A DNA stretch of 64,000 nt from positions 1 to 64,000 of the IMG/VR virus record IMGVR_UViG_3300034092_003233; one strand, written 5' to 3'. Positions 1 to 64,000 of the stretch are shown in pieces. The notes beneath the pieces were generated by a model. The model was not told the DNA's origin. It did no database searches and worked only from the letters and a program-made list of their open reading frames with translations. The translations under genes and the position numbers were made by a program. How positions within the stretch are numbered: position 1 is the first letter of the stretch; the number at the start of each line of letters is the position of its first letter. The DNA is from a virus.

Positions 1-465
1 CATTGCGTTCCAAAGTGTGTTTGAACGTCTATCCAATCGGTTAACGTATTTTTTCCAATCTTTTATTTCACCTTTCATCTCTGCTGCACGTTCAGGAGTC
101 TGTATATCCTCTGTCACCGGACGAGTTCCGACTGGATCATCAAGATCAAGATTTTTTTGGGAACGAGATAGTGGTTTTTCTGGTGTCACAACTGGATCAT
201 CAAGATCAATACCAAGAGCTTTTTCTTGGGCTCTAACTTGTGAAAGAGTTAATCGTTTTTCTGGTTTCACAACTGGATCATCAAGATCAAGATCAAGACC
301 CTTTCCCACCCTGCGTTGACCTTCTTCAAGAGGTTCAGCATTTAAAATTTCTGTCATTTCTTGAACAATTGCTTTGAGTTGATTCAACTCATGATTGGCT
401 TCCATGAGTTGTCGTTGAAGTTGATTCTTCTCGTTGATGAGTTTTTGTTGGTAAAAGTAGTCCAT
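1..465 (-). CDS. Hypothetical protein, 3'-truncated by window edge (coiled-coil N-terminus, DLDDPV repeats)
   Basis: ATG at 465 abuts the stop of the upstream gene; reads MDYFYQQKLINEKNQLQRQLMEANHELNQLK... open to position 1; absent from the ORF track. Confidence 0.8.
   Translation of the reverse strand, partial: MDYFYQQKLINEKNQLQRQLMEANHELNQLKAIVQEMTEILNAEPLEEGQRRVGKGLDLDLDDPVVKPEKRLTLSQVRAQEKALGIDLDDPVVTPEKPLSRSQKNLDLDDPVGTRPVTEDIQTPERAAEMKGEIKDWKKYVNRLDRRSNTLWNAM
131..290 (-). repeat. Three in-frame copies of actggatcatcaagatcaa (DLDDPV peptide repeat)
   Basis: Copies at 131, 191 and 272; spacings of 60 and 81 are multiples of 3. Confidence 0.85.
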
Positions 466-873
466 TTATTTTCCTTTGTTTTTGCGAAGTTGATTGTTTC
501 TTCTCAATAATCCCTCTATGTTCTTTTGTGTGCGTCTTGCACCGATCATTGCGCTCTTCAGTTCTTCATCTGATGCTCCTGCCCACGCACCACCTCTTTT
601 GTCTTGAGGTAGTGCCATTTGCCGCATCAATTCGGTTCTTGTCATGTGTGCGCCGCCGAGCATTGATTTGTTGTATGCTTCGTGACCACCTGGCGCGTCA
701 AGATGGATGTCCATTTGATCCATCGCGGCCGAATCTGCGCGATCTAATACCTCGCGTCTTTTTGGTGTGAGCCTATAGACTTCATCCAATTTCATTTGAC
801 GATATGCGTCAGCAACGGCTTTGATTTGTTTATTTGCATCCATGAGTAGATTCCTTGATCTTTTATTTATCAT
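466..873 (-). CDS. Hypothetical protein, probable internal head protein
   Basis: ATGA overlap with upstream stop at 870-873; N-terminal ...AVADAYRQMKLDE motif; basic C-terminus. Confidence 0.65.
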   Translation of the reverse strand: MINKRSRNLLMDANKQIKAVADAYRQMKLDEVYRLTPKRREVLDRADSAAMDQMDIHLDAPGGHEAYNKSMLGGAHMTRTELMRQMALPQDKRGGAWAGASDEELKSAMIGARRTQKNIEGLLRRNNQLRKNKGK

Positions 874-1397
874 TCTGCAACCGGCAACCACGGTAACCAC
901 GGTTCATTCTCTCGTCGTGAACTTCTTGAACCACCGCGATCCAATTCTTTGTCCAATGGAGCCAGATTCTGTGCTTTGATGCCTAATCGTCGCGCCCCGG
1001 CTTGGTAGATGCGGTGTTTCTTTGGATGTGTTGTGTCGTAAATGAAAACAGGGGGTTTGCCGTTTTTATGAATCTGACTGCTCACAAAGTGTGAAAAGTG
1101 GTCAAACACTCTCTTGGTGACATCTGATGGAAAATCATGAGTTGGATTATTGCTATGAGTGCCACCTACTGAAAACAAGACTTCCCAATGATGATCCCCG
1201 GTAGGACTTTTCATGAATGATGTGTGTATAGTCTTGTCGGATATCACAAAACCATTTTCTCCTCTTGGTTTGTGGTGATACACGACATAATCTTCTTTGT
1301 CAATAGTTCTATCTGGATGATCCGGGTGTGGTTCCCCTCTATTCGGTGTCTGATCACCACGAAAGATCTCTGAGAGGTATTGCCGAAAGGTGAGCAT
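870..1397 (-). CDS. Probable capsid-packaged protein with CTS-like N-terminus (MLTFRQYLSE)
   Basis: Start reassigned to ATG 1397, 5 nt after late promoter CATAAATA; resembles T4 IP CTS MKTYQEFIAE. Confidence 0.7.
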   Translation of the reverse strand: MLTFRQYLSEIFRGDQTPNRGEPHPDHPDRTIDKEDYVVYHHKPRGENGFVISDKTIHTSFMKSPTGDHHWEVLFSVGGTHSNNPTHDFPSDVTKRVFDHFSHFVSSQIHKNGKPPVFIYDTTHPKKHRIYQAGARRLGIKAQNLAPLDKELDRGGSRSSRRENEPWLPWLPVAE

Positions 1398-1402
1398 GAA
1401 AT

Positions 1403-1421
1403 TATTTATGAAATCTACATA
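1403..1421. promoter_or_regulatory. Back-to-back T4-type late promoters (CATAAATA minus, CTACATA plus)
   Basis: Match to T4 gp55 consensus TATAAATA and to a recurring variant, between divergent genes. Confidence 0.6.
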
Positions 1422-1484
1422 ATATTTGACAGACCATTCAAACATACACCCATTGAATGTCGTACAACCATATGGAGGAAAACC

Positions 1485-2891
1485 ATGAAAACTATACTGA
1501 TCGTTCTAATGAGTTTGCTGATGATGGCTGGAGTAGAAAAGGACAAGACAACTCCCGAAGTGAATACTTTCTTTGTGCAATGGAAAGATGATATGAACAA
1601 AGATGCCATTTTGGCGAATGTTCACGGAATCGAAACCGTAGAACATTATTCCCATATTCCGAACCTTACCCTTGTGAACATGGAAAATGTGGCTTTTATG
1701 GAACCAGCCATGTCCACCCTTTTGATGAATCCAAATGTCGAATTTGTGGAGCAAGATAAAGTCTTTGTGGCACAACAGACTGAAGTGATTCCGAACGATA
1801 GTGGGTTTTCGCAATGTTGGGGGCATCGAAACATTGGTCAGTCTGGTGGACTTATCAACTTTGACATGAACACAACCAATGCGTGGACAATAACAAAAGG
1901 TTCTGCGAATATTCGTATTCTTGTGTTTGAGACAGGTATACAACAGGATCATCCAGACATCAACCAACTACCCGGAAGGGATTTCACCACGGGTGTGGTG
2001 AATGGGGTAGCAGGGGGAGGTCCAAGCACTTCATTTGACAATCATGGCACAGCGGTGGCAGGATGCATCACAGGAATCATCAATAATTTAATTGGCACAG
2101 TAGGAGTTGCACCTGACTGCAAGGTGGTCTCTGCCAAGGTGGGTACGGCAAATACGGCAGGATCATGGCAAGGACAGACATCTTGGACGGTGAATGCAAT
2201 CAATTGGGGAATTGCAAACGGTGTCCGTGTTACGAACAATAGCAACGACTATGGTACGGCATCGACTGCCATGACGAATGCGTATATCGCTGCACGGAAT
2301 GCAGGAGTAGTCAACTTCGCAAGTTCGGGAAACTCAGGAAACACAAGCATCGCATTTCCTGCACGATCAAACGGAGTGATCGCAGTCGGTGCATCGAACC
2401 GAAACGGTCAGAAGGCTTCATTTTCTTCTTATGGGACAAAACTTGCATTTGTTGCAGCAGGACAATCAATCTATACAACGGATCGAACAGGATCGAATGG
2501 ATATGGATCGGGAGACTATACAATCATTGACGGCACATCGTTCTCTTCGCCATATGCAGCCGGAGTTGCTGCCCTCATATTATCTGCGAATCCATCTTTG
2601 TCTGCTTCTGAAGTAGAAACAATCATGCAAACTACATGCCGAGACATGAGTACCATTGGATATGATACTCTCACCGGGTGGGGAATGCTGAATGCCGAAG
2701 AAGCAGTTCGTGTCGCTCTTCCCCCATCCTGTCCCCTAGATTTCAACGGAGATAGAAATGTAGATGGAGGGGATCTTGGTATCTTGCTTGGTTCTTGGGG
2801 AACGTCCGAAAATGATATCAATGGCGACGGAACAACAGATGGAATGGATTTAGGTATCTTCCTTGGCAGTTGGGGTTCTTGTCAGGCATAA
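1485..2891 (+). CDS. Secreted S8 subtilisin-like serine protease with C-terminal dockerin/EF-hand-like repeat
   Basis: SD GGAGG before ATG 1485; hydrophobic signal peptide; motifs LVFETG, DNHGTAVAG, SSGN, DGTSFSSP; C-terminal DFNGDRNVDGGDLGILLGSWG-type repeat x2. Confidence 0.92.
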   Translation: MKTILIVLMSLLMMAGVEKDKTTPEVNTFFVQWKDDMNKDAILANVHGIETVEHYSHIPNLTLVNMENVAFMEPAMSTLLMNPNVEFVEQDKVFVAQQTEVIPNDSGFSQCWGHRNIGQSGGLINFDMNTTNAWTITKGSANIRILVFETGIQQDHPDINQLPGRDFTTGVVNGVAGGGPSTSFDNHGTAVAGCITGIINNLIGTVGVAPDCKVVSAKVGTANTAGSWQGQTSWTVNAINWGIANGVRVTNNSNDYGTASTAMTNAYIAARNAGVVNFASSGNSGNTSIAFPARSNGVIAVGASNRNGQKASFSSYGTKLAFVAAGQSIYTTDRTGSNGYGSGDYTIIDGTSFSSPYAAGVAALILSANPSLSASEVETIMQTTCRDMSTIGYDTLTGWGMLNAEEAVRVALPPSCPLDFNGDRNVDGGDLGILLGSWGTSENDINGDGTTDGMDLGIFLGSWGSCQA

Positions 2892-2893
2892 AA

Positions 2894-2920
2894 AAGTCCC
2901 TATTGCTAGGGACTTCTTTC
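2894..2920. terminator. Bidirectional intrinsic terminator
   Basis: AAGTCCCTA-ttgc-TAGGGACTT flanked by A/T tracts between convergent genes. Confidence 0.75.
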
Positions 2921-2949
2921 ATGGCATGGAGAGGGTTTTGTATTGCTGT

Positions 2950-3468
2950 TTAGGGATTGCCGAAAGCGTTTCTTCTTCTTTTATCTGCCTTCAATTTCTT
3001 AGCAACTGTATCTGTGGCTGATCCTAAAGTTCTCATCCCGTGTTCTGTTTGTCTTGAAGCAGGCATTGTTCTTTCTCTTTGAACTCCTTGAGCAATTGTA
3101 GAGCCTGCATCTAGTAGTCCACCGATCAATGCTTTATTACTTGGCAAGTTTTCGATGCCTTTCACTATCTTTTTTCCTACTTGTTGTGCTGCACCAACTA
3201 CTGCGGTTCGTGCTTTCGTGGCGAGATTACTCAGCACACCTTCGTTCACGGGTTCTCCCATTCTCTTTTTTATCATGTTTATGATTCTTTGTTTGTCTTC
3301 ATATTCTTTGGCATATTCACCTGCTTTTTCTGGTGTTCCAAATTTTTTCTCTATTGCTTCGCCGGTTTTAGCCGATTCTGCTTCGTGTGTTCTGAATATA
3401 CGAAGCCGCTTTAGTGCTCTTTGTCCTGCTGGAGTGTCGCCTATTTCGTTTAGTAGTTTTTTGTTCAT
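2950..3468 (-). CDS. Probable internal head protein (MNKKLLNE/IGDT)
   Basis: ATGA coupling at 3465-3468; LLNE and PVNE motifs; basic, helical. Confidence 0.65.
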   Translation of the reverse strand: MNKKLLNEIGDTPAGQRALKRLRIFRTHEAESAKTGEAIEKKFGTPEKAGEYAKEYEDKQRIINMIKKRMGEPVNEGVLSNLATKARTAVVGAAQQVGKKIVKGIENLPSNKALIGGLLDAGSTIAQGVQRERTMPASRQTEHGMRTLGSATDTVAKKLKADKRRRNAFGNP

Positions 3469-4136
3469 GGGTTTTCCTTTTTTGGTTGTTCTGGGTGATG
3501 TATTAAAAGCCAATAGTACCCAGATTGGTGACCACCGCCCGAAGTCGATGAATATACTGTGTTATGGTGTTCTGGCTTATCTGGATCGTAATCATGTATG
3601 CGTTCTCCTGTTCGGGTATTCAAGGCACTTACTTTTCCCATTTTTGCCAAATTTTTCCAGACATTTTGCCCGCCTCTGGATTGTCGGGTGCCACTAACGA
3701 CAGGCATATTCAAATGCTGTGATATCATTCTATAAACATGAGATGGCAATCCAGACACCCTGGCTTTCCTTCCACTATGACTTAATTGAAACAATGGATG
3801 TTGAGACACCAAATGTTTTGGGAGATCCATAAAACCTGGTTTTTCTTCCGAAAAAGTAACTACTCCAACTCGGTTGCCTTTATGAGTAACAACAGCATGA
3901 TGTTGCCTGTATATGTGCCCGCCAATTGATCCAACCATTTCAGTAGGGACATGATGGACTTCATATGGTCCAATTTCTCCTATTTTCTTTAAAGGAGTAT
4001 CCCCTTTGGCTGTATCCAAAGATTTTAATCTATAGCGAAGGTCTGCCGCTCTAAATGCCTTATCCTCTTTGCTTTGCTCGTACTCATCATCAAGATAAGG
4101 CATATCTTCTGAAATAAATTGCTTGAATCTCAACAT
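3465..4136 (-). CDS. Probable capsid-packaged protein with CTS (MLRFKQFISE), GNAT-like C-terminal half
   Basis: ATG 4136 lies 5 nt after CTACATA; GLPSHVY...VVSGTRQSRGGQNVW resembles acetyltransferase-fold phage domains. Confidence 0.6.
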   Translation of the reverse strand: MLRFKQFISEDMPYLDDEYEQSKEDKAFRAADLRYRLKSLDTAKGDTPLKKIGEIGPYEVHHVPTEMVGSIGGHIYRQHHAVVTHKGNRVGVVTFSEEKPGFMDLPKHLVSQHPLFQLSHSGRKARVSGLPSHVYRMISQHLNMPVVSGTRQSRGGQNVWKNLAKMGKVSALNTRTGERIHDYDPDKPEHHNTVYSSTSGGGHQSGYYWLLIHHPEQPKKENP

Positions 4137-4151
4137 AGAAGTATGTAGAAT
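4123..4151 (+). promoter_or_regulatory. Sigma70-type promoter overlapping a minus-strand late promoter
   Basis: TTGAAT-17 nt-TAGAAT upstream of ATG 4161; CTACATA on the minus strand at 4148-4142. Confidence 0.6.
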
Positions 4152-4160
4152 ACTAAAACA

Positions 4161-4460
4161 ATGACTGAACACCAACCCTTAGACTACCGCCTTCGCTGCC
4201 ACTCGAAGCGCACCGATCTTCCCCCTGATGTTCTGCGGGATATCTGTGAGTCGTATGAGTATATGCAACTTCTTCGTGATGAATTGACTGAGCGTATTCA
4301 TATGTGTGATATGCGTTCAGAAAAGATTCTTGAACTTACTGCCGAGCGCGACGAGGCGAGACGGGAGATATGCGTTATGCTTGAAGATGCAACCAACAAT
4401 CACCGAGAAAATCACGCAAAGAGGTGGGGCTGGGACTGTTTCAAGGAGGACGGCAAGTGA
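4161..4460 (+). CDS. Hypothetical phage protein (ERDEARR coiled-coil)
   Basis: ORF downstream of promoter, coupled to next gene by GTGA overlap. Confidence 0.75.
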   Translation: MTEHQPLDYRLRCHSKRTDLPPDVLRDICESYEYMQLLRDELTERIHMCDMRSEKILELTAERDEARREICVMLEDATNNHRENHAKRWGWDCFKEDGK

Positions 4461-4648
4461 ACGCAACCGCAGACTGGCTACGATTCACAATAGGTCAGAT
4501 TCGCAATGAGATTGACTGCCGTATCGAACATGGGGCGGACAGCAACGGACACTTGGAGGCGATCCGTGACATGATCGACCAAAAATTGTATTCGCAGGAA
4601 GCAATGAACAGACTCGCACAACTTGATGAAGAACTTGGACTACACTAA
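4457..4648 (+). CDS. Small hypothetical phage protein
   Basis: GTG start with SD AAGGAGG; GTGA overlap. Confidence 0.7.
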   Translation: MNATADWLRFTIGQIRNEIDCRIEHGADSNGHLEAIRDMIDQKLYSQEAMNRLAQLDEELGLH

Positions 4649-4649
4649 T

Positions 4650-5111
4650 ATGGGATACGCAGTTTCAACGATCTATGATATCGGACAGAAGTTTTCTTCG
4701 TCCATCGACCAAGGCTCCATGTACATGGAGGTATCGTACACCAATCCCTTGAAGTTCGATCCCACGCTGACGATTGCGGAGCCTCGCTCCGAAGCAATCG
4801 TGGAGCCTACGGTGTCTAACTATGTCGCAGCCACTCGCCCATTCTTCATGGGTTCGTTTGATGGCTTTTGGGTTCACAAGGTCTACAACAACGGCAACCT
4901 TGTGATGACCGTGCAGACCGTCGATCAGGATATGTTCATCCCCGTACAGCACGACCGTGTTGAGAGCGTGTCTATGGAGTTGCCGACTGAGAGCATTCCC
5001 TACGATGGCCCTGTGCGTCCTCCTGTGCCTGCACCGGGTGTGAGCGCAATGCTTGGACTGGCTGCTCTACTTGCCATTGGTCGAAAGAGAAATAAAAATG
5101 GAACAAATTGA
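4650..5111 (+). CDS. PEP-CTERM-like (VPAPG) sorting-domain protein
   Basis: C-terminus PVPAPGVSAMLGLAALLAIGRKR: Pro motif, TM helix, basic cluster. Confidence 0.8.
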   Translation: MGYAVSTIYDIGQKFSSSIDQGSMYMEVSYTNPLKFDPTLTIAEPRSEAIVEPTVSNYVAATRPFFMGSFDGFWVHKVYNNGNLVMTVQTVDQDMFIPVQHDRVESVSMELPTESIPYDGPVRPPVPAPGVSAMLGLAALLAIGRKRNKNGTN

Positions 5112-5211
5112 ATTTTACATTTTTGCAATTTTTGTTGGACTCCCAATGATTACTTTATGGGGAGGACATTTTATAATTTGGCTAATAGATAGAAAAAAGA
5201 ATAGATGGTAA
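5098..5211 (+). CDS. 37-aa single-pass membrane protein
   Basis: MEQIEFYIFAIFVGLPMITLWGGHFIIWLIDRKKNRW; fills gap before terminator. Confidence 0.55.
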   Translation: MEQIEFYIFAIFVGLPMITLWGGHFIIWLIDRKKNRW

Positions 5212-5214
5212 AGA

Positions 5215-5238
5215 AAAACCCACCTCACGGTGGGTTTT
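5215..5238. terminator. Bidirectional intrinsic terminator
   Basis: AAAACCCACC-tcac-GGTGGGTTTT between convergent genes. Confidence 0.8.
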
Positions 5239-5259
5239 CCCAATTAGGATGTTATGTTT

Positions 5260-5532
5260 TTACTTTTTCTTTAACAGGCTATGAATATTACTTAATTCTT
5301 TACTATATTTGGTTTTTAGTTTATTCAATTTACCTTTGTCAAATCTTTTAAGTTGTTCTAAGGTGTGGCTTTCTTTTATAGAACTTTTTTCTGGCATCAT
5401 TGATTCTGCAATAACATTCTCATATGCAAAAACCTTCTCTTGTAGTTGCTTGATTTGTTTGTTTACTTTGGCAAGTTCTAATTGAAGTTGTTGATTTTCT
5501 CTTACTAGTTTTTGTTGAAAAATGTGATCCAT
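5260..5532 (-). CDS. Small coiled-coil late protein, N-terminus paralogous to 1-465 ORF
   Basis: SD GGAG, TATAAATA upstream; MDHIFQQKLVRENQQLQ. Confidence 0.75.
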   Translation of the reverse strand: MDHIFQQKLVRENQQLQLELAKVNKQIKQLQEKVFAYENVIAESMMPEKSSIKESHTLEQLKRFDKGKLNKLKTKYSKELSNIHSLLKKK

Positions 5533-5547
5533 AAAATTCTCCAAATG

Positions 5548-5563
5548 TATTTATATCTAAATA
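5548..5563. promoter_or_regulatory. Back-to-back late promoters (TATAAATA minus, CTAAATA plus)
   Basis: Exact T4 late consensus on minus strand at 5555-5548; CTAAATA at 5557-5563. Confidence 0.7.
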
Positions 5564-5568
5564 GATTT

Positions 5569-6771
5569 ATGAAAGAAACCATGTCATTTAAACCATTTTT
5601 TGAATCAAGACTAAAAGATGCAATGCTAAAGGCAAGAGAGCGTCCGGCCATAGTTGCTACCAAAGCGGCTAGACTAGAAAAAGCAAAAGAAACACATAAA
5701 GCAATACAAGCCGCACTCAATGGTGGCAAAATTGTTTCTATACGAGCAAGAAAAACACCAGACTTTGAAGCACCAGCAGTAGATCATCATCTTGTGATGC
5801 ATCAAGGAAGTCTAATGCTTGTTGATCCAAGAGGAATGGGAAAACATGTATCCCTGTTGACTGCATCCGACACCGGACACATTGTGGTTAATTTTAAAGA
5901 GAAAAACAGAAGAGCCCCTAAACCAATTTATCTACATGCCGGCCACGGTGCTGTTGGTGATATGATTGAAACTGATGTTGATTCTTCTCCATATAGAGTT
6001 TCTATGATTGGTGGAAATCCACAATTCAGAGGATTGCCCGATCTATCAGAAGAAACTAGCAAATTTCGTATTATGAATCTTCTAGAACAGCGTCTTGAAA
6101 AAAAAAAAATTGGTGATGTAATCAAAGCAGTTGGTGGTGGACTTGCACTTGCCGGTGCAGTAATTGGTGGTCACCAAGCATATTTAAGATCAAAGCCAAA
6201 ACCAATAAAAACAGAAATTGTTGCTCCCCAAGAAAACATAGGATCTGGGAAAGTTGTAGCACAGACAAAACAAGAGCAACCAACATCTAAAGCACACATT
6301 ATAGCATCTGAACTGATAAGAGAACGAGAAGGATTCAGATCAACAGCGTATAATAAAGATGGGCGGTGGACAATTGGACATGGAAACACTAGGTATTCAA
6401 ACGGAACCCCAGTCAGAGCCGGAGACACAATTACCAGAGAACAAGCAGACAAGGAACACGAACACCACATCCAACATGTGGTGATACCAAAATTAGAAAA
6501 GACTATTCCTCATTGGGGAACCATGAACGACCATCAAAGAGCATCGTTAATTAGTTTTTCATATAATGTTGGTGAAAATTTTTACGGGCACAAAAATTAC
6601 GAGACAGTAACACATGCACTTAGCCATCCCGATAACTGGCACAAAGTTCCATCAGCAATGGCTCTCTACACCAAGGCACTTGATCCAAAAACAGGAAAAA
6701 AAGTTGAACTTAGAGGTCTAAAAATAAGAAGAGAGCAAGAAGGAAAATTATGGGAAAAACCAGTCAGTTGA
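5569..6771 (+). CDS. Multidomain protein: CTS-like N-terminus, unknown domain, hydrophobic segment, C-terminal GH24 phage lysozyme
   Basis: LIREREGFRSTAYNKDGRWTIGHG, ASLISFSYNVG and GLKIRREQE are GH24 lysozyme motifs; VGGGLALAGAVIGG hydrophobic stretch. Confidence 0.85.
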   Translation: MKETMSFKPFFESRLKDAMLKARERPAIVATKAARLEKAKETHKAIQAALNGGKIVSIRARKTPDFEAPAVDHHLVMHQGSLMLVDPRGMGKHVSLLTASDTGHIVVNFKEKNRRAPKPIYLHAGHGAVGDMIETDVDSSPYRVSMIGGNPQFRGLPDLSEETSKFRIMNLLEQRLEKKKIGDVIKAVGGGLALAGAVIGGHQAYLRSKPKPIKTEIVAPQENIGSGKVVAQTKQEQPTSKAHIIASELIREREGFRSTAYNKDGRWTIGHGNTRYSNGTPVRAGDTITREQADKEHEHHIQHVVIPKLEKTIPHWGTMNDHQRASLISFSYNVGENFYGHKNYETVTHALSHPDNWHKVPSAMALYTKALDPKTGKKVELRGLKIRREQEGKLWEKPVS

Positions 6772-7000
6772 GTTCGAACGCAATAGCGCCGGCAGTTAGT
6801 GTTATACCATAAACAGAGACTGGAATGACTGTGACTGTGTTAGCGGCTCCAGTGATACCACAAGTAGAAGAAACCCAGTCTCCACCGGAAATTCCCTTAA
6901 ATTCTACCGTAGCACCCACCCCACCAATTAACATGATACCTTTATTTTTTTGTAATTTGCCGTTTGCGACTATTCTTCTGGCGCTTTTGTAGATATCCAT
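6764..7000 (-). CDS. Small late (probably virion) protein
   Basis: SD GAGG before ATG 7000; late-promoter variant TATACATA upstream. Confidence 0.65.
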   Translation of the reverse strand: MDIYKSARRIVANGKLQKNKGIMLIGGVGATVEFKGISGGDWVSSTCGITGAANTVTVIPVSVYGITLTAGAIAFELN

Positions 7001-7026
7001 TTTTTGTTCCTCTTTACAAGTAAAAG

Positions 7027-7043
7027 TATGTATACTATAAATA
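7027..7043. promoter_or_regulatory. Back-to-back late promoters (ATACATA minus, TATAAATA plus)
   Basis: Exact TATAAATA at 7036-7043. Confidence 0.7.
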
Positions 7044-7060
7044 GAATTACGGAGATTCAT

Positions 7061-7777
7061 ATGAACAACCAAACCAAACAAGTTTTAGACACAGTTTTAT
7101 CAATAGTCAATAAAGACCAAAACATAACAGATTTAGCAACAAATTTGATTTTTGAGTCAGTTTGTGTATTTGAATCTATGTTTGAACCGCTAACAGAAGA
7201 ACAAGAACAATACTTGATTGATTTGGCAATCGATCATATGAAGGATCCATATCAAGTAGATGTCAATCTAAATGAGTCCGTAGACTATTTGGTAGAAAAT
7301 CATTCTCCACAAGAAGTTTTTATAGCACTGTTGGAATTAAAAATTAATCCATCACTAGTTCAACTTTCTAAACAAAAACCCAAGGACTCCGACGATGAAG
7401 AAGACGAGGAAGCGGCAGCAGAAGAGGAAGAATTAAGAAAAAGACAAGAAACAAATACATTAAATCCATTCGGAACAATGGGTACAATGATACAAGCCGC
7501 CACAACAGGTGTTATGACTCAACCCGGCATGAATATAATCAATAGATCTCCCATAATGAATGAAGAAAATGAGAATGCACTCAAAAAACATAAAAAGAAA
7601 ATCTTCAAAATTAGTTTTATGGATAAAGGGGTGAAGAAAAAAGGAACCGCGGTTTCGCATAAAGGAGTTATGCGAATTGTTTCTGGTAAAAGTCATTTTA
7701 AGGTTTATGATGAAAAAAACAGAGATGTTACTTCTGAATTTAAATCACACAAATCTAGCCATAAAAAGAAAAAATAA
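7061..7777 (+). CDS. Probable prohead core/internal protein (acidic, many LxE sites, basic tail)
   Basis: SD GGAG; LTEE, LNES, LVEN, LLE, MNEE motifs. Confidence 0.6.
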   Translation: MNNQTKQVLDTVLSIVNKDQNITDLATNLIFESVCVFESMFEPLTEEQEQYLIDLAIDHMKDPYQVDVNLNESVDYLVENHSPQEVFIALLELKINPSLVQLSKQKPKDSDDEEDEEAAAEEEELRKRQETNTLNPFGTMGTMIQAATTGVMTQPGMNIINRSPIMNEENENALKKHKKKIFKISFMDKGVKKKGTAVSHKGVMRIVSGKSHFKVYDEKNRDVTSEFKSHKSSHKKKK

Positions 7778-7814
7778 TAACTGACTTACACTAAAATGTG
7801 TATTATACTTTGTA

Positions 7815-8468
7815 ATGTTGCAAAAAAAGTTTGTTCATATTCCTCATCAGTTTGATAATGTTGAATCCGTTGAAAACGAATCTGGTAGAAAATACCTCGT
7901 TGACGGAAACTATTATCCCTCTGTAACAACGGTAACAGGATGGCAAAAAAGATCATTCTTCGCGGAGTGGCGAAAAAACAATCAAGCAGAATCAAAACGG
8001 GTAGTAAAAAGAGGGACAAGCCTTCACTCCGTCATAGAAAAGTACCTCCTAAACCAAGAACTCAATACGAAAGAGATGTCGGTGGACATACTGGACTTAT
8101 TCCTCCAGATAAAAACCACTATAGACCGAATTGATAACATTCATGGTTTAGAATGTCCTCTTTTTAGCAAAACTATTGGTTTAGCAGGGAGAGTTGACTG
8201 TGTTGCTGAATTTGACGGCAAGTTATCCATAGTAGATTTTAAGGGAAGCACCAAAGTCAAAAGAGAAGAAGACATAGAAAACTACTTCACCCAGACGACA
8301 GCATATTCAATTATGTGGCAAGAAAAATTCAAAATACCGATCAAAAATGTATGCATTATAATTTCATGTGAAACGGGCGATACACAAATATTTCAGAGAA
8401 ACCCAATTCATTATGTTAATAAACTAAAACAGGCAATAGACTTTTACAGGAGTACAAATGGACATTAA
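7815..8468 (+). CDS. PD-(D/E)XK exonuclease (Cas4/RecB-like, T4-like phage family)
   Basis: YPSVTTV, RGTSLH, AGRVDC, SIVDFKGS, YFTQTTAY motifs. Confidence 0.9.
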   Translation: MLQKKFVHIPHQFDNVESVENESGRKYLVDGNYYPSVTTVTGWQKRSFFAEWRKNNQAESKRVVKRGTSLHSVIEKYLLNQELNTKEMSVDILDLFLQIKTTIDRIDNIHGLECPLFSKTIGLAGRVDCVAEFDGKLSIVDFKGSTKVKREEDIENYFTQTTAYSIMWQEKFKIPIKNVCIIISCETGDTQIFQRNPIHYVNKLKQAIDFYRSTNGH

Positions 8469-8796
8469 GAAACAGATCAATATTCGAAACACAAAAGCAT
8501 GGGTTCAAGCAAATGAAACCACAAATTCAAACAAATATAGAGAAGCATTTGTCAAAAAATATGGTGGATGCTTCAAAAAAAATAAAAACTTGTGGTTTTG
8601 GTCGGAAAAGGTTGAAAAAGAAGAAACTCCAACCAAACTTTGGCTTTTCTCAAGGAATGATGGTATATCTTTCATGTCTGAAAATTTCTCAGAATTTTGC
8701 AGAACACACGAACTTTCGAAATCTGCAATGTATGAATTAATGGCTGGAAAGAGAAAAAGCCATAAAGGATTCATCAAGATAGATAAATTAGTGTAG
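8458..8796 (+). CDS. Hypothetical protein with NUMOD1/HTH-like C-terminus
   Basis: FSEFCRTHELSKSAMYELMAGKRKSHKGF resembles homing-endonuclease DNA-binding modules. Confidence 0.5.
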   Translation: MDIKKQINIRNTKAWVQANETTNSNKYREAFVKKYGGCFKKNKNLWFWSEKVEKEETPTKLWLFSRNDGISFMSENFSEFCRTHELSKSAMYELMAGKRKSHKGFIKIDKLV

Positions 8797-8828
8797 TTCA
8801 TCCCAAATAACCACAGGGATGTCCAACC

Positions 8829-8856
8829 AGCCGAGCAAGTGCTCGGCTTTCTTTTT
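8829..8856 (+). terminator. Intrinsic terminator followed by late-promoter variant CTACATA (8857-8863)
   Basis: AGCCGAGC-aagt-GCTCGGCT then TTCTTTTT. Confidence 0.8.
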
Positions 8857-8894
8857 CTACATATCTTACAGGGTTTATCCTGCGGAAACTGCAC

Positions 8895-11800
8895 ATGAAT
8901 ATATTAACTGAAGCAAAACAAGTAGGTTCGGCATTCTTAGTAACAGGAGCGTTTAATCCTTATACAAGGGGACACGAAGAAGTAGCAAGAACAGCAGCAG
9001 AACACGCACATAGTTCCGGTTATAGTCATTTTTATCATGGATTGGGTGCATCTGAGAACAAACCAGACGCTCCTCTTTCTTTCTCTCAAAAAGAGGGAAT
9101 AGTAAAGGAATCTCATAAACACATAAGAGGCGGTTTGGGTAAAACAAATCTTAAGTTTGGCATTATTCCACAAAAATCATCCATAACTCCATTTCATCAA
9201 TTAGTACATCTGGTTGAAAAGGGAAAGCATAAGCACATTACTGTTGCTTTAGGTCCAGATCAATTCATCGGTGACAAATCCGTTAAGAAAAGCATAGAAG
9301 AACATATTAAAAAACATGGTGGTCTACTGGGTTCTGACAGAAAGACAGTGCATAAGGTAAAGATTGATTTTCATCGCCTCGCGGAAAAACGAGATGAATC
9401 AGAAAGAAGTCCAAGTCAACTACGAGCACTTATTCAAAACGGAAGAATGCCGGTTGAACACGCAAAAGCAGGCAGATTGAGAGCAGCAGTACAAACAGGA
9501 GATGATGAATTGGCACACTCACTTATGCCAGATTCTATTCATGCCGCAGGAAAACAAAAAGAATACGCAAGAATGATTAGATCTCAGTTTAAAAGCATTG
9601 CAGCACAAACTAAACCCAAGAAGAAAAAGAAGATCACAGAAATGTTCTCTATTGAAAAAATCAATGAGTATATTTCTATGTTAAATGAAGCCCAAATCGT
9701 TCGATCAGTAATCAATCAAAGAAAATACGCTCTCGCAGAGAGATTAAAAAGAGCAAAGGCGTCAAAAGATTCCGTGGAAGAACAAAATGCAAAAATACAA
9801 AACGCTCGCATGAGAACAAGGATAGAATTTGGAAGAAAACTATTGGCAGCAAAACGATCAGAAATTGCTGCTGGTCTAGATAAACCTCCACGAAGAACAG
9901 GCACCCCAAGTAAAACAGTTAATGAAGAAACTTTGTTGGAAGCAACTAGAAGAAAAAGCGTATCCTCTCCTGCAAAGACAAGAACAAAAGTAAGAACTGA
10001 AGTTCGTGCAGCAGGAAGTTCAATGAAGAAAGATACAATTCGGAAGCAAGAAGAACGAAAACAGAAGAAAAAAGGAAAATATGCCGTTGTCCTTGGTAAA
10101 GATAAAAAGATTAAAATCGTAGAAAGAAAAGCAATAGGTAAATCTAAAGTTATTGTTTCTCCTGAAAAATTTGATAAGGGCAAAGCCAAAAAGTACTTGG
10201 AAGATCCTACTTTCGAAATTACAGATTCTTCTAAGAAAATATTCCCAGAGTTTTCTAGAGCAAAACCAAAGGGTGCTGTGAAGAAGAAAAAGGCAAAAGA
10301 AACAAAGAAAAAAGCAAAAAAAACAGTAGAAAAAAAACCAACTGTAACCAAAAAAGATCCAAGAACAATACTCCCAGAACTTCCAAAAGTTCCACCAAAG
10401 GGAAAAACTAGAACAACTCCAAAATCTCAATACGAAGATTGGGATCACAGTTCTTTGGATTTAGAAGCAGCAATTCCTGTAGTTCTTAATCAAGTTTTGG
10501 GTGTAAAGGGAACTGATCCAAAATTAGAGAAAAAAATAAACGAAAAAATAGCAGCAAGTAAAACTTTGCAAGCATCAGCAATGCGTTGTGTGCAACAAAT
10601 ACAACAACAATTTGGTGATGTGGTTGGCGTTCACATGGGTTCAGCCAAAACCAAACTAACAAAACAATGGACTGATTCTGGTGGTACAGATAGTACACCA
10701 AAAACAGATATAATGTTTGTTCCTAGAGATTTGTGGAAACAAGCAAATGGTGATGTCACCAAGATAGATCCGAAAAAATGCATTAGAGCAAGCATGAAAG
10801 TTGGTGCCTCTCGTATCTTAAATGCCGAGGGAGGAGAAGCAGCAGCAACCGTAGAATCTGCCCTTACTATGGCTGGAGATATAGCCGCAAAAAATCCTAA
10901 AGTTAAAGGTATAGTCAAAAAAATTAAAGATGCATTATTGAATTTTGCCAAATCTGCTGAAACAGGAACTTATGAAGTTGGTGAAATCAAATCCTATATC
11001 TCTGATGGTGAACTTCCATCTGGCGCTAATGAAATAGAGATGAGAAAGTACAAAAAAATAGTTGAAGAACAAGATAAATTAAAAGATGATGTGGCAAATA
11101 TGTTCCGAGAAATTTTTGATATTAGTGAAGAATTCCAAACTTCAATGATATTAGAATCATTTAGTGGTGTTGGTAAGTTTGGAGCAAATAATGCTGCATG
11201 TGCAACTCATTTACTCGGAATGAATAAAGATGGAACTGGTGTAAAAGTTGATGTAATCAGCGAATCCCTTGTTAGAAAAATTCTTCCAGATTTAAAAATA
11301 AGAGGAGCATTCAAGGGGAGATCTAGGGCAGTTAAAGGACAGAAGAAAAAAATGAGATCTTTTTCTACTTTGTTTAATATTGATTATACACCAAGACTAC
11401 ACGAACAAATGGAAAATTCTGCTTTAGGTGTCCCAATGAGTTCTGTGATGAAAAATGATTTAGATCAAATTGGAAATGATGTTAATGCACTTATGATGTA
11501 TTCCGACTTAGAACCACAAATAATGGTATCTAATGAAATTGATGTTACAGATTATATGGATGGAACATCTAGAGGTTATAATCAAATTGTTATAGATGGT
11601 AGAAAAGTTTTCTCTATTCCGGTTATGGATTACCAACAATTTGAGGAAAACCCACAGGAGATTAATGAACAATCATACGAGTTCATAAATGATTTCTTGA
11701 TTGAAAATAAAAATAACGAAGAAGCACTCAACATTGCATTGACTTCTGGCTTAGTTTCACCCGAAACAATAATGATGTGTGATTTAGAGTCAGACTTAGC

Positions 11801-12218
11801 AAGTTTGTTAAATGAAATGTGGGAAAATAGTTTATTGTCTCCAGAAATGTTTGCAAGTTTTGTGAACGAGGCAAGAAATTATAGAAAAGAATATGATAAT
11901 TATCATAGTAAACCAAAACAAAGAAAAAATAGATCTAGCAGAGTATTGGCTCGGCGCAAAAAGATAAAAAAGGGACATGTCCGTAAAGGGGATGGAAATG
12001 ATGTTCACCACGAAGATGGGAATCCACAAAACAATTCGGATTCAAATCTCAAGGTTCTTTCAAAGAGCAAAAATAGATCTATGAACGAAGAACATGGTGC
12101 AGGAGAAGCCGGAACAGATGAATTGCGAAAAAAATATGTGGAAGAAACACCATATATGATTGATCCAGTTAAGAAGATTTTAAAAGGAGTAGTTAAAAAT
12201 GGCATCAAACGCAACTGA
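8895..12218 (+). CDS. 1107-aa polyprotein: HIGH-family nucleotidyltransferase, PD-(D/E)XK-like nuclease, HNH domain
   Basis: GAFNPYTRGH (HxGH-type); TPKTDIMF...SMK; DVHHEDGNPQNNSDSNLKVLSKSKN; LxE motifs between domains. Confidence 0.75.
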   Translation: MNILTEAKQVGSAFLVTGAFNPYTRGHEEVARTAAEHAHSSGYSHFYHGLGASENKPDAPLSFSQKEGIVKESHKHIRGGLGKTNLKFGIIPQKSSITPFHQLVHLVEKGKHKHITVALGPDQFIGDKSVKKSIEEHIKKHGGLLGSDRKTVHKVKIDFHRLAEKRDESERSPSQLRALIQNGRMPVEHAKAGRLRAAVQTGDDELAHSLMPDSIHAAGKQKEYARMIRSQFKSIAAQTKPKKKKKITEMFSIEKINEYISMLNEAQIVRSVINQRKYALAERLKRAKASKDSVEEQNAKIQNARMRTRIEFGRKLLAAKRSEIAAGLDKPPRRTGTPSKTVNEETLLEATRRKSVSSPAKTRTKVRTEVRAAGSSMKKDTIRKQEERKQKKKGKYAVVLGKDKKIKIVERKAIGKSKVIVSPEKFDKGKAKKYLEDPTFEITDSSKKIFPEFSRAKPKGAVKKKKAKETKKKAKKTVEKKPTVTKKDPRTILPELPKVPPKGKTRTTPKSQYEDWDHSSLDLEAAIPVVLNQVLGVKGTDPKLEKKINEKIAASKTLQASAMRCVQQIQQQFGDVVGVHMGSAKTKLTKQWTDSGGTDSTPKTDIMFVPRDLWKQANGDVTKIDPKKCIRASMKVGASRILNAEGGEAAATVESALTMAGDIAAKNPKVKGIVKKIKDALLNFAKSAETGTYEVGEIKSYISDGELPSGANEIEMRKYKKIVEEQDKLKDDVANMFREIFDISEEFQTSMILESFSGVGKFGANNAACATHLLGMNKDGTGVKVDVISESLVRKILPDLKIRGAFKGRSRAVKGQKKKMRSFSTLFNIDYTPRLHEQMENSALGVPMSSVMKNDLDQIGNDVNALMMYSDLEPQIMVSNEIDVTDYMDGTSRGYNQIVIDGRKVFSIPVMDYQQFEENPQEINEQSYEFINDFLIENKNNEEALNIALTSGLVSPETIMMCDLESDLASLLNEMWENSLLSPEMFASFVNEARNYRKEYDNYHSKPKQRKNRSSRVLARRKKIKKGHVRKGDGNDVHHEDGNPQNNSDSNLKVLSKSKNRSMNEEHGAGEAGTDELRKKYVEETPYMIDPVKKILKGVVKNGIKRN

Positions 12219-12816
12219 CATAATACTTCATTGGTTTGAAGTGGCGAGTATTGTCACCGCAGTAACTGTTGGTGTCTTTCTTACTGGTATTAAACTTTTA
12301 TTCAAAAAGAAATGTGATGAAAACAAAAAATTTATTCAAGTTCATAGCGAAATACACGAAACCCTTACAGAACTTAGAATCAAAACAGATGCAGCAAGAG
12401 CACAAGTTATACAATTCCACAATGGAGAATACTTCATGGATGGAGTTTCGATGCGTAAGTTCACTCTCACTCACGAATCTTTGTCTCGCGGGATGTCGGC
12501 CGATGCCGGAAGAATTAAAGGATTGCTCTGCTCGATGTTTCTTCCACTACTAAATGCAGTAGTAGCAAATGATCCAAAAATCATTTCAATGTATGATTTA
12601 GAGCATTCATTTTTTAAACAATTTTTTGAAGATAATAATGTAGAAGGATTCTGTGTTTTACCAATAACTATAAAAAACCAAATTACTGGATTCGTATTAT
12701 TACAATGGTGCAATTCGACTAAATTTGATTTAGTTGATACTGGCGTGGTGAAGGAAATGATGCAAACTGCGAGAAGCGCAATAGAAGTACAAATAGCATC
12801 TCAGAAAAAAGGTTAA
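12199..12816 (+). CDS. N-terminal TM plus GAF-like domain; candidate T4 T-type holin
   Basis: TM at about aa 10-35; VIQFHNG...FCVLPI...ITGFVLLQW GAF-like strands; size similar to T4 holin. Confidence 0.5.
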   Translation: MASNATDIILHWFEVASIVTAVTVGVFLTGIKLLFKKKCDENKKFIQVHSEIHETLTELRIKTDAARAQVIQFHNGEYFMDGVSMRKFTLTHESLSRGMSADAGRIKGLLCSMFLPLLNAVVANDPKIISMYDLEHSFFKQFFEDNNVEGFCVLPITIKNQITGFVLLQWCNSTKFDLVDTGVVKEMMQTARSAIEVQIASQKKG

Positions 12817-12822
12817 ATACTA

Positions 12823-13896
12823 ATGTTAAATGAAGATTTAAGAAGATGGTTTAGAGAAAAATGGGTTGATATATCCAAAAAGACAAAAGGTGGAAAACAT
12901 CCTCCATGTGGAAGAGAAAAAGCCAAAGATTCAAAATACCCAAAGTGTAGACCATCTGTTAGAGTTTCATCAGAAACACCAGAAACTTCTGGGGAAATGA
13001 CGAAAACAGAAAAGAAAAAGGCAGTGACACAAAAAAGAAGAGCAGAATCCAAAGTTAGCACAGAAGGAAAAGGAAGAAAACCAGTTATGACATCTCACAA
13101 AAAAATAAATGAAGAAACTTTAAACAAAATAACTAACTTTGTTTTAAAACAATCTATACCTATGGTGAACAATCGGTTTGAATTTAATTTCAATAAAACA
13201 ATACTAGAAAATATTGATTCTTCCTTCTTAAACAAAAAAGTAATAATTCAATACTTGAACGAAGAAAATGCCCCAGTATTCCAAAAAGGCATATTTAAAA
13301 TAGCATCAAATGTAAAAATTAAAGAAGGTAAAGATTTTGAAATATTGACAAATTCAGAATCAATTGGCGTTAATTATGAAGACATTCTTTCGTTAAAAAC
13401 CATCAATGACAAACATATTATTCAATATGATATTTTAAATGAAGGAAAGAACAAACCAACAAATGCAAAACTCTGGTCAAAAGCAAAGTCACTAGCAAAG
13501 CAAAAGTTCAAAGTATATCCAAGTGCCTACGCCAATGGTTGGGCAGCAAAGTGGTATAAAAAACACGGAGGTGGTTGGAAAACCGTAAATGAAGAAGTTC
13601 AGAACAACATAGAAATAAATGAAGAAACAAAAAAAATAGTATCAAAGTTAGTTTCTAATCTTCTTCCCTCTTTAAATGAAGAAATTGTAAATGCAAAACA
13701 CGCAGGAACAATGACTAAAAAGGAAATAAAAAGCAGAGACAAAATTGCGAAGAAAATAAAAGCAAAACCCATAAAGGGCAAAGATACTGAAGAAAATGCC
13801 AAATATCGGCTTGCTACTTATATTGAATTACGCAAGAGGGGTCAAGAACCAAAACCCAAAAAGAAGAAAACAAAAAAGAAAAAAGGTAAACCATGA
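12823..13896 (+). CDS. Probable internal head polyprotein with two small basic conserved phage domains
   Basis: MLNE start; KWVDIS..PCGR..YPKCRP and LWSKAK..YPSAYANGW..KWYKK.GGGW domains separated by INEE/LNEE sites. Confidence 0.7.
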   Translation: MLNEDLRRWFREKWVDISKKTKGGKHPPCGREKAKDSKYPKCRPSVRVSSETPETSGEMTKTEKKKAVTQKRRAESKVSTEGKGRKPVMTSHKKINEETLNKITNFVLKQSIPMVNNRFEFNFNKTILENIDSSFLNKKVIIQYLNEENAPVFQKGIFKIASNVKIKEGKDFEILTNSESIGVNYEDILSLKTINDKHIIQYDILNEGKNKPTNAKLWSKAKSLAKQKFKVYPSAYANGWAAKWYKKHGGGWKTVNEEVQNNIEINEETKKIVSKLVSNLLPSLNEEIVNAKHAGTMTKKEIKSRDKIAKKIKAKPIKGKDTEENAKYRLATYIELRKRGQEPKPKKKKTKKKKGKP

Positions 13897-14081
13897 AAAG
13901 TTTTACTGATTATTTAAAAGAACAAGAACAACCAAGTTTACCTTGGGAACACGCCATAGAGGCAAAAAAGAAGAGAGAACAAGAGGAAAACTGGGATAAA
14001 GAGTACGATAAACACGCAGACAGAGGTGGCGTATCACACAAACAGATCATAAATTTGATCGGTGAACGCCCAAAAGACTAA
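13893..14081 (+). CDS. Small CTS-bearing protein (MKSFTDYLKE)
   Basis: ATGA overlap; CTS-like N-terminus. Confidence 0.65.
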   Translation: MKSFTDYLKEQEQPSLPWEHAIEAKKKREQEENWDKEYDKHADRGGVSHKQIINLIGERPKD

Positions 14082-14100
14082 ATCCCCAACAAAAAAGCCG

Positions 14101-14108
14101 CATAAATA
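14101..14108 (+). promoter_or_regulatory. Late promoter
   Basis: CATAAATA upstream of SD-led gene. Confidence 0.6.
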
Positions 14109-14123
14109 AACAAAGAGGACAAC

Positions 14124-14615
14124 ATGAAACGATTTAAAGAACTCAGAAACGAAATTCAAGAACTCGCAGAAGATTATTCCGAAGGTGGTGGAATGGGTTA
14201 TGACCCAACCCTTTCATCAAAGGGTAGATCTGCTGTTGATATGGTTCAACCAACAAACTATAACAATGTAGAGGAACTGGATAAACTAAATGCATTCTTA
14301 TCCGCATTTACATCTAGAACCTATCTAGATCCAAAATCTGCTTTATTCTTGCTCAGAGCAAAAATGAATCATGTAAATGTTGATTTTGACATGACTAAAG
14401 CAACAGAATTAGAGATCGGAAAGCAGTATGAACTTCCACTAATGAGATTTGGTGGTACATTCGGAACTTCACCGACTCACGATCTTGCACAAGGTTTTGA
14501 AAAGACTAATGGGTTCAACGGTGGAAATTTTGTTCTTCAATTGACTGTAGAGCCATCAGGTGGAGAAGAACGAAGAGCACCATATTTCATCAAGGCAAGA
14601 ATCGTAGAGAAGTAA
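14124..14615 (+). CDS. Late protein with CTS-like N-terminus (MKRFKELRNE)
   Basis: SD GAGG; late promoter. Confidence 0.65.
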   Translation: MKRFKELRNEIQELAEDYSEGGGMGYDPTLSSKGRSAVDMVQPTNYNNVEELDKLNAFLSAFTSRTYLDPKSALFLLRAKMNHVNVDFDMTKATELEIGKQYELPLMRFGGTFGTSPTHDLAQGFEKTNGFNGGNFVLQLTVEPSGGEERRAPYFIKARIVEK

Positions 14616-14622
14616 TATTTTT

Positions 14623-15003
14623 ATGAAGTTTGGAATTCTTAATGATGATAATTTTATGATGTTTGCTATGCAACATTATGATAATCCTGTTTGTAAAGGC
14701 ATACAAGAATTCAATGATGATTTGACTAGAGTAAAGTATATAAAAAGATTACTCAACAGATATGATAAAACAAAAGACTTGAAAGAAAGATTAATTCTAA
14801 ATCACATAATTTTATTGAATAATGTATTTGGCAATGAAGCGTGTTCTAGAATTCTTTTCTTTAAGGTCTGTCCCAAACTTCATCCATATTTAAAGTCGTT
14901 TTTGGAATATTTAAATATATTGCCAAAAACAATACCGGAAGCCGATTTGACTAAAATTATGAGTGATCATAGAATAAACATACTTTTAAAGAATCTAAAA
15001 TGA
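14623..15003 (+). CDS. Conserved T4-like phage hypothetical protein
   Basis: LNDDNFMMFAMQHYDNP...YIKRLL...LKERLILNHII...NVFG family typical of T4-like phages. Confidence 0.8.
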   Translation: MKFGILNDDNFMMFAMQHYDNPVCKGIQEFNDDLTRVKYIKRLLNRYDKTKDLKERLILNHIILLNNVFGNEACSRILFFKVCPKLHPYLKSFLEYLNILPKTIPEADLTKIMSDHRINILLKNLK

Positions 15004-16637
15004 ATTCACTTTCTTATTCCAACATAGTAACAAGTTTCACAATATGGGAGTTTTTGTCGGAATTGACAAAACCATTCACCCAAATGGATATTTACAGGGT
15101 TGGGATAATAGACGCGAATGGTAAATTTCTCAAAGATCCGCAAGACTACAAAACACAACAAGAAGCCAGAGCAGGGAATGCCTTTTATCGTCTTATAGTT
15201 GTTCTAAAGAGAGCATTACGAACATCATCAGATCCAATGGTTAGATACGCCATGACAAATCCGATGGCTGCTCTACGAGCATTGTCAGAAGAAGTAGAAA
15301 CTCTTGGTGGGAATTCTAATTACTTTTTAGAGTATCTTACTCCCATTGTAGAAGAAATGTCTGTTGGTGGTGGTGGAATTGTTGGAGTGGGAGTTCCTGC
15401 TGACAAACCAGAGGATGTTGTAGTTACTCCACAAGCAGCCAAAAAGCACAAGAGAAGAGTAAAAACAGGAGTTGGTAGAAAACTCTTTGAACAGTTATTA
15501 ACCGAAGCAAAACGAGTTGTAGAAACAACCGGTCACATGACACATGTTGGTGATTTCTTATATCATGGTGATCCTATGGTTGCTATAAAGCATTTAGAAG
15601 CAACTCATAAAAGGTTTCATACTGGTAGGGAAACAAAAGATCATAAATTATCATTGAAGGCTGATGGTGGGATGAGCATTGTTATAAAACGACACAAAGA
15701 CGGAACTCCTGCTGTTGCTTATAAAACTGGTGCCGCAGAGTATCGAACCGAAAAGGAAATAGAAGCCGCGGGAAAACCACACTTAACCGCATCTCTTGTT
15801 CCAGCACTTCAATTGGCGAAAAAACTAAATTTAAGACCAGGAACAGCAGTACAAGGAGATTTGTTGTTTGCCGGCTCTGAGCATCGCGGTAGAGCACAGC
15901 CAAATGCAATTAATTATTCTGTTCCACATAATTCCACAATTGGTTTTGCTCCACATTCTGAATACAAAACAGATGGCGGAACATTAGATCTTAGAAAGAC
16001 ATCAAGCCATCCAGATCATTCGGGATTGCAAGCGGAAGGTGCATTTATTCCAAATTTGGCAATAACTAAAAAAACCAAACTAGCATTGACACCAAAAAGA
16101 AATGCTTTGATTTCCAAATCATTGACTGCTGCTAAAAAAATTCTGTCAGATAAACAACTGATAAAATTCAGCAAATCATTACCATCAAATAAAAAATTTC
16201 ACAAAATGTTACAAGAATACTCAAATCACGCAGCAAGAACAAGTGGTGTTAGAACTACTGATAATTTGAGAAAGTTCATTGATATTCACATGAACAAGGC
16301 ATCTCAACGAGGTTTATCCGAAAAAACCAAAAAATCTATGGTAGATTCTTTTCATGGATTCATAAACACAAATTCGCATCATTTTGATAACCTTTTTGCA
16401 GCACACGGACACATAAACACGGCAAAACACGCCATGTTAGATCAATTTGGAGAACATCACGATCAATTTAGTCTTCGTACTCATGGTGGTGAAGAACACG
16501 AAGGATTTGTATCTGCTTTAGGTGTCCCCGGAGTTAGGGAAACCCAAGCAAAGTTTGTCAGAGAAGGTCCCGGTGGATTCCCAGAGAAGAATGTCAAAAA
16601 TGCCATTATTCGCTTCGGAAAAGCACCAGAAGCATAA
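15000..16637 (+). CDS. Two-part protein: conserved phage N-terminal domain plus ligase-like (KxDG) nucleotidyltransferase domain
   Basis: LSLKADGG (motif I), VQGDLLF (III), HEGFV (IV), AKFV (V); IVEE and LLTE sites precede the domain. Confidence 0.65.
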   Translation: MNSLSYSNIVTSFTIWEFLSELTKPFTQMDIYRVGIIDANGKFLKDPQDYKTQQEARAGNAFYRLIVVLKRALRTSSDPMVRYAMTNPMAALRALSEEVETLGGNSNYFLEYLTPIVEEMSVGGGGIVGVGVPADKPEDVVVTPQAAKKHKRRVKTGVGRKLFEQLLTEAKRVVETTGHMTHVGDFLYHGDPMVAIKHLEATHKRFHTGRETKDHKLSLKADGGMSIVIKRHKDGTPAVAYKTGAAEYRTEKEIEAAGKPHLTASLVPALQLAKKLNLRPGTAVQGDLLFAGSEHRGRAQPNAINYSVPHNSTIGFAPHSEYKTDGGTLDLRKTSSHPDHSGLQAEGAFIPNLAITKKTKLALTPKRNALISKSLTAAKKILSDKQLIKFSKSLPSNKKFHKMLQEYSNHAARTSGVRTTDNLRKFIDIHMNKASQRGLSEKTKKSMVDSFHGFINTNSHHFDNLFAAHGHINTAKHAMLDQFGEHHDQFSLRTHGGEEHEGFVSALGVPGVRETQAKFVREGPGGFPEKNVKNAIIRFGKAPEA

Positions 16638-16640
16638 ATA
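16633..16640 (+). promoter_or_regulatory. Late promoter
   Basis: CATAAATA overlapping upstream stop codon. Confidence 0.6.
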
Positions 16641-16659
16641 ACATAAACGGAGGTATAGT

Positions 16660-17097
16660 ATGTTTCCAACAGAATTGATTTCCATGCTAGGCGGTGGGAT
16701 CACAGGGTTTCTTTTTAGGTATTGGGCGCAAAGAGCACAAGATCAAAAAGAAATGTTCCAAATGGCAATGGAAGCTAATAAGCAGACAACCGAGAATCAG
16801 GACAAAGCAGTAAAGAGAGTCCCAATTGATGTGGGTAAGGGCGTTCGTCAATTTATTGTTTTAACTGTTTTATTCGGAACAATTGCAGCACCATTTATAC
16901 TACCATTTTTTGGTGTACCAACTTTCGTAGAAGTTGATGCAAAGAATCCAGAGGGGTTATTTGGTTTAATCCCAGAAACCACTAAGAAGTTCTTTGTTCA
17001 GATAAATGGATTCCTTTATACTTCCGAGAATAGACAAATTCTTCTTAGTATCATTGGATTTTATTTTGGTACTGCCGCTGGCGGAAACAAATCATAA
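16660..17097 (+). CDS. Membrane protein, holin-like candidate
   Basis: Three hydrophobic segments, C-terminal IIGFYFGT; SD GGAGG; late promoter. Confidence 0.55.
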   Translation: MFPTELISMLGGGITGFLFRYWAQRAQDQKEMFQMAMEANKQTTENQDKAVKRVPIDVGKGVRQFIVLTVLFGTIAAPFILPFFGVPTFVEVDAKNPEGLFGLIPETTKKFFVQINGFLYTSENRQILLSIIGFYFGTAAGGNKS

Positions 17098-17106
17098 GGA
17101 GTTGCA

Positions 17107-17400
17107 ATGAGACTTATCATATCAGCGATCATTTTATTTTTACTTTTTGGGTGTGACACAACACCACAAATAATTCCAGACACAACTCCGGATAATGCAA
17201 TCATATTGGGGATGAAGGACAGAATAAACGAGCCTGGTGCCGGGCATTCTTCGTATAGTTGGGTATTTTGGTATGTTCCAATTCTTATCATAGCACTTTT
17301 ATGGGCGTATAGAGAATATATCCGTAAGCCACTTTTGTGCGATGATGGCGAACAAAAAGACGAAGTTGTAGAAACAAAAAACACACCATCTGGTGTGTAA
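17107..17400 (+). CDS. Lipoprotein with C-terminal TM (u-spanin-like topology)
   Basis: Signal peptide with lipobox LFGC; TM WVFWYVPILIIALLWAY followed by basic residues. Confidence 0.55.
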   Translation: MRLIISAIILFLLFGCDTTPQIIPDTTPDNAIILGMKDRINEPGAGHSSYSWVFWYVPILIIALLWAYREYIRKPLLCDDGEQKDEVVETKNTPSGV

Positions 17401-17419
17401 TTTGCTCCTCAGATTGGAA

Positions 17420-17589
17420 ATCAATTAGAGGGAGCCATGCGAAAAAGGATTAGTATGGTTTTACCGAAGCACTCTCAATTTGCACATCTTCAAAAGGGAC
17501 CCCTATTACAAGGAGGTGATCCAGCCATTACACTCTGGGACAATCCCGGTATGAGAGCCGTTGATAAGGTTAACTCCACTCCAACTGAT
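17420..17589 (-). ncRNA. Putative ~170-nt structured RNA containing a 16S rRNA 3'-end (anti-SD) copy
   Basis: TATAAATA immediately upstream; 5' and 3' ends form an 18-bp stem with 4 G-U pairs only on this strand; GGCUGGAUCACCUCCUU at 17526-17510. Confidence 0.7.
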
Positions 17590-17593
17590 AGAT

Positions 17594-17601
17594 TATTTAT
17601 A
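17594..17601 (-). promoter_or_regulatory. Perfect T4 late promoter with no downstream ORF
   Basis: TATAAATA on minus strand. Confidence 0.7.
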
Positions 17602-17630
17602 ATTTATTCAGTTTTGGAAAAATAAACATA

Positions 17631-18191
17631 CTATTCTTTGGCAGAAATAGTCTGCCATAAACTCTTACAGATGTAATAAGAGTCTACGATGTCGGAAACG
17701 GGGTTTCCGACATCTTTTTTATTGGGGGTAATAATATCTTTCAGCATTAATCCAGTTTCGGATACAAAAGCATTGTACATCGATTCTTTGTCCGCATTTC
17801 CCTTCCCCGTCGCGTTCTTTTTCACTACTGTGGGTGGAATCGTATCCACTGGTATCCCCTGCTGAAATAGTTTGTATTTCAAGATTCCAGTATTTTCCGC
17901 TATATGAAATACTCTGCCCTTGGCGGCGTAGGCGTAATCTTCTATGCCAACCATCTTGCAACCGATTAGGTATTGAATAGCCCATTCCGAAATTGTGTCG
18001 TATCTTTGACATTCGCTATTGTAATCCTCAAATGATTCACCACGAACATTTCCAATAAAGGTTGTTTGTAGTTTTTTAACATCAGACAAAAAGTAAACCA
18101 TGCAAGTATTGAAAGAAAACCCACCCAAGGCAGAGTTGTATATACAAATACTAGGAGAGGTTAAACTATAATCAATTCCCGCATATATCAT
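17631..18191 (-). CDS. RuvC-like Holliday junction resolvase/endonuclease
   Basis: AGIDYS, VGIEDY, PPTVVKK.ATGKGNADK, DIVDSY RNase H-fold acidic motifs. Confidence 0.8.
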   Translation of the reverse strand: MIYAGIDYSLTSPSICIYNSALGGFSFNTCMVYFLSDVKKLQTTFIGNVRGESFEDYNSECQRYDTISEWAIQYLIGCKMVGIEDYAYAAKGRVFHIAENTGILKYKLFQQGIPVDTIPPTVVKKNATGKGNADKESMYNAFVSETGLMLKDIITPNKKDVGNPVSDIVDSYYICKSLWQTISAKE

Positions 18192-18210
18192 GTAGGTATT
18201 TATTAACCTA

Positions 18211-18291
18211 ACAGGAGTAGTGGTTCCGGCGGCCTGAAGATCGGTACTTCAAACGATCCTGAGGCGAAGCGGGTCCGGCCACTACTCCTGT
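18211..18291 (-). other. GC-rich 81-nt rod-like hairpin (possible ncRNA or regulatory element)
   Basis: ACAGGAGTAGTGG/CCACTACTCCTGT 13-bp perfect stem plus inner GCCT/AGGC and AGGATCG/CGATCTT stems. Confidence 0.55.
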
Positions 18292-18295
18292 ACTA

Positions 18296-19225
18296 TTATA
18301 TAGTGGCTTTAAGCCGTTTTGCTACCCATTCTGCCACATTCACCGTGACAGCATTTCCCATCTGATTATATCTTGCGCTATTAGATAATCCCTCTGTCCA
18401 ATTATCAGGAAACCCCTGAAGTCTTTCCGTTTCAATTGGAGTAAGATATCTAACTCTATCTTCGTTTTCTATTACTAAAACACTAGATCTTTGTCTGACA
18501 TCAAATAAATTTAAAGTGTTTGCGTAATCAGTTTCTATCCAAGTCTCAAAGTCTTTTTTTGTTTGTGCTTTTCTAGACTTTCTAATTGTTATGGGGTATT
18601 TTTGATCAGGTTCGTCAAAGAGAGAGTTAACGGTGGATACAAAGTTTTTCCGTTGCGCTGTCCTCGCTCTAGAATCCCCTCGCATGTCTTCTTTGAGAGC
18701 AAGTACTTCTGATGCGCGTTCTCCTGCAAGATCTGCGATAACGAACACTCTTTCTCTTCTTTGGGGAACACCGAAGAATCTGCTGTCCAAAACTCTCCAT
18801 GCGATAGATTTAGGGTTCCACTGTTTGACCATTTCGTGGAGAACGACGGCGAAATCCCTTCCTTTATTGCTTGTGAGCATTCCGGGGACATTTTCGACCA
18901 CCACGAAGGATGGTTGTTTTGGCATGTCTCTGACGATTCGAATAAACTCATAAAATAATCCTGATCTTTCTCCTGCTAATCCTTTTCTATTTCCAGCCAC
19001 AGACAAATCTTGACACGGAAATCCACCAACAACCACATCTACTGATTCTATTTTGGTTGGATCTATAGAGCAAACATCATCATATATTTTTGTATTTGGA
19101 AAATGTTTGCTGAGAATATTTCTGCATGTTTTCTCTTTATCACATGCCCAAGAAATAGAAAACCCTTGACGCTCAAATCCGAGATCAAGACCTCCAACTC
19201 CTGAGAATAACGATCCTACCTTCAT
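18296..19225 (-). CDS. dcm: DNA (cytosine-5) methyltransferase
   Basis: LFSGVGG, GGFPCQD, ENVPG, QRRERVF, RYLTPIETERLQGFP, QMGNAV motifs. Confidence 0.95.
   Translation of the reverse strand: MKVGSLFSGVGGLDLGFERQGFSISWACDKEKTCRNILSKHFPNTKIYDDVCSIDPTKIESVDVVVGGFPCQDLSVAGNRKGLAGERSGLFYEFIRIVRDMPKQPSFVVVENVPGMLTSNKGRDFAVVLHEMVKQWNPKSIAWRVLDSRFFGVPQRRERVFVIADLAGERASEVLALKEDMRGDSRARTAQRKNFVSTVNSLFDEPDQKYPITIRKSRKAQTKKDFETWIETDYANTLNLFDVRQRSSVLVIENEDRVRYLTPIETERLQGFPDNWTEGLSNSARYNQMGNAVTVNVAEWVAKRLKATI
18589..18951 (-). CDS. Nested out-of-frame ORF, candidate methyltransferase beta-type polypeptide
   Basis: CSLSQILQE..QKYLLSKKTCEGILERGQRNGKTL resembles peptides overprinted on phage C5 MTases; AGGA 7 nt upstream of ATG. 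Confidence 0.6.
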   Translation of the reverse strand: MSLFESSETCQNNHPSWWSKMSPECSQAIKEGISPSFSTKWSNSGTLNLSHGEFWTADSSVFPKEEKECSLSQILQENAHQKYLLSKKTCEGILERGQRNGKTLYPPLTLSLTNLIKNTP

Positions 19226-19420
19226 TTATTGCTTACCAGAGTTCATACAAGTTTTTGTTGACTTTGGTGGTTTTATTGTATCCCGAATTATTCCACACAT
19301 GATTCCATATAATACCACAGGAATTAGAAATAGTAAACAACCATATAGAACAAATGGATCATGCCATTTTGTGGGTCTATAATCGTCATAAAGATGATTG
19401 TTCGATTGCATATGTTCCAA
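19226..19420 (-). CDS. Small membrane protein
   Basis: Single TM; stop abuts start of MTase. Confidence 0.55.
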   Translation of the reverse strand: MEHMQSNNHLYDDYRPTKWHDPFVLYGCLLFLIPVVLYGIMCGIIRDTIKPPKSTKTCMNSGKQ

Positions 19421-20156
19421 TTTTTAGTTCTCCTTTGATATCCTCATAGAGAAAAGTGCAGTTATCTTTTTCAGTCCAGCATCCGCAGTTTGCGTATACC
19501 GTCCCATGCACTTCCGCAATCTTTGGATTGTGAAGATGTCCGCATATCACACCATCATACTTCTTGTCCTTGGCGTATCTGCATATGACATCTTCAAAAC
19601 TTTCAATGAACTGTGCTGCCCTCTTTACTTTAATCTTTACATACTTGGACAAAGACCAGTATCGCATTCCTAATGCTCTACGACACCAATTGAAGATTTC
19701 ATTTAGATCAAGCATAATTTCGTATCCAATGTCTCCAAGTTTGTAAACAGAAGAACTGATTGGATATTTGGTTAGCAAATCAAACTGATGTCCGTGAAGA
19801 ACGAGAAACTTCTTTCCGTTCTTGGTGGTGTAATCCATTCTCTCGTACAGAGAAATGTTTCCAAATATTTCATGCCCTATAAACTTTGCCATGAACTCGT
19901 CATGGTTTCCATAGATGTAATGAACCTTGGTTCCCTTGCGAGAAAGTTTCAACAATCTTTCCACGACTTCAACCTGCCCAATCTGCTTCTCATGGCGCAT
20001 GGAGAATGCGTCCTTGAATCTCCAAATGTCTATGATATCACCTACCAAGTAGATGTTATCGAAGGTATTGAACTTCAGGAAGTCTATGAGAGGCTTGTGT
20101 TTTGCCTTCTTGGAGGCAAGGTGAAAGTCTGACAGAAAGACTGTTGTGTAATGCAT
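19386..20156 (-). CDS. Calcineurin-like metallophosphoesterase (LpxH/YbbF-like)
   Basis: SDFHL, GDIID, GNHD, HGH, GHLH, NCGCW motifs. Confidence 0.9.
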   Translation of the reverse strand: MHYTTVFLSDFHLASKKAKHKPLIDFLKFNTFDNIYLVGDIIDIWRFKDAFSMRHEKQIGQVEVVERLLKLSRKGTKVHYIYGNHDEFMAKFIGHEIFGNISLYERMDYTTKNGKKFLVLHGHQFDLLTKYPISSSVYKLGDIGYEIMLDLNEIFNWCRRALGMRYWSLSKYVKIKVKRAAQFIESFEDVICRYAKDKKYDGVICGHLHNPKIAEVHGTVYANCGCWTEKDNCTFLYEDIKGELKIGTYAIEQSSL

Positions 20157-22075
20157 TATGTGATATCAACTACTTCGCACTTATCGCCGGTACAAGCAAA
20201 GGTTTGAGTGCCAGAAGTCTTATCTTCTTTTTCATACTTCACAAGATCTGACCAATTAACATTTTTTGGCATCTTCTCAAGGAGTGCCATGTATTCTTCC
20301 TTACTGCACTCTTGATATGGTGCTTGACGATAATTGTGATCACTGTGTGGTAGGAATGATATACCACTGATTTCATCGAAGTGTTTATATACCCAAGCAC
20401 CGACATCCATCCATTCATTTTCACGAACGGTTACAGTAATACTTGGCTTATGCTCACACCAATGACGCTGATACACCAACCAAAGTTCTAGGTGCTCAAT
20501 TGCACCCAAATCATTACGAGTCAGACATCCCTCTGGTGACTTCGTTGGGAAGGAGAATACCATTACAGAATCGGGTTTCATTACGCACTTTTCGTGAGGG
20601 AATCCCATGTCCATCATCATTTTACACAATGGATCCTTTTGATCTGCACGAACAGTACGAATATAGTATTCGCTGTGTCTTGGGTGAATACCAGATGCGG
20701 CATCTACTAATTGCGAAACTGTGCCAGATGGTTTTATGCAAGTAATGGCGGCAGCAGATTCAATTCCAATTTTTGATGCATACTCTTTGTTTACTTCTAC
20801 TGCAATGTTTTTAAGTTTGACAAGACCCTTTTCCAAATTAATAACATCATTTGCCATATGTTCATTGTCAAGAATTCCTGTTAGAGATACGCCCAGAAGT
20901 GCCTCTTCCTCACAGTTCTTCTTCCATTCGCTGGAAAGATATGGGAAGTTCGTTAAAGACGCTTGGAATGTACCTAGGATCGTCGCTAAACGAACCTTAC
21001 GAGCAAGATTGTCTGCGGTGTCATCTGCTCGCACAACGACTTCTGTGAGGTTACAGAACTCTCTATCTCGTAGAATGATTTCAGAGCAAGGATTGGTTCC
21101 AAACTCATAGTTTGGATCACGACGATCCCCTAGTTTGGCAACAGTCTTTTTGCAAGCCTCACGATTAAAGATACCGCGCTCGCCACTCTTGCTCTTATAA
21201 AGAGACATCCATTCTTCCATAAAGATGCCCATGTCTGGCTTTTCTTTGTATGCAACTGAGTTATTGGCCAAGGCGCGTTGGGGATTGTCGTTCCACCATG
21301 CTCCTGACTTTGCATCGCGCATTCTCTCATCAGTGAGGTTGCTAAGTGAAATAAGTGCGGATCGTCGCACACCTCCAACCACGACAACCTCTGCAATTTT
21401 ACAAACGATATCATGACATTCGATGGAAGTGAGTTTTCTACCTGAAGCCTTTTTAAAAGTTTCAATTGTAAACTTAAAGAGATCTTCCAATGGCCCCGGT
21501 CCCGATGCACGACCCCCAAATGTTTTAAGTCTCGCGCCAGCAGGACGAACCTTTGAGACATCCCATTTTGGAATTTGACCTCCAATGAGTAGGGAGACAA
21601 GTTCCCTATAGGCTTTAGCCCAACCAGCCTTGCTATCTTGGACAACAATAGTGGTTTCACTGTTAGTAAACTCCTCTGTAATAGTTGGAAGTTTTTCTAT
21701 GTATTGTCTTTCAACAGAAAACCCAACTCCGGTGCCGCACATGAGTATGTATAGAATTTCATCAAACGCACGAACACGGTTCACTGCAACATAAGAACAG
21801 TTATAACCGGCGGTGTTATCACGCTCAAGTGCTTCTCCCGCAGTCATCAGTGCTCTCATGCTTGGCATGATTTCTAAATTCAACACAGAAGTTTCTAATT
21901 CAGAACGAAGTTCTTGAGACAAAGTAAACTTATGCTTTGTCTTTAAGTGATTTTCAAAAAAGTTAAAATACCGCTTAACAGTTTCCTCCCATGTCTCTCT
22001 GCGGTTCTCACTTTCAATCCATCTAGAATAGCGAGAAAGATGGATAAAATCTTGATAAAGGGTAGGTAAACTCAT
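20156..22075 (-). CDS. nrdJ: Class II (adenosylcobalamin-dependent) ribonucleotide reductase
   Basis: YNCSY, GGVRRSA, TNPCSEI, IKPSGTVS, C-terminal CTGDKC. Confidence 0.93.
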   Translation of the reverse strand: MSLPTLYQDFIHLSRYSRWIESENRRETWEETVKRYFNFFENHLKTKHKFTLSQELRSELETSVLNLEIMPSMRALMTAGEALERDNTAGYNCSYVAVNRVRAFDEILYILMCGTGVGFSVERQYIEKLPTITEEFTNSETTIVVQDSKAGWAKAYRELVSLLIGGQIPKWDVSKVRPAGARLKTFGGRASGPGPLEDLFKFTIETFKKASGRKLTSIECHDIVCKIAEVVVVGGVRRSALISLSNLTDERMRDAKSGAWWNDNPQRALANNSVAYKEKPDMGIFMEEWMSLYKSKSGERGIFNREACKKTVAKLGDRRDPNYEFGTNPCSEIILRDREFCNLTEVVVRADDTADNLARKVRLATILGTFQASLTNFPYLSSEWKKNCEEEALLGVSLTGILDNEHMANDVINLEKGLVKLKNIAVEVNKEYASKIGIESAAAITCIKPSGTVSQLVDAASGIHPRHSEYYIRTVRADQKDPLCKMMMDMGFPHEKCVMKPDSVMVFSFPTKSPEGCLTRNDLGAIEHLELWLVYQRHWCEHKPSITVTVRENEWMDVGAWVYKHFDEISGISFLPHSDHNYRQAPYQECSKEEYMALLEKMPKNVNWSDLVKYEKEDKTSGTQTFACTGDKCEVVDIT

Positions 22076-22107
22076 TTGGTATTTCTCCTGAAAATTAAGT
22101 TGGTGTT

Positions 22108-22818
22108 TTATGTAGTTGAATTAGTAAGGGTTTTCCACGAAACGGGAAAGAGTGGTTGAATTATTTTGGCAATTGCATCTGCATACTGACGAACTTCCCA
22201 TTGCGCATGAACATCACTTCTTTGATGATATACTCGCGCAAAAGCAGACAAAGATCCAGTCCACCACCACTCGGTATAAGTTCCTTGAGGAAGAACTGAT
22301 CTTGCTTGCTCGGGGGCAACTCCCAAATCAATCAATTGTTGATATGTTTCTACTGCATCTTTAATAGTAAATTCATAATGACGATTTGCTGTGTTATATT
22401 GTTCGTTGATTGGCATAAAATCTTCAGAACCTTGCTTTGCTCCGCCTGTTGGTTTTCCTCTCCAACGAGGAGAATATACCACCGGAGACTCGCTAACATA
22501 CCTACGGGATACTTCATTTTCGACAAATCCAACTTTATGTTTAAAAAGTTGAGTCCGTATGAAAATAGGAGCCTTAATTCTGAGAGTAATTTGTGGATGG
22601 GCAAACGGTGTCCAGTGTTTATGTTTAGCAAGATAAGAAATTAGTTTTTCATCCTTTTTGGATAACTTTCGTTCACGAACCATGTTCCAATCCGGTTCGC
22701 TATCCCAATCACTTTCCTTATTGAAGGAGACTCTGGCTGCATTAACTACAGTCAAATCGTTTCCCATATAATCAACAAGTTCAACAAATCCATAATCTAA
22801 TACATCAATCTTTTTCAT
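22108..22818 (-). CDS. thyX: Flavin-dependent thymidylate synthase
   Basis: VVNAARVSF, HWTPF, NEVSRRYV, EQARSVLP, HAQWE. Confidence 0.95.
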   Translation of the reverse strand: MKKIDVLDYGFVELVDYMGNDLTVVNAARVSFNKESDWDSEPDWNMVRERKLSKKDEKLISYLAKHKHWTPFAHPQITLRIKAPIFIRTQLFKHKVGFVENEVSRRYVSESPVVYSPRWRGKPTGGAKQGSEDFMPINEQYNTANRHYEFTIKDAVETYQQLIDLGVAPEQARSVLPQGTYTEWWWTGSLSAFARVYHQRSDVHAQWEVRQYADAIAKIIQPLFPVSWKTLTNSTT

Positions 22819-23200
22819 CTTGTTTGTCCTCATCCTTTAAGTGATAAAATTTAACTCGTCCTACTCCACCATAATCACTAGAATATTCTACTGCTTTTTT
22901 CCACAACTCTGGATTTATTTCTTTAATTCTGTCTGCAAATTTCATATAAATGTTAATTATAGCATAGATAAAATCAGTATCATCCAATTCCGGATCGATT
23001 GGAGAGTAATAAAACTCTTCTTCCTCTATTACCTTTATCCCATACTCTTCTGCAAATGAGTGTGCATAAGTCATGGCGGTGTCACAAATTTCTTTTTCCA
23101 TTTCGCAAACATATTCTTTAAAATGTATTCCAAAATTCAAAAAAGATTTAGTCATCTCTTCGCCATATTCTTCAAAGAATTCTTCATCTGATTCTTCCAT
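22805..23200 (-). CDS. Acidic hypothetical protein with internal duplication
   Basis: TAATG coupling with primase; two similar helical halves. Confidence 0.65.
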   Translation of the reverse strand: MEESDEEFFEEYGEEMTKSFLNFGIHFKEYVCEMEKEICDTAMTYAHSFAEEYGIKVIEEEEFYYSPIDPELDDTDFIYAIINIYMKFADRIKEINPELWKKAVEYSSDYGGVGRVKFYHLKDEDKQDEKD

Positions 23201-24207
23201 TACACTTTTTTCCAATCATTTAATTTAAGTTTTGCTTGTAACCCAGTATAAGTATTGTTTGTTATTATTTCAACTAATTGTTCGGTTGTTTTACCGGATA
23301 AAATCATATCATTGATATCCTTTTCCCGAATTGTCGATGGCCAAATAACAACATTGAATTTCTTCTCAATCAATGACTCTATAGTTTTAACAACATTTTT
23401 GTTTCTTGGCTCGTTATCAATAACAAAGATCAATTTCTTTTCCTTTATAAAATCCGGAATAGTAATAGTAGAATCCATTCCAAGTGTTGCTACTCCATTT
23501 GGAAGAAACATAGAATCAATAGGACCCTCCAGAACAAATACAGGTTCACTCGAAATTTTATTCAAACCATACCAGAGTCGTTCCGCGCCCTTTTTCTTGA
23601 TTGTTACATAACGAATTGATTTTGAATCTAAAGATCTACCCTGAACACCAATTAGAGTATTTTCTTCATCATAGATGGGGATAACCAATCTACTTTCTTT
23701 TGTCAGATCCTTTTTCTCTGGATCTATAGATTGTGCAACACTGGCAAAGTCTTCAGTAAAATACAATGTTTTCATAAAAGCCGATGGTATCTTTCGGGAA
23801 AGTACATATTTTTTACATGGATGACTATCGGGAAGGGTGGATACGGACACACACCCCACTAATTCTGTTTTTTTGAATTTTGGTTTCTCAAACTTTATCT
23901 TTGGTTTCTTATAATTTGATTTACCATTTTCTCCATTCATCCATCTTTGTATTGCGTATTCTTTGCAATGAGTAGGAGAAATTTGTTCTAGAAAATTGTA
24001 TAGATTGCTGCTGAAATTACAATTGTGACACTTGTAGAAAAAATCATTTCCTTTTTGAAAGAAAAATCCTCTTGCTTTGTTTTTGTGCTTTTGTGAATCC
24101 CCACAAATTGGGCATCTACAATTTGCAAGAGTTTCTTTTTTCCATGCAAACTTTTCTAGCATAGAAGAAATCATGTTGATAAACATTTTGTCGATGTAAG
24201 TTGACAT
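23200..24207 (-). CDS. gp61: DNA primase (T4 gp61-like)
   Basis: CPICGDS...YKCHNC zinc finger, EGPIDSMF, DNEPRN, KDINDM. Confidence 0.95.
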   Translation of the reverse strand: MSTYIDKMFINMISSMLEKFAWKKETLANCRCPICGDSQKHKNKARGFFFQKGNDFFYKCHNCNFSSNLYNFLEQISPTHCKEYAIQRWMNGENGKSNYKKPKIKFEKPKFKKTELVGCVSVSTLPDSHPCKKYVLSRKIPSAFMKTLYFTEDFASVAQSIDPEKKDLTKESRLVIPIYDEENTLIGVQGRSLDSKSIRYVTIKKKGAERLWYGLNKISSEPVFVLEGPIDSMFLPNGVATLGMDSTITIPDFIKEKKLIFVIDNEPRNKNVVKTIESLIEKKFNVVIWPSTIREKDINDMILSGKTTEQLVEIITNNTYTGLQAKLKLNDWKKV

Positions 24208-25616
24208 TAGAACTTCCAGTCTCCTGTTGAGGATGTTTTCAGTTTCTTAAATTTATCTCTCATGTCATAACCAGATCCGGCTTCTTGTTCGTCTGTTGTG
24301 TTTCCTGCCACCAAAGTTGGTTGCTCAACACTAGGAACATCGAACAATTTCATTTTTGCTCGATTTAGCCCAACAACAAATTTACGATTAGACATGGCAT
24401 TATTGTAGCGATTCTTTAGTTGCTTTACCATGATTTGATTCTGCTCTTCAAGTTCGTCAGTAGAAATTAAAGCAATCATAAAATCTGTAGTGGCTGGCAA
24501 ACCAAAAGATTCTGAAGTATTTTCAAGACCAACATCAGTGTTTGAATATCCCTCACGATTTGTTTGCGTGGCAGTCCAAATAGGAATATCTTTTTCTACA
24601 GCAAGTGCGCGTAGTTCTTCTGCAATCGCTTTAATCAGCGTATAAGAGTTAACAGCACCGTTATTCCGTATTCGGGATGATGCACAAATATTTAAGTAAT
24701 CAATAAAGATGATGTCTGGTTTGAATCCCTTTTTGATCTGTAATTCATCCAAGAGAGCACGAAAGTGTGTTGCACCAGCACTAGATGTTGGATATTCTTT
24801 GATAATCAATCTTGAATTGATATTCTTTGCGACATTATCAATTTTCTTTAAATAAGAACTTAATGGCATGTCCTTTAGATCATCCATAGTAACATCAAGT
24901 AGATTTGCATCGATTCTTTCTGCTATTCTCTCTTCTGCCATTTCACAAGTGATGTAAAGCACATTGTGATTCTGTACTAAACAGTTTGCAGCATGATGGC
25001 ACAAAAATAATGATTTACCTACGCCAGTACCAGCCATTACCACATTAAGAGTTTTAGTTGGTGTTCCGCCTGCTGTAATTGTATTGAGATATTCAAGATC
25101 GAATGCAATCTTTCTTTCCTTTTGGTGGTAGAATTCAAATCGCTTCTCTGAATCATTGGTGTAATCGTGTCCAATGTGAACATCAAATGATACAGACAAT
25201 GCTTTCGACAACAGTTCAGGAATTGCAGTTTTATTTCTTGATGTGTCTTTCCCATCAATAATCTGAATTGATTCCATGATTGAATTATAAATTGCTTTGT
25301 CTTTGCAGAAATTTTCTGTTTCGTTTACAAGCCAATCTTGATTTATTGAAGCAGAAAAATCAAATTCTTCAACAATAGAATTACATTCATTGAATTCTTG
25401 TTCTGATACGGTTTTTAGTTTTTCCAATGATATAATCACCGCTTCCTTTGAGGGAACGGTGTTATATTTGGTAAAAAACTCTAAAATGTTTTGAAAAATC
25501 AGTCTTTCAGATTTTTCATGGAAATATTCACTCTTTAAAAATGGGATCACCTTGCGACAATAATTTTCGTTCGTCATCAATGTCCGTAATATTGTCAGTT
25601 CGATCCTCGAATTCAT
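24207..25616 (-). CDS. gp41: Replicative helicase (T4 gp41-like)
   Basis: AGTGVGKS Walker A, IIKEYPT, IDYLNI, SESFGLPATTD. Confidence 0.96.
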   Translation of the reverse strand: MNSRIELTILRTLMTNENYCRKVIPFLKSEYFHEKSERLIFQNILEFFTKYNTVPSKEAVIISLEKLKTVSEQEFNECNSIVEEFDFSASINQDWLVNETENFCKDKAIYNSIMESIQIIDGKDTSRNKTAIPELLSKALSVSFDVHIGHDYTNDSEKRFEFYHQKERKIAFDLEYLNTITAGGTPTKTLNVVMAGTGVGKSLFLCHHAANCLVQNHNVLYITCEMAEERIAERIDANLLDVTMDDLKDMPLSSYLKKIDNVAKNINSRLIIKEYPTSSAGATHFRALLDELQIKKGFKPDIIFIDYLNICASSRIRNNGAVNSYTLIKAIAEELRALAVEKDIPIWTATQTNREGYSNTDVGLENTSESFGLPATTDFMIALISTDELEEQNQIMVKQLKNRYNNAMSNRKFVVGLNRAKMKLFDVPSVEQPTLVAGNTTDEQEAGSGYDMRDKFKKLKTSSTGDWKF

Positions 25617-25890
25617 CCTTAGTTTCCTCAATCCAATTTTCTAAAAGGTTCACCAATACATCACCAACTAGTTTAAAAAATACATCATCTAGTTTAACAT
25701 CATTTGGATTTTTTACAATAATCGGATCAAATATAAATTTGGCAGTTGTTTTGTCTTCGGATTCAGACACACTAATTTTTCCATAAGTGTATTCTACTCC
25801 AACATATGGACCATCTTTTATGCGAATAATTACAAAATCTTCGTGAGTCTGATCGGATGCTTCGTAAAGATCATTTATCGATTTTTCCAT
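25528..25890 (-). CDS. Hypothetical protein at the gp40 position
   Basis: Between uvsX and gene 41 as T4 gene 40; acidic. Confidence 0.5.
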
Positions 25891-26881
25891 ATTTAAAATC
25901 CTTTTGAATCATTTCATCTAACTTGTCCAAAATATCCTTAGTAAAATACTTTTCTGGTTCTTCGTTGATGTTTTTCATAAACACCTTTGATCCATCTGGC
26001 AATTCAATTCGTGTAGAAACACTCTTGAATATTCCGTATTCTACTGCCAATTCAGCCAAACCATGATATCGACTAAGACCTGTTTCATAGTTCAAACGAG
26101 TTTCGATTTCCATGTTTTCTTTAGCAAAACGATTTTTGTAGTTTTTGCAAGTAATGAAATTACCAACAACTCCCTCATCAGTCTTATCCTTTTTTTTGCT
26201 CAAGAATAGAATTGTGCTCGCTGCATACTTAACACCACTACCACCAGATAAATCCTTGGTTGGAACATAAGAACCAACAACTTGATATGTGTGGTTTGTG
26301 ATTACCATTGGAATTTTTGCCTTACCAAGTTTTGCAGTTAACACACGAAATGCTCCCTTGACTAATTGCGCCTTAGTCATATCACGAACATTTTTTCCCT
26401 CTGCTGTGTCGTTCATTTCTTTTTCGGTTGACAACATACCAAGAGAATCAAGACACATTAAAAGTGGTTTTCTCTTTGACTCCTCTTCTTCTAGATAAGA
26501 ATTTACAATCTTAAGAGCCTGTGTCTTAAACTCTTCAATTGTAAGAACCGGAACAATAGCGATTCTTGATGAGTCAATTCCTCTTCCTTCAAGCATATCG
26601 CTATTGATTGCATTTTCTGTGTCAAAGTACAAAACCATAGATTCTGGATTGGTATCCAAAAAGTTTTTACAAATTCCAAGCGCAAAGAAAGTTTTACCTG
26701 TTGCTTGTTCACCAGCCAAACAAGTAATTCTGTTGTTTGCAAATCCACCATAAAGGCTTCCGCTAAGGAGTGCATTTAGTGAATATGAGCCAGTATCTAC
26801 AAAACTAGTAGTTTCTGTGCTTTCGGCAGCAATGAATGCGTCTTGGTTTCCTGTAACTTTCAGTAATGATTTAATGTTCAT
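25871..26881 (-). CDS. uvsX: RecA-like recombinase
   Basis: [28 protein letters not shown]. Confidence 0.95.
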
Positions 26882-29430
26882 ATAAAATAATCCTCAAGAG
26901 TGTTTTGTTTTTCTGCGTTCCAACCAATCACATCAAGAATGTTCTTTAGTGGATCTAAGAATGTTTTTTCGAACTGTGTATCGTAGTCAATATATGTATG
27001 GAGATCAAGTTCATTTGGGAGGGAATTTAAAAATGTAATAACTTGATCCTTGCCATTTGGACCACATATTGGATTAGGCGACTTCAAATAAACGAATTTA
27101 ATTTTGTCCCCGTCACCGATCAATTTGTATTTCTTTTCTAATTTTAATTTGCGAACATAATGATTGTGTAAAAGTGCTCCCTTTACAGCAATAGGCGTAG
27201 ATTTACGATAAATCATAGTTGGATCATGATAATCTTTTAATCCATTTACGCTTCTTGGAAATGCAATCTCTTCGGGTGACAAAGAAATGAATTTTTCTTT
27301 GAAGGAAGAAACAAATTCAATTAGTTCATCCTCCGATCCATTCATGATAATATCAATTGCCTTTTTGAGTTTATCACGAACAACCTGTGGAGTTGAACTA
27401 CGAGTTGTTTCAATTCCTTTGATCTTTAATTTAACTGATTTGTAACGAACTCCTTCGCTATCCCAAACATTCAACATGTACCGTTTCTTCGCAGTCCAAA
27501 TTCCTTTGCTTGCGATAACTTCTCGTTTCATGTGCATGTAATTTCCAGCACAGTTCATCAACTTTGCTAGTTCTTCATATTTTTCTTCGATAAATGGTTC
27601 TATTAGTTTACTGACAGATTTATCAAGAAAGTCCACAATTTTGTCAATATTTTTTTCATTTTTCAACACTTTTTTAACTAAAGAATCAAGGCAAATATAA
27701 ATGGAATCAGTATCACTCGCAACAATGTAATCAACATCTGCTGTCTTGAGAGTTTCGTTAAGATACTTATTCAGTGCTCTTTCTATCCAACGAATGTTTA
27801 ACTGACCAGAAAGTGTAACTGCTTCTGCCAGATCTGTGTCATAATACCTAAAAAATTCATTTCCGATTGCACCATAGGCTGAGTTTAATTGAATTTTACG
27901 AACAAGTTGGAAGTTGTTATATTTTGAAATATCATAATCCAACTTGATTTTTTCTTTCAAGTCAGTACAAGTCTCCCTTTTCTTTTCCGCATCAATCATC
28001 AAATTTTTGAAGTGTTTGCGTTCTTTATACATTTTTTCCATTAAAGCAGGAAACACCCCCTGAACATCTTTGCGAAATGTTACACCGTTTGCAGCAACAA
28101 TTTCATTTCTGTTTTTGGCATCATCAAAGACTTGAACCGGATCCAAGAAAGTTTTAATTGGTTTACCTTCTTCCCGATCAAAAATAGAATCTGGTGTTAA
28201 ATTGCCGGGTTTGCCCCAATCGGTTTTGGTTTCGGGAGAAATGTTATATTGCATAATCAAATGCGGATATAGACTGTTTAAGTCAAGAGAAACAACCCAA
28301 TTATAAAGACCGGGGATTGGTTCTTTAACATAAGCGCCAGCATATTGTCTATCTTTGCTATTATGTTTTTTTGGAGGAATCACAATACCACGCGCGTGGA
28401 GATAATGGAAAACGATTGCGTCCCAAGTCCGAACCTGACTGAAAATATCCATCAAATTTACTTTGGCTGAATATGCCAGCGCAACCGCAAGTTCCATGAG
28501 TCGTAACTTCTCCTCTAATTTTTTGATTAGAGTTACATCGTGAACATTGTATTCAATGAATTTTTGAAAGTCATTTTTGTAAAATTCATGAATGCTTTCG
28601 TACTCCGAATACGAAAGTTTACCCTCACCTAATTCAATGTTTGCGATGTTATCAAGACGGTACGACTCTTGATTGGTGTAAGTAAATGTAAGATAAAGTT
28701 CATAATAATCCAGTGTTGCAATCCCTGCAAGATCGTAAACATTATGATCTTTATTCCTACGATTTACCACCTTTTGATTTACAATATTCCAAAAAGAAAG
28801 ACGCTTTGCTTCTTTTGTTCCCAGTATTATCGATATACGGGAATACAAATATGGAATATCGAAGAATCGGATATTCCAACCAGTAACAATATCAGGTGCT
28901 AGAGATTGCCAAAAGTTGAGAAAATCCATAAGCATCGTTGCTTCATCATCATAGCACTTAACATGATGATTCGCAGAGATACCTTTAAATGAGTTCAAAC
29001 CAAAAGTAAAGTACTTTTCATCACAATAAATTGTGATTGCATTCACCCGCTCCACCGGATTTTCCATATTTGGAAACCCAGACTCGCATTCTGTCTCAAT
29101 ATCAATGATTGCTATTCTTAATTTTGAGTAATCATAGTCAATCTCACCGGAATATCGTTCTGCCAAAAACGGATAAACAAAATCCATGTTTCCATAGATT
29201 TCAAAATTAGACACATCTTCATACTCTTTCACAAAGTTTTTTGCTTCTGACATGGAATCAAATTCCATTTCTGAAACAGAAACTCCGGTTAGAGTTGTGT
29301 GTGTCGAATTTTTACCCTTGATATAGAGTTTAGGTTGATATTGAACTCGTTCAGAAGTTCTCTTATTGTCCCGTATCTCACGAACAAGAATATTATTTCC
29401 GTAGACAAATGCGTTCGTATAAAAATTCAT
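26878..29430 (-). CDS. gp43: Family B DNA polymerase (T4 gp43-like)
   Basis: DIETE exonuclease, [28 protein letters not shown]. Confidence 0.97.
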
Positions 29431-29744
29431 TCTGATTTTGATTTTACATATGCTGAAAATAAAACACAATAATTGATTATATCAAGAATCGCGTCATTGT
29501 ATCCTTCGTTTTCAACAAGTAACTTTCCATCCTTTGCAAACGTGCTAAGCCTAGAAACTTTATCAACAATTCTTACCAAAAATCCTTGTTCTGTTGAACA
29601 AATTCCCATTGCCTCGCACCTTTCAAAATTGGCAAATGGTGTTCCGTTGCCTGCTCCTGCGTAATCATGATTCTTCATTTTCATGATGTGTAAAGCAGTC
29701 TGGCATAAATTATTATGATGTTGAAATAATTCTTCTCGCTTCAT
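29427..29744 (-). CDS. Nucleotide-modification-associated / MazG-like helical protein
   Basis: KNHDYAG..PFANF..RIVDKVSRL..DAILDIINY. Confidence 0.7.
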   Translation of the reverse strand: MKREELFQHHNNLCQTALHIMKMKNHDYAGAGNGTPFANFERCEAMGICSTEQGFLVRIVDKVSRLSTFAKDGKLLVENEGYNDAILDIINYCVLFSAYVKSKSE

Positions 29745-30175
29745 GATGAAACTCCTGTAGATCCAAACCCACCGACTCTATCGGTTTTTTGTACAGGCGC
29801 AGTATAACATTCTTCAATTGCATAGTCAAGGGACTTTATAAGTTCTCCTTGGGCAATACGATCACCATGACGCACAACAAAGTCAACATTCGATGTATTG
29901 TATAGAAGAATCATCAATTCATTTGTATAGTCAGAGTCGATGATCCCTTCTGCATTTAGAAGAGTTATTCCCTTTTTGTAAGCCAACCCCGAACGTGGAT
30001 GAATACGCACAGAGTAGCCAACTGGAATGTCTAGAATTATACCAGTTGAAATTGGCATAGTGTGACGCGCGGGAACAGTAGTATCACCACACGCTGAAAT
30101 GTCAAAGCAAGCAGATTGTTTTGTGGCAAATTTTGGTAAAATAGAATTTTCACTAATACGATAAACTTTTAGCAT
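29741..30175 (-). CDS. dut: dUTPase
   Basis: SACFDI, PRSGLA, GIIDSDY, DRIAQ, RVGGFGSTG. Confidence 0.95.
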   Translation of the reverse strand: MLKVYRISENSILPKFATKQSACFDISACGDTTVPARHTMPISTGIILDIPVGYSVRIHPRSGLAYKKGITLLNAEGIIDSDYTNELMILLYNTSNVDFVVRHGDRIAQGELIKSLDYAIEECYTAPVQKTDRVGGFGSTGVSS

Positions 30176-30181
30176 ACAGAT

Positions 30182-30209
30182 ATTATACTACAAAAAAGTT
30201 AAAAGTCAA
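30182..30209 (-). promoter_or_regulatory. Sigma70-type promoter for dut-gp43 replication operon
   Basis: TTGACT-16 nt-TATAAT, 6 nt before the dut ATG. Confidence 0.7.
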
Positions 30210-30408
30210 CTGGATCTACTTCTTCAAATATTGTCGAAACCAAATAAGGCATGATTCTTCCACTACTTAAACTTTGTACAATGCATCTTGTATTATCTTG
30301 AGCAATTAGTCCAAAGTATATAAATCTTTCATTTTCGGCAAAGTCAAACATTTTTGATTCTTGACATTGTGGATCAGAAAATTTTACAATAGATAAAAAT
30401 CTTGGCAT
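30199..30408 (-). CDS. Small hypothetical protein
   Basis: SD AAGGA; fills gap between fibre cluster and dut. Confidence 0.6.
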   Translation of the reverse strand: MPRFLSIVKFSDPQCQESKMFDFAENERFIYFGLIAQDNTRCIVQSLSSGRIMPYLVSTIFEEVDPVDF

Positions 30409-30417
30409 TTGTTTCCT

Positions 30418-31305
30418 TTAACTGTAAAGTAATATTTCTCTTGTAAGTGGTCTTCTTATTCTTGCACCTATGTAATCCATAAGAATTTTTGGAGATACAC
30501 TCGGATATCCTGCACCATCACCTATTCCATAATTAATCCAAAATGGAAACATATAATCAGTATTTCCAGTTGGATAATGAGAATTACTTGACGGGGATGC
30601 AGTTCCTGATGTTTTTATTGAATCTGTTTTATTGTTTATAGAATAGCTTGTTACAAAATTTCCAGAAGAATCTTGTTCTATTCCAAGATACAGTTGATAA
30701 ATTTTTTGAAATTCTACTAAAACTCCAGTATCGTATGAACTACTCGTTCCATCTTTAACCCATACAATATTCCATGTGGTGTTTATTGGAGTACTGTCTA
30801 CAAAGTATGCTAAATCGAGATCAAAAACACCATTCACCCAAAATTCAAAATAAACTCCGTCAGAAGGACTTGTTGCGCTATTTGCAAAACCAAATCTAAA
30901 GTAACCATACTGAACCGCAGAACCGTATATATTATTTGTTACAAATATTGCTGTTTCTGCTTCATATTTGGTTTTTAAACCAGAAGAGGGTTGCACTAAT
31001 CCGGGTATGTGTCTTCCATTTGTTTGAATTAATTGATACGCATTAAAATTTGAAGTTCCATCCATACTAAGAATTCCATGCCCATTTGATTGACCGTATT
31101 CTGTTGTATTTGCTGCGCTTCTTGTAATTGTGCTATATAAATGATTTAAATAAAATGGGCTTCCATCAATTCCTGGACCATTGTTTGAAGAAGCAACACC
31201 TTGTACAAAATCTGTAAAATATAACAAATCTAATTGATTGGGATTTTCACTTTGAGAAGTATTTAATAATATTGGATCATTTGATGATATTGCTGAATAT
31301 GCCAT
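30418..31305 (-). CDS. Virion/fibre-associated beta-rich protein (paralog of 31307-32170)
   Basis: Shared MAYS..QSENPxQLD..TDF and DYxGxRIRRxLxREILLYS. Confidence 0.7.
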   Translation of the reverse strand: MAYSAISSNDPILLNTSQSENPNQLDLLYFTDFVQGVASSNNGPGIDGSPFYLNHLYSTITRSAANTTEYGQSNGHGILSMDGTSNFNAYQLIQTNGRHIPGLVQPSSGLKTKYEAETAIFVTNNIYGSAVQYGYFRFGFANSATSPSDGVYFEFWVNGVFDLDLAYFVDSTPINTTWNIVWVKDGTSSSYDTGVLVEFQKIYQLYLGIEQDSSGNFVTSYSINNKTDSIKTSGTASPSSNSHYPTGNTDYMFPFWINYGIGDGAGYPSVSPKILMDYIGARIRRPLTREILLYS

Positions 31306-31306
31306 G

Positions 31307-32170
31307 TTAAGAATACAACAGAATTTCTCTGTTTAACTCCCTTCTTATTCTACATCCCATATAATCCAAAAACAACAATCTTGCAGTCGTAGACGTTGTT
31401 GTAATTTTTGAATTTGTCCAAACCATTCCTATATAATCTGCTGTTCCTGTTGGATAATGAGACGAACTTGATGGTGATGCTGTTCCTTCTACCGAAGAGT
31501 TATCAGTAACATTTTTAACTTTATAAGTTGTAGTAATAGTACCCGCAGTATTAACTTCTACACAAAGATAAAGTCTATATGTTTTACTGGCTGAAACCGT
31601 GAGGGTAGTATCTGCTCTTGACTGTGTTCCATCTTTTCGAAATACTATATTCCATGTTGTATCCGTTGTAGTTCCGTCACAAAGAAATTCAAAATAAACT
31701 CCATCAGCAGAGACACTATTGGTTAAGCCACTTTGTAGTCCAAAACGATAAAATCCTCTGTTTGTTGTTGGTGAGTTTCCGTGTATTGTAGAATCAGTTC
31801 TTACCAAAGTTTCTACTTCATACTTTGATATTTTTCCAGAGCCGGGAGTAGATAGACCAGGAATAATAAATGGGCTCGTATAAACTGTGGTGTATCCTGT
31901 TGAATTGCTAGTTGTTCCTGTAGATATTGATATAACTCCAGAACAAGCGGTTATTCCAAAAGCCTCTATGTGAGATTGAGTGTTATTTGTTATTGCTCCG
32001 CCGTTTGCTGTTGTGGCATATATAACTCCACCTTGAGCAGGAATCGTGCCTGAAGTTGCAATTCCTTGACTAAAATCTGTAAAAATAATTGTATCTAGTT
32101 GCGAAGGATTTTCTGACTGTGCAACACCGGGAAGAACGTAATCATTTGGGCTATATGAACTGTAAGCCAT
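31307..32170 (-). CDS. Virion/fibre-associated beta-rich protein (paralog of 30418-31305)
   Basis: Same N- and C-terminal motifs; Thr/Ser-rich. Confidence 0.7.
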   Translation of the reverse strand: MAYSSYSPNDYVLPGVAQSENPSQLDTIIFTDFSQGIATSGTIPAQGGVIYATTANGGAITNNTQSHIEAFGITACSGVISISTGTTSNSTGYTTVYTSPFIIPGLSTPGSGKISKYEVETLVRTDSTIHGNSPTTNRGFYRFGLQSGLTNSVSADGVYFEFLCDGTTTDTTWNIVFRKDGTQSRADTTLTVSASKTYRLYLCVEVNTAGTITTTYKVKNVTDNSSVEGTASPSSSSHYPTGTADYIGMVWTNSKITTTSTTARLLFLDYMGCRIRRELNREILLYS

Positions 32171-32180
32171 AGTTTCTCCG

Positions 32181-33596
32181 TTATACTATAAACCAATTAG
32201 AGTTATCGCTTAACAAATCAATTGCTTGATATTGTTTTGACAAAGCATAACCAGTAATACCATCTATTGTTTGTGAAGATGTGGTTAGTACTGTTAATAT
32301 TCCAATATTAGAATTTTTAACTGTATATCTATTTGTGTTGCTAACTGCTGTTGGAAGAGTTAAATTAATGTTTCCTGATGTGTTTCCATTATACACATAA
32401 TCTATATTTGCAGTAGAACCTGCTGTGGTAGATGATGTTATTATGTTTATTGAACGAGAAAATCCTGCTGGAACTGCTGCCCACGTTATTCCGATTCCGG
32501 TAGATGTCAAAACTTGATTGTTGGACCCCTGAGAACCATTTATAAGCAGCGTGTTGCGAATATTTAAAGGACCAGATAGTGTCACCCCACCAGAAGCACT
32601 TATTCCCGAAAGAGCGTAAATATAATTAGCAGACAGATCAGAAAATCCATTAAGGCTATTGGAGTTTCCGTACAAAGTGGAATCCGTTGCCGAATACGAA
32701 ATATAATTTCCAGAATCAATTCCATTTGGATCACCTATGTCTATTGTTCCAAATGGATTTGACAACTGAAGTTGGCTGGTGGGATCTCTTAAATAGATGT
32801 AAGTACTATTGTTGTTGTAACTATAATCACCAATTGAAACTCTGGCATTGGATGTGTCTTCAAGATACAATTGCGAGTCAGACACAATAGTCATAACATT
32901 CAGAATGTTTGGAGAGTTTATAGTAACATTAGAGTTAAATGTGATACCACCAGAAGCACTAATTCCCGCAGTGAATCTTGTGAGTGCGCTGAAGGTTCCT
33001 CCTGCTGAACTGATACCATTTGTAAAACTTTGAAGAGGACCAAAGGTATTTGCAGTTCCTGTAGTAACCCCCGTAACAGCACCCGTAAGTCCATTAAAAG
33101 AACTTACAACATTTTTAGTAAGTGCAATTGTGCCCGTGTCATTTGGAAATGTTACGGTATTGTCGTTTGTATCAAATTTTAATGTAGTAGATGCATTTAA
33201 ATCGTTATAAAATATTTCGTTATTTTCAGGATCAACAAATAATTCATAGTCACCGCCATCAATCTGAATGGATTGCGCTACCAAAAAACCATTATCTGAA
33301 TCAATTTTTGCAACATTCCCAATTGCACCAGTAAAACCATTAACACTCAGTACGCCAGTATTCGAAACAGTCAGAGTATTTCCAGAGACAGATAGACCGA
33401 TTCCAGAGCCATTGGTGATACCGACAGCACCAGTAATACCTCTTACAGAAGAAACACCACCCGATGGGCTAGTTAATAATTCACTACCACCAGTTACTCC
33501 GATGTATAATTTTTTATTTGTAGCATCAAACGCAAGTTCAGCATAAGTTAAACCAGTCGGAACACCAGAGCCTCGTTTGATTTTTATAATAGCCAT
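32181..33596 (-). CDS. Tail fibre protein
   Basis: MAIIKIKRGSG.P.GLT.AELAFD N-terminal fibre module; VxSxNGxTGAV repeats. Confidence 0.8.
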   Translation of the reverse strand: MAIIKIKRGSGVPTGLTYAELAFDATNKKLYIGVTGGSELLTSPSGGVSSVRGITGAVGITNGSGIGLSVSGNTLTVSNTGVLSVNGFTGAIGNVAKIDSDNGFLVAQSIQIDGGDYELFVDPENNEIFYNDLNASTTLKFDTNDNTVTFPNDTGTIALTKNVVSSFNGLTGAVTGVTTGTANTFGPLQSFTNGISSAGGTFSALTRFTAGISASGGITFNSNVTINSPNILNVMTIVSDSQLYLEDTSNARVSIGDYSYNNNSTYIYLRDPTSQLQLSNPFGTIDIGDPNGIDSGNYISYSATDSTLYGNSNSLNGFSDLSANYIYALSGISASGGVTLSGPLNIRNTLLINGSQGSNNQVLTSTGIGITWAAVPAGFSRSINIITSSTTAGSTANIDYVYNGNTSGNINLTLPTAVSNTNRYTVKNSNIGILTVLTTSSQTIDGITGYALSKQYQAIDLLSDNSNWFIV

Positions 33597-33632
33597 TCAC
33601 TCTTCCATTTCAAAAGTAATACACTGTATTTA

Positions 33633-33854
33633 TTAGTAACTTTCTCCGTCTAAAGATGGTTCATCTTTCTTTTTTCGCTTACTCAAATTTTCATTTTTAA
33701 TTCGCAATTCAGATATTTGTTGTTCTAAATTTTGAACTTTTACTGAAAGTATATTGACATTCCCCTCTAATATAAGATTAGAGAACAACAATTCTTGACA
33801 CTTTTTTTGAAGAAACGGTATAATCACCTCTTCATTATAATTCACTTCTTTCAT
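33633..33854 (-). CDS. Small coiled-coil protein in fibre cluster
   Basis: SD AGGAG; ends LDGESY. Confidence 0.65.
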   Translation of the reverse strand: MKEVNYNEEVIIPFLQKKCQELLFSNLILEGNVNILSVKVQNLEQQISELRIKNENLSKRKKKDEPSLDGESY

Positions 33855-33876
33855 TACAAATCTCCTATTTTAAATT

Positions 33877-35529
33877 TTAATAACCACCACCGTCAATGTT
33901 CACTTCAAGGTAATTAGTGGCAGCATTATAAGCCAAGTTTGAATTATATTTCAATGCTTGATTTGTATTTGATGCTGCGTTTACGAAAGATAGGAAGCAA
34001 GTTGTATCCGAAGTATCGCTTACCATTGTGACTGTTTGTGCAGTTCCTGCTGTGATTCCTGTAGGCGCAGCCCAAGTAGGTGCAGAACCAGAAGACAACA
34101 ATATTGTTCCTGCGGAACCAATCGAAAGGAATGTGGTTGTTGTTGCTGCTGTGTTATATGGCAACGATCCGGCAAGACCTCCACCTATGTGCGTGGCAGC
34201 ATATGCAGTGAATCCTGCGGCATTTGGGTTTATCCATGTTGGTTGCGCAGCTGCTCCATTTGATTTTATTATGAAATTAGTAGTACCTAAATCAGATGGA
34301 GCAACAACAGTACCATCAGCAACGCTTGGAAAAGTAAAAGTTCTGCTTGCAGCTGCACTTGCATCATATTGTAAAGTTGCGGCGACAGCAGCAACATTAT
34401 TAAATAACCGAACTGTTCCAAATTGCGCCGCACCGGGAGCGCCACTAACTATTTCAGATGCAATAGTTGCATCTCCAATAAAGGTAAAGTAACCAGTGCT
34501 ATCGTCATATCCAAAGAATCCAGTTTTACCACCACTGCTATTATACTTAAATGCGATACCACGATCTTTATTATCGTCTACTGGAGGAGATCCGATACCA
34601 CCAGTCCAACCAAGAGTAATGATTGGATCTGCGATTTCAGTAACGGTGCTATTAACATAAGTTGTGGTTCCGTTTACTGTAAGATTTCCAGTAACGGAAA
34701 GCGAACCAGGCATGGTGACAGAATTTGGGAACCCAACAGAGACTGATCCAGTTGTACCAGTTACAACTATTTGATTTGCAGTTCCAGTAATCCCAGTAAC
34801 AATATTGGGAGCCGATATATTTCCACTAAAAGTTGCACCAGAAGCAATAATGCCTGCATTGAAGGTAGTAAGAGCATTAAATGTCTTTGTCCCTCCGAAT
34901 GTTTGAGTTCCAGAAAGACCTGCAAGGGTTGTTGTAAAATCTGGCAGAGTTGCAACTCTAGCGGGGTCGGGGAAAGATACAGGTGAGGGATTAAAATTAA
35001 GTACTGCTGAAAGTAATCCATTTCTCCATGAAATTGTATTTGCCAAAGGATCAATCGTAACGCCCGCGCTATTTAAAGTGTCAACAATGTCGAATACTGC
35101 TCCAAACGCAGAAATTGTTTGTGGAGCATTAAAATTATTATTTACGTCAGTTTTAGCAACATTGGTAATAGCACCAGTGCTTCCATTTACACTATGCACT
35201 CCAGCATTTGAAACGGTAATGCCTTTTCCTGCTGCGGCAACATTAATAAAAGAGCCGGCACCAACAAAGACAGAACCAGTTAAACCATTTACAGCAGTTA
35301 CAGCACCACCGGCAATATTATTATCAATATATGTTTTAACAGCATATTGAGTTGGTATTTTAACTTGGCTTGTACCAAGTGCAGTATTGTTATCTACCTC
35401 ACCACCAACCCAAATTGCACTTCCAGTAACACCAATAAAGAATTTATTGTTTGCTAAATCAAATGCTGGTTCAGCAAGAGTTAATCCGCTTGGTGTTCCA
35501 GAACCCTTCTTGAATTTAATTATTGCCAT
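33877..35529 (-). CDS. Tail fibre protein
   Basis: MAIIKFKKGSG module; GNLTVNGTTTYVNST..IADPIITL..DRGIAF; ends IDGGGY. Confidence 0.85.
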   Translation of the reverse strand: MAIIKFKKGSGTPSGLTLAEPAFDLANNKFFIGVTGSAIWVGGEVDNNTALGTSQVKIPTQYAVKTYIDNNIAGGAVTAVNGLTGSVFVGAGSFINVAAAGKGITVSNAGVHSVNGSTGAITNVAKTDVNNNFNAPQTISAFGAVFDIVDTLNSAGVTIDPLANTISWRNGLLSAVLNFNPSPVSFPDPARVATLPDFTTTLAGLSGTQTFGGTKTFNALTTFNAGIIASGATFSGNISAPNIVTGITGTANQIVVTGTTGSVSVGFPNSVTMPGSLSVTGNLTVNGTTTYVNSTVTEIADPIITLGWTGGIGSPPVDDNKDRGIAFKYNSSGGKTGFFGYDDSTGYFTFIGDATIASEIVSGAPGAAQFGTVRLFNNVAAVAATLQYDASAAASRTFTFPSVADGTVVAPSDLGTTNFIIKSNGAAAQPTWINPNAAGFTAYAATHIGGGLAGSLPYNTAATTTTFLSIGSAGTILLSSGSAPTWAAPTGITAGTAQTVTMVSDTSDTTCFLSFVNAASNTNQALKYNSNLAYNAATNYLEVNIDGGGY

Positions 35530-35543
35530 TGTTTTTTCCCGTG

Positions 35544-36050
35544 TTAGTAGTTTCCGCCATCAAGGCTGACATCTAATAATCCTTCTAATTCATCATCTCC
35601 AGTAAAACCTTGGAATGCAGTTTTAGTTATTATTAAACCATCAGCAAGAACATAACCACCTATATTTATATTTCCTAGAATATTCAAGTTTCCTGTAATA
35701 GTAACATCATCTGGAAGACCAATTGTTCTTTCTGAACCAGAACCTGTCACCTGAATTTCCGCAGATGTGCCGTAAATTTCAGTTATTCCAGTAGAACCAC
35801 TACCACTTATGAATTCTGTCCAAAATGCATCACCCGTACCACCAATTAATGAGTAGTATTTGTTTTCATCCTCAACATAAACCAACATACCAATTTGTCT
35901 TCGCTGTTGTAATATTGCATCTCTTGCTGTTGTATTTGCAACTGTTCGAAGACCACCCAATCCATATTTTGGATCTTGTACAAATGTAGGATCATTTTCG
36001 GCGTTTGGACCGATTGGAAGACCGACTGAAATGTATCCTGTGATTGGCAT
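35544..36050 (-). CDS. Fibre-associated virion protein
   Basis: GGLRTVA...RQIGMLVYV module; ends LDGGNY. Confidence 0.7.
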   Translation of the reverse strand: MPITGYISVGLPIGPNAENDPTFVQDPKYGLGGLRTVANTTARDAILQQRRQIGMLVYVEDENKYYSLIGGTGDAFWTEFISGSGSTGITEIYGTSAEIQVTGSGSERTIGLPDDVTITGNLNILGNINIGGYVLADGLIITKTAFQGFTGDDELEGLLDVSLDGGNY

Positions 36051-36051
36051 A

Positions 36052-37701
36052 TTAAGAGGCTGTTACCGAATAAGTACTTGTTGTTGGATTGCTAACTTGA
36101 TACCAAGTCCACGATATTGTTACTCCATGACTATTTAACTCAGAAAATGTTCCTGTAACTGGAGAAAGCGATAGATTGTTTGGATCTTTCCATGAACTAT
36201 AAGAACCGGGAGAACCCGGAGAAGTTGGAACGACAACATAACAATATTCTGGGCTTCCAGATGCTATAAATGAATATGTAAATGTACCAAGAGATGTAGT
36301 AGAACTTGTAAATCTACTTGATGAACCTGTTGTTAAATTTGAAATAGATGTCAACGAAGCAGAAGAACTTTTTCCATAATATATTCTATGCAACCAACTA
36401 TATGACTGTGTTCTAGAAACTAAGTTATTAGAAACTTGTTGACCAGTTATTCCAAATTGTATTGTGGTGGGAACTGTATATCTGTAATCAGGATGCGTCA
36501 CACCAGCCGGAGAACTGTTATAATTTAAACTACCACGAAGTAAGGTAGCAGTCGTATTATTTGATATTTGAACTGATCCTGCGATCCAATTTGCTCCGGG
36601 ACCACTAGTGCTCCATGTTGCATTGTACGAACCAGCAGCAGAAGTTAAACCAAGATCAAATGTGCTTGCACTCAGATTTATATTAAACGCGGTGAAAGAT
36701 ACAGGTTGATATGGATATATCAATTGCTCTAATACATCTATTGCACTAGAACCAACTGCAAATGTTATACCGTTTGCTATTCCGTTTGAATAACCCGGAT
36801 CTGTGTTTGTCCAAGATGGTAAAACTACTTCTCCTGTTAGACCATCAACTGATATTACATAATCGCCAACTGGTCCAGTATCACCTTTTTCTCCAGTTGG
36901 ACCTGTGGGACCTGTGGGACCAGTTGGACCTGTGGGACCAAGCTGAGTATACATAACCTGATTTGCTGAAAGAATTACAGAAGGAATTGCCGGTCTAGTT
37001 GGGCTTGTTCCTGCTGGATCTGCGATAAATTCTAAACGGGTATCAGATGTTCTCCACATCAATTCAACATAATCATTCGCATTAAGATTCAACATATAGT
37101 TCCACGCAGCAACTGTTTTGGCTGCGGCTGCGCCGCCGGAAACAGTTACGATAGTGTTGCTATCTGGAATATCTGATCCATTCTTGCGGAACCATATATC
37201 AATAGTGTCTGTACCGGATCCAGAAACTCTGTCCGCCTGTGCTGAAAACTGAATGTTATATACACCGGAATTACTGAATGTAATTCTTGAATTGGAAACA
37301 ATACTTACACCATTAGAATTTGGATCTGTATTATTGTAAGTAATTGCATAAGCAAGTGTTGTACTTGCTGCTGCTTGGTCTTGAGTTGACCAGAAACTAC
37401 CCCAATATCCTAAAGCTCCACCTGCTCCAGTGGCTCCAGTGGCTCCCGTAGCACCAGTAGCTCCACCACCACCACCACCAGTTGATGCAATTGTAATTAT
37501 ATTACCCGATGGAGTTAGGGTAATATTTGATCCAGCCGCTAAAGTAACACCACCACTTAAACCATTTAGTTGACTTACATAACTTCCAGATATACCAGCG
37601 GATGATATATTGTCCCATGCATAACCGTTCCATTGCCATGAACGACCACCAAATGTGTAAATTTGATTAAGTGCTGGTGATGTAGGAAAATCTAGTGCCA
37701 T
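36052..37701 (-). CDS. Tail fibre-like protein with short collagen (GAT/GPT) segments
   Basis: MALDFPTSP..WQWNGYAW; GATGAT and GPTGPT runs; C1q/TNF-like GVYNIQFSAQ domain. Confidence 0.8.
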   Translation of the reverse strand: MALDFPTSPALNQIYTFGGRSWQWNGYAWDNISSAGISGSYVSQLNGLSGGVTLAAGSNITLTPSGNIITIASTGGGGGGATGATGATGATGAGGALGYWGSFWSTQDQAAASTTLAYAITYNNTDPNSNGVSIVSNSRITFSNSGVYNIQFSAQADRVSGSGTDTIDIWFRKNGSDIPDSNTIVTVSGGAAAAKTVAAWNYMLNLNANDYVELMWRTSDTRLEFIADPAGTSPTRPAIPSVILSANQVMYTQLGPTGPTGPTGPTGPTGEKGDTGPVGDYVISVDGLTGEVVLPSWTNTDPGYSNGIANGITFAVGSSAIDVLEQLIYPYQPVSFTAFNINLSASTFDLGLTSAAGSYNATWSTSGPGANWIAGSVQISNNTTATLLRGSLNYNSSPAGVTHPDYRYTVPTTIQFGITGQQVSNNLVSRTQSYSWLHRIYYGKSSSASLTSISNLTTGSSSRFTSSTTSLGTFTYSFIASGSPEYCYVVVPTSPGSPGSYSSWKDPNNLSLSPVTGTFSELNSHGVTISWTWYQVSNPTTSTYSVTAS

Positions 37702-37723
37702 GTGTTAACATTTATGTTAGATT

Positions 37724-38026
37724 TTAAACGTCTGTAGATCCAACAAACTCACCATTCGGAATAGACTTCGTAAAGGTATATGCAGATTTTACCTCATTCA
37801 TTCCCGCAGCATCAATGACAGAAGGTGCAAACCACACATCAAAATCAAACACATTGATGGTTCTTTCATCAAGAGGAATTTTATTGTCTAATCTGGCTTG
37901 TTCGGAAACATATCCATCCAAAATAATCGTACCTGTCTTGGCTGTATGATTTAGATTCAAAGTACGAATCTTCCAATATTGCGAATAGGTTCCTGTAGGA
38001 TGTTGAATAATTTGTTGTAGTGCCAT
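37724..38026 (-). CDS. Small fibre-associated protein
   Basis: Within fibre operon, TAATG-coupled. Confidence 0.65.
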   Translation of the reverse strand: MALQQIIQHPTGTYSQYWKIRTLNLNHTAKTGTIILDGYVSEQARLDNKIPLDERTINVFDFDVWFAPSVIDAAGMNEVKSAYTFTKSIPNGEFVGSTDV

Positions 38027-38346
38027 TATGTTGACTCCAATACTGATACGATGATATCAAGTCCCGCAGTTAATCCTGCTGTAACTTTGAGTGTGTCTCC
38101 TGTTACGAGTGGAATTGGTGCATCAAGTGCTTGGTATGTTGCTTGAATTGGAACTGCTGCTGCACGAACAATGTAGTACCCTGTTGCTCCCTTGAACAAC
38201 TGAACAGATACACTATTGGCTACTGTGGTGTTGCTGTTGGCAACATGAATAGCATTCACTATTGCGGTTCCCGTGATTCCCGCATAGATTGTGGTGGCTG
38301 CTGTGACACCGACTGAAGTTGCGTAATTTGTGTATATGTCTGGCAT
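38026..38346 (-). CDS. Small virion structural protein
   Basis: Late promoter CATAAATA at 38372-38365, SD AGGAG; beta-rich. Confidence 0.7.
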   Translation of the reverse strand: MPDIYTNYATSVGVTAATTIYAGITGTAIVNAIHVANSNTTVANSVSVQLFKGATGYYIVRAAAVPIQATYQALDAPIPLVTGDTLKVTAGLTAGLDIIVSVLEST

Positions 38347-38367
38347 CTATTGGTTCTCCTATGGTAT

Positions 38368-39372
38368 TTATGTGTACGGTGCTGCGTTTTTGTATGGGTG
38401 GTCTGCGGGAAGATTTGCGATGAGTCCCCATTTATGGGCAAGGTAGCCTTCGATGATATTTCTATTTGTGGTAGTCAATGCACTCTTGTAGAAAACAATT
38501 TCAGCAATGTCGATGCCCTGCGCTTGTTGTGATGAGTTATTGAACCACCCACCGATGCCAACAACATTGCTAGTAGTTGCTGTTGACACAACAGTATTGG
38601 ATGATTTATTCGTAAAGTCGCCGTTGTTCCACACATTATGAGTGGTTCCGTCCCGTTGATTGGCAATGATGTTCCATTGTGTGTCTGTTGCCGTAACGAA
38701 CACACCATACGGTGGAGAGGATTCACGCACACCGCCACCAAAACTGTTTGCGGTGGTGTCGTTTCTACCAAACCAAAAACCATTTATGTAATCCTGATCT
38801 ACTAGGCGTTCGAATGCATTATTTGTTCCGCTAGTATCCTTAAATACCACATAGAAGGTGAAGTCCGTGAATGAGTATGACGATGTGGTTCTACAAGGAT
38901 TGTTTGCAAACCTGTAGATGGGTAGGGAGTTGAGGGCGTTGGTCACATAGGTTGGACCAGTTCCAAATGCCGTGGCATTTGAACCACTCACCGTCAGATT
39001 CGTCATCGTAGATACCGACTGACCATTTGAATAGCCTATTTCATTATCTGCCGCATACCAAAGAAGAAGATTAGCGACATCTACATCTGACGGTGTTTTT
39101 ATTGAACTCAAAACCCTCTCCATGTAATGCTTCAGAATAGGAATGGTTCCTGCTGCTGTACGGCGTTGATCGGTGGTTCCGTTGTAACCAGAGTTTAATC
39201 CAAATCCCCGTTTAGGAATTAGAAGATTCTGCTTTGCCCATATGTTGCTGCGTTGTATTCCACCAGTTTCCTGCCGCACACCCACCCAAGCAGAACCATC
39301 CCATGCCCACACCTTTCCTTCGTAGGTGTATTCTTGGTTTACTGACGGAGATGTTGGAAATTGTATGGGCAT
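38368..39372 (-). CDS. Virion protein with LamG/concanavalin-like domain
   Basis: MPIQFPTSP..WAWDGSAW; LLLWYAAD..DIAEIVFY..IEGYLAHKWG. Confidence 0.75.
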   Translation of the reverse strand: MPIQFPTSPSVNQEYTYEGKVWAWDGSAWVGVRQETGGIQRSNIWAKQNLLIPKRGFGLNSGYNGTTDQRRTAAGTIPILKHYMERVLSSIKTPSDVDVANLLLWYAADNEIGYSNGQSVSTMTNLTVSGSNATAFGTGPTYVTNALNSLPIYRFANNPCRTTSSYSFTDFTFYVVFKDTSGTNNAFERLVDQDYINGFWFGRNDTTANSFGGGVRESSPPYGVFVTATDTQWNIIANQRDGTTHNVWNNGDFTNKSSNTVVSTATTSNVVGIGGWFNNSSQQAQGIDIAEIVFYKSALTTTNRNIIEGYLAHKWGLIANLPADHPYKNAAPYT

Positions 39373-40253
39373 GGTGTTTATGCTGTTGGTGCTGCGTTTA
39401 GATACGGATGACCCACAGGAAGACTGCCTTGCAATTTCCACTTCCATGCAAGATATCCTTCAATGAGTTGTCTGGTCGTGGTGTTTGTAGATTGCACCAT
39501 TATGACCTCTGCAATTACTATGTTGGATGCTCTATTGACAGTATATTGTCTTGCTAATGAATAACCAACATTGGTGTTGTCTGGTGTTGCAATAGTGTTA
39601 GTGGTGCTTTCCAAGGTTCCGTTTCTCCACACTCCCCATCCCGTGGTATTGCTTTGAAATGCCATTATGTTACCAACATTATTCGCGTATACAGTTCCGC
39701 TACTCAAATCATAATTTGCTTGTGCAGCCCCTTGGTAATATGGATAGCAAGCACCTAAATTGTTACTGTTTTTTACATAGTGTAAGGCACCACGATCCGT
39801 TCCCTGTCCTGCTGAAGCCAAAACGCCTATTGATGGTCTATAGGCATCACTACCAGTTCCTGCTCCACTTCTTGACCATACCCAATACACTCCATGTGAT
39901 TGATTTTGCATTGCTGTGGTGGAAATATCCATAGCATCGTTGGAACCATCAAACAAAACTCCAGGCAATGAACCAGGAAAGGCGGTTGCAGAGTATGCTG
40001 GTTGATTTGCTGATGTTGCTTGCACAGCATTTACTCCACCACCTTTTCTATCAGCCCATGTGGAAACACCTGTAGAAATTGTGAGGGTTGAAGATTGTGC
40101 TGCATCCAACCAAAATACTGTTGAGATTTCTTGGGGAGTCCAAAGCGTGCTATTAAACTCTCCCAAATCTCTCTCCATGTAATGCTTCAGACTAGGAATA
40201 GTTCCTGCCGCTGTACGGCGTTGATCTGTGTTGCCACAGTATCCTGAATTGAG
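39116..40253 (-). repeat. Dispersed ~83-bp direct repeat (39116-39198, 40171-40253)
   Basis: Both copies encode [28 protein letters not shown] with long identical DNA stretches. Confidence 0.85.
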
Positions 40254-40268
40254 TCGCCATCTTCTCAT
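39378..40268 (-). CDS. Virion protein with LamG/concanavalin-like domain (paralog)
   Basis: [22 protein letters not shown]; ATGA overlap. Confidence 0.75.
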
Positions 40269-42553
40269 GATAAGAACCACCCTCTCTTGAAGTCTACGAT
40301 GTATTGAACTGTACCTGTGAGTCCGTTGACTGATATTACATAGTCTCCAACAGGACCAGTCGCACCTTGAGGACCAGTTGCACCTTGAGAACCCGTTGCA
40401 CCAGTAGCACCTGTTGCACCTTGAGAACCCGTTGCACCTTGAGAACCCGTTGCACCAGTAGCACCTGTTGCACCTTGCGATCCTGTTGCACCTTGCGATC
40501 CTGTTGCACCTTGCGATCCTGTTGCACCTTGAGGACCAGTTGCACCTTGAGAACCCGTTGCACCTTGAGAACCCGTTGCACCTTGAGAACCCGTTGCACC
40601 TTGAGAACCCGTTGCACCAGTAGCACCTGTTGCACCTTGCGATCCTGTTGCACCTTGAGGACCAGTTGCACCTGTGTTACCTTGAGAACCAGTAGCACCA
40701 TTTGCACCAGCAACCCCTGCCGCACCAGTTGCTCCTTGAGGACCAAATGGTTCAACCCAATATGAAGACGAGCCATCTGTGATGTAAACAAACACATTTC
40801 CGCTGCTTGTGTTGAACCACATATCACCGTATGTGGCTCCTGCGGGTGCTGTGGTTGATGAGGTGAAACTTATTGCACCTGAGATACCTTGAGGACCCGT
40901 AACACCTGTTGCACCTGTATTACCTTGCGGACCAGTGGCACCAGTAGCACCTTGTTCACCTGTAGCACCTTGAGGACCTGTAGCACCTGTTGTACCTTGA
41001 GGACCTGTGGCTCCTGTAGCACCAGTAGCACCTGTGGTTCCAACAACAGTAGAAGAAATAGCAGAAATAAAATCAGTATAAGATATTTGTTTGGTTTCTT
41101 CGTCGGCCGCATCAGTTACAAGAATATTTGAAGTCGATTTAAAGGTGGAGGCTGGAGCAGTATAATCAAAATAGTTATTAAGGCTGGCAACCGTGGTAAC
41201 AAACATTTGATTTGCTTTTGCAGGGTTGCCAAGCACATTTGTAGTCTTATCTTGTAATAATAAAATATCACCTTTTCCAATATCTTTAGCACTTCTAGTA
41301 GGAAATGTTAAACCACCCCGTGAATAGTCAATACCAAATGAATGCGTATTTCCTGCAATCGCGTAAGAAATGCCCCGCAACCCTTGTAGATTTACTTCGC
41401 CTGTTGTTCCACTCAAAGAAACAACATAGGGGCCACTTATTCCGTCACCACCTCCGCCTCCACCTGTAATGTTAACTTCTACATTTTTTCCTTTTCGTGT
41501 TACTGTAACACCAGAACCAGTGAAATTAATGTCATTTACAGATTTAATAATCTGTGCTTTATTGAATTGTATTCCTACTGCACCACCACCAATAGAAGTT
41601 AAATCAAATGAACCACTCTTAAGAGATGATAATTTTTCTACTAGTTTTTCTATCTTTTTAGAATCAAACGAAAGGTGTTTAGTCTTTGCATCATAAACTA
41701 GTGGATGCGATACTTTTACAATACCAGTTTCACCGGGATCACCTTTGTCTCCCTTTTCGCCTTTCTTTCCTGCTGGTCCTTGTTTTCCAGTTTTTCCATC
41801 CTTCCCATCTTTTCCGGGTGATCCTTGTTTTCCTTCAGGACCAATGTTTCCGTCTTTGCCCGGATCTCCCTTGTCTCCCCTTTCTCCTCTTTCCCCATCT
41901 TTTCCGTTGCGACCGGCCGCGCCAGCGGGGCCAGGTTTGCCTTCAGGTCCTGGTTCACCGCGATCACCTTTTGGTCCAACAGGACCAGGCATTCCATCTT
42001 TACCATCTTTACCATTTGTTCCCGGTATTCCTTGATCTCCTTTGTCTCCTTTTGGACCAGGAATACCTAGTTCACCCCGTTCTCCGGGATCACCTTTCTC
42101 TCCCCTATCTCCCTTGTCTCCTTTGGGTCCTGCAAAACCAACGGGACCCATAGGTCCTCGTTCCCCTGCTGTTCCTCTTGGACCTGGAGTTCCTTCTTCT
42201 ATTATTTTTTGTTGTATTGTTTTATTAACAACTATTACTTTTGGTTCTTCTGGTTTTACTGTTTCTTCCACATATGGATCAAATAACTCTTGTATTTGCT
42301 TGGTAGAACCACGCAGAGTCATTTCTCCGTTGGGAGTGTTTATTGTAACTTCAGAAAGACCATAACCAAGTTTCCAAACATTATCAGAAGATGAATTATC
42401 AGAAATGCTTACAATAGTTCCTTCTGATAGACCTAACTCTTCTCGTACTAATATAAATTTATCACCGGGAGAATGATTACCAACAACAATACGAGAAGAA
42501 CCAATTTTTGGCTCCTCTTCGTTTGAATTGACATAATCAAAAAAATTCTTCAT
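40265..42553 (-). CDS. Collagen-like fibre protein (charged Gly-X-Y domain plus Thr-rich GAT/GSQ domains)
   Basis: Long Gly-X-Y runs; GDMWFNT..DG..WV module. Confidence 0.9.
40352..40744 (-). repeat. Tandem 9/18-bp repeats encoding [12 protein letters not shown]
   Basis: Repeated ttgcaccttgagaacccg / ttgcaccttgcgatcctg units. Confidence 0.9.
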
Positions 42554-42675
42554 CTATGATAGACTATTGTTTTATTTTTTTCTTGAATTGTTATTGCAAT
42601 AACTTTTCTGCTATTGGAAACAGTTTGACTTTTACTAACAATAACTTTGTATTTTTCGGTTAATAGAATTTTCAT
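42550..42675 (-). CDS. 41-aa hypothetical protein
   Basis: [17 protein letters not shown]...; ATGA overlaps with neighbours on both sides. Confidence 0.6.
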
Positions 42676-43073
42676 TTTGTTACACTCGGAGTAGTATCAA
42701 AACGACCTTCCATCAAACGAATATTACTGCCATTACTATTGCTAACTTGAATGTCGTAAACAAACTTTCCAACAGGCATGTCTGCCATTCCTGAACCAGA
42801 AACATATAAAAGAATACCACCAGTAGCACCAGTAGTACCACTGATATCAACATTTAAAGTTATTCCTCCATAACCACCAGTCAACCCAACTGTAGCACCT
42901 AGTGGATTACCAGAAAACGATGCAAGAACAGTATCCAATTCATAAGAACGGCGGACTTCCATCTTTGCGGTATAGTTGGTAAAATCAAATGGTGTGTCTT
43001 CGTTGTTTAAATAACGGAGGTACAACCAAAAATCAGAACCCTGTTCTGCTGGAATATCGTAATTTGCTGACAT
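42672..43073 (-). CDS. Ig-like baseplate/fibre attachment protein
   Basis: YDIPAEQGSDF..DFTNYTAKMEVR..YDIQV..RLMEGRF; late promoter GATAAATA at 43101-43094. Confidence 0.65.
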   Translation of the reverse strand: MSANYDIPAEQGSDFWLYLRYLNNEDTPFDFTNYTAKMEVRRSYELDTVLASFSGNPLGATVGLTGGYGGITLNVDISGTTGATGGILLYVSGSGMADMPVGKFVYDIQVSNSNGSNIRLMEGRFDTTPSVTK

Positions 43074-43101
43074 AGATTAGCTCCTAACTAATCTATTTAT
43101 C

Positions 43102-44298
43102 TTATCTCTTTGCTCGTTCTTTTTTCTTGTGGAGTTTGAGTTTTTTCTTTTCCATCTTTTGTTCAACTTTTTTTTCATTTAGTTGAATTTTTGTCTCAAT
43201 AATGATTCTTTCATACTCGCTTAGATTTTTCTTAACTCTTTCAATTTCATTGGCAGGGAGAAGATTACGATCTAACAATGCTTTACATGCGTTATAACCG
43301 ATTTCAATCTTACCGGCATAAAACGCAGTGCTTCCAATTTCATCCAATATCCCGTATCGATACACATCATTGTCTATGAACAGAATATCGTCTTTTGGGT
43401 AAGGTATCTCTGCTGCCATTTTGGCAAAGACATATCCAAGAGCAGGCTTTCCATTAAGTCTGTAGATTCTTGCAATTTGATATAAAGGTTCAGCGCGATT
43501 TGGTCGTGCATTATAAGCATCTAGGAATGCTTGTTGAATTTCAACCCAGTTCTTATTTTGCAGTGCTCTGGTTATTCCTATTCGATATATTGAATAATAA
43601 ATCTCTTCTGGCCACCCACCCATCTCTACTCTCTTGACATATGCTTGTTCTGCCTTTTCCCATTGCTGAGAATCAAAATAACTTTGAGCAAGATAGAATT
43701 GATACCGAACATTTTCTGGCTCATCAATTAAAGCCTTTTCTAAGATTTCTGCATCTTTCTTATACTTTTCTACGGGAGTGATGTTTTGGTTTCTACCACC
43801 AACCGTTCTAGCCACAACTCTGTAATCACCAACCAATCTGTCAATTGTTGGTTGTCGTTGTTCTGTTAGTGCTGGATATTCGTGGAGAACACCATAATAT
43901 TTCCATCCACATCCACTCTTAAAGATCTGAGTTCTCCACCAAGAGAAATCCATTCTGCCCATGAGAACAGCATAGCCCTCATGTCCTACTAGTTTTTCTA
44001 CTGGTAGTTTTCCTTCAACATAATCATCGGCATCAATCATGAAGATATAATCTGCTTTACCATCAGCAAGTCTTAGTGCTTCCGTGCGATTTTCACCAAA
44101 GGAAACCCAAGGGCGTTCATGTAATTCGCCGGGAATTCCTTTTTCTGCAAAGTAGTTTTTAATCAGTTCTTGGGTTCCATCGGTTGAACCAGTATCAACT
44201 ATTACCCAATAATCAATTTGATCATAAAGACTGTCGAAACATTCTTTAATAATGTGCGATTCATTTTTAACGATCATCGATAGGCATAATTTATGCAT
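43102..44298 (-). CDS. GT2 glycosyltransferase with TPR repeats
   Basis: LCLSMIVKNE, VDTGSTDGT, IDADD, VLHE; TPR-like helices. Confidence 0.9.
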   Translation of the reverse strand: MHKLCLSMIVKNESHIIKECFDSLYDQIDYWVIVDTGSTDGTQELIKNYFAEKGIPGELHERPWVSFGENRTEALRLADGKADYIFMIDADDYVEGKLPVEKLVGHEGYAVLMGRMDFSWWRTQIFKSGCGWKYYGVLHEYPALTEQRQPTIDRLVGDYRVVARTVGGRNQNITPVEKYKKDAEILEKALIDEPENVRYQFYLAQSYFDSQQWEKAEQAYVKRVEMGGWPEEIYYSIYRIGITRALQNKNWVEIQQAFLDAYNARPNRAEPLYQIARIYRLNGKPALGYVFAKMAAEIPYPKDDILFIDNDVYRYGILDEIGSTAFYAGKIEIGYNACKALLDRNLLPANEIERVKKNLSEYERIIIETKIQLNEKKVEQKMEKKKLKLHKKKERAKR

Positions 44299-45073
44299 AA
44301 TTATTATTCTCCAGTAAACACTTATATGTATTTAAAATTCCTCTATGCAATCCAATAGTTTGAATAGGTAATTCTGAATCGCCACAATAAAAATCAAATT
44401 CATCTTTATTGTCAATGACTATAGGAACTTTATGTTCTCCAAGCACATTTATAAAATTTGCTATATTTTTTAATGAATATTTGTGACTGTATGAACAATT
44501 TATTTGTTTATCTAATTTATCATTTTCAATAAAATGTTGCACCAGTGTTATAAAATCTTTCATATAAAAAAAATCCATTATTTTATTTTGATGAATTACC
44601 ATCGATTCTTTTTTTAGATATCTAATTAAATTGGCTTTAATGAATCTTGTATTCAATTCATTTTCATCAAATAATCCAAATATTCTTAAATTGTAAAAGT
44701 TATCATATTTTTCTATTTGTTTTGCAATTTCTCTTTTACTGTTGGCATACGGTGTGTCTCCATGAAAAATTTCAGCGCCCGAACCAAAAGATATTAACTT
44801 GGAAAAGGACTTTTGGTTGGCGATCAAATTGTTGAACATCGCCATATTATTATCAAACACACAAGAATCATCTAGTTGTAGTCTACTGCCTCCACTAATG
44901 GCAGTATGAATCACAACATCGAATGTTTTACCGTCAAACCATTCACAGGTTTGTTGGTGATTTGTCAAATCAAAATCATTTCGTGTAATATAAGTAATTT
45001 GGTATTTTTGATTCAATGCATGATTTAAACTTTTTGCAATATAACCATTACCGCCAGTAATTAGTACATTCAT
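44291..45073 (-). CDS. NAD-dependent epimerase/reductase
   Basis: ITGGNGYIA, YANSK. Confidence 0.88.
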   Translation of the reverse strand: MNVLITGGNGYIAKSLNHALNQKYQITYITRNDFDLTNHQQTCEWFDGKTFDVVIHTAISGGSRLQLDDSCVFDNNMAMFNNLIANQKSFSKLISFGSGAEIFHGDTPYANSKREIAKQIEKYDNFYNLRIFGLFDENELNTRFIKANLIRYLKKESMVIHQNKIMDFFYMKDFITLVQHFIENDKLDKQINCSYSHKYSLKNIANFINVLGEHKVPIVIDNKDEFDFYCGDSELPIQTIGLHRGILNTYKCLLENNNYA

Positions 45074-46836
45074 TTCATAATTTCTTTCATTTCACTTTCA
45101 TCAAGATAGGGGAACATATTTTCTAATGAATTTGATATTATCCTACCATCAGCATCTTTAGAGCTTTGCACCCGTGGTATTAGTAATTGATTTTCTGTCA
45201 TCATAATTTCACATAATACTGGTTCAGCTTTGTTTAAAATTAAACTAATATTATCTTCTAACTCTTTATTGTTTTTTAGTTTAAAAGTTTTAAACCCATA
45301 AGCTTCTGCTAATTTTGTAAAATTGGGAGAACTAATTCCACTTTTACTGTTAGAACCAATGTAATTACTATTGAATAGATTGTCTTGCATTAATGTTATT
45401 GCAAGATAACTGTTGTTGTTTAACACAAAAATTTTTAAAGGTATTTTATTATGGATTACTGTTTGTAATTCTTGAATGTTCATTTGCAAACCACCATCAC
45501 CAGAAATCAGGATGACTTCTCTTTGTGGATTTGCATAATACGCACCAATGGCTCCGGGTAAACCAAATCCCATAGAACAGCAAGCACTCGAAGTAAATAA
45601 TCGGTTTTTACCATTCATTTGTAGTGATTGCATGGTACAAGTGTAACTGGTTCCCATATCAGTTACTATTATATTATTGTCAGTCAAAACTGATGATAAT
45701 ATTTCCATAAAGTAAAATGAATTGATATTCTTTGTATTTGTTTTATATTCCGACTGAAATACTGGATATTTTTTTTTCCACGATTGAGTTTTATTTACCC
45801 AACAATTCCATTTTGGAATATTTTTATTTTTTAGTTCCAATAGGAGTCTAGGAAAAAATGATTTTAAATCTTCCACTATAGGATGATCTATTTTAATAGT
45901 TGGTTTTTTAATTTCATTTTCGTCTATGTCAACCATTATCTTGATTGAGTTTGGAGAAAATAAATCAGATTTATATCCTATATTTGGGATAGACATCCTA
46001 CTTCCTAGAATTAGTAATAAATCTGCTTTTTGAACTGCAAAATTTGCTGCTCGTTCTCCCAACAACCCAAAATTTCCAACAAACAATGGATCGTGCTGAC
46101 TCATTAAATCTTTGGATGTCCATGTAGATATTACAGGAATCTGTAATGTATTTTTTAATTCAACAAATAGTTCTTCAGTTTCTGATAAATGTATACCATT
46201 ACCAGTAACAATAACAGGAGATTTAGCTTTAAATATGAGATTTATTATTTGATCTAAATCATATCCAGTCGTGCTACTTTGTGGTTGAGCAAAAATTTTT
46301 TTTATTTCTATTCTACTATTTTGTATATCTAGAGGAATGTCTAACCATACAGGACCCTTTCTTCCTGACATAGCGATATTGTATGCTTTATCAAGATGAA
46401 ACTGTAAAGTATTTGGATCTGTTATCTGAACTGCATACTTAGTAATCGGTTTTACCATACTAATAATGTCACATTCTTGTACACCCAACTGTCTTAATTT
46501 TACATCATCTAAACTACAAAGAGATTGGTTTACCGGAACTTGACCAGAAATTACAATCATTGGAATAGAATCTTGATAAGCACCCAACACTCCAGTAATA
46601 GTATTTGACGAACCGGGACCATTTGTAACTAATACACATGCTGGTTTATTTGCCACTCTAGCATATCCTTCAGCAGCCATAGCACATGCTTGTTCGTGAT
46701 AATTGCAAATATAAGTAAATGGTTTTTCTCTGACAGAATTTAGTAAATGTGCGGCCGCTCCACCAGACACAGAAAAAATAGTATCAACATTCTTGGATAA
46801 TAGATAATCGAAGATATAATCAGAAATTTTAATCAT
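45070..46836 (-). CDS. ThDP-dependent acetolactate-synthase-like enzyme (YerE-like)
   Basis: HEQACAMAAEGYAR, TNGPG, GDGG..MNIQEL..LNNN; context among sugar genes. Confidence 0.88.
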   Translation of the reverse strand: MIKISDYIFDYLLSKNVDTIFSVSGGAAAHLLNSVREKPFTYICNYHEQACAMAAEGYARVANKPACVLVTNGPGSSNTITGVLGAYQDSIPMIVISGQVPVNQSLCSLDDVKLRQLGVQECDIISMVKPITKYAVQITDPNTLQFHLDKAYNIAMSGRKGPVWLDIPLDIQNSRIEIKKIFAQPQSSTTGYDLDQIINLIFKAKSPVIVTGNGIHLSETEELFVELKNTLQIPVISTWTSKDLMSQHDPLFVGNFGLLGERAANFAVQKADLLLILGSRMSIPNIGYKSDLFSPNSIKIMVDIDENEIKKPTIKIDHPIVEDLKSFFPRLLLELKNKNIPKWNCWVNKTQSWKKKYPVFQSEYKTNTKNINSFYFMEILSSVLTDNNIIVTDMGTSYTCTMQSLQMNGKNRLFTSSACCSMGFGLPGAIGAYYANPQREVILISGDGGLQMNIQELQTVIHNKIPLKIFVLNNNSYLAITLMQDNLFNSNYIGSNSKSGISSPNFTKLAEAYGFKTFKLKNNKELEDNISLILNKAEPVLCEIMMTENQLLIPRVQSSKDADGRIISNSLENMFPYLDESEMKEIMK

Positions 46837-47222
46837 AATTTATCAATAAAAGCTAAAGTATCATTCCAATTTTCAAAACGATACCCATTATCGTCAATGT
46901 ATAACATTGCTCTAGGTTTTTCAGAAGTAATACCACTAATACAATCGAACACATCGTATTTTTTTAACCACTCTTCCACTAGTTCAATTCCAGTTTTACC
47001 ATTTACTAATGGTCTGTCGGATTTTGCTTTTGCAGTAAAAATGATAATTTTGTGTCGTTTTGATAAAGTTTTTATTGCTTCCAAAGAACCAGCAATTGGT
47101 TCCCCATAACAAGTTCCATCATACCATCCCTTATCAAATGTGTGAATAACTCCATCAAAATCTATGGCTATGTTATTTTTATCATTTTCATGACCGGGAG
47201 GAAACTGTATATTATTTTTCAT
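46833..47222 (-). CDS. HAD-family phosphatase
   Basis: IAIDFDGVI, FTA, K, YIDD. Confidence 0.8.
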   Translation of the reverse strand: MKNNIQFPPGHENDKNNIAIDFDGVIHTFDKGWYDGTCYGEPIAGSLEAIKTLSKRHKIIIFTAKAKSDRPLVNGKTGIELVEEWLKKYDVFDCISGITSEKPRAMLYIDDNGYRFENWNDTLAFIDKL

Positions 47223-47895
47223 TTTTAGAAATTGTCAATAAAATTGTATTAGAAATCACGCCATCTAATTCTTTTGATACTTGTTTTACGATTTTACCAA
47301 ATCCAACATCACCGGGTATTGTGACACAATGTGATATTTTATCAATAGTTCTTACCATACCACCTTTAAGAAAGACGAGCAAATCATCATCTTGTTTGTT
47401 GTTGATTGTTTCAATATCATTTATAGTTTGTACTGTTATGGTGGAATTTGCAAATCGATAAGTATTACTTTTATTTAATTCTGGTTCTTTGATCCATAAA
47501 CATCTATCTGTTTTAGACTCTTCCGATGTGTGATCTTCATACGGTTTATGTGAACGGCCATATTGATCTTTTAATCTAACTAAATCTTGTTTATCTTTTG
47601 GTGTTTCGATTTCAAATACCCAAGCACCATTATCGGACAATGCTTTGGTTGAGTGAAACAAACCCCGTCTAATCATAACTTTATCTAATGAATTTATTAC
47701 GCGAGTGTCTGCTAAAAATGATAATTCTGCTTTTCCATCTAATAAAATTAATCCAGTAGTTTTTTTAGGATGACAATGCAAAGAAGTACTTTGATTAGGA
47801 GCAATATACAAAAACCACAGACCAACATCGTTGTTTTCATATACCAAATACTCATACCCCCAAGGTTTTTTAACAATATTGGTATCGTAACTCAT
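47212..47895 (-). CDS. Cupin (sugar isomerase-like)
   Basis: VKKPWGYE, SLHCHPKK, FHS..FEIETP. Confidence 0.75.
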   Translation of the reverse strand: MSYDTNIVKKPWGYEYLVYENNDVGLWFLYIAPNQSTSLHCHPKKTTGLILLDGKAELSFLADTRVINSLDKVMIRRGLFHSTKALSDNGAWVFEIETPKDKQDLVRLKDQYGRSHKPYEDHTSEESKTDRCLWIKEPELNKSNTYRFANSTITVQTINDIETINNKQDDDLLVFLKGGMVRTIDKISHCVTIPGDVGFGKIVKQVSKELDGVISNTILLTISKNEK

Positions 47896-48443
47896 TACTT
47901 CTTGTTTCTTTCATTATGAACCTGATGTCCAATTCGTAACCACTCTCCCATGAAATCATAGTGAGGACACGATACAATGTTACCATCAACTACTACAGAT
48001 TCTCTGCTGTAGGTTGCTCCTGCGTTTTCAATATCAATATCAATTGAATAGTAACCAGAAACAGTTCTACCTTTTAAAATCTTAGCAGAAATTAATAGCT
48101 GTGCGCCATTACACACGGAAAATATTGTTTTGTTTGCTGCATTCCACTCTTGTACAAATTTAAGAACTCCCTTTTCCTGTCTTAACTTCTCCAACGCTTT
48201 AACTCCACCGGGAACTACAAGAAGTTCATAATCATTCAAGTATTTTTGTCGTGTTGTTTCATTTTCAAACAATTTAGTTTCTATATCACAATTCATGTGT
48301 GTACCTAAACTACCCCAAATTTTACCAGTTTTATTAGCCATCAATGTAACATTAAATCCTGCTTCTTTTAAACTGTAAAATGGATAGATTAATTCATGAT
48401 CTTGAAACTTTTCCCAAGTAATAATTAGTGCATTTTTTACCAT
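47895..48443 (-). CDS. DJ-1/PfpI family protein
   Basis: FQDHE, VVPGG, SVCNGAQLL, VVVDGNIVS. Confidence 0.9.
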   Translation of the reverse strand: MVKNALIITWEKFQDHELIYPFYSLKEAGFNVTLMANKTGKIWGSLGTHMNCDIETKLFENETTRQKYLNDYELLVVPGGVKALEKLRQEKGVLKFVQEWNAANKTIFSVCNGAQLLISAKILKGRTVSGYYSIDIDIENAGATYSRESVVVDGNIVSCPHYDFMGEWLRIGHQVHNERNKK

Positions 48444-49387
48444 ATAAAAGTATCCTTATAATATTCAACAATCTTTACTAATTCTTCATCAAACTGCTTA
48501 ACGGGACTCCAACCTAGCGAACGAAGTTTTGTGTCATCAAGAGCATATCGTACATCTTGCCCCTGTCTATTGCAAGACAAATCAACATATTTGTCAAATT
48601 CAGATAAATCTATACCATTAGCAGTCAATATTTTCTGAACAGTTGTAAGATTACTCTGTTCGAATCCTCCGGCAATATTGTAAATCTCATTCTTAACACC
48701 GCTTTCGATTATTGTTATGATTACATTGGCTGTATCTTCTGCATGAAGCCAATTTCGAATAGGTGTACCATTATTATGCAATGGAATTTTTCTTCCTAAC
48801 TTTAGATATTTACATGCTTTTGGTATTAGTTTTTCAACATATTGTCCTATACCATAATTGTTTGTTGGACGAATAATAACATATGGTATCTTATAAGTTC
48901 TAGCCCAAGCCAATACTAACATATCTGCTGCTGCTTTTGAAGCAGAATATGGATTGGATGGTTTTAGTAAATCAGATTCAGTGTGCGCGCCTTCTACAAT
49001 ATCACCATACACTTCATCTGTGCTAAAGTGTAGTAGGGTAGGAATTTTAGTGTTCTCTTGCCTATAGTTTTTTATTAATTCCAAAATGTTATGAACACCG
49101 TTTATGTTACTGGTGATGAAATCGTCACTATTGGCTATGGAATTACCAACATGAGTTTCTGCTGCTGTATTAATAATATAATCGCAATCGTATAAAAACT
49201 TCAAGTCATTAATGTCACAATGCACAAAAGAGAAATTACTATACTGCTTAAATTCTTGCAATAGTTCTTTATTGGCTGCATATGTCATCTTATCTACACC
49301 TTTAACATACCATCCTTTTTTAAGGCATAAACGGGTTACATATGATCCAATAAAACCCAAACAACCAGTAATATACACGACTTTCAT
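48437..49387 (-). CDS. rfbB: dTDP-glucose 4,6-dehydratase
   Basis: TGCLGFIG, DKMTYA, AAETHV, STDEVYG, PYSASKA, NNYG. Confidence 0.9.
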   Translation of the reverse strand: MKVVYITGCLGFIGSYVTRLCLKKGWYVKGVDKMTYAANKELLQEFKQYSNFSFVHCDINDLKFLYDCDYIINTAAETHVGNSIANSDDFITSNINGVHNILELIKNYRQENTKIPTLLHFSTDEVYGDIVEGAHTESDLLKPSNPYSASKAAADMLVLAWARTYKIPYVIIRPTNNYGIGQYVEKLIPKACKYLKLGRKIPLHNNGTPIRNWLHAEDTANVIITIIESGVKNEIYNIAGGFEQSNLTTVQKILTANGIDLSEFDKYVDLSCNRQGQDVRYALDDTKLRSLGWSPVKQFDEELVKIVEYYKDTFIW

Positions 49388-50238
49388 TATTGACTTTCCT
49401 TTTTATAGAAGTTCACTAACATTTCAATTGTAGTATCAATATTAAGTTTTTGCTTGAAGCCATAAGATACCAACTTTGCAGTGTCAAGATACGAATGTCG
49501 TACCTGAACAATATCATGAAAAGTTGTTGGTTCGATGTGTATTATTTTTGATGTCGAACCAGAATACTCAATGGCTTTGTTTATCATATCCAAAAATTTG
49601 TATGGTTTACCACTTCCAATATTTATTATTTGATTTGGTGGTGATTTATCAATACACAATTTAATAGCAGAGCAAACATCCTCCACATGAATATAATCTC
49701 GCAAAACTTCTCCACCATAGTAAAGAGGAACATCTCTATTATTAACAATTTCTCTGATTAAAAATTGAAGAGCATTTTTCTTCTTGGAGATCTTCTTATC
49801 TCCTTCTCCTATAACATTGGCTAATCTCAGTATTCTGTACTTTATATTATGAGTTTGACAGAAAGAAATTAATAATTGCTCGGCACAATATTTTGTAATG
49901 GAATAGAATCCAGAGGGATTACATTTAGAATAATCTTCTCGGAATGGCATTTCATAGTTCTTACCGTAAACAAACCAAGAACTTATGAAATTAAAAGTAG
50001 TATCACTGTTTTTTGGCAGAGTTTCTAATACATTCATAAGAACTGTTAGATTGGTATCAATATCAATGTGAAGATCAGTATGCACATTGTAATTGTCTAC
50101 CGTACTTATAAAGTACAAAACATTATTTGTTTTTGTTTTATAATCATTTCTGTCTATTCGCACAACAGAATCTGAATATAGTTCACAAAATTTAGATCCT
50201 ATGAATCCCGTAGAACCAAAAACAGATATATCATTCAT
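49387..50238 (-). CDS. NAD-dependent epimerase/dehydratase
   Basis: GSTGFIG, YSITK, RDYIHVED. Confidence 0.88.
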   Translation of the reverse strand: MNDISVFGSTGFIGSKFCELYSDSVVRIDRNDYKTKTNNVLYFISTVDNYNVHTDLHIDIDTNLTVLMNVLETLPKNSDTTFNFISSWFVYGKNYEMPFREDYSKCNPSGFYSITKYCAEQLLISFCQTHNIKYRILRLANVIGEGDKKISKKKNALQFLIREIVNNRDVPLYYGGEVLRDYIHVEDVCSAIKLCIDKSPPNQIINIGSGKPYKFLDMINKAIEYSGSTSKIIHIEPTTFHDIVQVRHSYLDTAKLVSYGFKQKLNIDTTIEMLVNFYKKESQ

Positions 50239-51007
50239 CTAATATAACCTTTTCAAATTTTGCTATATTGTGCTTATTGTTTTTAATAAACATTTCATAT
50301 GGATACTGCTGAATATCTGAAACTATTTTCTTAATTGGAAACGGACACATAAGAGTAGGATATCCGTCAATATCATTTTTTTCATACAACAATTCTATTA
50401 ATTTTCTATTGAAAAGAGGCTTATTATCTTCGTGTGTTTCTATTTTTTCATTTTTTAAATTATATGCAGCAATATTATAGATTCCACCGACCATCAATTT
50501 TGGTATAGAATAACCAATCTTAGTCATATGTCTCCAATGCATATCTGCATCCTCTTCACCAAATCCACAAAGTCGTTCATCAAAATAACCAATTTTATGC
50601 AAAACAGACTTGGTACACACAAAATGGGAAAACCCATGATTGATGGTAAAAAATTCTTGTTTAGTAGTGTTGATGTGATTTACAATTTCATTGTATATGT
50701 TAGGATTTGCCCATGCAACATCATCACATACGATAAAATTATATTCGGTTTTACTAAAAATAACCAAATTGTTCCAAAGTTTGCTTAGTCCTTTAAACTC
50801 TGGACAAAATATAGGATAAATGTTTTTATATTGTTTTGCCAAATCTAACATTTCAACTCTGTAACTATCTGGCATTTCTTCTTCATTATTACCATTTATA
50901 GCCAATAAAATATCAACAGTTTCTGGAACTGTTAATCGGATTCTTCGAATTAATTCTGATACTAATTCTTTTCTTTGTCTAAATGTAACTATTCCTATAC
51001 TGAACAT
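50231..51007 (-). CDS. GT2-like glycosyltransferase
   Basis: CDDV, GYFDERLCGFGEEDAD. Confidence 0.8.
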   Translation of the reverse strand: MFSIGIVTFRQRKELVSELIRRIRLTVPETVDILLAINGNNEEEMPDSYRVEMLDLAKQYKNIYPIFCPEFKGLSKLWNNLVIFSKTEYNFIVCDDVAWANPNIYNEIVNHINTTKQEFFTINHGFSHFVCTKSVLHKIGYFDERLCGFGEEDADMHWRHMTKIGYSIPKLMVGGIYNIAAYNLKNEKIETHEDNKPLFNRKLIELLYEKNDIDGYPTLMCPFPIKKIVSDIQQYPYEMFIKNNKHNIAKFEKVILDE

Positions 51008-51017
51008 ATATCACTCC

Positions 51018-51710
51018 TCAAAGATATTTACTAAAATGATTATTTAAAATTTTAACTCTATTGTTATTAGACACACCAGTAAGATGTGCTAGAAAACATT
51101 TTTCATTCCAAGGAGCATAAAGATTTCGGCGATCAGTCCAACAAGTCGTATCCATGATTTGTGCTGGAACAGAATTTAGAAAATTATGTTCCAATATTTT
51201 TATTACACTATTTGGAGAAGAACCACGATGTATGGCATTCAATGCATCTTGTTCGGTTGGAAATCGTTTTGCAGAATTATAAAATACACTCAAAAATGCA
51301 TCTGTGTGCTGCGTCCGTTGTATGATAAAGTTTCCAGTACTAAATGACCACTTACCAATCCAATCATATGAAGCATAGAATGTATTATATTCATCCAATT
51401 GGAATGTTTCTATAGAATAAGTATCATCAGTTATAATAGAATCTGCATCGATCCACATAACTATATCATAATATTCCAACATTTCAAATGTACGAACTGC
51501 GCGCAAAAATCCAAGATCGACATCCTTGAACCCATATTTTTTATCGGTTCCAAAAGTTCGCAGAGTCATCAAATCGTAACCATGTTTCTTTGCGTAGCGT
51601 TGTTTAGATGGTAAAGTTAATTCAAAAACTTCACTCATAGTGTTATCTGTTTCTTCTGGATGCCGAATAATTTCCGATGAACCAGTTAATATCAATACTC
51701 GTTTATTCAT
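51018..51710 (-). CDS. GT34 (GMA12/MNN10-like) glycosyltransferase
   Basis: YAKKHGYD, WIDADS, TGNF, EQDAL, FLAH. Confidence 0.82.
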   Translation of the reverse strand: MNKRVLILTGSSEIIRHPEETDNTMSEVFELTLPSKQRYAKKHGYDLMTLRTFGTDKKYGFKDVDLGFLRAVRTFEMLEYYDIVMWIDADSIITDDTYSIETFQLDEYNTFYASYDWIGKWSFSTGNFIIQRTQHTDAFLSVFYNSAKRFPTEQDALNAIHRGSSPNSVIKILEHNFLNSVPAQIMDTTCWTDRRNLYAPWNEKCFLAHLTGVSNNNRVKILNNHFSKYL

Positions 51711-51711
51711 A

Positions 51712-53022
51712 TTATATTCCTGCAAAAAAGTTTGTAGTAATTTGTTCAATATAGTCTAACTGTTCATCAGTAATTACTGGACTAGTTCCCAAAAAGAAAG
51801 TATCAGTTGTAACTTTTCTTGCATTTGGAAAATTCTTGATTACATCATCCTGATTCATAATACCAGCATAAGCAGGTTGTAACATGACATTACCGGCAAA
51901 GTATGGTCTAGTTTGAATCTTATTATCTTCAAAGTAATTTACAATATCCTTACGCTTAAATGGCGCACCATCCTTGATGGTCAAAGCAAAGGCAAACCAA
52001 CTTGGATTTGCATGTTCTGTTGCTTTTGGAAGAACAAAGAACTCTTCATACTTAGCAAAGATATCACTTAGTCTCTTGTGATTATGATTTCTCTTTTGTG
52101 TGATTGTTGGTAACTTCTTTAATTGAGCAAGACCCATAGCAGCCTGTAATTCAATTGGCTTTAGATTAAATCCAATCTCATCATAGACATACTTGTGATC
52201 AAATACTTCATCAGGCAAAGAAGGAAGCCAATTAGAGAATCGTGTCTTACACATACCATTCTTTAACATATTGGCTTTCTTACCAACACAATAACAACCT
52301 CTTCCCCACTCACGGAAACTTCGAACTACGATCTCTTGCTGTTGTGTATTACAAGCAACGAATCCACCCTCACCCATAGTAATATGATGGGCTGGATAGA
52401 AAGAACAACTTGCAAAGTCACCAAAAGATCCTAGTGGTTTACCGTTATAAGTAGAATCTAATGCATCACAGCAATCCTCAAGGAATACTAAACCATACTG
52501 ATTGACAATATCCATGAGTCTATTCATGTTTGGTGGATTACCCAAGACATGAGCAAAAGTAATTATCTTGCAACCTTCTTTTGCTTTTTGCTCTACTTGA
52601 TCTAAATTAAGATTGAGAGTGTCGATATCAATATCAACAAACTCAGGAACAAATCCTACTTGGAAAATAGGATTGATTGTGGTGGGAAATCCAGCAATAG
52701 GAGTTATTACCTTTGTTCCCTTTTGGAAGTTTGTCAGTCTCTTGGATGTAAGAGCAGACATCATAAGCAGATTAGAACTGCTTCCGCTATTAGTCAGAAT
52801 ACCAAAATCCTTCCCAACATATTTTGGGAATTGATGTTCAAAACGAATACCGTTTTCTCCCAATACAAGCCATCCATTTAGCAAGGCTCGTATTGCTTCA
52901 ACATATTCTTCTGTACCAAAGTAAGGACCAGCATACTGAACAACATCTTGTCCAGCGATCCACTTCTTTGATTCGTTCTTTTTTGTTATGAATTCTTCTA
53001 CTGCTTTTAAAATTTCTTCCAT
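51712..53022 (-). CDS. rfbH: NDP-4-keto-6-deoxyglucose 3-dehydratase (RfbH/DdhC E1)
   Basis: NSGSSSNL, EDCCDAL, SFYPAHHITMGEGG (His replacing Schiff-base Lys), WGRGCYC, YVYDEIGFNLK. Confidence 0.92.
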   Translation of the reverse strand: MEEILKAVEEFITKKNESKKWIAGQDVVQYAGPYFGTEEYVEAIRALLNGWLVLGENGIRFEHQFPKYVGKDFGILTNSGSSSNLLMMSALTSKRLTNFQKGTKVITPIAGFPTTINPIFQVGFVPEFVDIDIDTLNLNLDQVEQKAKEGCKIITFAHVLGNPPNMNRLMDIVNQYGLVFLEDCCDALDSTYNGKPLGSFGDFASCSFYPAHHITMGEGGFVACNTQQQEIVVRSFREWGRGCYCVGKKANMLKNGMCKTRFSNWLPSLPDEVFDHKYVYDEIGFNLKPIELQAAMGLAQLKKLPTITQKRNHNHKRLSDIFAKYEEFFVLPKATEHANPSWFAFALTIKDGAPFKRKDIVNYFEDNKIQTRPYFAGNVMLQPAYAGIMNQDDVIKNFPNARKVTTDTFFLGTSPVITDEQLDYIEQITTNFFAGI

Positions 53023-53024
53023 AA

Positions 53025-53861
53025 TTAATGAATACCCATTCCCCAATCATTCAAGTTTGGAATGTTATATTTTTGAACATTTTCTTTTATAGATTTATAC
53101 TTAAAACTCTCTTCTACATTATGATTTTCATAAACATTATATGGAACTTTCAATGGAAAATCAAACAATTTAACATCCCAATTAAAATTATTTACAGAAT
53201 AATCGTATTCTTTTGCCTGTATAGTTTTAACTCCAAACTTAAGTTGAGCAACATAATCAGTGACTTTCCAATAGTATTGTTTAACTGCAACTGTTTTTTT
53301 GTCTAACCATTGTATGTGTGCAACAAATAACATTGGCTGGTTTATTTTAATGGCTTTTCCGGGATGTGGTAAATGTTCGGAATGTCGTTGTGCATCTTTG
53401 AATGCGGTTCTAGAAGAATAAGAACCAATTCTATCGGCTATATGATCTCTCCACTTTCCATCTACTCGTATCTTATTGTAATCTGTATACTGTATCCAAT
53501 CCATATAAATTAAAGTATCTTTATATGTTTCTAAAATTTGTTCTAATTGTTCTTTAGTCAGATTACCATCAAGATATTCATCTGTATCTAAGCAAATAAT
53601 TTTACCAGAGTGTTTAAATGCTTCATCATATAATAGTTGCCTATTATTAGATTCTATGGCACATTTATTTTCTATATGTGTATCTGTTCGTAAGACATTC
53701 AAAATATTGAATTTATCTTTATTTTCTAACAAATATTCATATGTGCCATCAGTTGAACTGTCATCCATGAAAATAAAAGCATCGGCATATTTTTTCCAAT
53801 GAGGAAGCATTTCCTTTAAGATAAACAATTCATTTTTCGTAAGTGTGATTTGTATTATCAT
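53025..53861 (-). CDS. GT2-like glycosyltransferase
   Basis: KNE, DDSSTDGT, LDTDE. Confidence 0.82.
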   Translation of the reverse strand: MIIQITLTKNELFILKEMLPHWKKYADAFIFMDDSSTDGTYEYLLENKDKFNILNVLRTDTHIENKCAIESNNRQLLYDEAFKHSGKIICLDTDEYLDGNLTKEQLEQILETYKDTLIYMDWIQYTDYNKIRVDGKWRDHIADRIGSYSSRTAFKDAQRHSEHLPHPGKAIKINQPMLFVAHIQWLDKKTVAVKQYYWKVTDYVAQLKFGVKTIQAKEYDYSVNNFNWDVKLFDFPLKVPYNVYENHNVEESFKYKSIKENVQKYNIPNLNDWGMGIH

Positions 53862-54562
53862 TTTTGTGTTATTATTGGAAATCCAGAAGACTTTCGATTC
53901 ATATACATCTGTTTGTCATAATTAGAACCTATTTGCATATTTCTTGCCATTAAACTATCTTGATTTTCAAACCACTTGTGAATAATTGGTCTTCTCTTTA
54001 TGTGCTTCAGAACTCCTAGTGATTCAAAAACTTCAGTCTGTTCGTTATCACACCATTCTGATTTGTAGTCTGGATGATACACATATCCAAATAAATTATA
54101 CAATGTCCTTCCAATAATAGGAAGAGTAATTAAAGTTTTATATCCTTCTGGACCTTTAGGATCAAGCCGAGGATCTGTGTCGTAATTTAAACTACCTTTT
54201 AAGTCGGGAAAAAAAGAAAACATATCATTGACAATGATATCATCCCAATTGGTTTCAACTGGTTCCATGTCATCTGCCGTAGAAATCAAAATATCCCAAG
54301 AACTATCGGGAATATCTCTATTTATGGCATGGATCTTTCCTTTACTTTCACCATAAAAATAAATAACAGTTACATTGTTTGTATTTTTAGATTCTAGGAA
54401 TTGACGAATATGTTCATTGTTCAATAGCACATCATCAGTATCCATGCTAATGATTACTGTTATTTTATGTTTACCAGAAGCCTTATTTAAATAAGAATTC
54501 AAATTTGACATAAATTTTTCAGGTCGTTGTCTTGTCGGGTATTTTAATAAAATGTGTTTCAT
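53858..54562 (-). CDS. GT-A fold glycosyltransferase
   Basis: YPTRQRP, GKIHAIN, ADDM, YHPDYKSEWCDNE. Confidence 0.78.
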   Translation of the reverse strand: MKHILLKYPTRQRPEKFMSNLNSYLNKASGKHKITVIISMDTDDVLLNNEHIRQFLESKNTNNVTVIYFYGESKGKIHAINRDIPDSSWDILISTADDMEPVETNWDDIIVNDMFSFFPDLKGSLNYDTDPRLDPKGPEGYKTLITLPIIGRTLYNLFGYVYHPDYKSEWCDNEQTEVFESLGVLKHIKRRPIIHKWFENQDSLMARNMQIGSNYDKQMYMNRKSSGFPIITQK

Positions 54563-54572
54563 AGTAAAAATC

Positions 54573-55241
54573 TCACAATACAAAAATCATATTTTCCCAT
54601 CTATTTTCTATTAATCTATAACCTAATTTTGTGAATTTATCAAATAATAGATGATGCATGTTATCATTCTCTACGCAGATTATTTTGCAGTTATAGTCTC
54701 TTGGATTAAACCAATCCTGAAGTGTCAATTTTGCAGAATATCCTTCTACATCTATATTGATAAAATCAAATGTAGGACCAAATTTATTAAGAAGTTCTTT
54801 CATTCCTATATGCCCAATATAAACCTTTCTTGGATTTACTGGATCACCTTCTGAGTTAAATTCTTTATTGTTTTCAATTCCTCTCTGTGTCCAACTCTGA
54901 ATAGTAGAAGAAACAGAACTCATAGGAGAATCATAAAATTCCAACATTCTTTGATCTGTTAATTCTTCTTCTAATACTACGGCTAGATTAACTAATTCTG
55001 CTCTCCTCGGTATCATCTTATACATATCACATAATTTGTAAAAACAATAAGAAGAAGGTTCTACAAATACTCCACTCCAATTATTAAATTGTAACATAAT
55101 TTGGCGAACATTACTAAATGTTTCTCCATCATACGCGCCAATATCTAACAATTTTCCAGAAGTCATATTATTATCTAAAATGTATTTTATAATTACATCT
55201 TGTTCATTATTTTGTGAATAATTTTTAATCATATAAGTCAT
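54573..55241 (-). CDS. FkbM-family O-methyltransferase
   Basis: YSQNNE, DIGAYDG, VEP, IDVEG. Confidence 0.85.
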   Translation of the reverse strand: MTYMIKNYSQNNEQDVIIKYILDNNMTSGKLLDIGAYDGETFSNVRQIMLQFNNWSGVFVEPSSYCFYKLCDMYKMIPRRAELVNLAVVLEEELTDQRMLEFYDSPMSSVSSTIQSWTQRGIENNKEFNSEGDPVNPRKVYIGHIGMKELLNKFGPTFDFINIDVEGYSAKLTLQDWFNPRDYNCKIICVENDNMHHLLFDKFTKLGYRLIENRWENMIFVL

Positions 55242-55249
55242 CTTTCATT

Positions 55250-55963
55250 TCATTTCATTTCATGACTATCCACCAGATTACGATCTGGCAAATAACCATC
55301 AAATTCATAAATATCGTTTTTGGCATTTACATGTATCTGCTGTCCGACAAAATAAACACCACCATTATTAACTCCACGATGAGTTCCGGGTGGAAATGGT
55401 TTTTTAGAAAAAAATGGATCATGTTCAATATAAGTTAATTTATCATTTTTTATTTTATGAGTTAAATATGCAGACATAAAATTCTGGTCTTGTGTTTTTT
55501 CTAAAGATGGATTATATCGTTTAATTGCATTAAACATTTCACCTTTAAATTTATCACATTTAAGCCCAAACATTCCTGCTTGTATAAACCAAGCATGGTA
55601 TGGATGATCTCGCATTATATGAATATCTGCGTCAGATGCAATCCAATCATCTACTGCTAATTTTTCTCTAAAAGAAACTCTAGAGTCAGCATCTCTAAAA
55701 ATTGCTCGCTGCACATCTATAAAGTCAACAGCCAAAAATCTATTCATTGCTGATCTATTATCACCAATAGATTCTATCTGTTTCACATTAGTATTTTTTC
55801 TGCTTTTAAGTTCTTCTATTACTTCAGCGGGAACACAAGAATTACAGAAATAATAACATATCCATCCCGGATATACATCTAATGCCAAATCTGCATTATT
55901 TATTGCTCCTCTTGTATAGAGAGGATTGTTGCCCCATAAACTAAAAGAAATCACATTTTTCAT
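55250..55963 (-). CDS. Putative glycosyltransferase
   Basis: VISFSLWG, FRDADSR, IMRDHPYH, DQNF. Confidence 0.7.
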   Translation of the reverse strand: MKNVISFSLWGNNPLYTRGAINNADLALDVYPGWICYYFCNSCVPAEVIEELKSRKNTNVKQIESIGDNRSAMNRFLAVDFIDVQRAIFRDADSRVSFREKLAVDDWIASDADIHIMRDHPYHAWFIQAGMFGLKCDKFKGEMFNAIKRYNPSLEKTQDQNFMSAYLTHKIKNDKLTYIEHDPFFSKKPFPPGTHRGVNNGGVYFVGQQIHVNAKNDIYEFDGYLPDRNLVDSHEMK

Positions 55964-55965
55964 TT

Positions 55966-56568
55966 TTATTTTTTCATAAATTGTATCGATTCAGATGTTC
56001 TGTCATCATATCGATACAAGTGTAGTATTTTATTTATGTGTGTTTCTGATTTTACTTTAGGATACATCAACAGACACCAAGCAAAATCTTCACCATAAGA
56101 AGATGCTTCAAGTTTTGCTTGTTTTGCTATATCTGATTTCCAAAAACACATATGAAAAGGTGGTCGTTTTACATGAGTCATTCCCGGAACATATCTTTCG
56201 TTTGGATTGCTCATGTTAAAATTAACTATAAATTGATTGCCGTTTACTATGCAATGTTGATCAAAACTTATAACATCGGCTGGCTTTTCTTTTATATTAT
56301 TGATAATAGTTGACATGTAATCATCAGTAATATCATCGTCATCATCCATAAAAGCAATCCATTTGCCTCTAGCAGAGTCTAATAGTGATTGTCTTTTTTC
56401 ACCAATAGTCATACTTTTATTATCAATAAGACAAAGAATTTCAACCTCTGGATAGTTTTTTGTTTGCTCTAACATTTTATTGTATAGAGGTATTAGATAT
56501 TTTTCAATTCTAGATGGTATTGAAAGTATAAGTATACTAACCAAAACGCTGTCTTTATTAGTTGGCAT
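55966..56568 (-). CDS. GT2 glycosyltransferase
   Basis: VSILI, IGEKRQ, ARGKWIAFMDDDD, GEDFAW. Confidence 0.85.
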   Translation of the reverse strand: MPTNKDSVLVSILILSIPSRIEKYLIPLYNKMLEQTKNYPEVEILCLIDNKSMTIGEKRQSLLDSARGKWIAFMDDDDDITDDYMSTIINNIKEKPADVISFDQHCIVNGNQFIVNFNMSNPNERYVPGMTHVKRPPFHMCFWKSDIAKQAKLEASSYGEDFAWCLLMYPKVKSETHINKILHLYRYDDRTSESIQFMKK

Positions 56569-57415
56569 ATTTTATTTCTCCTGCTGCTTTAATAATTCTA
56601 TCTACAAAATTTACACAATATTGTTTTGCCTTTTCAAAATTGTAATTAACTTTTTCCAAATTTTCTTGGTAATAATTTTCACTGTATTGAGTTGTTAATA
56701 TCCGCTGTGGATTGATCCAGTAACTAGTATCAAAGAAGTCAGAAATATTTGGACATCCCCAATAAATTGGAATGGTCTTTGTTATTAGACAATCTATAAG
56801 TTTCTCAGAAAAATAATTTGGCTCACTAGAACTTTCAACCACTACCGAATACATTGAATTAAACAAATGGATTTTGTTGTCATTGGGCAATAATTGTTCA
56901 CCCGGAATTGGAAATCTAGTTGATGAATAGAAGTTCAATTTTGCTGGAATATTCTTACGATGATTCCATATTGTATGTCTAACGCTATAACCCAGTTTAC
57001 CAGATAGTGCGCCACAAATCATACTAACAGAATTTTCTTTTGGAAGATCACCAAGTTCTTCTGTAAAGGTTCCAAGAGAATCTGGATGGTGGTTGGATTT
57101 GTTCAACCAAGTAGTTCCATATGCAAGAAACACTGCATTAGGGCAGTTTTCTAGAATTTTTGGATTAGATGTTACTATTTTTGTATAGTGATGCTGATTT
57201 GCAATCACATGATCGGCTTGTTCAACCCATGCTGATGTGCTAGGCTCATTAACATTTACAAAAATCTTATGTTTTGCATCAGAATAAAAAACAACATCTC
57301 CACCGGGTCTAGAGTTTTTACCAAACCTAGTAAAGTGAATTTCACATGATTCTTTTAAGTCTGGTATTTGATTAGGAGCAAAAAGATAATCTGCATTAAT
57401 TATTAATGGCTTCAT
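56558..57415 (-). CDS. GT10-like (fucosyltransferase) glycosyltransferase
   Basis: YSVVVES..YFSEKLIDC..TIPIYWG. Confidence 0.82.
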   Translation of the reverse strand: MKPLIINADYLFAPNQIPDLKESCEIHFTRFGKNSRPGGDVVFYSDAKHKIFVNVNEPSTSAWVEQADHVIANQHHYTKIVTSNPKILENCPNAVFLAYGTTWLNKSNHHPDSLGTFTEELGDLPKENSVSMICGALSGKLGYSVRHTIWNHRKNIPAKLNFYSSTRFPIPGEQLLPNDNKIHLFNSMYSVVVESSSEPNYFSEKLIDCLITKTIPIYWGCPNISDFFDTSYWINPQRILTTQYSENYYQENLEKVNYNFEKAKQYCVNFVDRIIKAAGEIKYAN

Positions 57416-58265
57416 TTGTTTTTCTCCATAAAGTATCATCAGCCATTTCTAGATTAATAACACGATTTAGATTATCATGAATTGCTTCTAGTTTAGAATG
57501 ATAAAGGTCTAGTGTCAAACTATTAATATCAAAATTTGAATCTAAAACAATAATACCATCCATGTTAAACAACGCACCAATAGCAGGATTACCAAGATAA
57601 ATTGGAATTGTACCTGTTGCAAAACAGTCTGTTAATTTTTCTGTATAGTAGCCATCATAAAAATCATTTTCAACAACTACATGAAACATATAATCCTTCA
57701 AACCAAACATTTTGCTTTTCCATGGCTGTGTTAAATCTGTATCAGGAAGCCGCGGCGAATCACATGCTCCACCAAACAAATCTAGTTTATCTTTGAATTG
57801 TTTTGCATAACCATGACGAATCATGTGTCCCTTTGTGTGCTTTTTGGGAGATGCAATCATACTCACCATTTTTGTTTTCTTGTAGATTCCGTATTCTGAT
57901 TCGGGAATCCAAGGAAGATTGCTGCCGGCTGGACAATATTCAAATACTCTAGAAATGGAAACAAGATTCTTGTCAGAAACAAAAATCTTCTTAAATCTTA
58001 GTTCTAATTTGTCATAGTTCCAAGCCAAAAATTGAGATAGATTATTTACAATAGATCTGGATTCGCACACCCAACCATATAGATTATCTAATCCCTCTGG
58101 AAGTTGATCATGCTGTAATATAGTATTATCAATTAACAACAAATGATCTATTTTGCCATAACTTGGCAACTTCCATTCAAAATTTTTAGGTTTTCGGTTT
58201 GAACAAGATGAAGTCTCCGGATCAAACGGAAACCCATATGCATATAAAAAGTTTTGTTGTTTCAT
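57396..58265 (-). CDS. GT10-like (fucosyltransferase) glycosyltransferase
   Basis: YMFHVVVEN..YYTEKLTDCF..TIPIYLG. Confidence 0.82.
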   Translation of the reverse strand: MKQQNFLYAYGFPFDPETSSCSNRKPKNFEWKLPSYGKIDHLLLIDNTILQHDQLPEGLDNLYGWVCESRSIVNNLSQFLAWNYDKLELRFKKIFVSDKNLVSISRVFEYCPAGSNLPWIPESEYGIYKKTKMVSMIASPKKHTKGHMIRHGYAKQFKDKLDLFGGACDSPRLPDTDLTQPWKSKMFGLKDYMFHVVVENDFYDGYYTEKLTDCFATGTIPIYLGNPAIGALFNMDGIIVLDSNFDINSLTLDLYHSKLEAIHDNLNRVINLEMADDTLWRKTNEAINN

Positions 58266-58267
58266 GA

Positions 58268-59008
58268 TTAATAATTAAGCACCCAAGATTTTTTAAAGAT
58301 ACCTGATATGTATTCGTAATCTTTGTGTTGATTCACACCATCGAATTTTCGAGGATACATTATCAAGTTTTTTGTTGTATTCAACACATCAATAAGATAG
58401 CACAAAGATGTCTCAACTGTATGAATTTCTTTTGCATTTTCTAAAAGCCAACAATAGTCAAATATGTGCCTTGACTTTGTGTCGTTTTTTATAACTCGTA
58501 AATTTGTGTTTACTTCAAAATTCGTTTCTTTCACTTGAAATAAGCCACGAAAAAATGTATTAACAAATACAAAAGGCTCATCCTCTTCCAAACCAAACTC
58601 TTTTCTTAAATCGGTTTCTCTTTGTGGGTTTCTAGTAAACTTAAGATATGATTGCCAATTTGTTCCAGAATTGCCAATCAATTGATATTTTGTTCTCATT
58701 GCATGTCGCCAATCCCAACCAAAATGTCCATGAGAGTTTCCAAAAGGCAAATACAAAATGGTGTCAGTTTCATCTTTATGAATTCGAACATCTGCTGTGT
58801 GTTTTTTATACAGATGCTTGAATGGAAATTCAGAGTTAACATCATAAAACTCTATATTATATTCTTTAATATATTCACTCAAGTAAAGATACTCAGGAAT
58901 AACAGGCCATATTATCTTGTAACCTTTGTCATGAAATAAACTAACTGCTTTTTGCAGATAAAGCATACTACCTATGCCGGTAGATTGATCAAGCAAAACA
59001 TATTTCAT
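58268..59008 (-). CDS. Putative GT-B fold glycosyltransferase
   Basis: Q.TGIGS, IFDYCWLLENAKEIHTVETS; cluster context. Confidence 0.55.
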   Translation of the reverse strand: MKYVLLDQSTGIGSMLYLQKAVSLFHDKGYKIIWPVIPEYLYLSEYIKEYNIEFYDVNSEFPFKHLYKKHTADVRIHKDETDTILYLPFGNSHGHFGWDWRHAMRTKYQLIGNSGTNWQSYLKFTRNPQRETDLRKEFGLEEDEPFVFVNTFFRGLFQVKETNFEVNTNLRVIKNDTKSRHIFDYCWLLENAKEIHTVETSLCYLIDVLNTTKNLIMYPRKFDGVNQHKDYEYISGIFKKSWVLNY

Positions 59009-59370
59009 AAATGTTCTTTTTCATCAATAATCAGAGACTGTGTTTCTTTGTTTATCTTTTGCTTATACGAAAACCGTAAGTCATTGAGTTTAAATATTTT
59101 TCTACAACATTCAATAAATTTCTCATCAAATTTATTTAACTTTTCAAACTCTCTTACTTGATTTTCAAGATTCCACAACTCGTTATTGACTGAAAGCAAA
59201 TCCGTTATAAATTCATTTAAAGTTGAAAACTTTTTAACATGTTTTTGTAAAAGTTCTAATTCTTCAGAAACATTTTTTCTCTTTTCATTGTCTTTGATGT
59301 TTTTCATCTTGACAAGAAGAATAGTATACCGATCTAGCAATTCACCATTGGAAATAGAAATGCAATTCAT
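59005..59370 (-). CDS. Helical protein commonly adjacent to glycosyltransferases (DUF6165-like)
   Basis: ISNGELLDRYTIL..VNNELWNLE..NDLRF..KQKIN. Confidence 0.7.
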   Translation of the reverse strand: MNCISISNGELLDRYTILLVKMKNIKDNEKRKNVSEELELLQKHVKKFSTLNEFITDLLSVNNELWNLENQVREFEKLNKFDEKFIECCRKIFKLNDLRFSYKQKINKETQSLIIDEKEHL

Positions 59371-60026
59371 CGTGACTCCGCCATGAAAGAATTACCCGGC
59401 GATTGCCATTCAATCAATTGATCTGTATATCCCATCTTTTTCAATACTTCTTTCTTAGATGGCATATCAGATAATCCCATCATAAAAACTGTTGAATTAG
59501 ATTGTTTTCCTGGCCATTCACAATAATCTCGGTTGAGTATTGCAATCTTTTTTTCTTTTATGTAATTAGTCATACATGCTATAAAAGTTTCATGATCAAA
59601 TAGATTGCTCTGTGTTTGTCGAACTACATCACATTGCTGTATCCACATCTGAATAAATTCTAGGGTTTCACTGTTATAATTAAACCAAAGAGGAGATGCC
59701 TTTATCTGTCTCAACTCTTTTGCATCAGTAGAAGCCACACCCATATTAACACCGAGAGAAGAAAATCCATCAAATATAGATGGTTCCTTTAGAATAAAAG
59801 TATCAATATCTAACCAAAGTATTGGTCTTTGTTTTTCTATTAATTTTTTGTAAATGAATTTTGGTTTAATTAAACAGTTATTTTGGTAAGAACCCTGAGA
59901 TTCCAGATGATCTATTGAGTAAGGAATTCCAAATGATTCACACTCTTCCTTAAATCTTTTTGCGTGATCTGTATAATATGTTCTACCATCTACATCACAA
60001 AAATAACTTATCACAAGTGTTTGCAT
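59367..60026 (-). CDS. Nucleotide-diphospho-sugar transferase
   Basis: KPKFI, LWLDID, DHE. Confidence 0.75.
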   Translation of the reverse strand: MQTLVISYFCDVDGRTYYTDHAKRFKEECESFGIPYSIDHLESQGSYQNNCLIKPKFIYKKLIEKQRPILWLDIDTFILKEPSIFDGFSSLGVNMGVASTDAKELRQIKASPLWFNYNSETLEFIQMWIQQCDVVRQTQSNLFDHETFIACMTNYIKEKKIAILNRDYCEWPGKQSNSTVFMMGLSDMPSKKEVLKKMGYTDQLIEWQSPGNSFMAESR

Positions 60027-60032
60027 AATTTA

Positions 60033-60434
60033 TTACTTTCCTATATGGTATTTAGGAATCAATTCCCATTCTTTCTTTTCCTTAAAAGGAATAATCTTTA
60101 GTTGAGCAATGCTCAATTGGTTTGTTTTATACTTGTCGCTTATTGGAGTCAATAGACCCCATTCGTGTAACAATTTAACTATTGTATTTCTACGAGCAAG
60201 ATCACTTTCACTTGTATCTGTTTCTAATCCATCTAGAGCCAATAGTTCTTTAAAATGAAGAATTGCATATCTTCCTCTCTTGTGAAGTATATGGCAACTT
60301 TGATACAACTTTTTATCTTTTTTGGAAGAAACTCCTATTCTTGTTAGAGTTTCTTTTATCTTGAGGAAGTCGTCTTCATTTTCAAATTTAATCTCTACAC
60401 CATAACCTTCAAATATATCTTCCGTGTGTTTCAT
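60033..60434 (-). CDS. regA: Translational repressor RegA
   Basis: DDFLKIKETLTRIGV..LYQSCHILHKRGRY.ILHFKEL. Confidence 0.97.
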   Translation of the reverse strand: MKHTEDIFEGYGVEIKFENEDDFLKIKETLTRIGVSSKKDKKLYQSCHILHKRGRYAILHFKELLALDGLETDTSESDLARRNTIVKLLHEWGLLTPISDKYKTNQLSIAQLKIIPFKEKKEWELIPKYHIGK

Positions 60435-60489
60435 ATTAAAGCCATTTCTACTAATAATACCTATTATGCCTTTTCATTGTTGGCACAGA

Positions 60490-60496
60490 TATTTAG
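60490..60496 (-). promoter_or_regulatory. Late-promoter variant upstream of regA and the glycosylation cluster
   Basis: CTAAATA in intergenic region. Confidence 0.45.
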
Positions 60497-60503
60497 AATT
60501 TGG

Positions 60504-60902
60504 CTACTTTTGACGAGATGAACCACCACGGTAAGTTTGCTTCTTCAGTTCTTCTATGTCCTCCGGACTGAGAAGGTCTAATACCTCCTTGGAACGCTTA
60601 TAAGAATAACCATATACTTCTTTCAGCATATCCAATAGTTCCATCATTCCATGTTCATCTTTTAGCCATTTGCTGTACCTCTTTCTCTGTCGTACAGATA
60701 ACCGCAAGTAGTCAAAATGCATCTTTTTTTGAATTCCGGGAATGGAATTCATTTGATTGCACTGCATGATGGTATCTGGAAAATAAGAAAGAGAATGATT
60801 TATGATGTAAGGTGCATACTCTCTTTCTGAGGGATTATTATCCCCATCAAGGATCGGTTCCTTTGAGTAGTTAATAGCAGTTAAAAAGTCACCCAATTTC
60901 AT
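60504..60902 (-). CDS. gp62: Clamp loader small subunit
   Basis: YAPYIINHSLSYFPDT..RKRYSKW; position after gene 44. Confidence 0.93.
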   Translation of the reverse strand: MKLGDFLTAINYSKEPILDGDNNPSEREYAPYIINHSLSYFPDTIMQCNQMNSIPGIQKKMHFDYLRLSVRQRKRYSKWLKDEHGMMELLDMLKEVYGYSYKRSKEVLDLLSPEDIEELKKQTYRGGSSRQK

Positions 60903-61837
60903 TTAAATTCACACCCCATCATAAGTTCAACGATACATGCCACTAAATTGATCTCCTGATCCGCGACAAATGCCGATTTGTATTGGTATTCCGCTAGAGC
61001 AAGAATGGCAGTTGGAATAGATCCGCTCTTTAAGTTTTCATATAAGCCGTCATATAACTTCCTAAAGATGTGCTGTGGATCATTGTCTATATTCGATACA
61101 ACCCAAACTCTGGCTGCACTGAAGTCTTTATTCTTCATGTGATCCATGAGTTCTTTTATCTTTATATCCCCGACTTCGCTCAAGATACCAATGTCTATGA
61201 TTCCAGCCGAGGAATACCTCTGCAACTCATTTAAAGTCCTTCTGAAGTCCGGGAAATGCTTTATAATGAGTTGTGTGAGAACTTTTTTATCATAACCAAT
61301 CTTTTCTTCCTTTAGAATAAACTCACAACGAGAAAGGAAGTCTTTTGCCAATTGTGGCTTTTCTTTGATTGGAATAGAGAAGTCTATGCAAGTACAACGA
61401 GAATGAATTGGCTCAATGATTCGATTCTTATAATTACATGTCAGAATGAATCGGCAGTTCTTTGCAAACTCTTCAATTGCGCCTCGTAGTGCTGGCTGGA
61501 TTGATTGTGCATTTGAATAATCAAACTCATCTAGAATAACAACTTTCTTTGTATCGGACAAAGAAATGGTGGAAGCAAACTGACGAATTTTAGTTCGAAG
61601 CGTATCAATGTTACCATCTTCAGAGCAGTTAATGATAATCCAATCTGCTCCTAGTTGGTTACACAATGCTCGGGCAACACTTGTTTTACCCGTTCCAGCC
61701 TTTCCTGAAAGTAAAAGGTTGGGACATTCTCCACCTTTTACAATATCATTGAATGTCTTTTTAAGAGAAGCAGGAAGAATACACTCATCAATGGTTTTTG
61801 GACGATATTTTTCTACAAACAAATTAATAGTATTCAT
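60899..61837 (-). CDS. gp44: Clamp loader large subunit
   Basis: VEKYRP, GKAGTGKT, LDEFD, SRC, FPDFRR. Confidence 0.96.
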   Translation of the reverse strand: MNTINLFVEKYRPKTIDECILPASLKKTFNDIVKGGECPNLLLSGKAGTGKTSVARALCNQLGADWIIINCSEDGNIDTLRTKIRQFASTISLSDTKKVVILDEFDYSNAQSIQPALRGAIEEFAKNCRFILTCNYKNRIIEPIHSRCTCIDFSIPIKEKPQLAKDFLSRCEFILKEEKIGYDKKVLTQLIIKHFPDFRRTLNELQRYSSAGIIDIGILSEVGDIKIKELMDHMKNKDFSAARVWVVSNIDNDPQHIFRKLYDGLYENLKSGSIPTAILALAEYQYKSAFVADQEINLVACIVELMMGCEFK

Positions 61838-61849
61838 AATTAACTCCAA

Positions 61850-61880
61850 GAAAAAGGACGATTGGAAATCCAATCGTCCT
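61850..61880 (-). terminator. Intrinsic terminator/attenuator between genes 45 and 44
   Basis: AGGACGATTGG-4 nt-CCAATCGTCCT followed by T tract on minus strand. Confidence 0.75.
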
Positions 61881-61901
61881 CTTCAGACACATGGGATTTA
61901 C

Positions 61902-62594
61902 TCAGTTATGGTAACTGCTAGTCGATTCCAATGCAACCCAATACTTCAAAGAAATATCTTTATGGCTAAATTGGCTAATAGTGGACTTCGCAATCTTTAC
62001 TTGATATTCACCCGGCAAGAACTTTAGATTTTCGATTCGGAAATCAAACTCAAAATCTGCATCGGAAGTATTCTTTCCAAGTTCAACACTAAACTTGTTA
62101 CATGTTGGATCGTTCTTGTCACAAACAACACCAATCAACTTATTCCCATCTCCAGTTATAGAGAGGTGCGGTAGTTGCAGAACTGAAGACGCACGAACAA
62201 TCTCATCAAAGATCGTTTCAGTCAAATCAAATTCAACAACAGCATCTGGCATGTTAATTGACTTGGTTGGTACTGTCAGTAGTTTGGGTTCAGAGTAGTA
62301 ATAAGTCACGCTTGAACTATTATTACCAGAAATAATAACATGCTTATCGTTGAATACAAATTCAGGATCCTTGAACAATGAAACAGTTCCTAGAAACTTG
62401 TTCATATCCCAGATTCCAAACTCTACATCAAATGTTTCAGAAACATTTGCTTCTGCCATTACATTTTTAGCGGGAGCAACAGTAACAATCTTATTACCTG
62501 GCTTTACCAGAAGATTGGAATTGATTGAAGTAAAATTCTTTAGAATTGTAAGTGTTTGTTTTGAAATTTTTGTTGTTGTCTTAGTATCAGTCAT
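61902..62594 (-). CDS. gp45: Sliding clamp
   Basis: TLTILKNFTSINSN..FGIWDMNKFL..ENLK..YWVALE. Confidence 0.95.
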   Translation of the reverse strand: MTDTKTTTKISKQTLTILKNFTSINSNLLVKPGNKIVTVAPAKNVMAEANVSETFDVEFGIWDMNKFLGTVSLFKDPEFVFNDKHVIISGNNSSSVTYYYSEPKLLTVPTKSINMPDAVVEFDLTETIFDEIVRASSVLQLPHLSITGDGNKLIGVVCDKNDPTCNKFSVELGKNTSDADFEFDFRIENLKFLPGEYQVKIAKSTISQFSHKDISLKYWVALESTSSYHN

Positions 62595-62776
62595 TGGTAA
62601 TCCTCGTTTTCCATTTTATCCATAATATCATCAAAGTCAACTGTTCCATGTTTTAAATCATCTAAAATACGACGAGTATCGTGTCTTGTGCCACGGCTTT
62701 TCTTTACCCGTGTCTTCTTGACTGTGCGCTTAAAATCCCGATTGTCTGGTTCTTTACCCTTGTAGTAATCTGACAT
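62591..62776 (-). CDS. Small hypothetical protein
   Basis: Basic N-terminus, acidic C-terminus; coupled to gene 45. Confidence 0.65.
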   Translation of the reverse strand: MSDYYKGKEPDNRDFKRTVKKTRVKKSRGTRHDTRRILDDLKHGTVDFDDIMDKMENEDYQ

Positions 62777-63616
62777 TTAAAAATCCTCTATGTTTGTAAT
62801 TAGATTCTTTAGTTTCTTTTCAATCATGTATGTCATGACTTTTGCTTTTGAGCCAATAACTGGTTTCTCAAATTGTTCGATAACCGCTTGCTCCAAATCA
62901 CTAGGAATGCAAGACAGATCAATAATAGACTTGTTTCTGTCATAAAAAGGTAACTCTTGAATGCGGTTATTCACGATGTCATCCATAACTTTAGACATAA
63001 CCTTGGTTGTAAGTCTCTTTTGAGATTTTTCTTCATTAACAAATGTGTCATCATCCGAAAGGATGTTAGGCACACCATCAGAAGAATCTCCGCGAATGAT
63101 ATGCTCCAACAAAAATATCTTTGGATTATCGCTCTTAATGTATCCCTTTTTCAAGGGACTGTACTGGTAAACATTTTCAAATTGACCAAGTTGCATAAAA
63201 TCTTTGTCATTAGACAAAATAAGTATCTTTTCCAACTTGTGATAATGCTTAGTCAACACAAAAATGATATCATCGGCTTCCGTTGTTTCAACTGTGATGT
63301 TTCTATACGGAAAAATTTCTTTAATTTCAGAACGAATAGTATGAAGACTGTTATAGATTGCATCCCAATCCATATCAGAATTTGACTGGTTCTTCTTTCT
63401 ATTCTGTTTGTATTGTGGGAAGATTTTTTTCCTCCAACAATTACTAGAATCATTACAAATTACGAGTTGCCCGTATTCCTCACGAAACTCTGAATTATAT
63501 TTTCGATATGTGTTTAGAACCATATGCCTAATATAGTCTTCATTTAGTTCGGGATAATCTTTCATAGACTGAAAGATACTGGCTAAAATTATTTGGTTGT
63601 TATCTAAGAGTATTAT
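62777..63616 (-). CDS. rnh: T4-type RNase H (5'-3' exonuclease), probable ATA start
   Basis: WRKKIFPQYK.NR, EADDII, SNDKDFMQL, GDSSDGVPN; conserved ILLDxNQ N-terminus lies upstream of the first ATG. Confidence 0.93.
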   Translation of the reverse strand: MILLDNNQIILASIFQSMKDYPELNEDYIRHMVLNTYRKYNSEFREEYGQLVICNDSSNCWRKKIFPQYKQNRKKNQSNSDMDWDAIYNSLHTIRSEIKEIFPYRNITVETTEADDIIFVLTKHYHKLEKILILSNDKDFMQLGQFENVYQYSPLKKGYIKSDNPKIFLLEHIIRGDSSDGVPNILSDDDTFVNEEKSQKRLTTKVMSKVMDDIVNNRIQELPFYDRNKSIIDLSCIPSDLEQAVIEQFEKPVIGSKAKVMTYMIEKKLKNLITNIEDF

Positions 63617-63660
63617 AATTGCACCTCGTTATATTCATTATAAAGAAATAGTAATAAAAG

Positions 63661-63987
63661 TCAATAATTATTTACCCACTGCTCACTATTGCCATCCGGT
63701 AGATACTTGTATATTTTACCATTAGTTGTATTAAACCACTCATCTCCAATATTAGGATTCAACGGAACATCAGGACCCCAATAAAACTGAATGGGCTGTG
63801 AACCACCAACAAGTTGTTGCCATCCACCATTTTGGACATTATCCGGAGCCAAATCTCGTATTGTATTTGTGGCAACATAAGTTTTTCCCTGATAAAAAAC
63901 AACATCTCCCGTTTGATATGTTATAACCAAACCAGATGCAGTTCTCGCTTTATAATTTCCCTTAAAATTAAATGAATTAACTGTCAT
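63661..63987 (-). CDS. Virion-associated protein with carbohydrate-binding-like module
   Basis: YQTGDVVFYQGKTYVA..W and GDEWFNT..DG..WV modules. Confidence 0.65.
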   Translation of the reverse strand: MTVNSFNFKGNYKARTASGLVITYQTGDVVFYQGKTYVATNTIRDLAPDNVQNGGWQQLVGGSQPIQFYWGPDVPLNPNIGDEWFNTTNGKIYKYLPDGNSEQWVNNY

Positions 63988-64000
63988 TTAAGTGCTCGGA

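Follow-up and report, generated by a model that had tools for sequence, protein, structure and literature searches.

Why should a phage carry a copy of the mRNA-selecting tail of the bacterial ribosome in the gap between two of its genes? The question is raised by the 17-mer GGCTGGATCACCTCCTT, which lies at 17526-17510 on the minus strand of the window, the whole 64,000-nt stretch of viral DNA that was analysed. The 17-mer is identical to the 3' tail of the 16S rRNA and sits 68 nt below an exact TATAAATA, inside the gap between two convergent genes. The identity is to the common bacterial 16S 3' terminus, from which the tail of the actual host may differ. A previous sequence-only reading had reported both the perfect tail copy and an exact T4 late promoter at 17601-17594, and both were confirmed. 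The 17-mer occurs once in the window even when two mismatches are allowed, and shuffled sequences predict 0 matches. Judged from the sequences of its relatives, this place is occupied throughout a small clade of T4-like phages, uncultured and from fresh water, by a non-coding RNA (ncRNA) gene of about 215 nt, which is probably switched on late. The ncRNA family is considered real and new; the mechanism of mimicry is what we infer from it. The features on which the argument depends in the first place are the following.

17594-17601, minus strand: T4-type late promoter box TATAAATA, an exact match, invariant in all 14-16 distinct variants while its flanks vary.
17372-17589, minus strand: predicted ncRNA of about 215 nt, from the inferred start near 17589 (+/-2) to the end of the terminator U-run.
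17510-17526, minus strand: 17-nt identity to the 16S 3' tail, whose first 15 nt (17512-17526, GGCUGGAUCACCUCC) are invariant across the family.
17438-17570, minus strand: conserved 133-nt core, with no indels except for 1 additional nt in one lineage pair and a mean column identity of 88%.
17438-17472, minus strand: second conserved block, GUGCWUCGGUAAAAYCAU..UAAUCCUUUUUCGCA, mostly unpaired in the models.
17406-17420, minus strand: short pre-terminator hairpin with both-side changes in two of its four pairs and with the invariant GAGCAAA (17401-17407) at its end.
17372-17398, minus strand: intrinsic terminator, a hairpin (17381-17398) and a U-run, 97.8% paired, with two pairs changed on both sides.
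17688-17724, plus strand: intrinsic terminator in the 3' end of the RuvC-like gene, a 12-bp stem followed by a T-run.

The phage is T4-like and encodes a gp43-type polymerase, UvsX, gp41/gp61-like proteins and RNR. The locus has the composition of a T4-type late transcription unit, with the TATAAATA box at -10 in a genome carrying T4-like replication genes, and NATAAATA boxes also occur 5-30 nt ahead of several gene starts in this phage. Four copies of TATAAATA are present in the window where 5.3 are expected, which is the chance level, and the weight of the box therefore rests on its conservation. The box is retained in the L037/L041 lineage although a 1-nt deletion there shifts the frame of the open reading frame (ORF) on the opposite strand. 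The start of the RNA near 17589 is inferred from the spacing of T4 late promoters. Its end had been placed at 17420, giving a transcript of about 170 nt; transcription probably continues to the terminator at about 17372. This element has the form of an intrinsic terminator, a hairpin and then a U-run whose pairing is preserved among the relatives, and its helix contains several G-U pairs that become mismatches if read on the plus strand. The minus strand across the predicted ncRNA holds no conserved ORF in the relatives. Short contigs of relatives from three RNA libraries of two studies cover the conserved core and carry no strand or end information. The X3 and X4 contigs match the core from end to end (exactly 17438-17570), and that of X5 matches 17436-17534; DNA carry-over is possible in these libraries, and the uncovered flanks carry no meaning. 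In the X4 contig, which comes from an L037-like relative, the pre-terminator hairpin GCUA/UAGC is replaced by GCCA/UGGC.

The neighbouring gene encodes a RuvC-like Holliday-junction resolvase (phrog_159) of 186 aa. The combination that marks a TnpB/IscB-omega RNA locus, a RuvC protein with a length of some 350 aa or more and a guide RNA overlapping the 3' end of its gene, is absent here. The ncRNA has its own promoter after the RuvC stop codon. The plus-strand terminator within the RuvC-like gene is invariant in all relatives, wobble positions included, and forms the longest invariant run of the RuvC alignment. The sole change in its stem (in L048) leaves a G-U pair if the plus strand is read, but mismatched bases if the minus strand is. 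Given this terminator, late transcripts of the plus strand very likely cross the RNA gene in antisense, and the convergent transcripts around the element overlap by about 330 nt.

The relatives indicate how much of this arrangement is under selection. About 25 related viral contigs encode a RuvC-like protein at least 82% identical, and all of them carry the element, as do nine metagenome loci. The promoter box, 15 nt of the 16S copy (GGCTGGATCACCTCC) and the terminator, with compensatory changes, are kept throughout these contigs and loci. The element follows the RuvC stop by about 110 nt in every relative above that threshold, so that the proposed search for the 17-mer beside the RuvC-like gene recovered it in all of them with its first 15 nt unchanged. 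Three blocks, TATAAATA, GGCTGGATCACCTCC and ATAGGGGTCC, are invariant in all such relatives, and the mean column identity over the predicted ncRNA (alignment A2) is 82%. The covariance model R1 of the core finds a single match in the genome, at 159.8 bits. The family is narrow and comprises about seven lineages. More distant relatives (RuvC 35-55% identical) have a differing sequence downstream in which the element was not found, and R1 returned only noise (13 bits) on five of their records, including a complete 145-kb genome. No copies were found in bacterial and archaeal genomes with two different patterns, and blastn at distant sensitivity gave no match in 50,697 phage records. Rfam 15 at the gathering score gave 0 matches over the whole window; under permissive filters, 17300-17700 returned noise (E of at least 0.42 and no score above 21 bits, the gathering scores being 50-100). 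No tRNA or tmRNA was detected, and no published RNA of this family was found in the literature. The belief that no phage RNA of this kind had been described is thus supported by both Rfam and the literature.

Two trivial origins of the 17-mer were considered and rejected. A captured 16S fragment is contradicted by the lack of any 16S similarity outside the 17-mer. The 17-mer also equals a classic 16S reverse primer, and the concern that a chimera or primer had produced it was already present in the sequence-only reading; over 30 independent assemblies place it at the same site, the flanks differ from lineage to lineage, and some lineages match over only 15 nt, all of which argues against such an artefact. 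The second conserved block was examined as a further site of pairing with 16S and was rejected as well, its complementarity being at the level of shuffles only.

The identity of the 17-mer is by itself weak evidence, since 2.9 million viral contigs contain nine unrelated exact matches, by chance or in coding sequence. Such cases are bound to turn up when many windows are scanned, and the element lies between convergent genes whose transcripts overlap. It might then be a structured 3' UTR, a buffer of convergent transcription or a cis-antisense module for the RuvC and plus-strand operons, its likeness to 16S being coincidental. We consider this improbable. No invariant run of the element is longer than the 16S-identical block, and the SD-like partner of that block comes second; a chance 17-mer would very rarely fall on precisely the part of a conserved RNA that is most constrained, and a dedicated promoter box stands between the RuvC stop and the element. 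On comparative grounds, conservation lifts the identity above chance.

The same nucleotides could be conserved for a protein. The sequence-only reading had seen no credible ORF in the gap and had missed the following one, which was subsequently judged not to be protein-coding.

17437-17625, plus strand: opposite-strand ORF of 62 aa (56 aa from the ATG at 17455).

A small protein gene of 56 aa at 17455-17625 on the plus strand, whose QGGDPA codons happen to match the complement of the 16S tail, has several features on its side. The ORF (56-62 codons) is open in every relative, in all 14-16 variants; its ATG is conserved with an AAGGA 7-8 nt ahead, even in the most divergent member (L086); the sole indel in its body is of 3 nt and the core is free of indels. 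It has also been called by gene-prediction programs (P0001-P0005, one of them named hypothetical protein), and the product has the motifs GPLLQGGDPA and TLW.NP.MR. Its evolution is nevertheless that of a non-coding frame. The dN/dS is 0.90, against 0.73-1.16 in the five other frames and 0.09 in RuvC, and the dS is 0.21 against 1.24 in RuvC, i.e., six times lower. The invariant sites are spread evenly over the three codon positions (27, 25 and 24 of 39) with no wobble bias, and nine of 11 fourfold sites are invariant compared with ten of 44 in RuvC (p = 5e-4). A stretch of seven codons is hypervariable, and the C-terminus is frameshifted in one lineage while the promoter-box nucleotides are retained. 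A search of 5.8 billion proteins yielded only five close clusters, none beyond the clade, and a back-translated scan of metagenomes that admitted any synonymous codon recovered only loci with the exact 15-mer. From the dN/dS, the low dS and the equal conservation of codon positions it follows that selection acts on the nucleotides and not on a protein. The small protein is rejected on these tests, with a probability that we regard as very low. A type I toxin-antitoxin pair is not indicated either, the product being non-hydrophobic with the same dN/dS. An ORF that is always open and called by gene callers can therefore be an RNA gene read on the wrong strand.

Which strand is the RNA can be approached through the fold. 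The helices and blocks concerned are listed here.

17571-17589, minus strand: 5' strand of the closing stem P1, pairing with 17420-17437.
17420-17437, minus strand: 3' strand of P1, pairing with 17571-17589.
17552-17557, minus strand: 5' strand of helix P2 (CUCUCA), pairing with UGAGRG at 17472-17477.
17472-17477, minus strand: 3' strand of P2 (UGAGAG), pairing with 17552-17557.
17497-17522, minus strand: predicted SD/anti-SD-like hairpin from RNAalifold, GGAUC-A-CCU, a 9-nt variable loop and AGG-GGUCC.
17497-17506, minus strand: SD-like partner block AUAGGGGUCC, the 3' arm of the predicted anti-SD hairpin.

The structured domain opens right at the predicted start of the ncRNA. In this phage P1 has 18 bp, four of them G-U, and a duplex energy of -22.4 kcal/mol (z = -4.9 against shuffles). 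The 18-bp closing stem described before thus exists here and is not a feature of the family, as the relatives have 7-10 bp, with changes on both sides at alignment columns 5, 12, 18 and 19. A combined shuffle test over seven lineages gives p of about 0.001 for P1; the partners were picked by energy, which makes this moderate evidence. P2 is 100% paired in 13 distinct sequences, and one of its pairs alternates between U-A and U-G, the latter corresponding to an A-C mismatch on the plus strand. The inner helix CUCUCA/UGAGAG, the GGGA-UUG-UCCC hairpin and the weak pairing of the anti-SD with a downstream block, now the anti-SD/AGGGGUCC pairing, are all present as the sequence-only reading had them, and its five G-U pairs were recovered in a recount over P1 and P2. 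The covariance check that it had proposed gave a divided result: the terminator and the pre-terminator hairpin covary, whereas the predicted helices P2 and the anti-SD hairpin never vary. Covariation of single columns is uninformative here, the lineages being too few and many random column pairs appearing to covary. The MFE of the whole molecule is ordinary (z = -1.0). A conserved helix between two variable segments was also considered and rejected; cognate segments pair no better than swapped ones (p = 0.33), and the helix is absent in the lineage of the window.

The consensus fold reaches -35.8 kcal/mol on the minus strand against -26.4 on the plus strand, and seven of eight single-lineage folds are better on the minus strand. 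The helices contain 40 G-U against two A-C cells, a count that is biased by their having been predicted on the minus strand. As the RNA strand, the minus strand is favoured by the promoter, the terminator and the G-U pairs alike.

The main rival takes the plus strand as the functional molecule. The 3' part of a late operon mRNA (promoter at about 16634, terminator at 17688-17724) would dock the 30S subunit tightly through the 16S-tail complement AAGGAGGUGAUCCAGCC, in the manner of the rre elements, and would thereby sequester ribosomes or control the fate of the mRNA, the minus-strand RNA being an antisense regulator or a by-product. The mRNAs of rre type, with 16-17-nt complementarity to the 16S 3' end, do bind 30S strongly (PMC5711450). 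The conserved plus-strand terminator lies 90 nt past the element, inside RuvC, and plus-strand transcripts consequently contain the element; a CCCC strand lying upstream is able to mask its SD, a further likeness to rre. The plus strand indeed offers the 16-17-nt perfect complementarity, AAGGAGGTGATCCAGCC at 17510-17526. However, in rre the tail complement on the functional strand ends in the GUG or AUG of a conserved sORF of 14-18 aa (PMC5711450). Here GCC replaces GUG at that position, the frame has a dN/dS of 0.90, and the next codon varies by lineage (ATT, GTT, AAG, GAG, ACA, ACG). The rre transcripts, of about 165 nt, have their own promoter and terminator on the SD strand, whereas both lie on the opposite strand in the phage. 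No plus-strand promoter is found near the element and the invariant TATAAATA would have no role on that strand, on which the G-U pairs of P1, P2 and the hairpin turn into A-C mismatches and the consensus fold is weaker. Docking by the plus strand is for these reasons quite unlikely, both as the function of the element and in the purposes proposed for it. We return to the minus-strand ncRNA gene, whose reality is highly likely; the 16S identity is probably functional on its RNA.

What the tail copy does on that RNA depends on how it is displayed. In the anti-SD hairpin, as predicted, GGAUCACCU pairs with the equally invariant SD-like AGGGGUCC; the eight pairs are all invariant and the loop is variable, so that no covariation is possible. 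Partition functions place CCUCC mostly in pairing with GGGGU in six of eight lineages. The same minus-strand ncRNA could act instead by base pairing, its anti-SD copy, released from the weak hairpin, masking the SDs of host or earlier phage mRNAs and stopping their translation in the manner of the C-rich anti-SD sRNAs of Bacillota. With its CCUCC core it could pair with any SD, and in the consensus hairpin the final CC(UU) is a loop segment, with intermediate pairing probabilities. No more than about 35% of the genes of this phage possess an SD core and some starts look leaderless, so that part of the phage programme might be spared. On the other hand, the invariant AGGGGUCC sequesters the anti-SD, the conserved identity runs into GGCUGGAU, which SD pairing does not need, the neighbouring late genes 16660, 17107 and 12199 with strong SDs would be hit too, and no specific target has been identified. 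Masking of SDs is accordingly rated as unlikely. The 16S identity extends 5' into GGCUGG, where no mRNA SD pairs in the mature ribosome, and mimicry of the tail as a recognised object is for this reason favoured over SD pairing.

The mechanism proposed is as follows. The TATAAATA box would start a late minus-strand RNA near 17589 and the intrinsic terminator would end it near 17372. The RNA would fold into a stem-closed domain, the most conserved part of which is the 15-17-nt copy of the 16S tail, spanning the last bases of helix 45 plus GAUCACCUCC. Held in a hairpin by the SD-like AGGGGUCC, this copy may imitate either the 16S tail or the SD/anti-SD helix. Produced in quantity late in infection, the RNA would serve as a decoy for a factor that recognises the tail. 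One candidate target is a ribosomal protein that binds the tail, for instance bS21, the partner of OLE RNA, and titration of such a factor would reprogramme the choice of mRNAs on which the host ribosomes start. Neither a bS21 gene nor any other partner was found in the 75-kb fragment, which is only 41% complete and hence uninformative as to bS21. The other candidate is a defence or toxin RNase that cuts the anti-SD, of the MazF-mt11 type (site C^ACCU) or the RelE1 type; such toxins cut exactly inside the copied sequence (PMC12274833; PMC12620021). An anti-SD sequestered in a hairpin might escape single-strand-specific enzymes of the MazF type. Drawn by analogy, a decoy for a protein or a nuclease is a serious but tentative proposal. 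That a late, abundant RNA shields the ribosomes from anti-SD-clipping toxins or titrates a tail-binding factor is put forward with still more reserve, as a possibility on the doubtful side.

Several proteins by which phages interfere with translation are known, among them RegA, RegB, phage bS21 and S1-binding factors. To our knowledge, no described phage RNA copies the tail with which the ribosome selects mRNA. If the mimicry is functional, it would represent a new way to control or protect translation initiation during infection, and it could work as a counter-defence, aimed at the anti-SD-removing toxins described recently. With a short, sharply bounded element and a clear mutational target in the 15-mer and its SD-like partner, the idea is open to direct tests in vitro that do not require the uncultured phage.

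Several known systems share parts of this design. Pseudo-ToxI of phage phiTE and the 6S RNA are abundant structured RNAs that imitate nucleic-acid ligands to titrate proteins; the phage RNA would imitate another object, the 16S 3' tail, and belongs to another family, with a putative decoy function. The C-rich anti-SD sRNAs (RsaE/RoxS, RNAIII and the icaR 3' UTR) use pyrimidine-rich motifs to pair with SDs and block initiation. In these RNAs the motif measures no more than 4-7 nt, is placed in a loop and does not copy the 16S tail, whereas the phage RNA has 15 invariant nt equal to 16S, mostly in a predicted stem, and no Rfam match. The rreB/rreR elements are alike in the 16-17-nt perfect relation to the 16S 3' end, in the small conserved transcript and in its partial masking by intramolecular pairing, and rreB co-sediments with 30S (PMC5711450). 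They are alphaproteobacterial and non-phage, and their functional strand holds the complement of the tail, whereas here the promoter-bearing strand holds the tail copy itself.

OLE RNA is likewise an ncRNA with an exact host-type anti-SD copy paired internally to an SD-like strand. This P6 helix imitates the mRNA-16S duplex and is the site that binds bS21, and its mutation gives a phenotype (PMC12054373). OLE is a bacterial RNA of Bacillota and part of a membrane RNP, about 600 nt long and with a 6-nt copy (CCUCCU), whereas the phage RNA has about 215 nt, is phage-encoded under a late promoter, carries an identity of 15-17 nt that reaches helix 45, and has no sequence or Rfam relationship to OLE. 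By analogy, the predicted phage hairpin resembles the SD/anti-SD mimic of OLE that binds bS21 and, if its mimicry is functional, would be a natural counterpart of the OLE-bS21 interaction.

The source contig of the window is viral (75 kb, IMG/VR; completeness estimate 41%), and the phage carries a T4-like gene set comprising a gp43-type DNA polymerase, UvsX, gp41-/gp61-like helicase and primase, RNR and thymidylate synthase. The element, a predicted minus-strand non-coding RNA of about 215 nt, sits in a 230-nt gap flanked by two convergent genes. The features of the locus are the following:

Ends at 17400, plus strand: 97-aa ORF, one flank of the gap
Stop at 17631, minus strand: RuvC-like resolvase gene (RuvC), 186 aa, the other flank
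17601-17594, minus strand: late-type promoter box TATAAATA, exact match
17526-17510, minus strand: 16S-tail 17-mer GGCTGGATCACCTCCTT, exact identity
17398-17372, minus strand: predicted terminator, hairpin and U-run
17437-17625, plus strand: ORF of 62 aa, probable start at 17455, preceded by an AAGGA SD
17688-17724, plus strand: terminator, 12-bp hairpin and T-run, inside the RuvC 3' coding region (residues KKDVGNPVSDI)
18191-18203, minus strand: late-type box AATAAATA, ending 5-6 nt ahead of the RuvC ATG
18204-18291, minus strand: highly stable hairpin, about 80 nt long, in the gap that separates the cytosine methyltransferase gene from the RuvC-like gene

The sequence-only reading had described a late promoter, a perfect copy of the 16S tail and a set of stems; all three are present, and GGCTGGATCACCTCCTT occurs a single time in the window, where shuffles predict none. 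The box TATAAATA was found four times in the window against 5.3 expected, which is chance frequency on its own. It lies 4-7 nt ahead of the first closing-stem base, and NATAAATA boxes are placed 5-30 nt upstream of several genes in the phage. The folding energy of the whole RNA is ordinary (z = -1.0).

The RuvC-like protein, used as query against viral contigs, retrieved 39 loci. The element lies about 110 nt past the RuvC stop in all 25 loci with a RuvC identity of at least 82%, so that at least the first 15 nt of the 17-mer recur beside this gene in relatives, as the same reading had suggested checking; different genes occupy its position where the identity is 35-55%. A separate scan of 2.9 million viral contigs for the 17-mer gave 34 matches: 22 from this family, three genuine 16S gene ends and nine unrelated, some within coding sequence. 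Since the bare 17-mer arises by chance at a low rate, the argument must rest on conservation. The three 16S gene ends (L018, L025 and L031, filed as viral) show helix 45 sequence before the 17-mer and spacer after it, and probably stem from flanking host sequence or from cellular DNA that was misbinned. Two unrelated high-GC phage contigs (L022 and L035) hold the complement of the 17-mer inside conserved protein-coding sequence; ordinary genes can therefore yield exact 16S-tail matches.

In an alignment of 14 distinct variants, the blocks TATAAATA, GGCTGGATCACCTCC, ATAGGGGTCC, TGAGRGTGCWTCGGTAAAAYCAT, TAATCCTTTTTCGCA and GAGCAAA are unchanging and the segments between them vary freely. The 133-nt core (17438-17570) is constant in length across lineages despite about 12-20% divergence. 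Within it, a hypervariable segment of 18-19 nt (17478-17496) has gained or lost no base in any lineage; a pairing partner for this segment was sought and none was established. Members of the family all belong to one narrow clade, sampled mostly in fresh water and lakes. A covariance model built on the core finds one copy in the genome of the window and has no credible match in five relatives that are more distant, one of them a complete 145-kb genome. The element was absent from 185,579 species genomes of bacteria and archaea; there was no match among 50,697 deposited phage genomes and no matching family in Rfam, and no paper describing such an RNA was found in the literature.

The locus might instead serve a real plus-strand peptide, a possibility that the sequence-only reading had raised against itself, and the 62-aa ORF indeed stays open in all variants and is predicted by gene callers. 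This possibility is contradicted by a dN/dS of 0.90 (0.73-1.16 in the five other frames), compared with 0.09 in RuvC, and by third positions that are not relaxed. Invariant sites at codon positions 1, 2 and 3 number 27, 25 and 24 (39 ungapped codons), whereas in RuvC from the same genomes the invariant share of third positions is only 25% (p = 1.5e-5). Among fourfold-degenerate codons that keep their amino acid, 9 of 11 are frozen in the ORF and 10 of 44 in RuvC (p = 5e-4), and dS is 0.21 versus 1.24. When GGDPAxTLW was back-translated into every synonymous codon and used as a metagenome query, the exact 15-mer was retained in all nine loci. Deletion of a single nucleotide puts the C-terminus out of frame in the L037/L041 lineage, yet the nucleotides GTATAAATAC are kept, which indicates that nucleotides, not amino acids, are selected there. 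Close relatives of the ORF product number only five among 5.8 billion proteins. The codon-position, fourfold, dN/dS and synonymous-variant tests reject the protein-gene reading, and a real small protein is highly improbable. The region is under strong nucleotide-level purifying selection, roughly six times slower than neutral.

The promoter box, the terminator and hairpin changes, the G-U cells, the folds and the closing stem P1 favour the minus strand. Both-side base-pair changes occur in the minus-strand terminator and in the small hairpin before it. The named structure has 98.9% of its cells paired, against 31-60% with the partners slid, and its covariation score was reached by none of 500 shuffles. 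The helix cells hold 40 G-U versus 2 A-C, a biased count since the helices were predicted on the minus strand. The consensus fold is -35.8 kcal/mol on the minus strand and -26.4 kcal/mol on the plus strand, and seven of eight single sequences fold better on the former. P1 (17571-17589 with 17420-17437) spans 18 bp in the window phage (-22.4 kcal/mol) and is shorter, at 7-10 bp, in relatives, with both-side changes at four positions (combined shuffle test, p about 0.001).

On the other hand, the plus-strand terminator hairpin at 17688-17724 is unchanged in all relatives at every codon position, wobble included, save one stem change compatible with the plus strand only; no other invariant run in the RuvC gene is as long. 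Given this conservation, plus-strand late transcripts from a box at 16634 very probably cross the RNA gene antisense, which counts against an exclusive minus-strand reading. With the terminator inside RuvC, the convergent late transcripts would share about 330 nt, an overlap that could allow double-stranded RNA to form. That the 16S identity is a coincidence within a structured 3' UTR or antisense module is improbable, and a minus-strand RNA gene is likely to be real.

Expression data consist of assembled contigs only. Two freshwater metatranscriptome runs from one study each gave one contig (151 or 168 nt) of an L037-like relative, aligned exactly to 17438-17570; a third run from a separate study, labelled marine, gave a 151-nt contig over 17436-17534. 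A 2.2-kb contig spanning the entire locus comes from a run that is labelled metagenomic RNA-Seq but is only guessed to be RNA. The core occurs in RNA libraries, the contigs showing presence alone and not strand, ends or level.

Upstream of RuvC, the hairpin at 18204-18291 (-46 kcal/mol, z = -6.5) lacks a U-run. The L036, L038 and L048 lineages retain the outer stem CAGGAGUAGUGG/CCACUACUCCUG, and their inner stems differ in sequence but still pair; the hairpin is missing where the upstream gene differs. At the RuvC box relatives carry CATAAATA, CTAAATA or CTACATA; its distance from the ATG would make the RuvC mRNA leaderless or nearly so. Only about 35% of the phage genes (about 52 starts) show a recognisable SD core in the 20 nt next to the start and many have none, a hint that the host relies little on SDs.

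The invariant 15-mer corresponds to E. coli 16S 1525-1539, as counted back from the 3' end at 1542, and joins the last five bases of the helix 45 3' strand to GAUCACCUCC. Comparison of the rest of the RNA with 16S gave no further resemblance. RNAalifold pairs GGAUC-A-CCU with AGG-GGUCC around a 9-nt loop, the only variable part; both arms are invariant, so covariation cannot confirm this hairpin. Partition functions for eight lineages show CCUCC paired with GGGGU for the most part in six of them. In the predicted arrangement an SD-like strand is paired to the anti-SD copy.

We tentatively infer that the late minus-strand RNA may imitate the tail of 16S, or else the helix of SD and anti-SD, and would divert, as a decoy, a protein or nuclease that recognises the tail. 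A decoy is preferred because the identity reaches GGCUGG, unnecessary for SD pairing, because the anti-SD has a dedicated and equally conserved internal partner, and because OLE RNA and bS21 offer a precedent. Masking of SDs by the same RNA is unlikely, since nearby late genes of the phage use strong SDs and a general SD sponge would harm them. Docking of the 30S by a plus-strand element is rather less likely: rre mRNAs, with a 17-nt complement of the 16S tail, do bind 30S (PMC5711450), but the start codon that defines them is absent at the element.

The proposed decoy has its closest parallel in P6 of OLE RNA, where ribosomal protein bS21 binds the same arrangement of anti-SD copy and SD-like strand (PMC12054373). 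Among nucleases, MazF-mt11 removes the anti-SD from 16S at C^ACCU (PMC12274833), a site present within the copied sequence, and RelE1 cleaves just upstream of the anti-SD (PMC12620021). Among known kinds of RNA, the element is grouped with the mimic and anti-SD RNAs of phages or bacteria; a demonstration of tail mimicry would make it categorically new.
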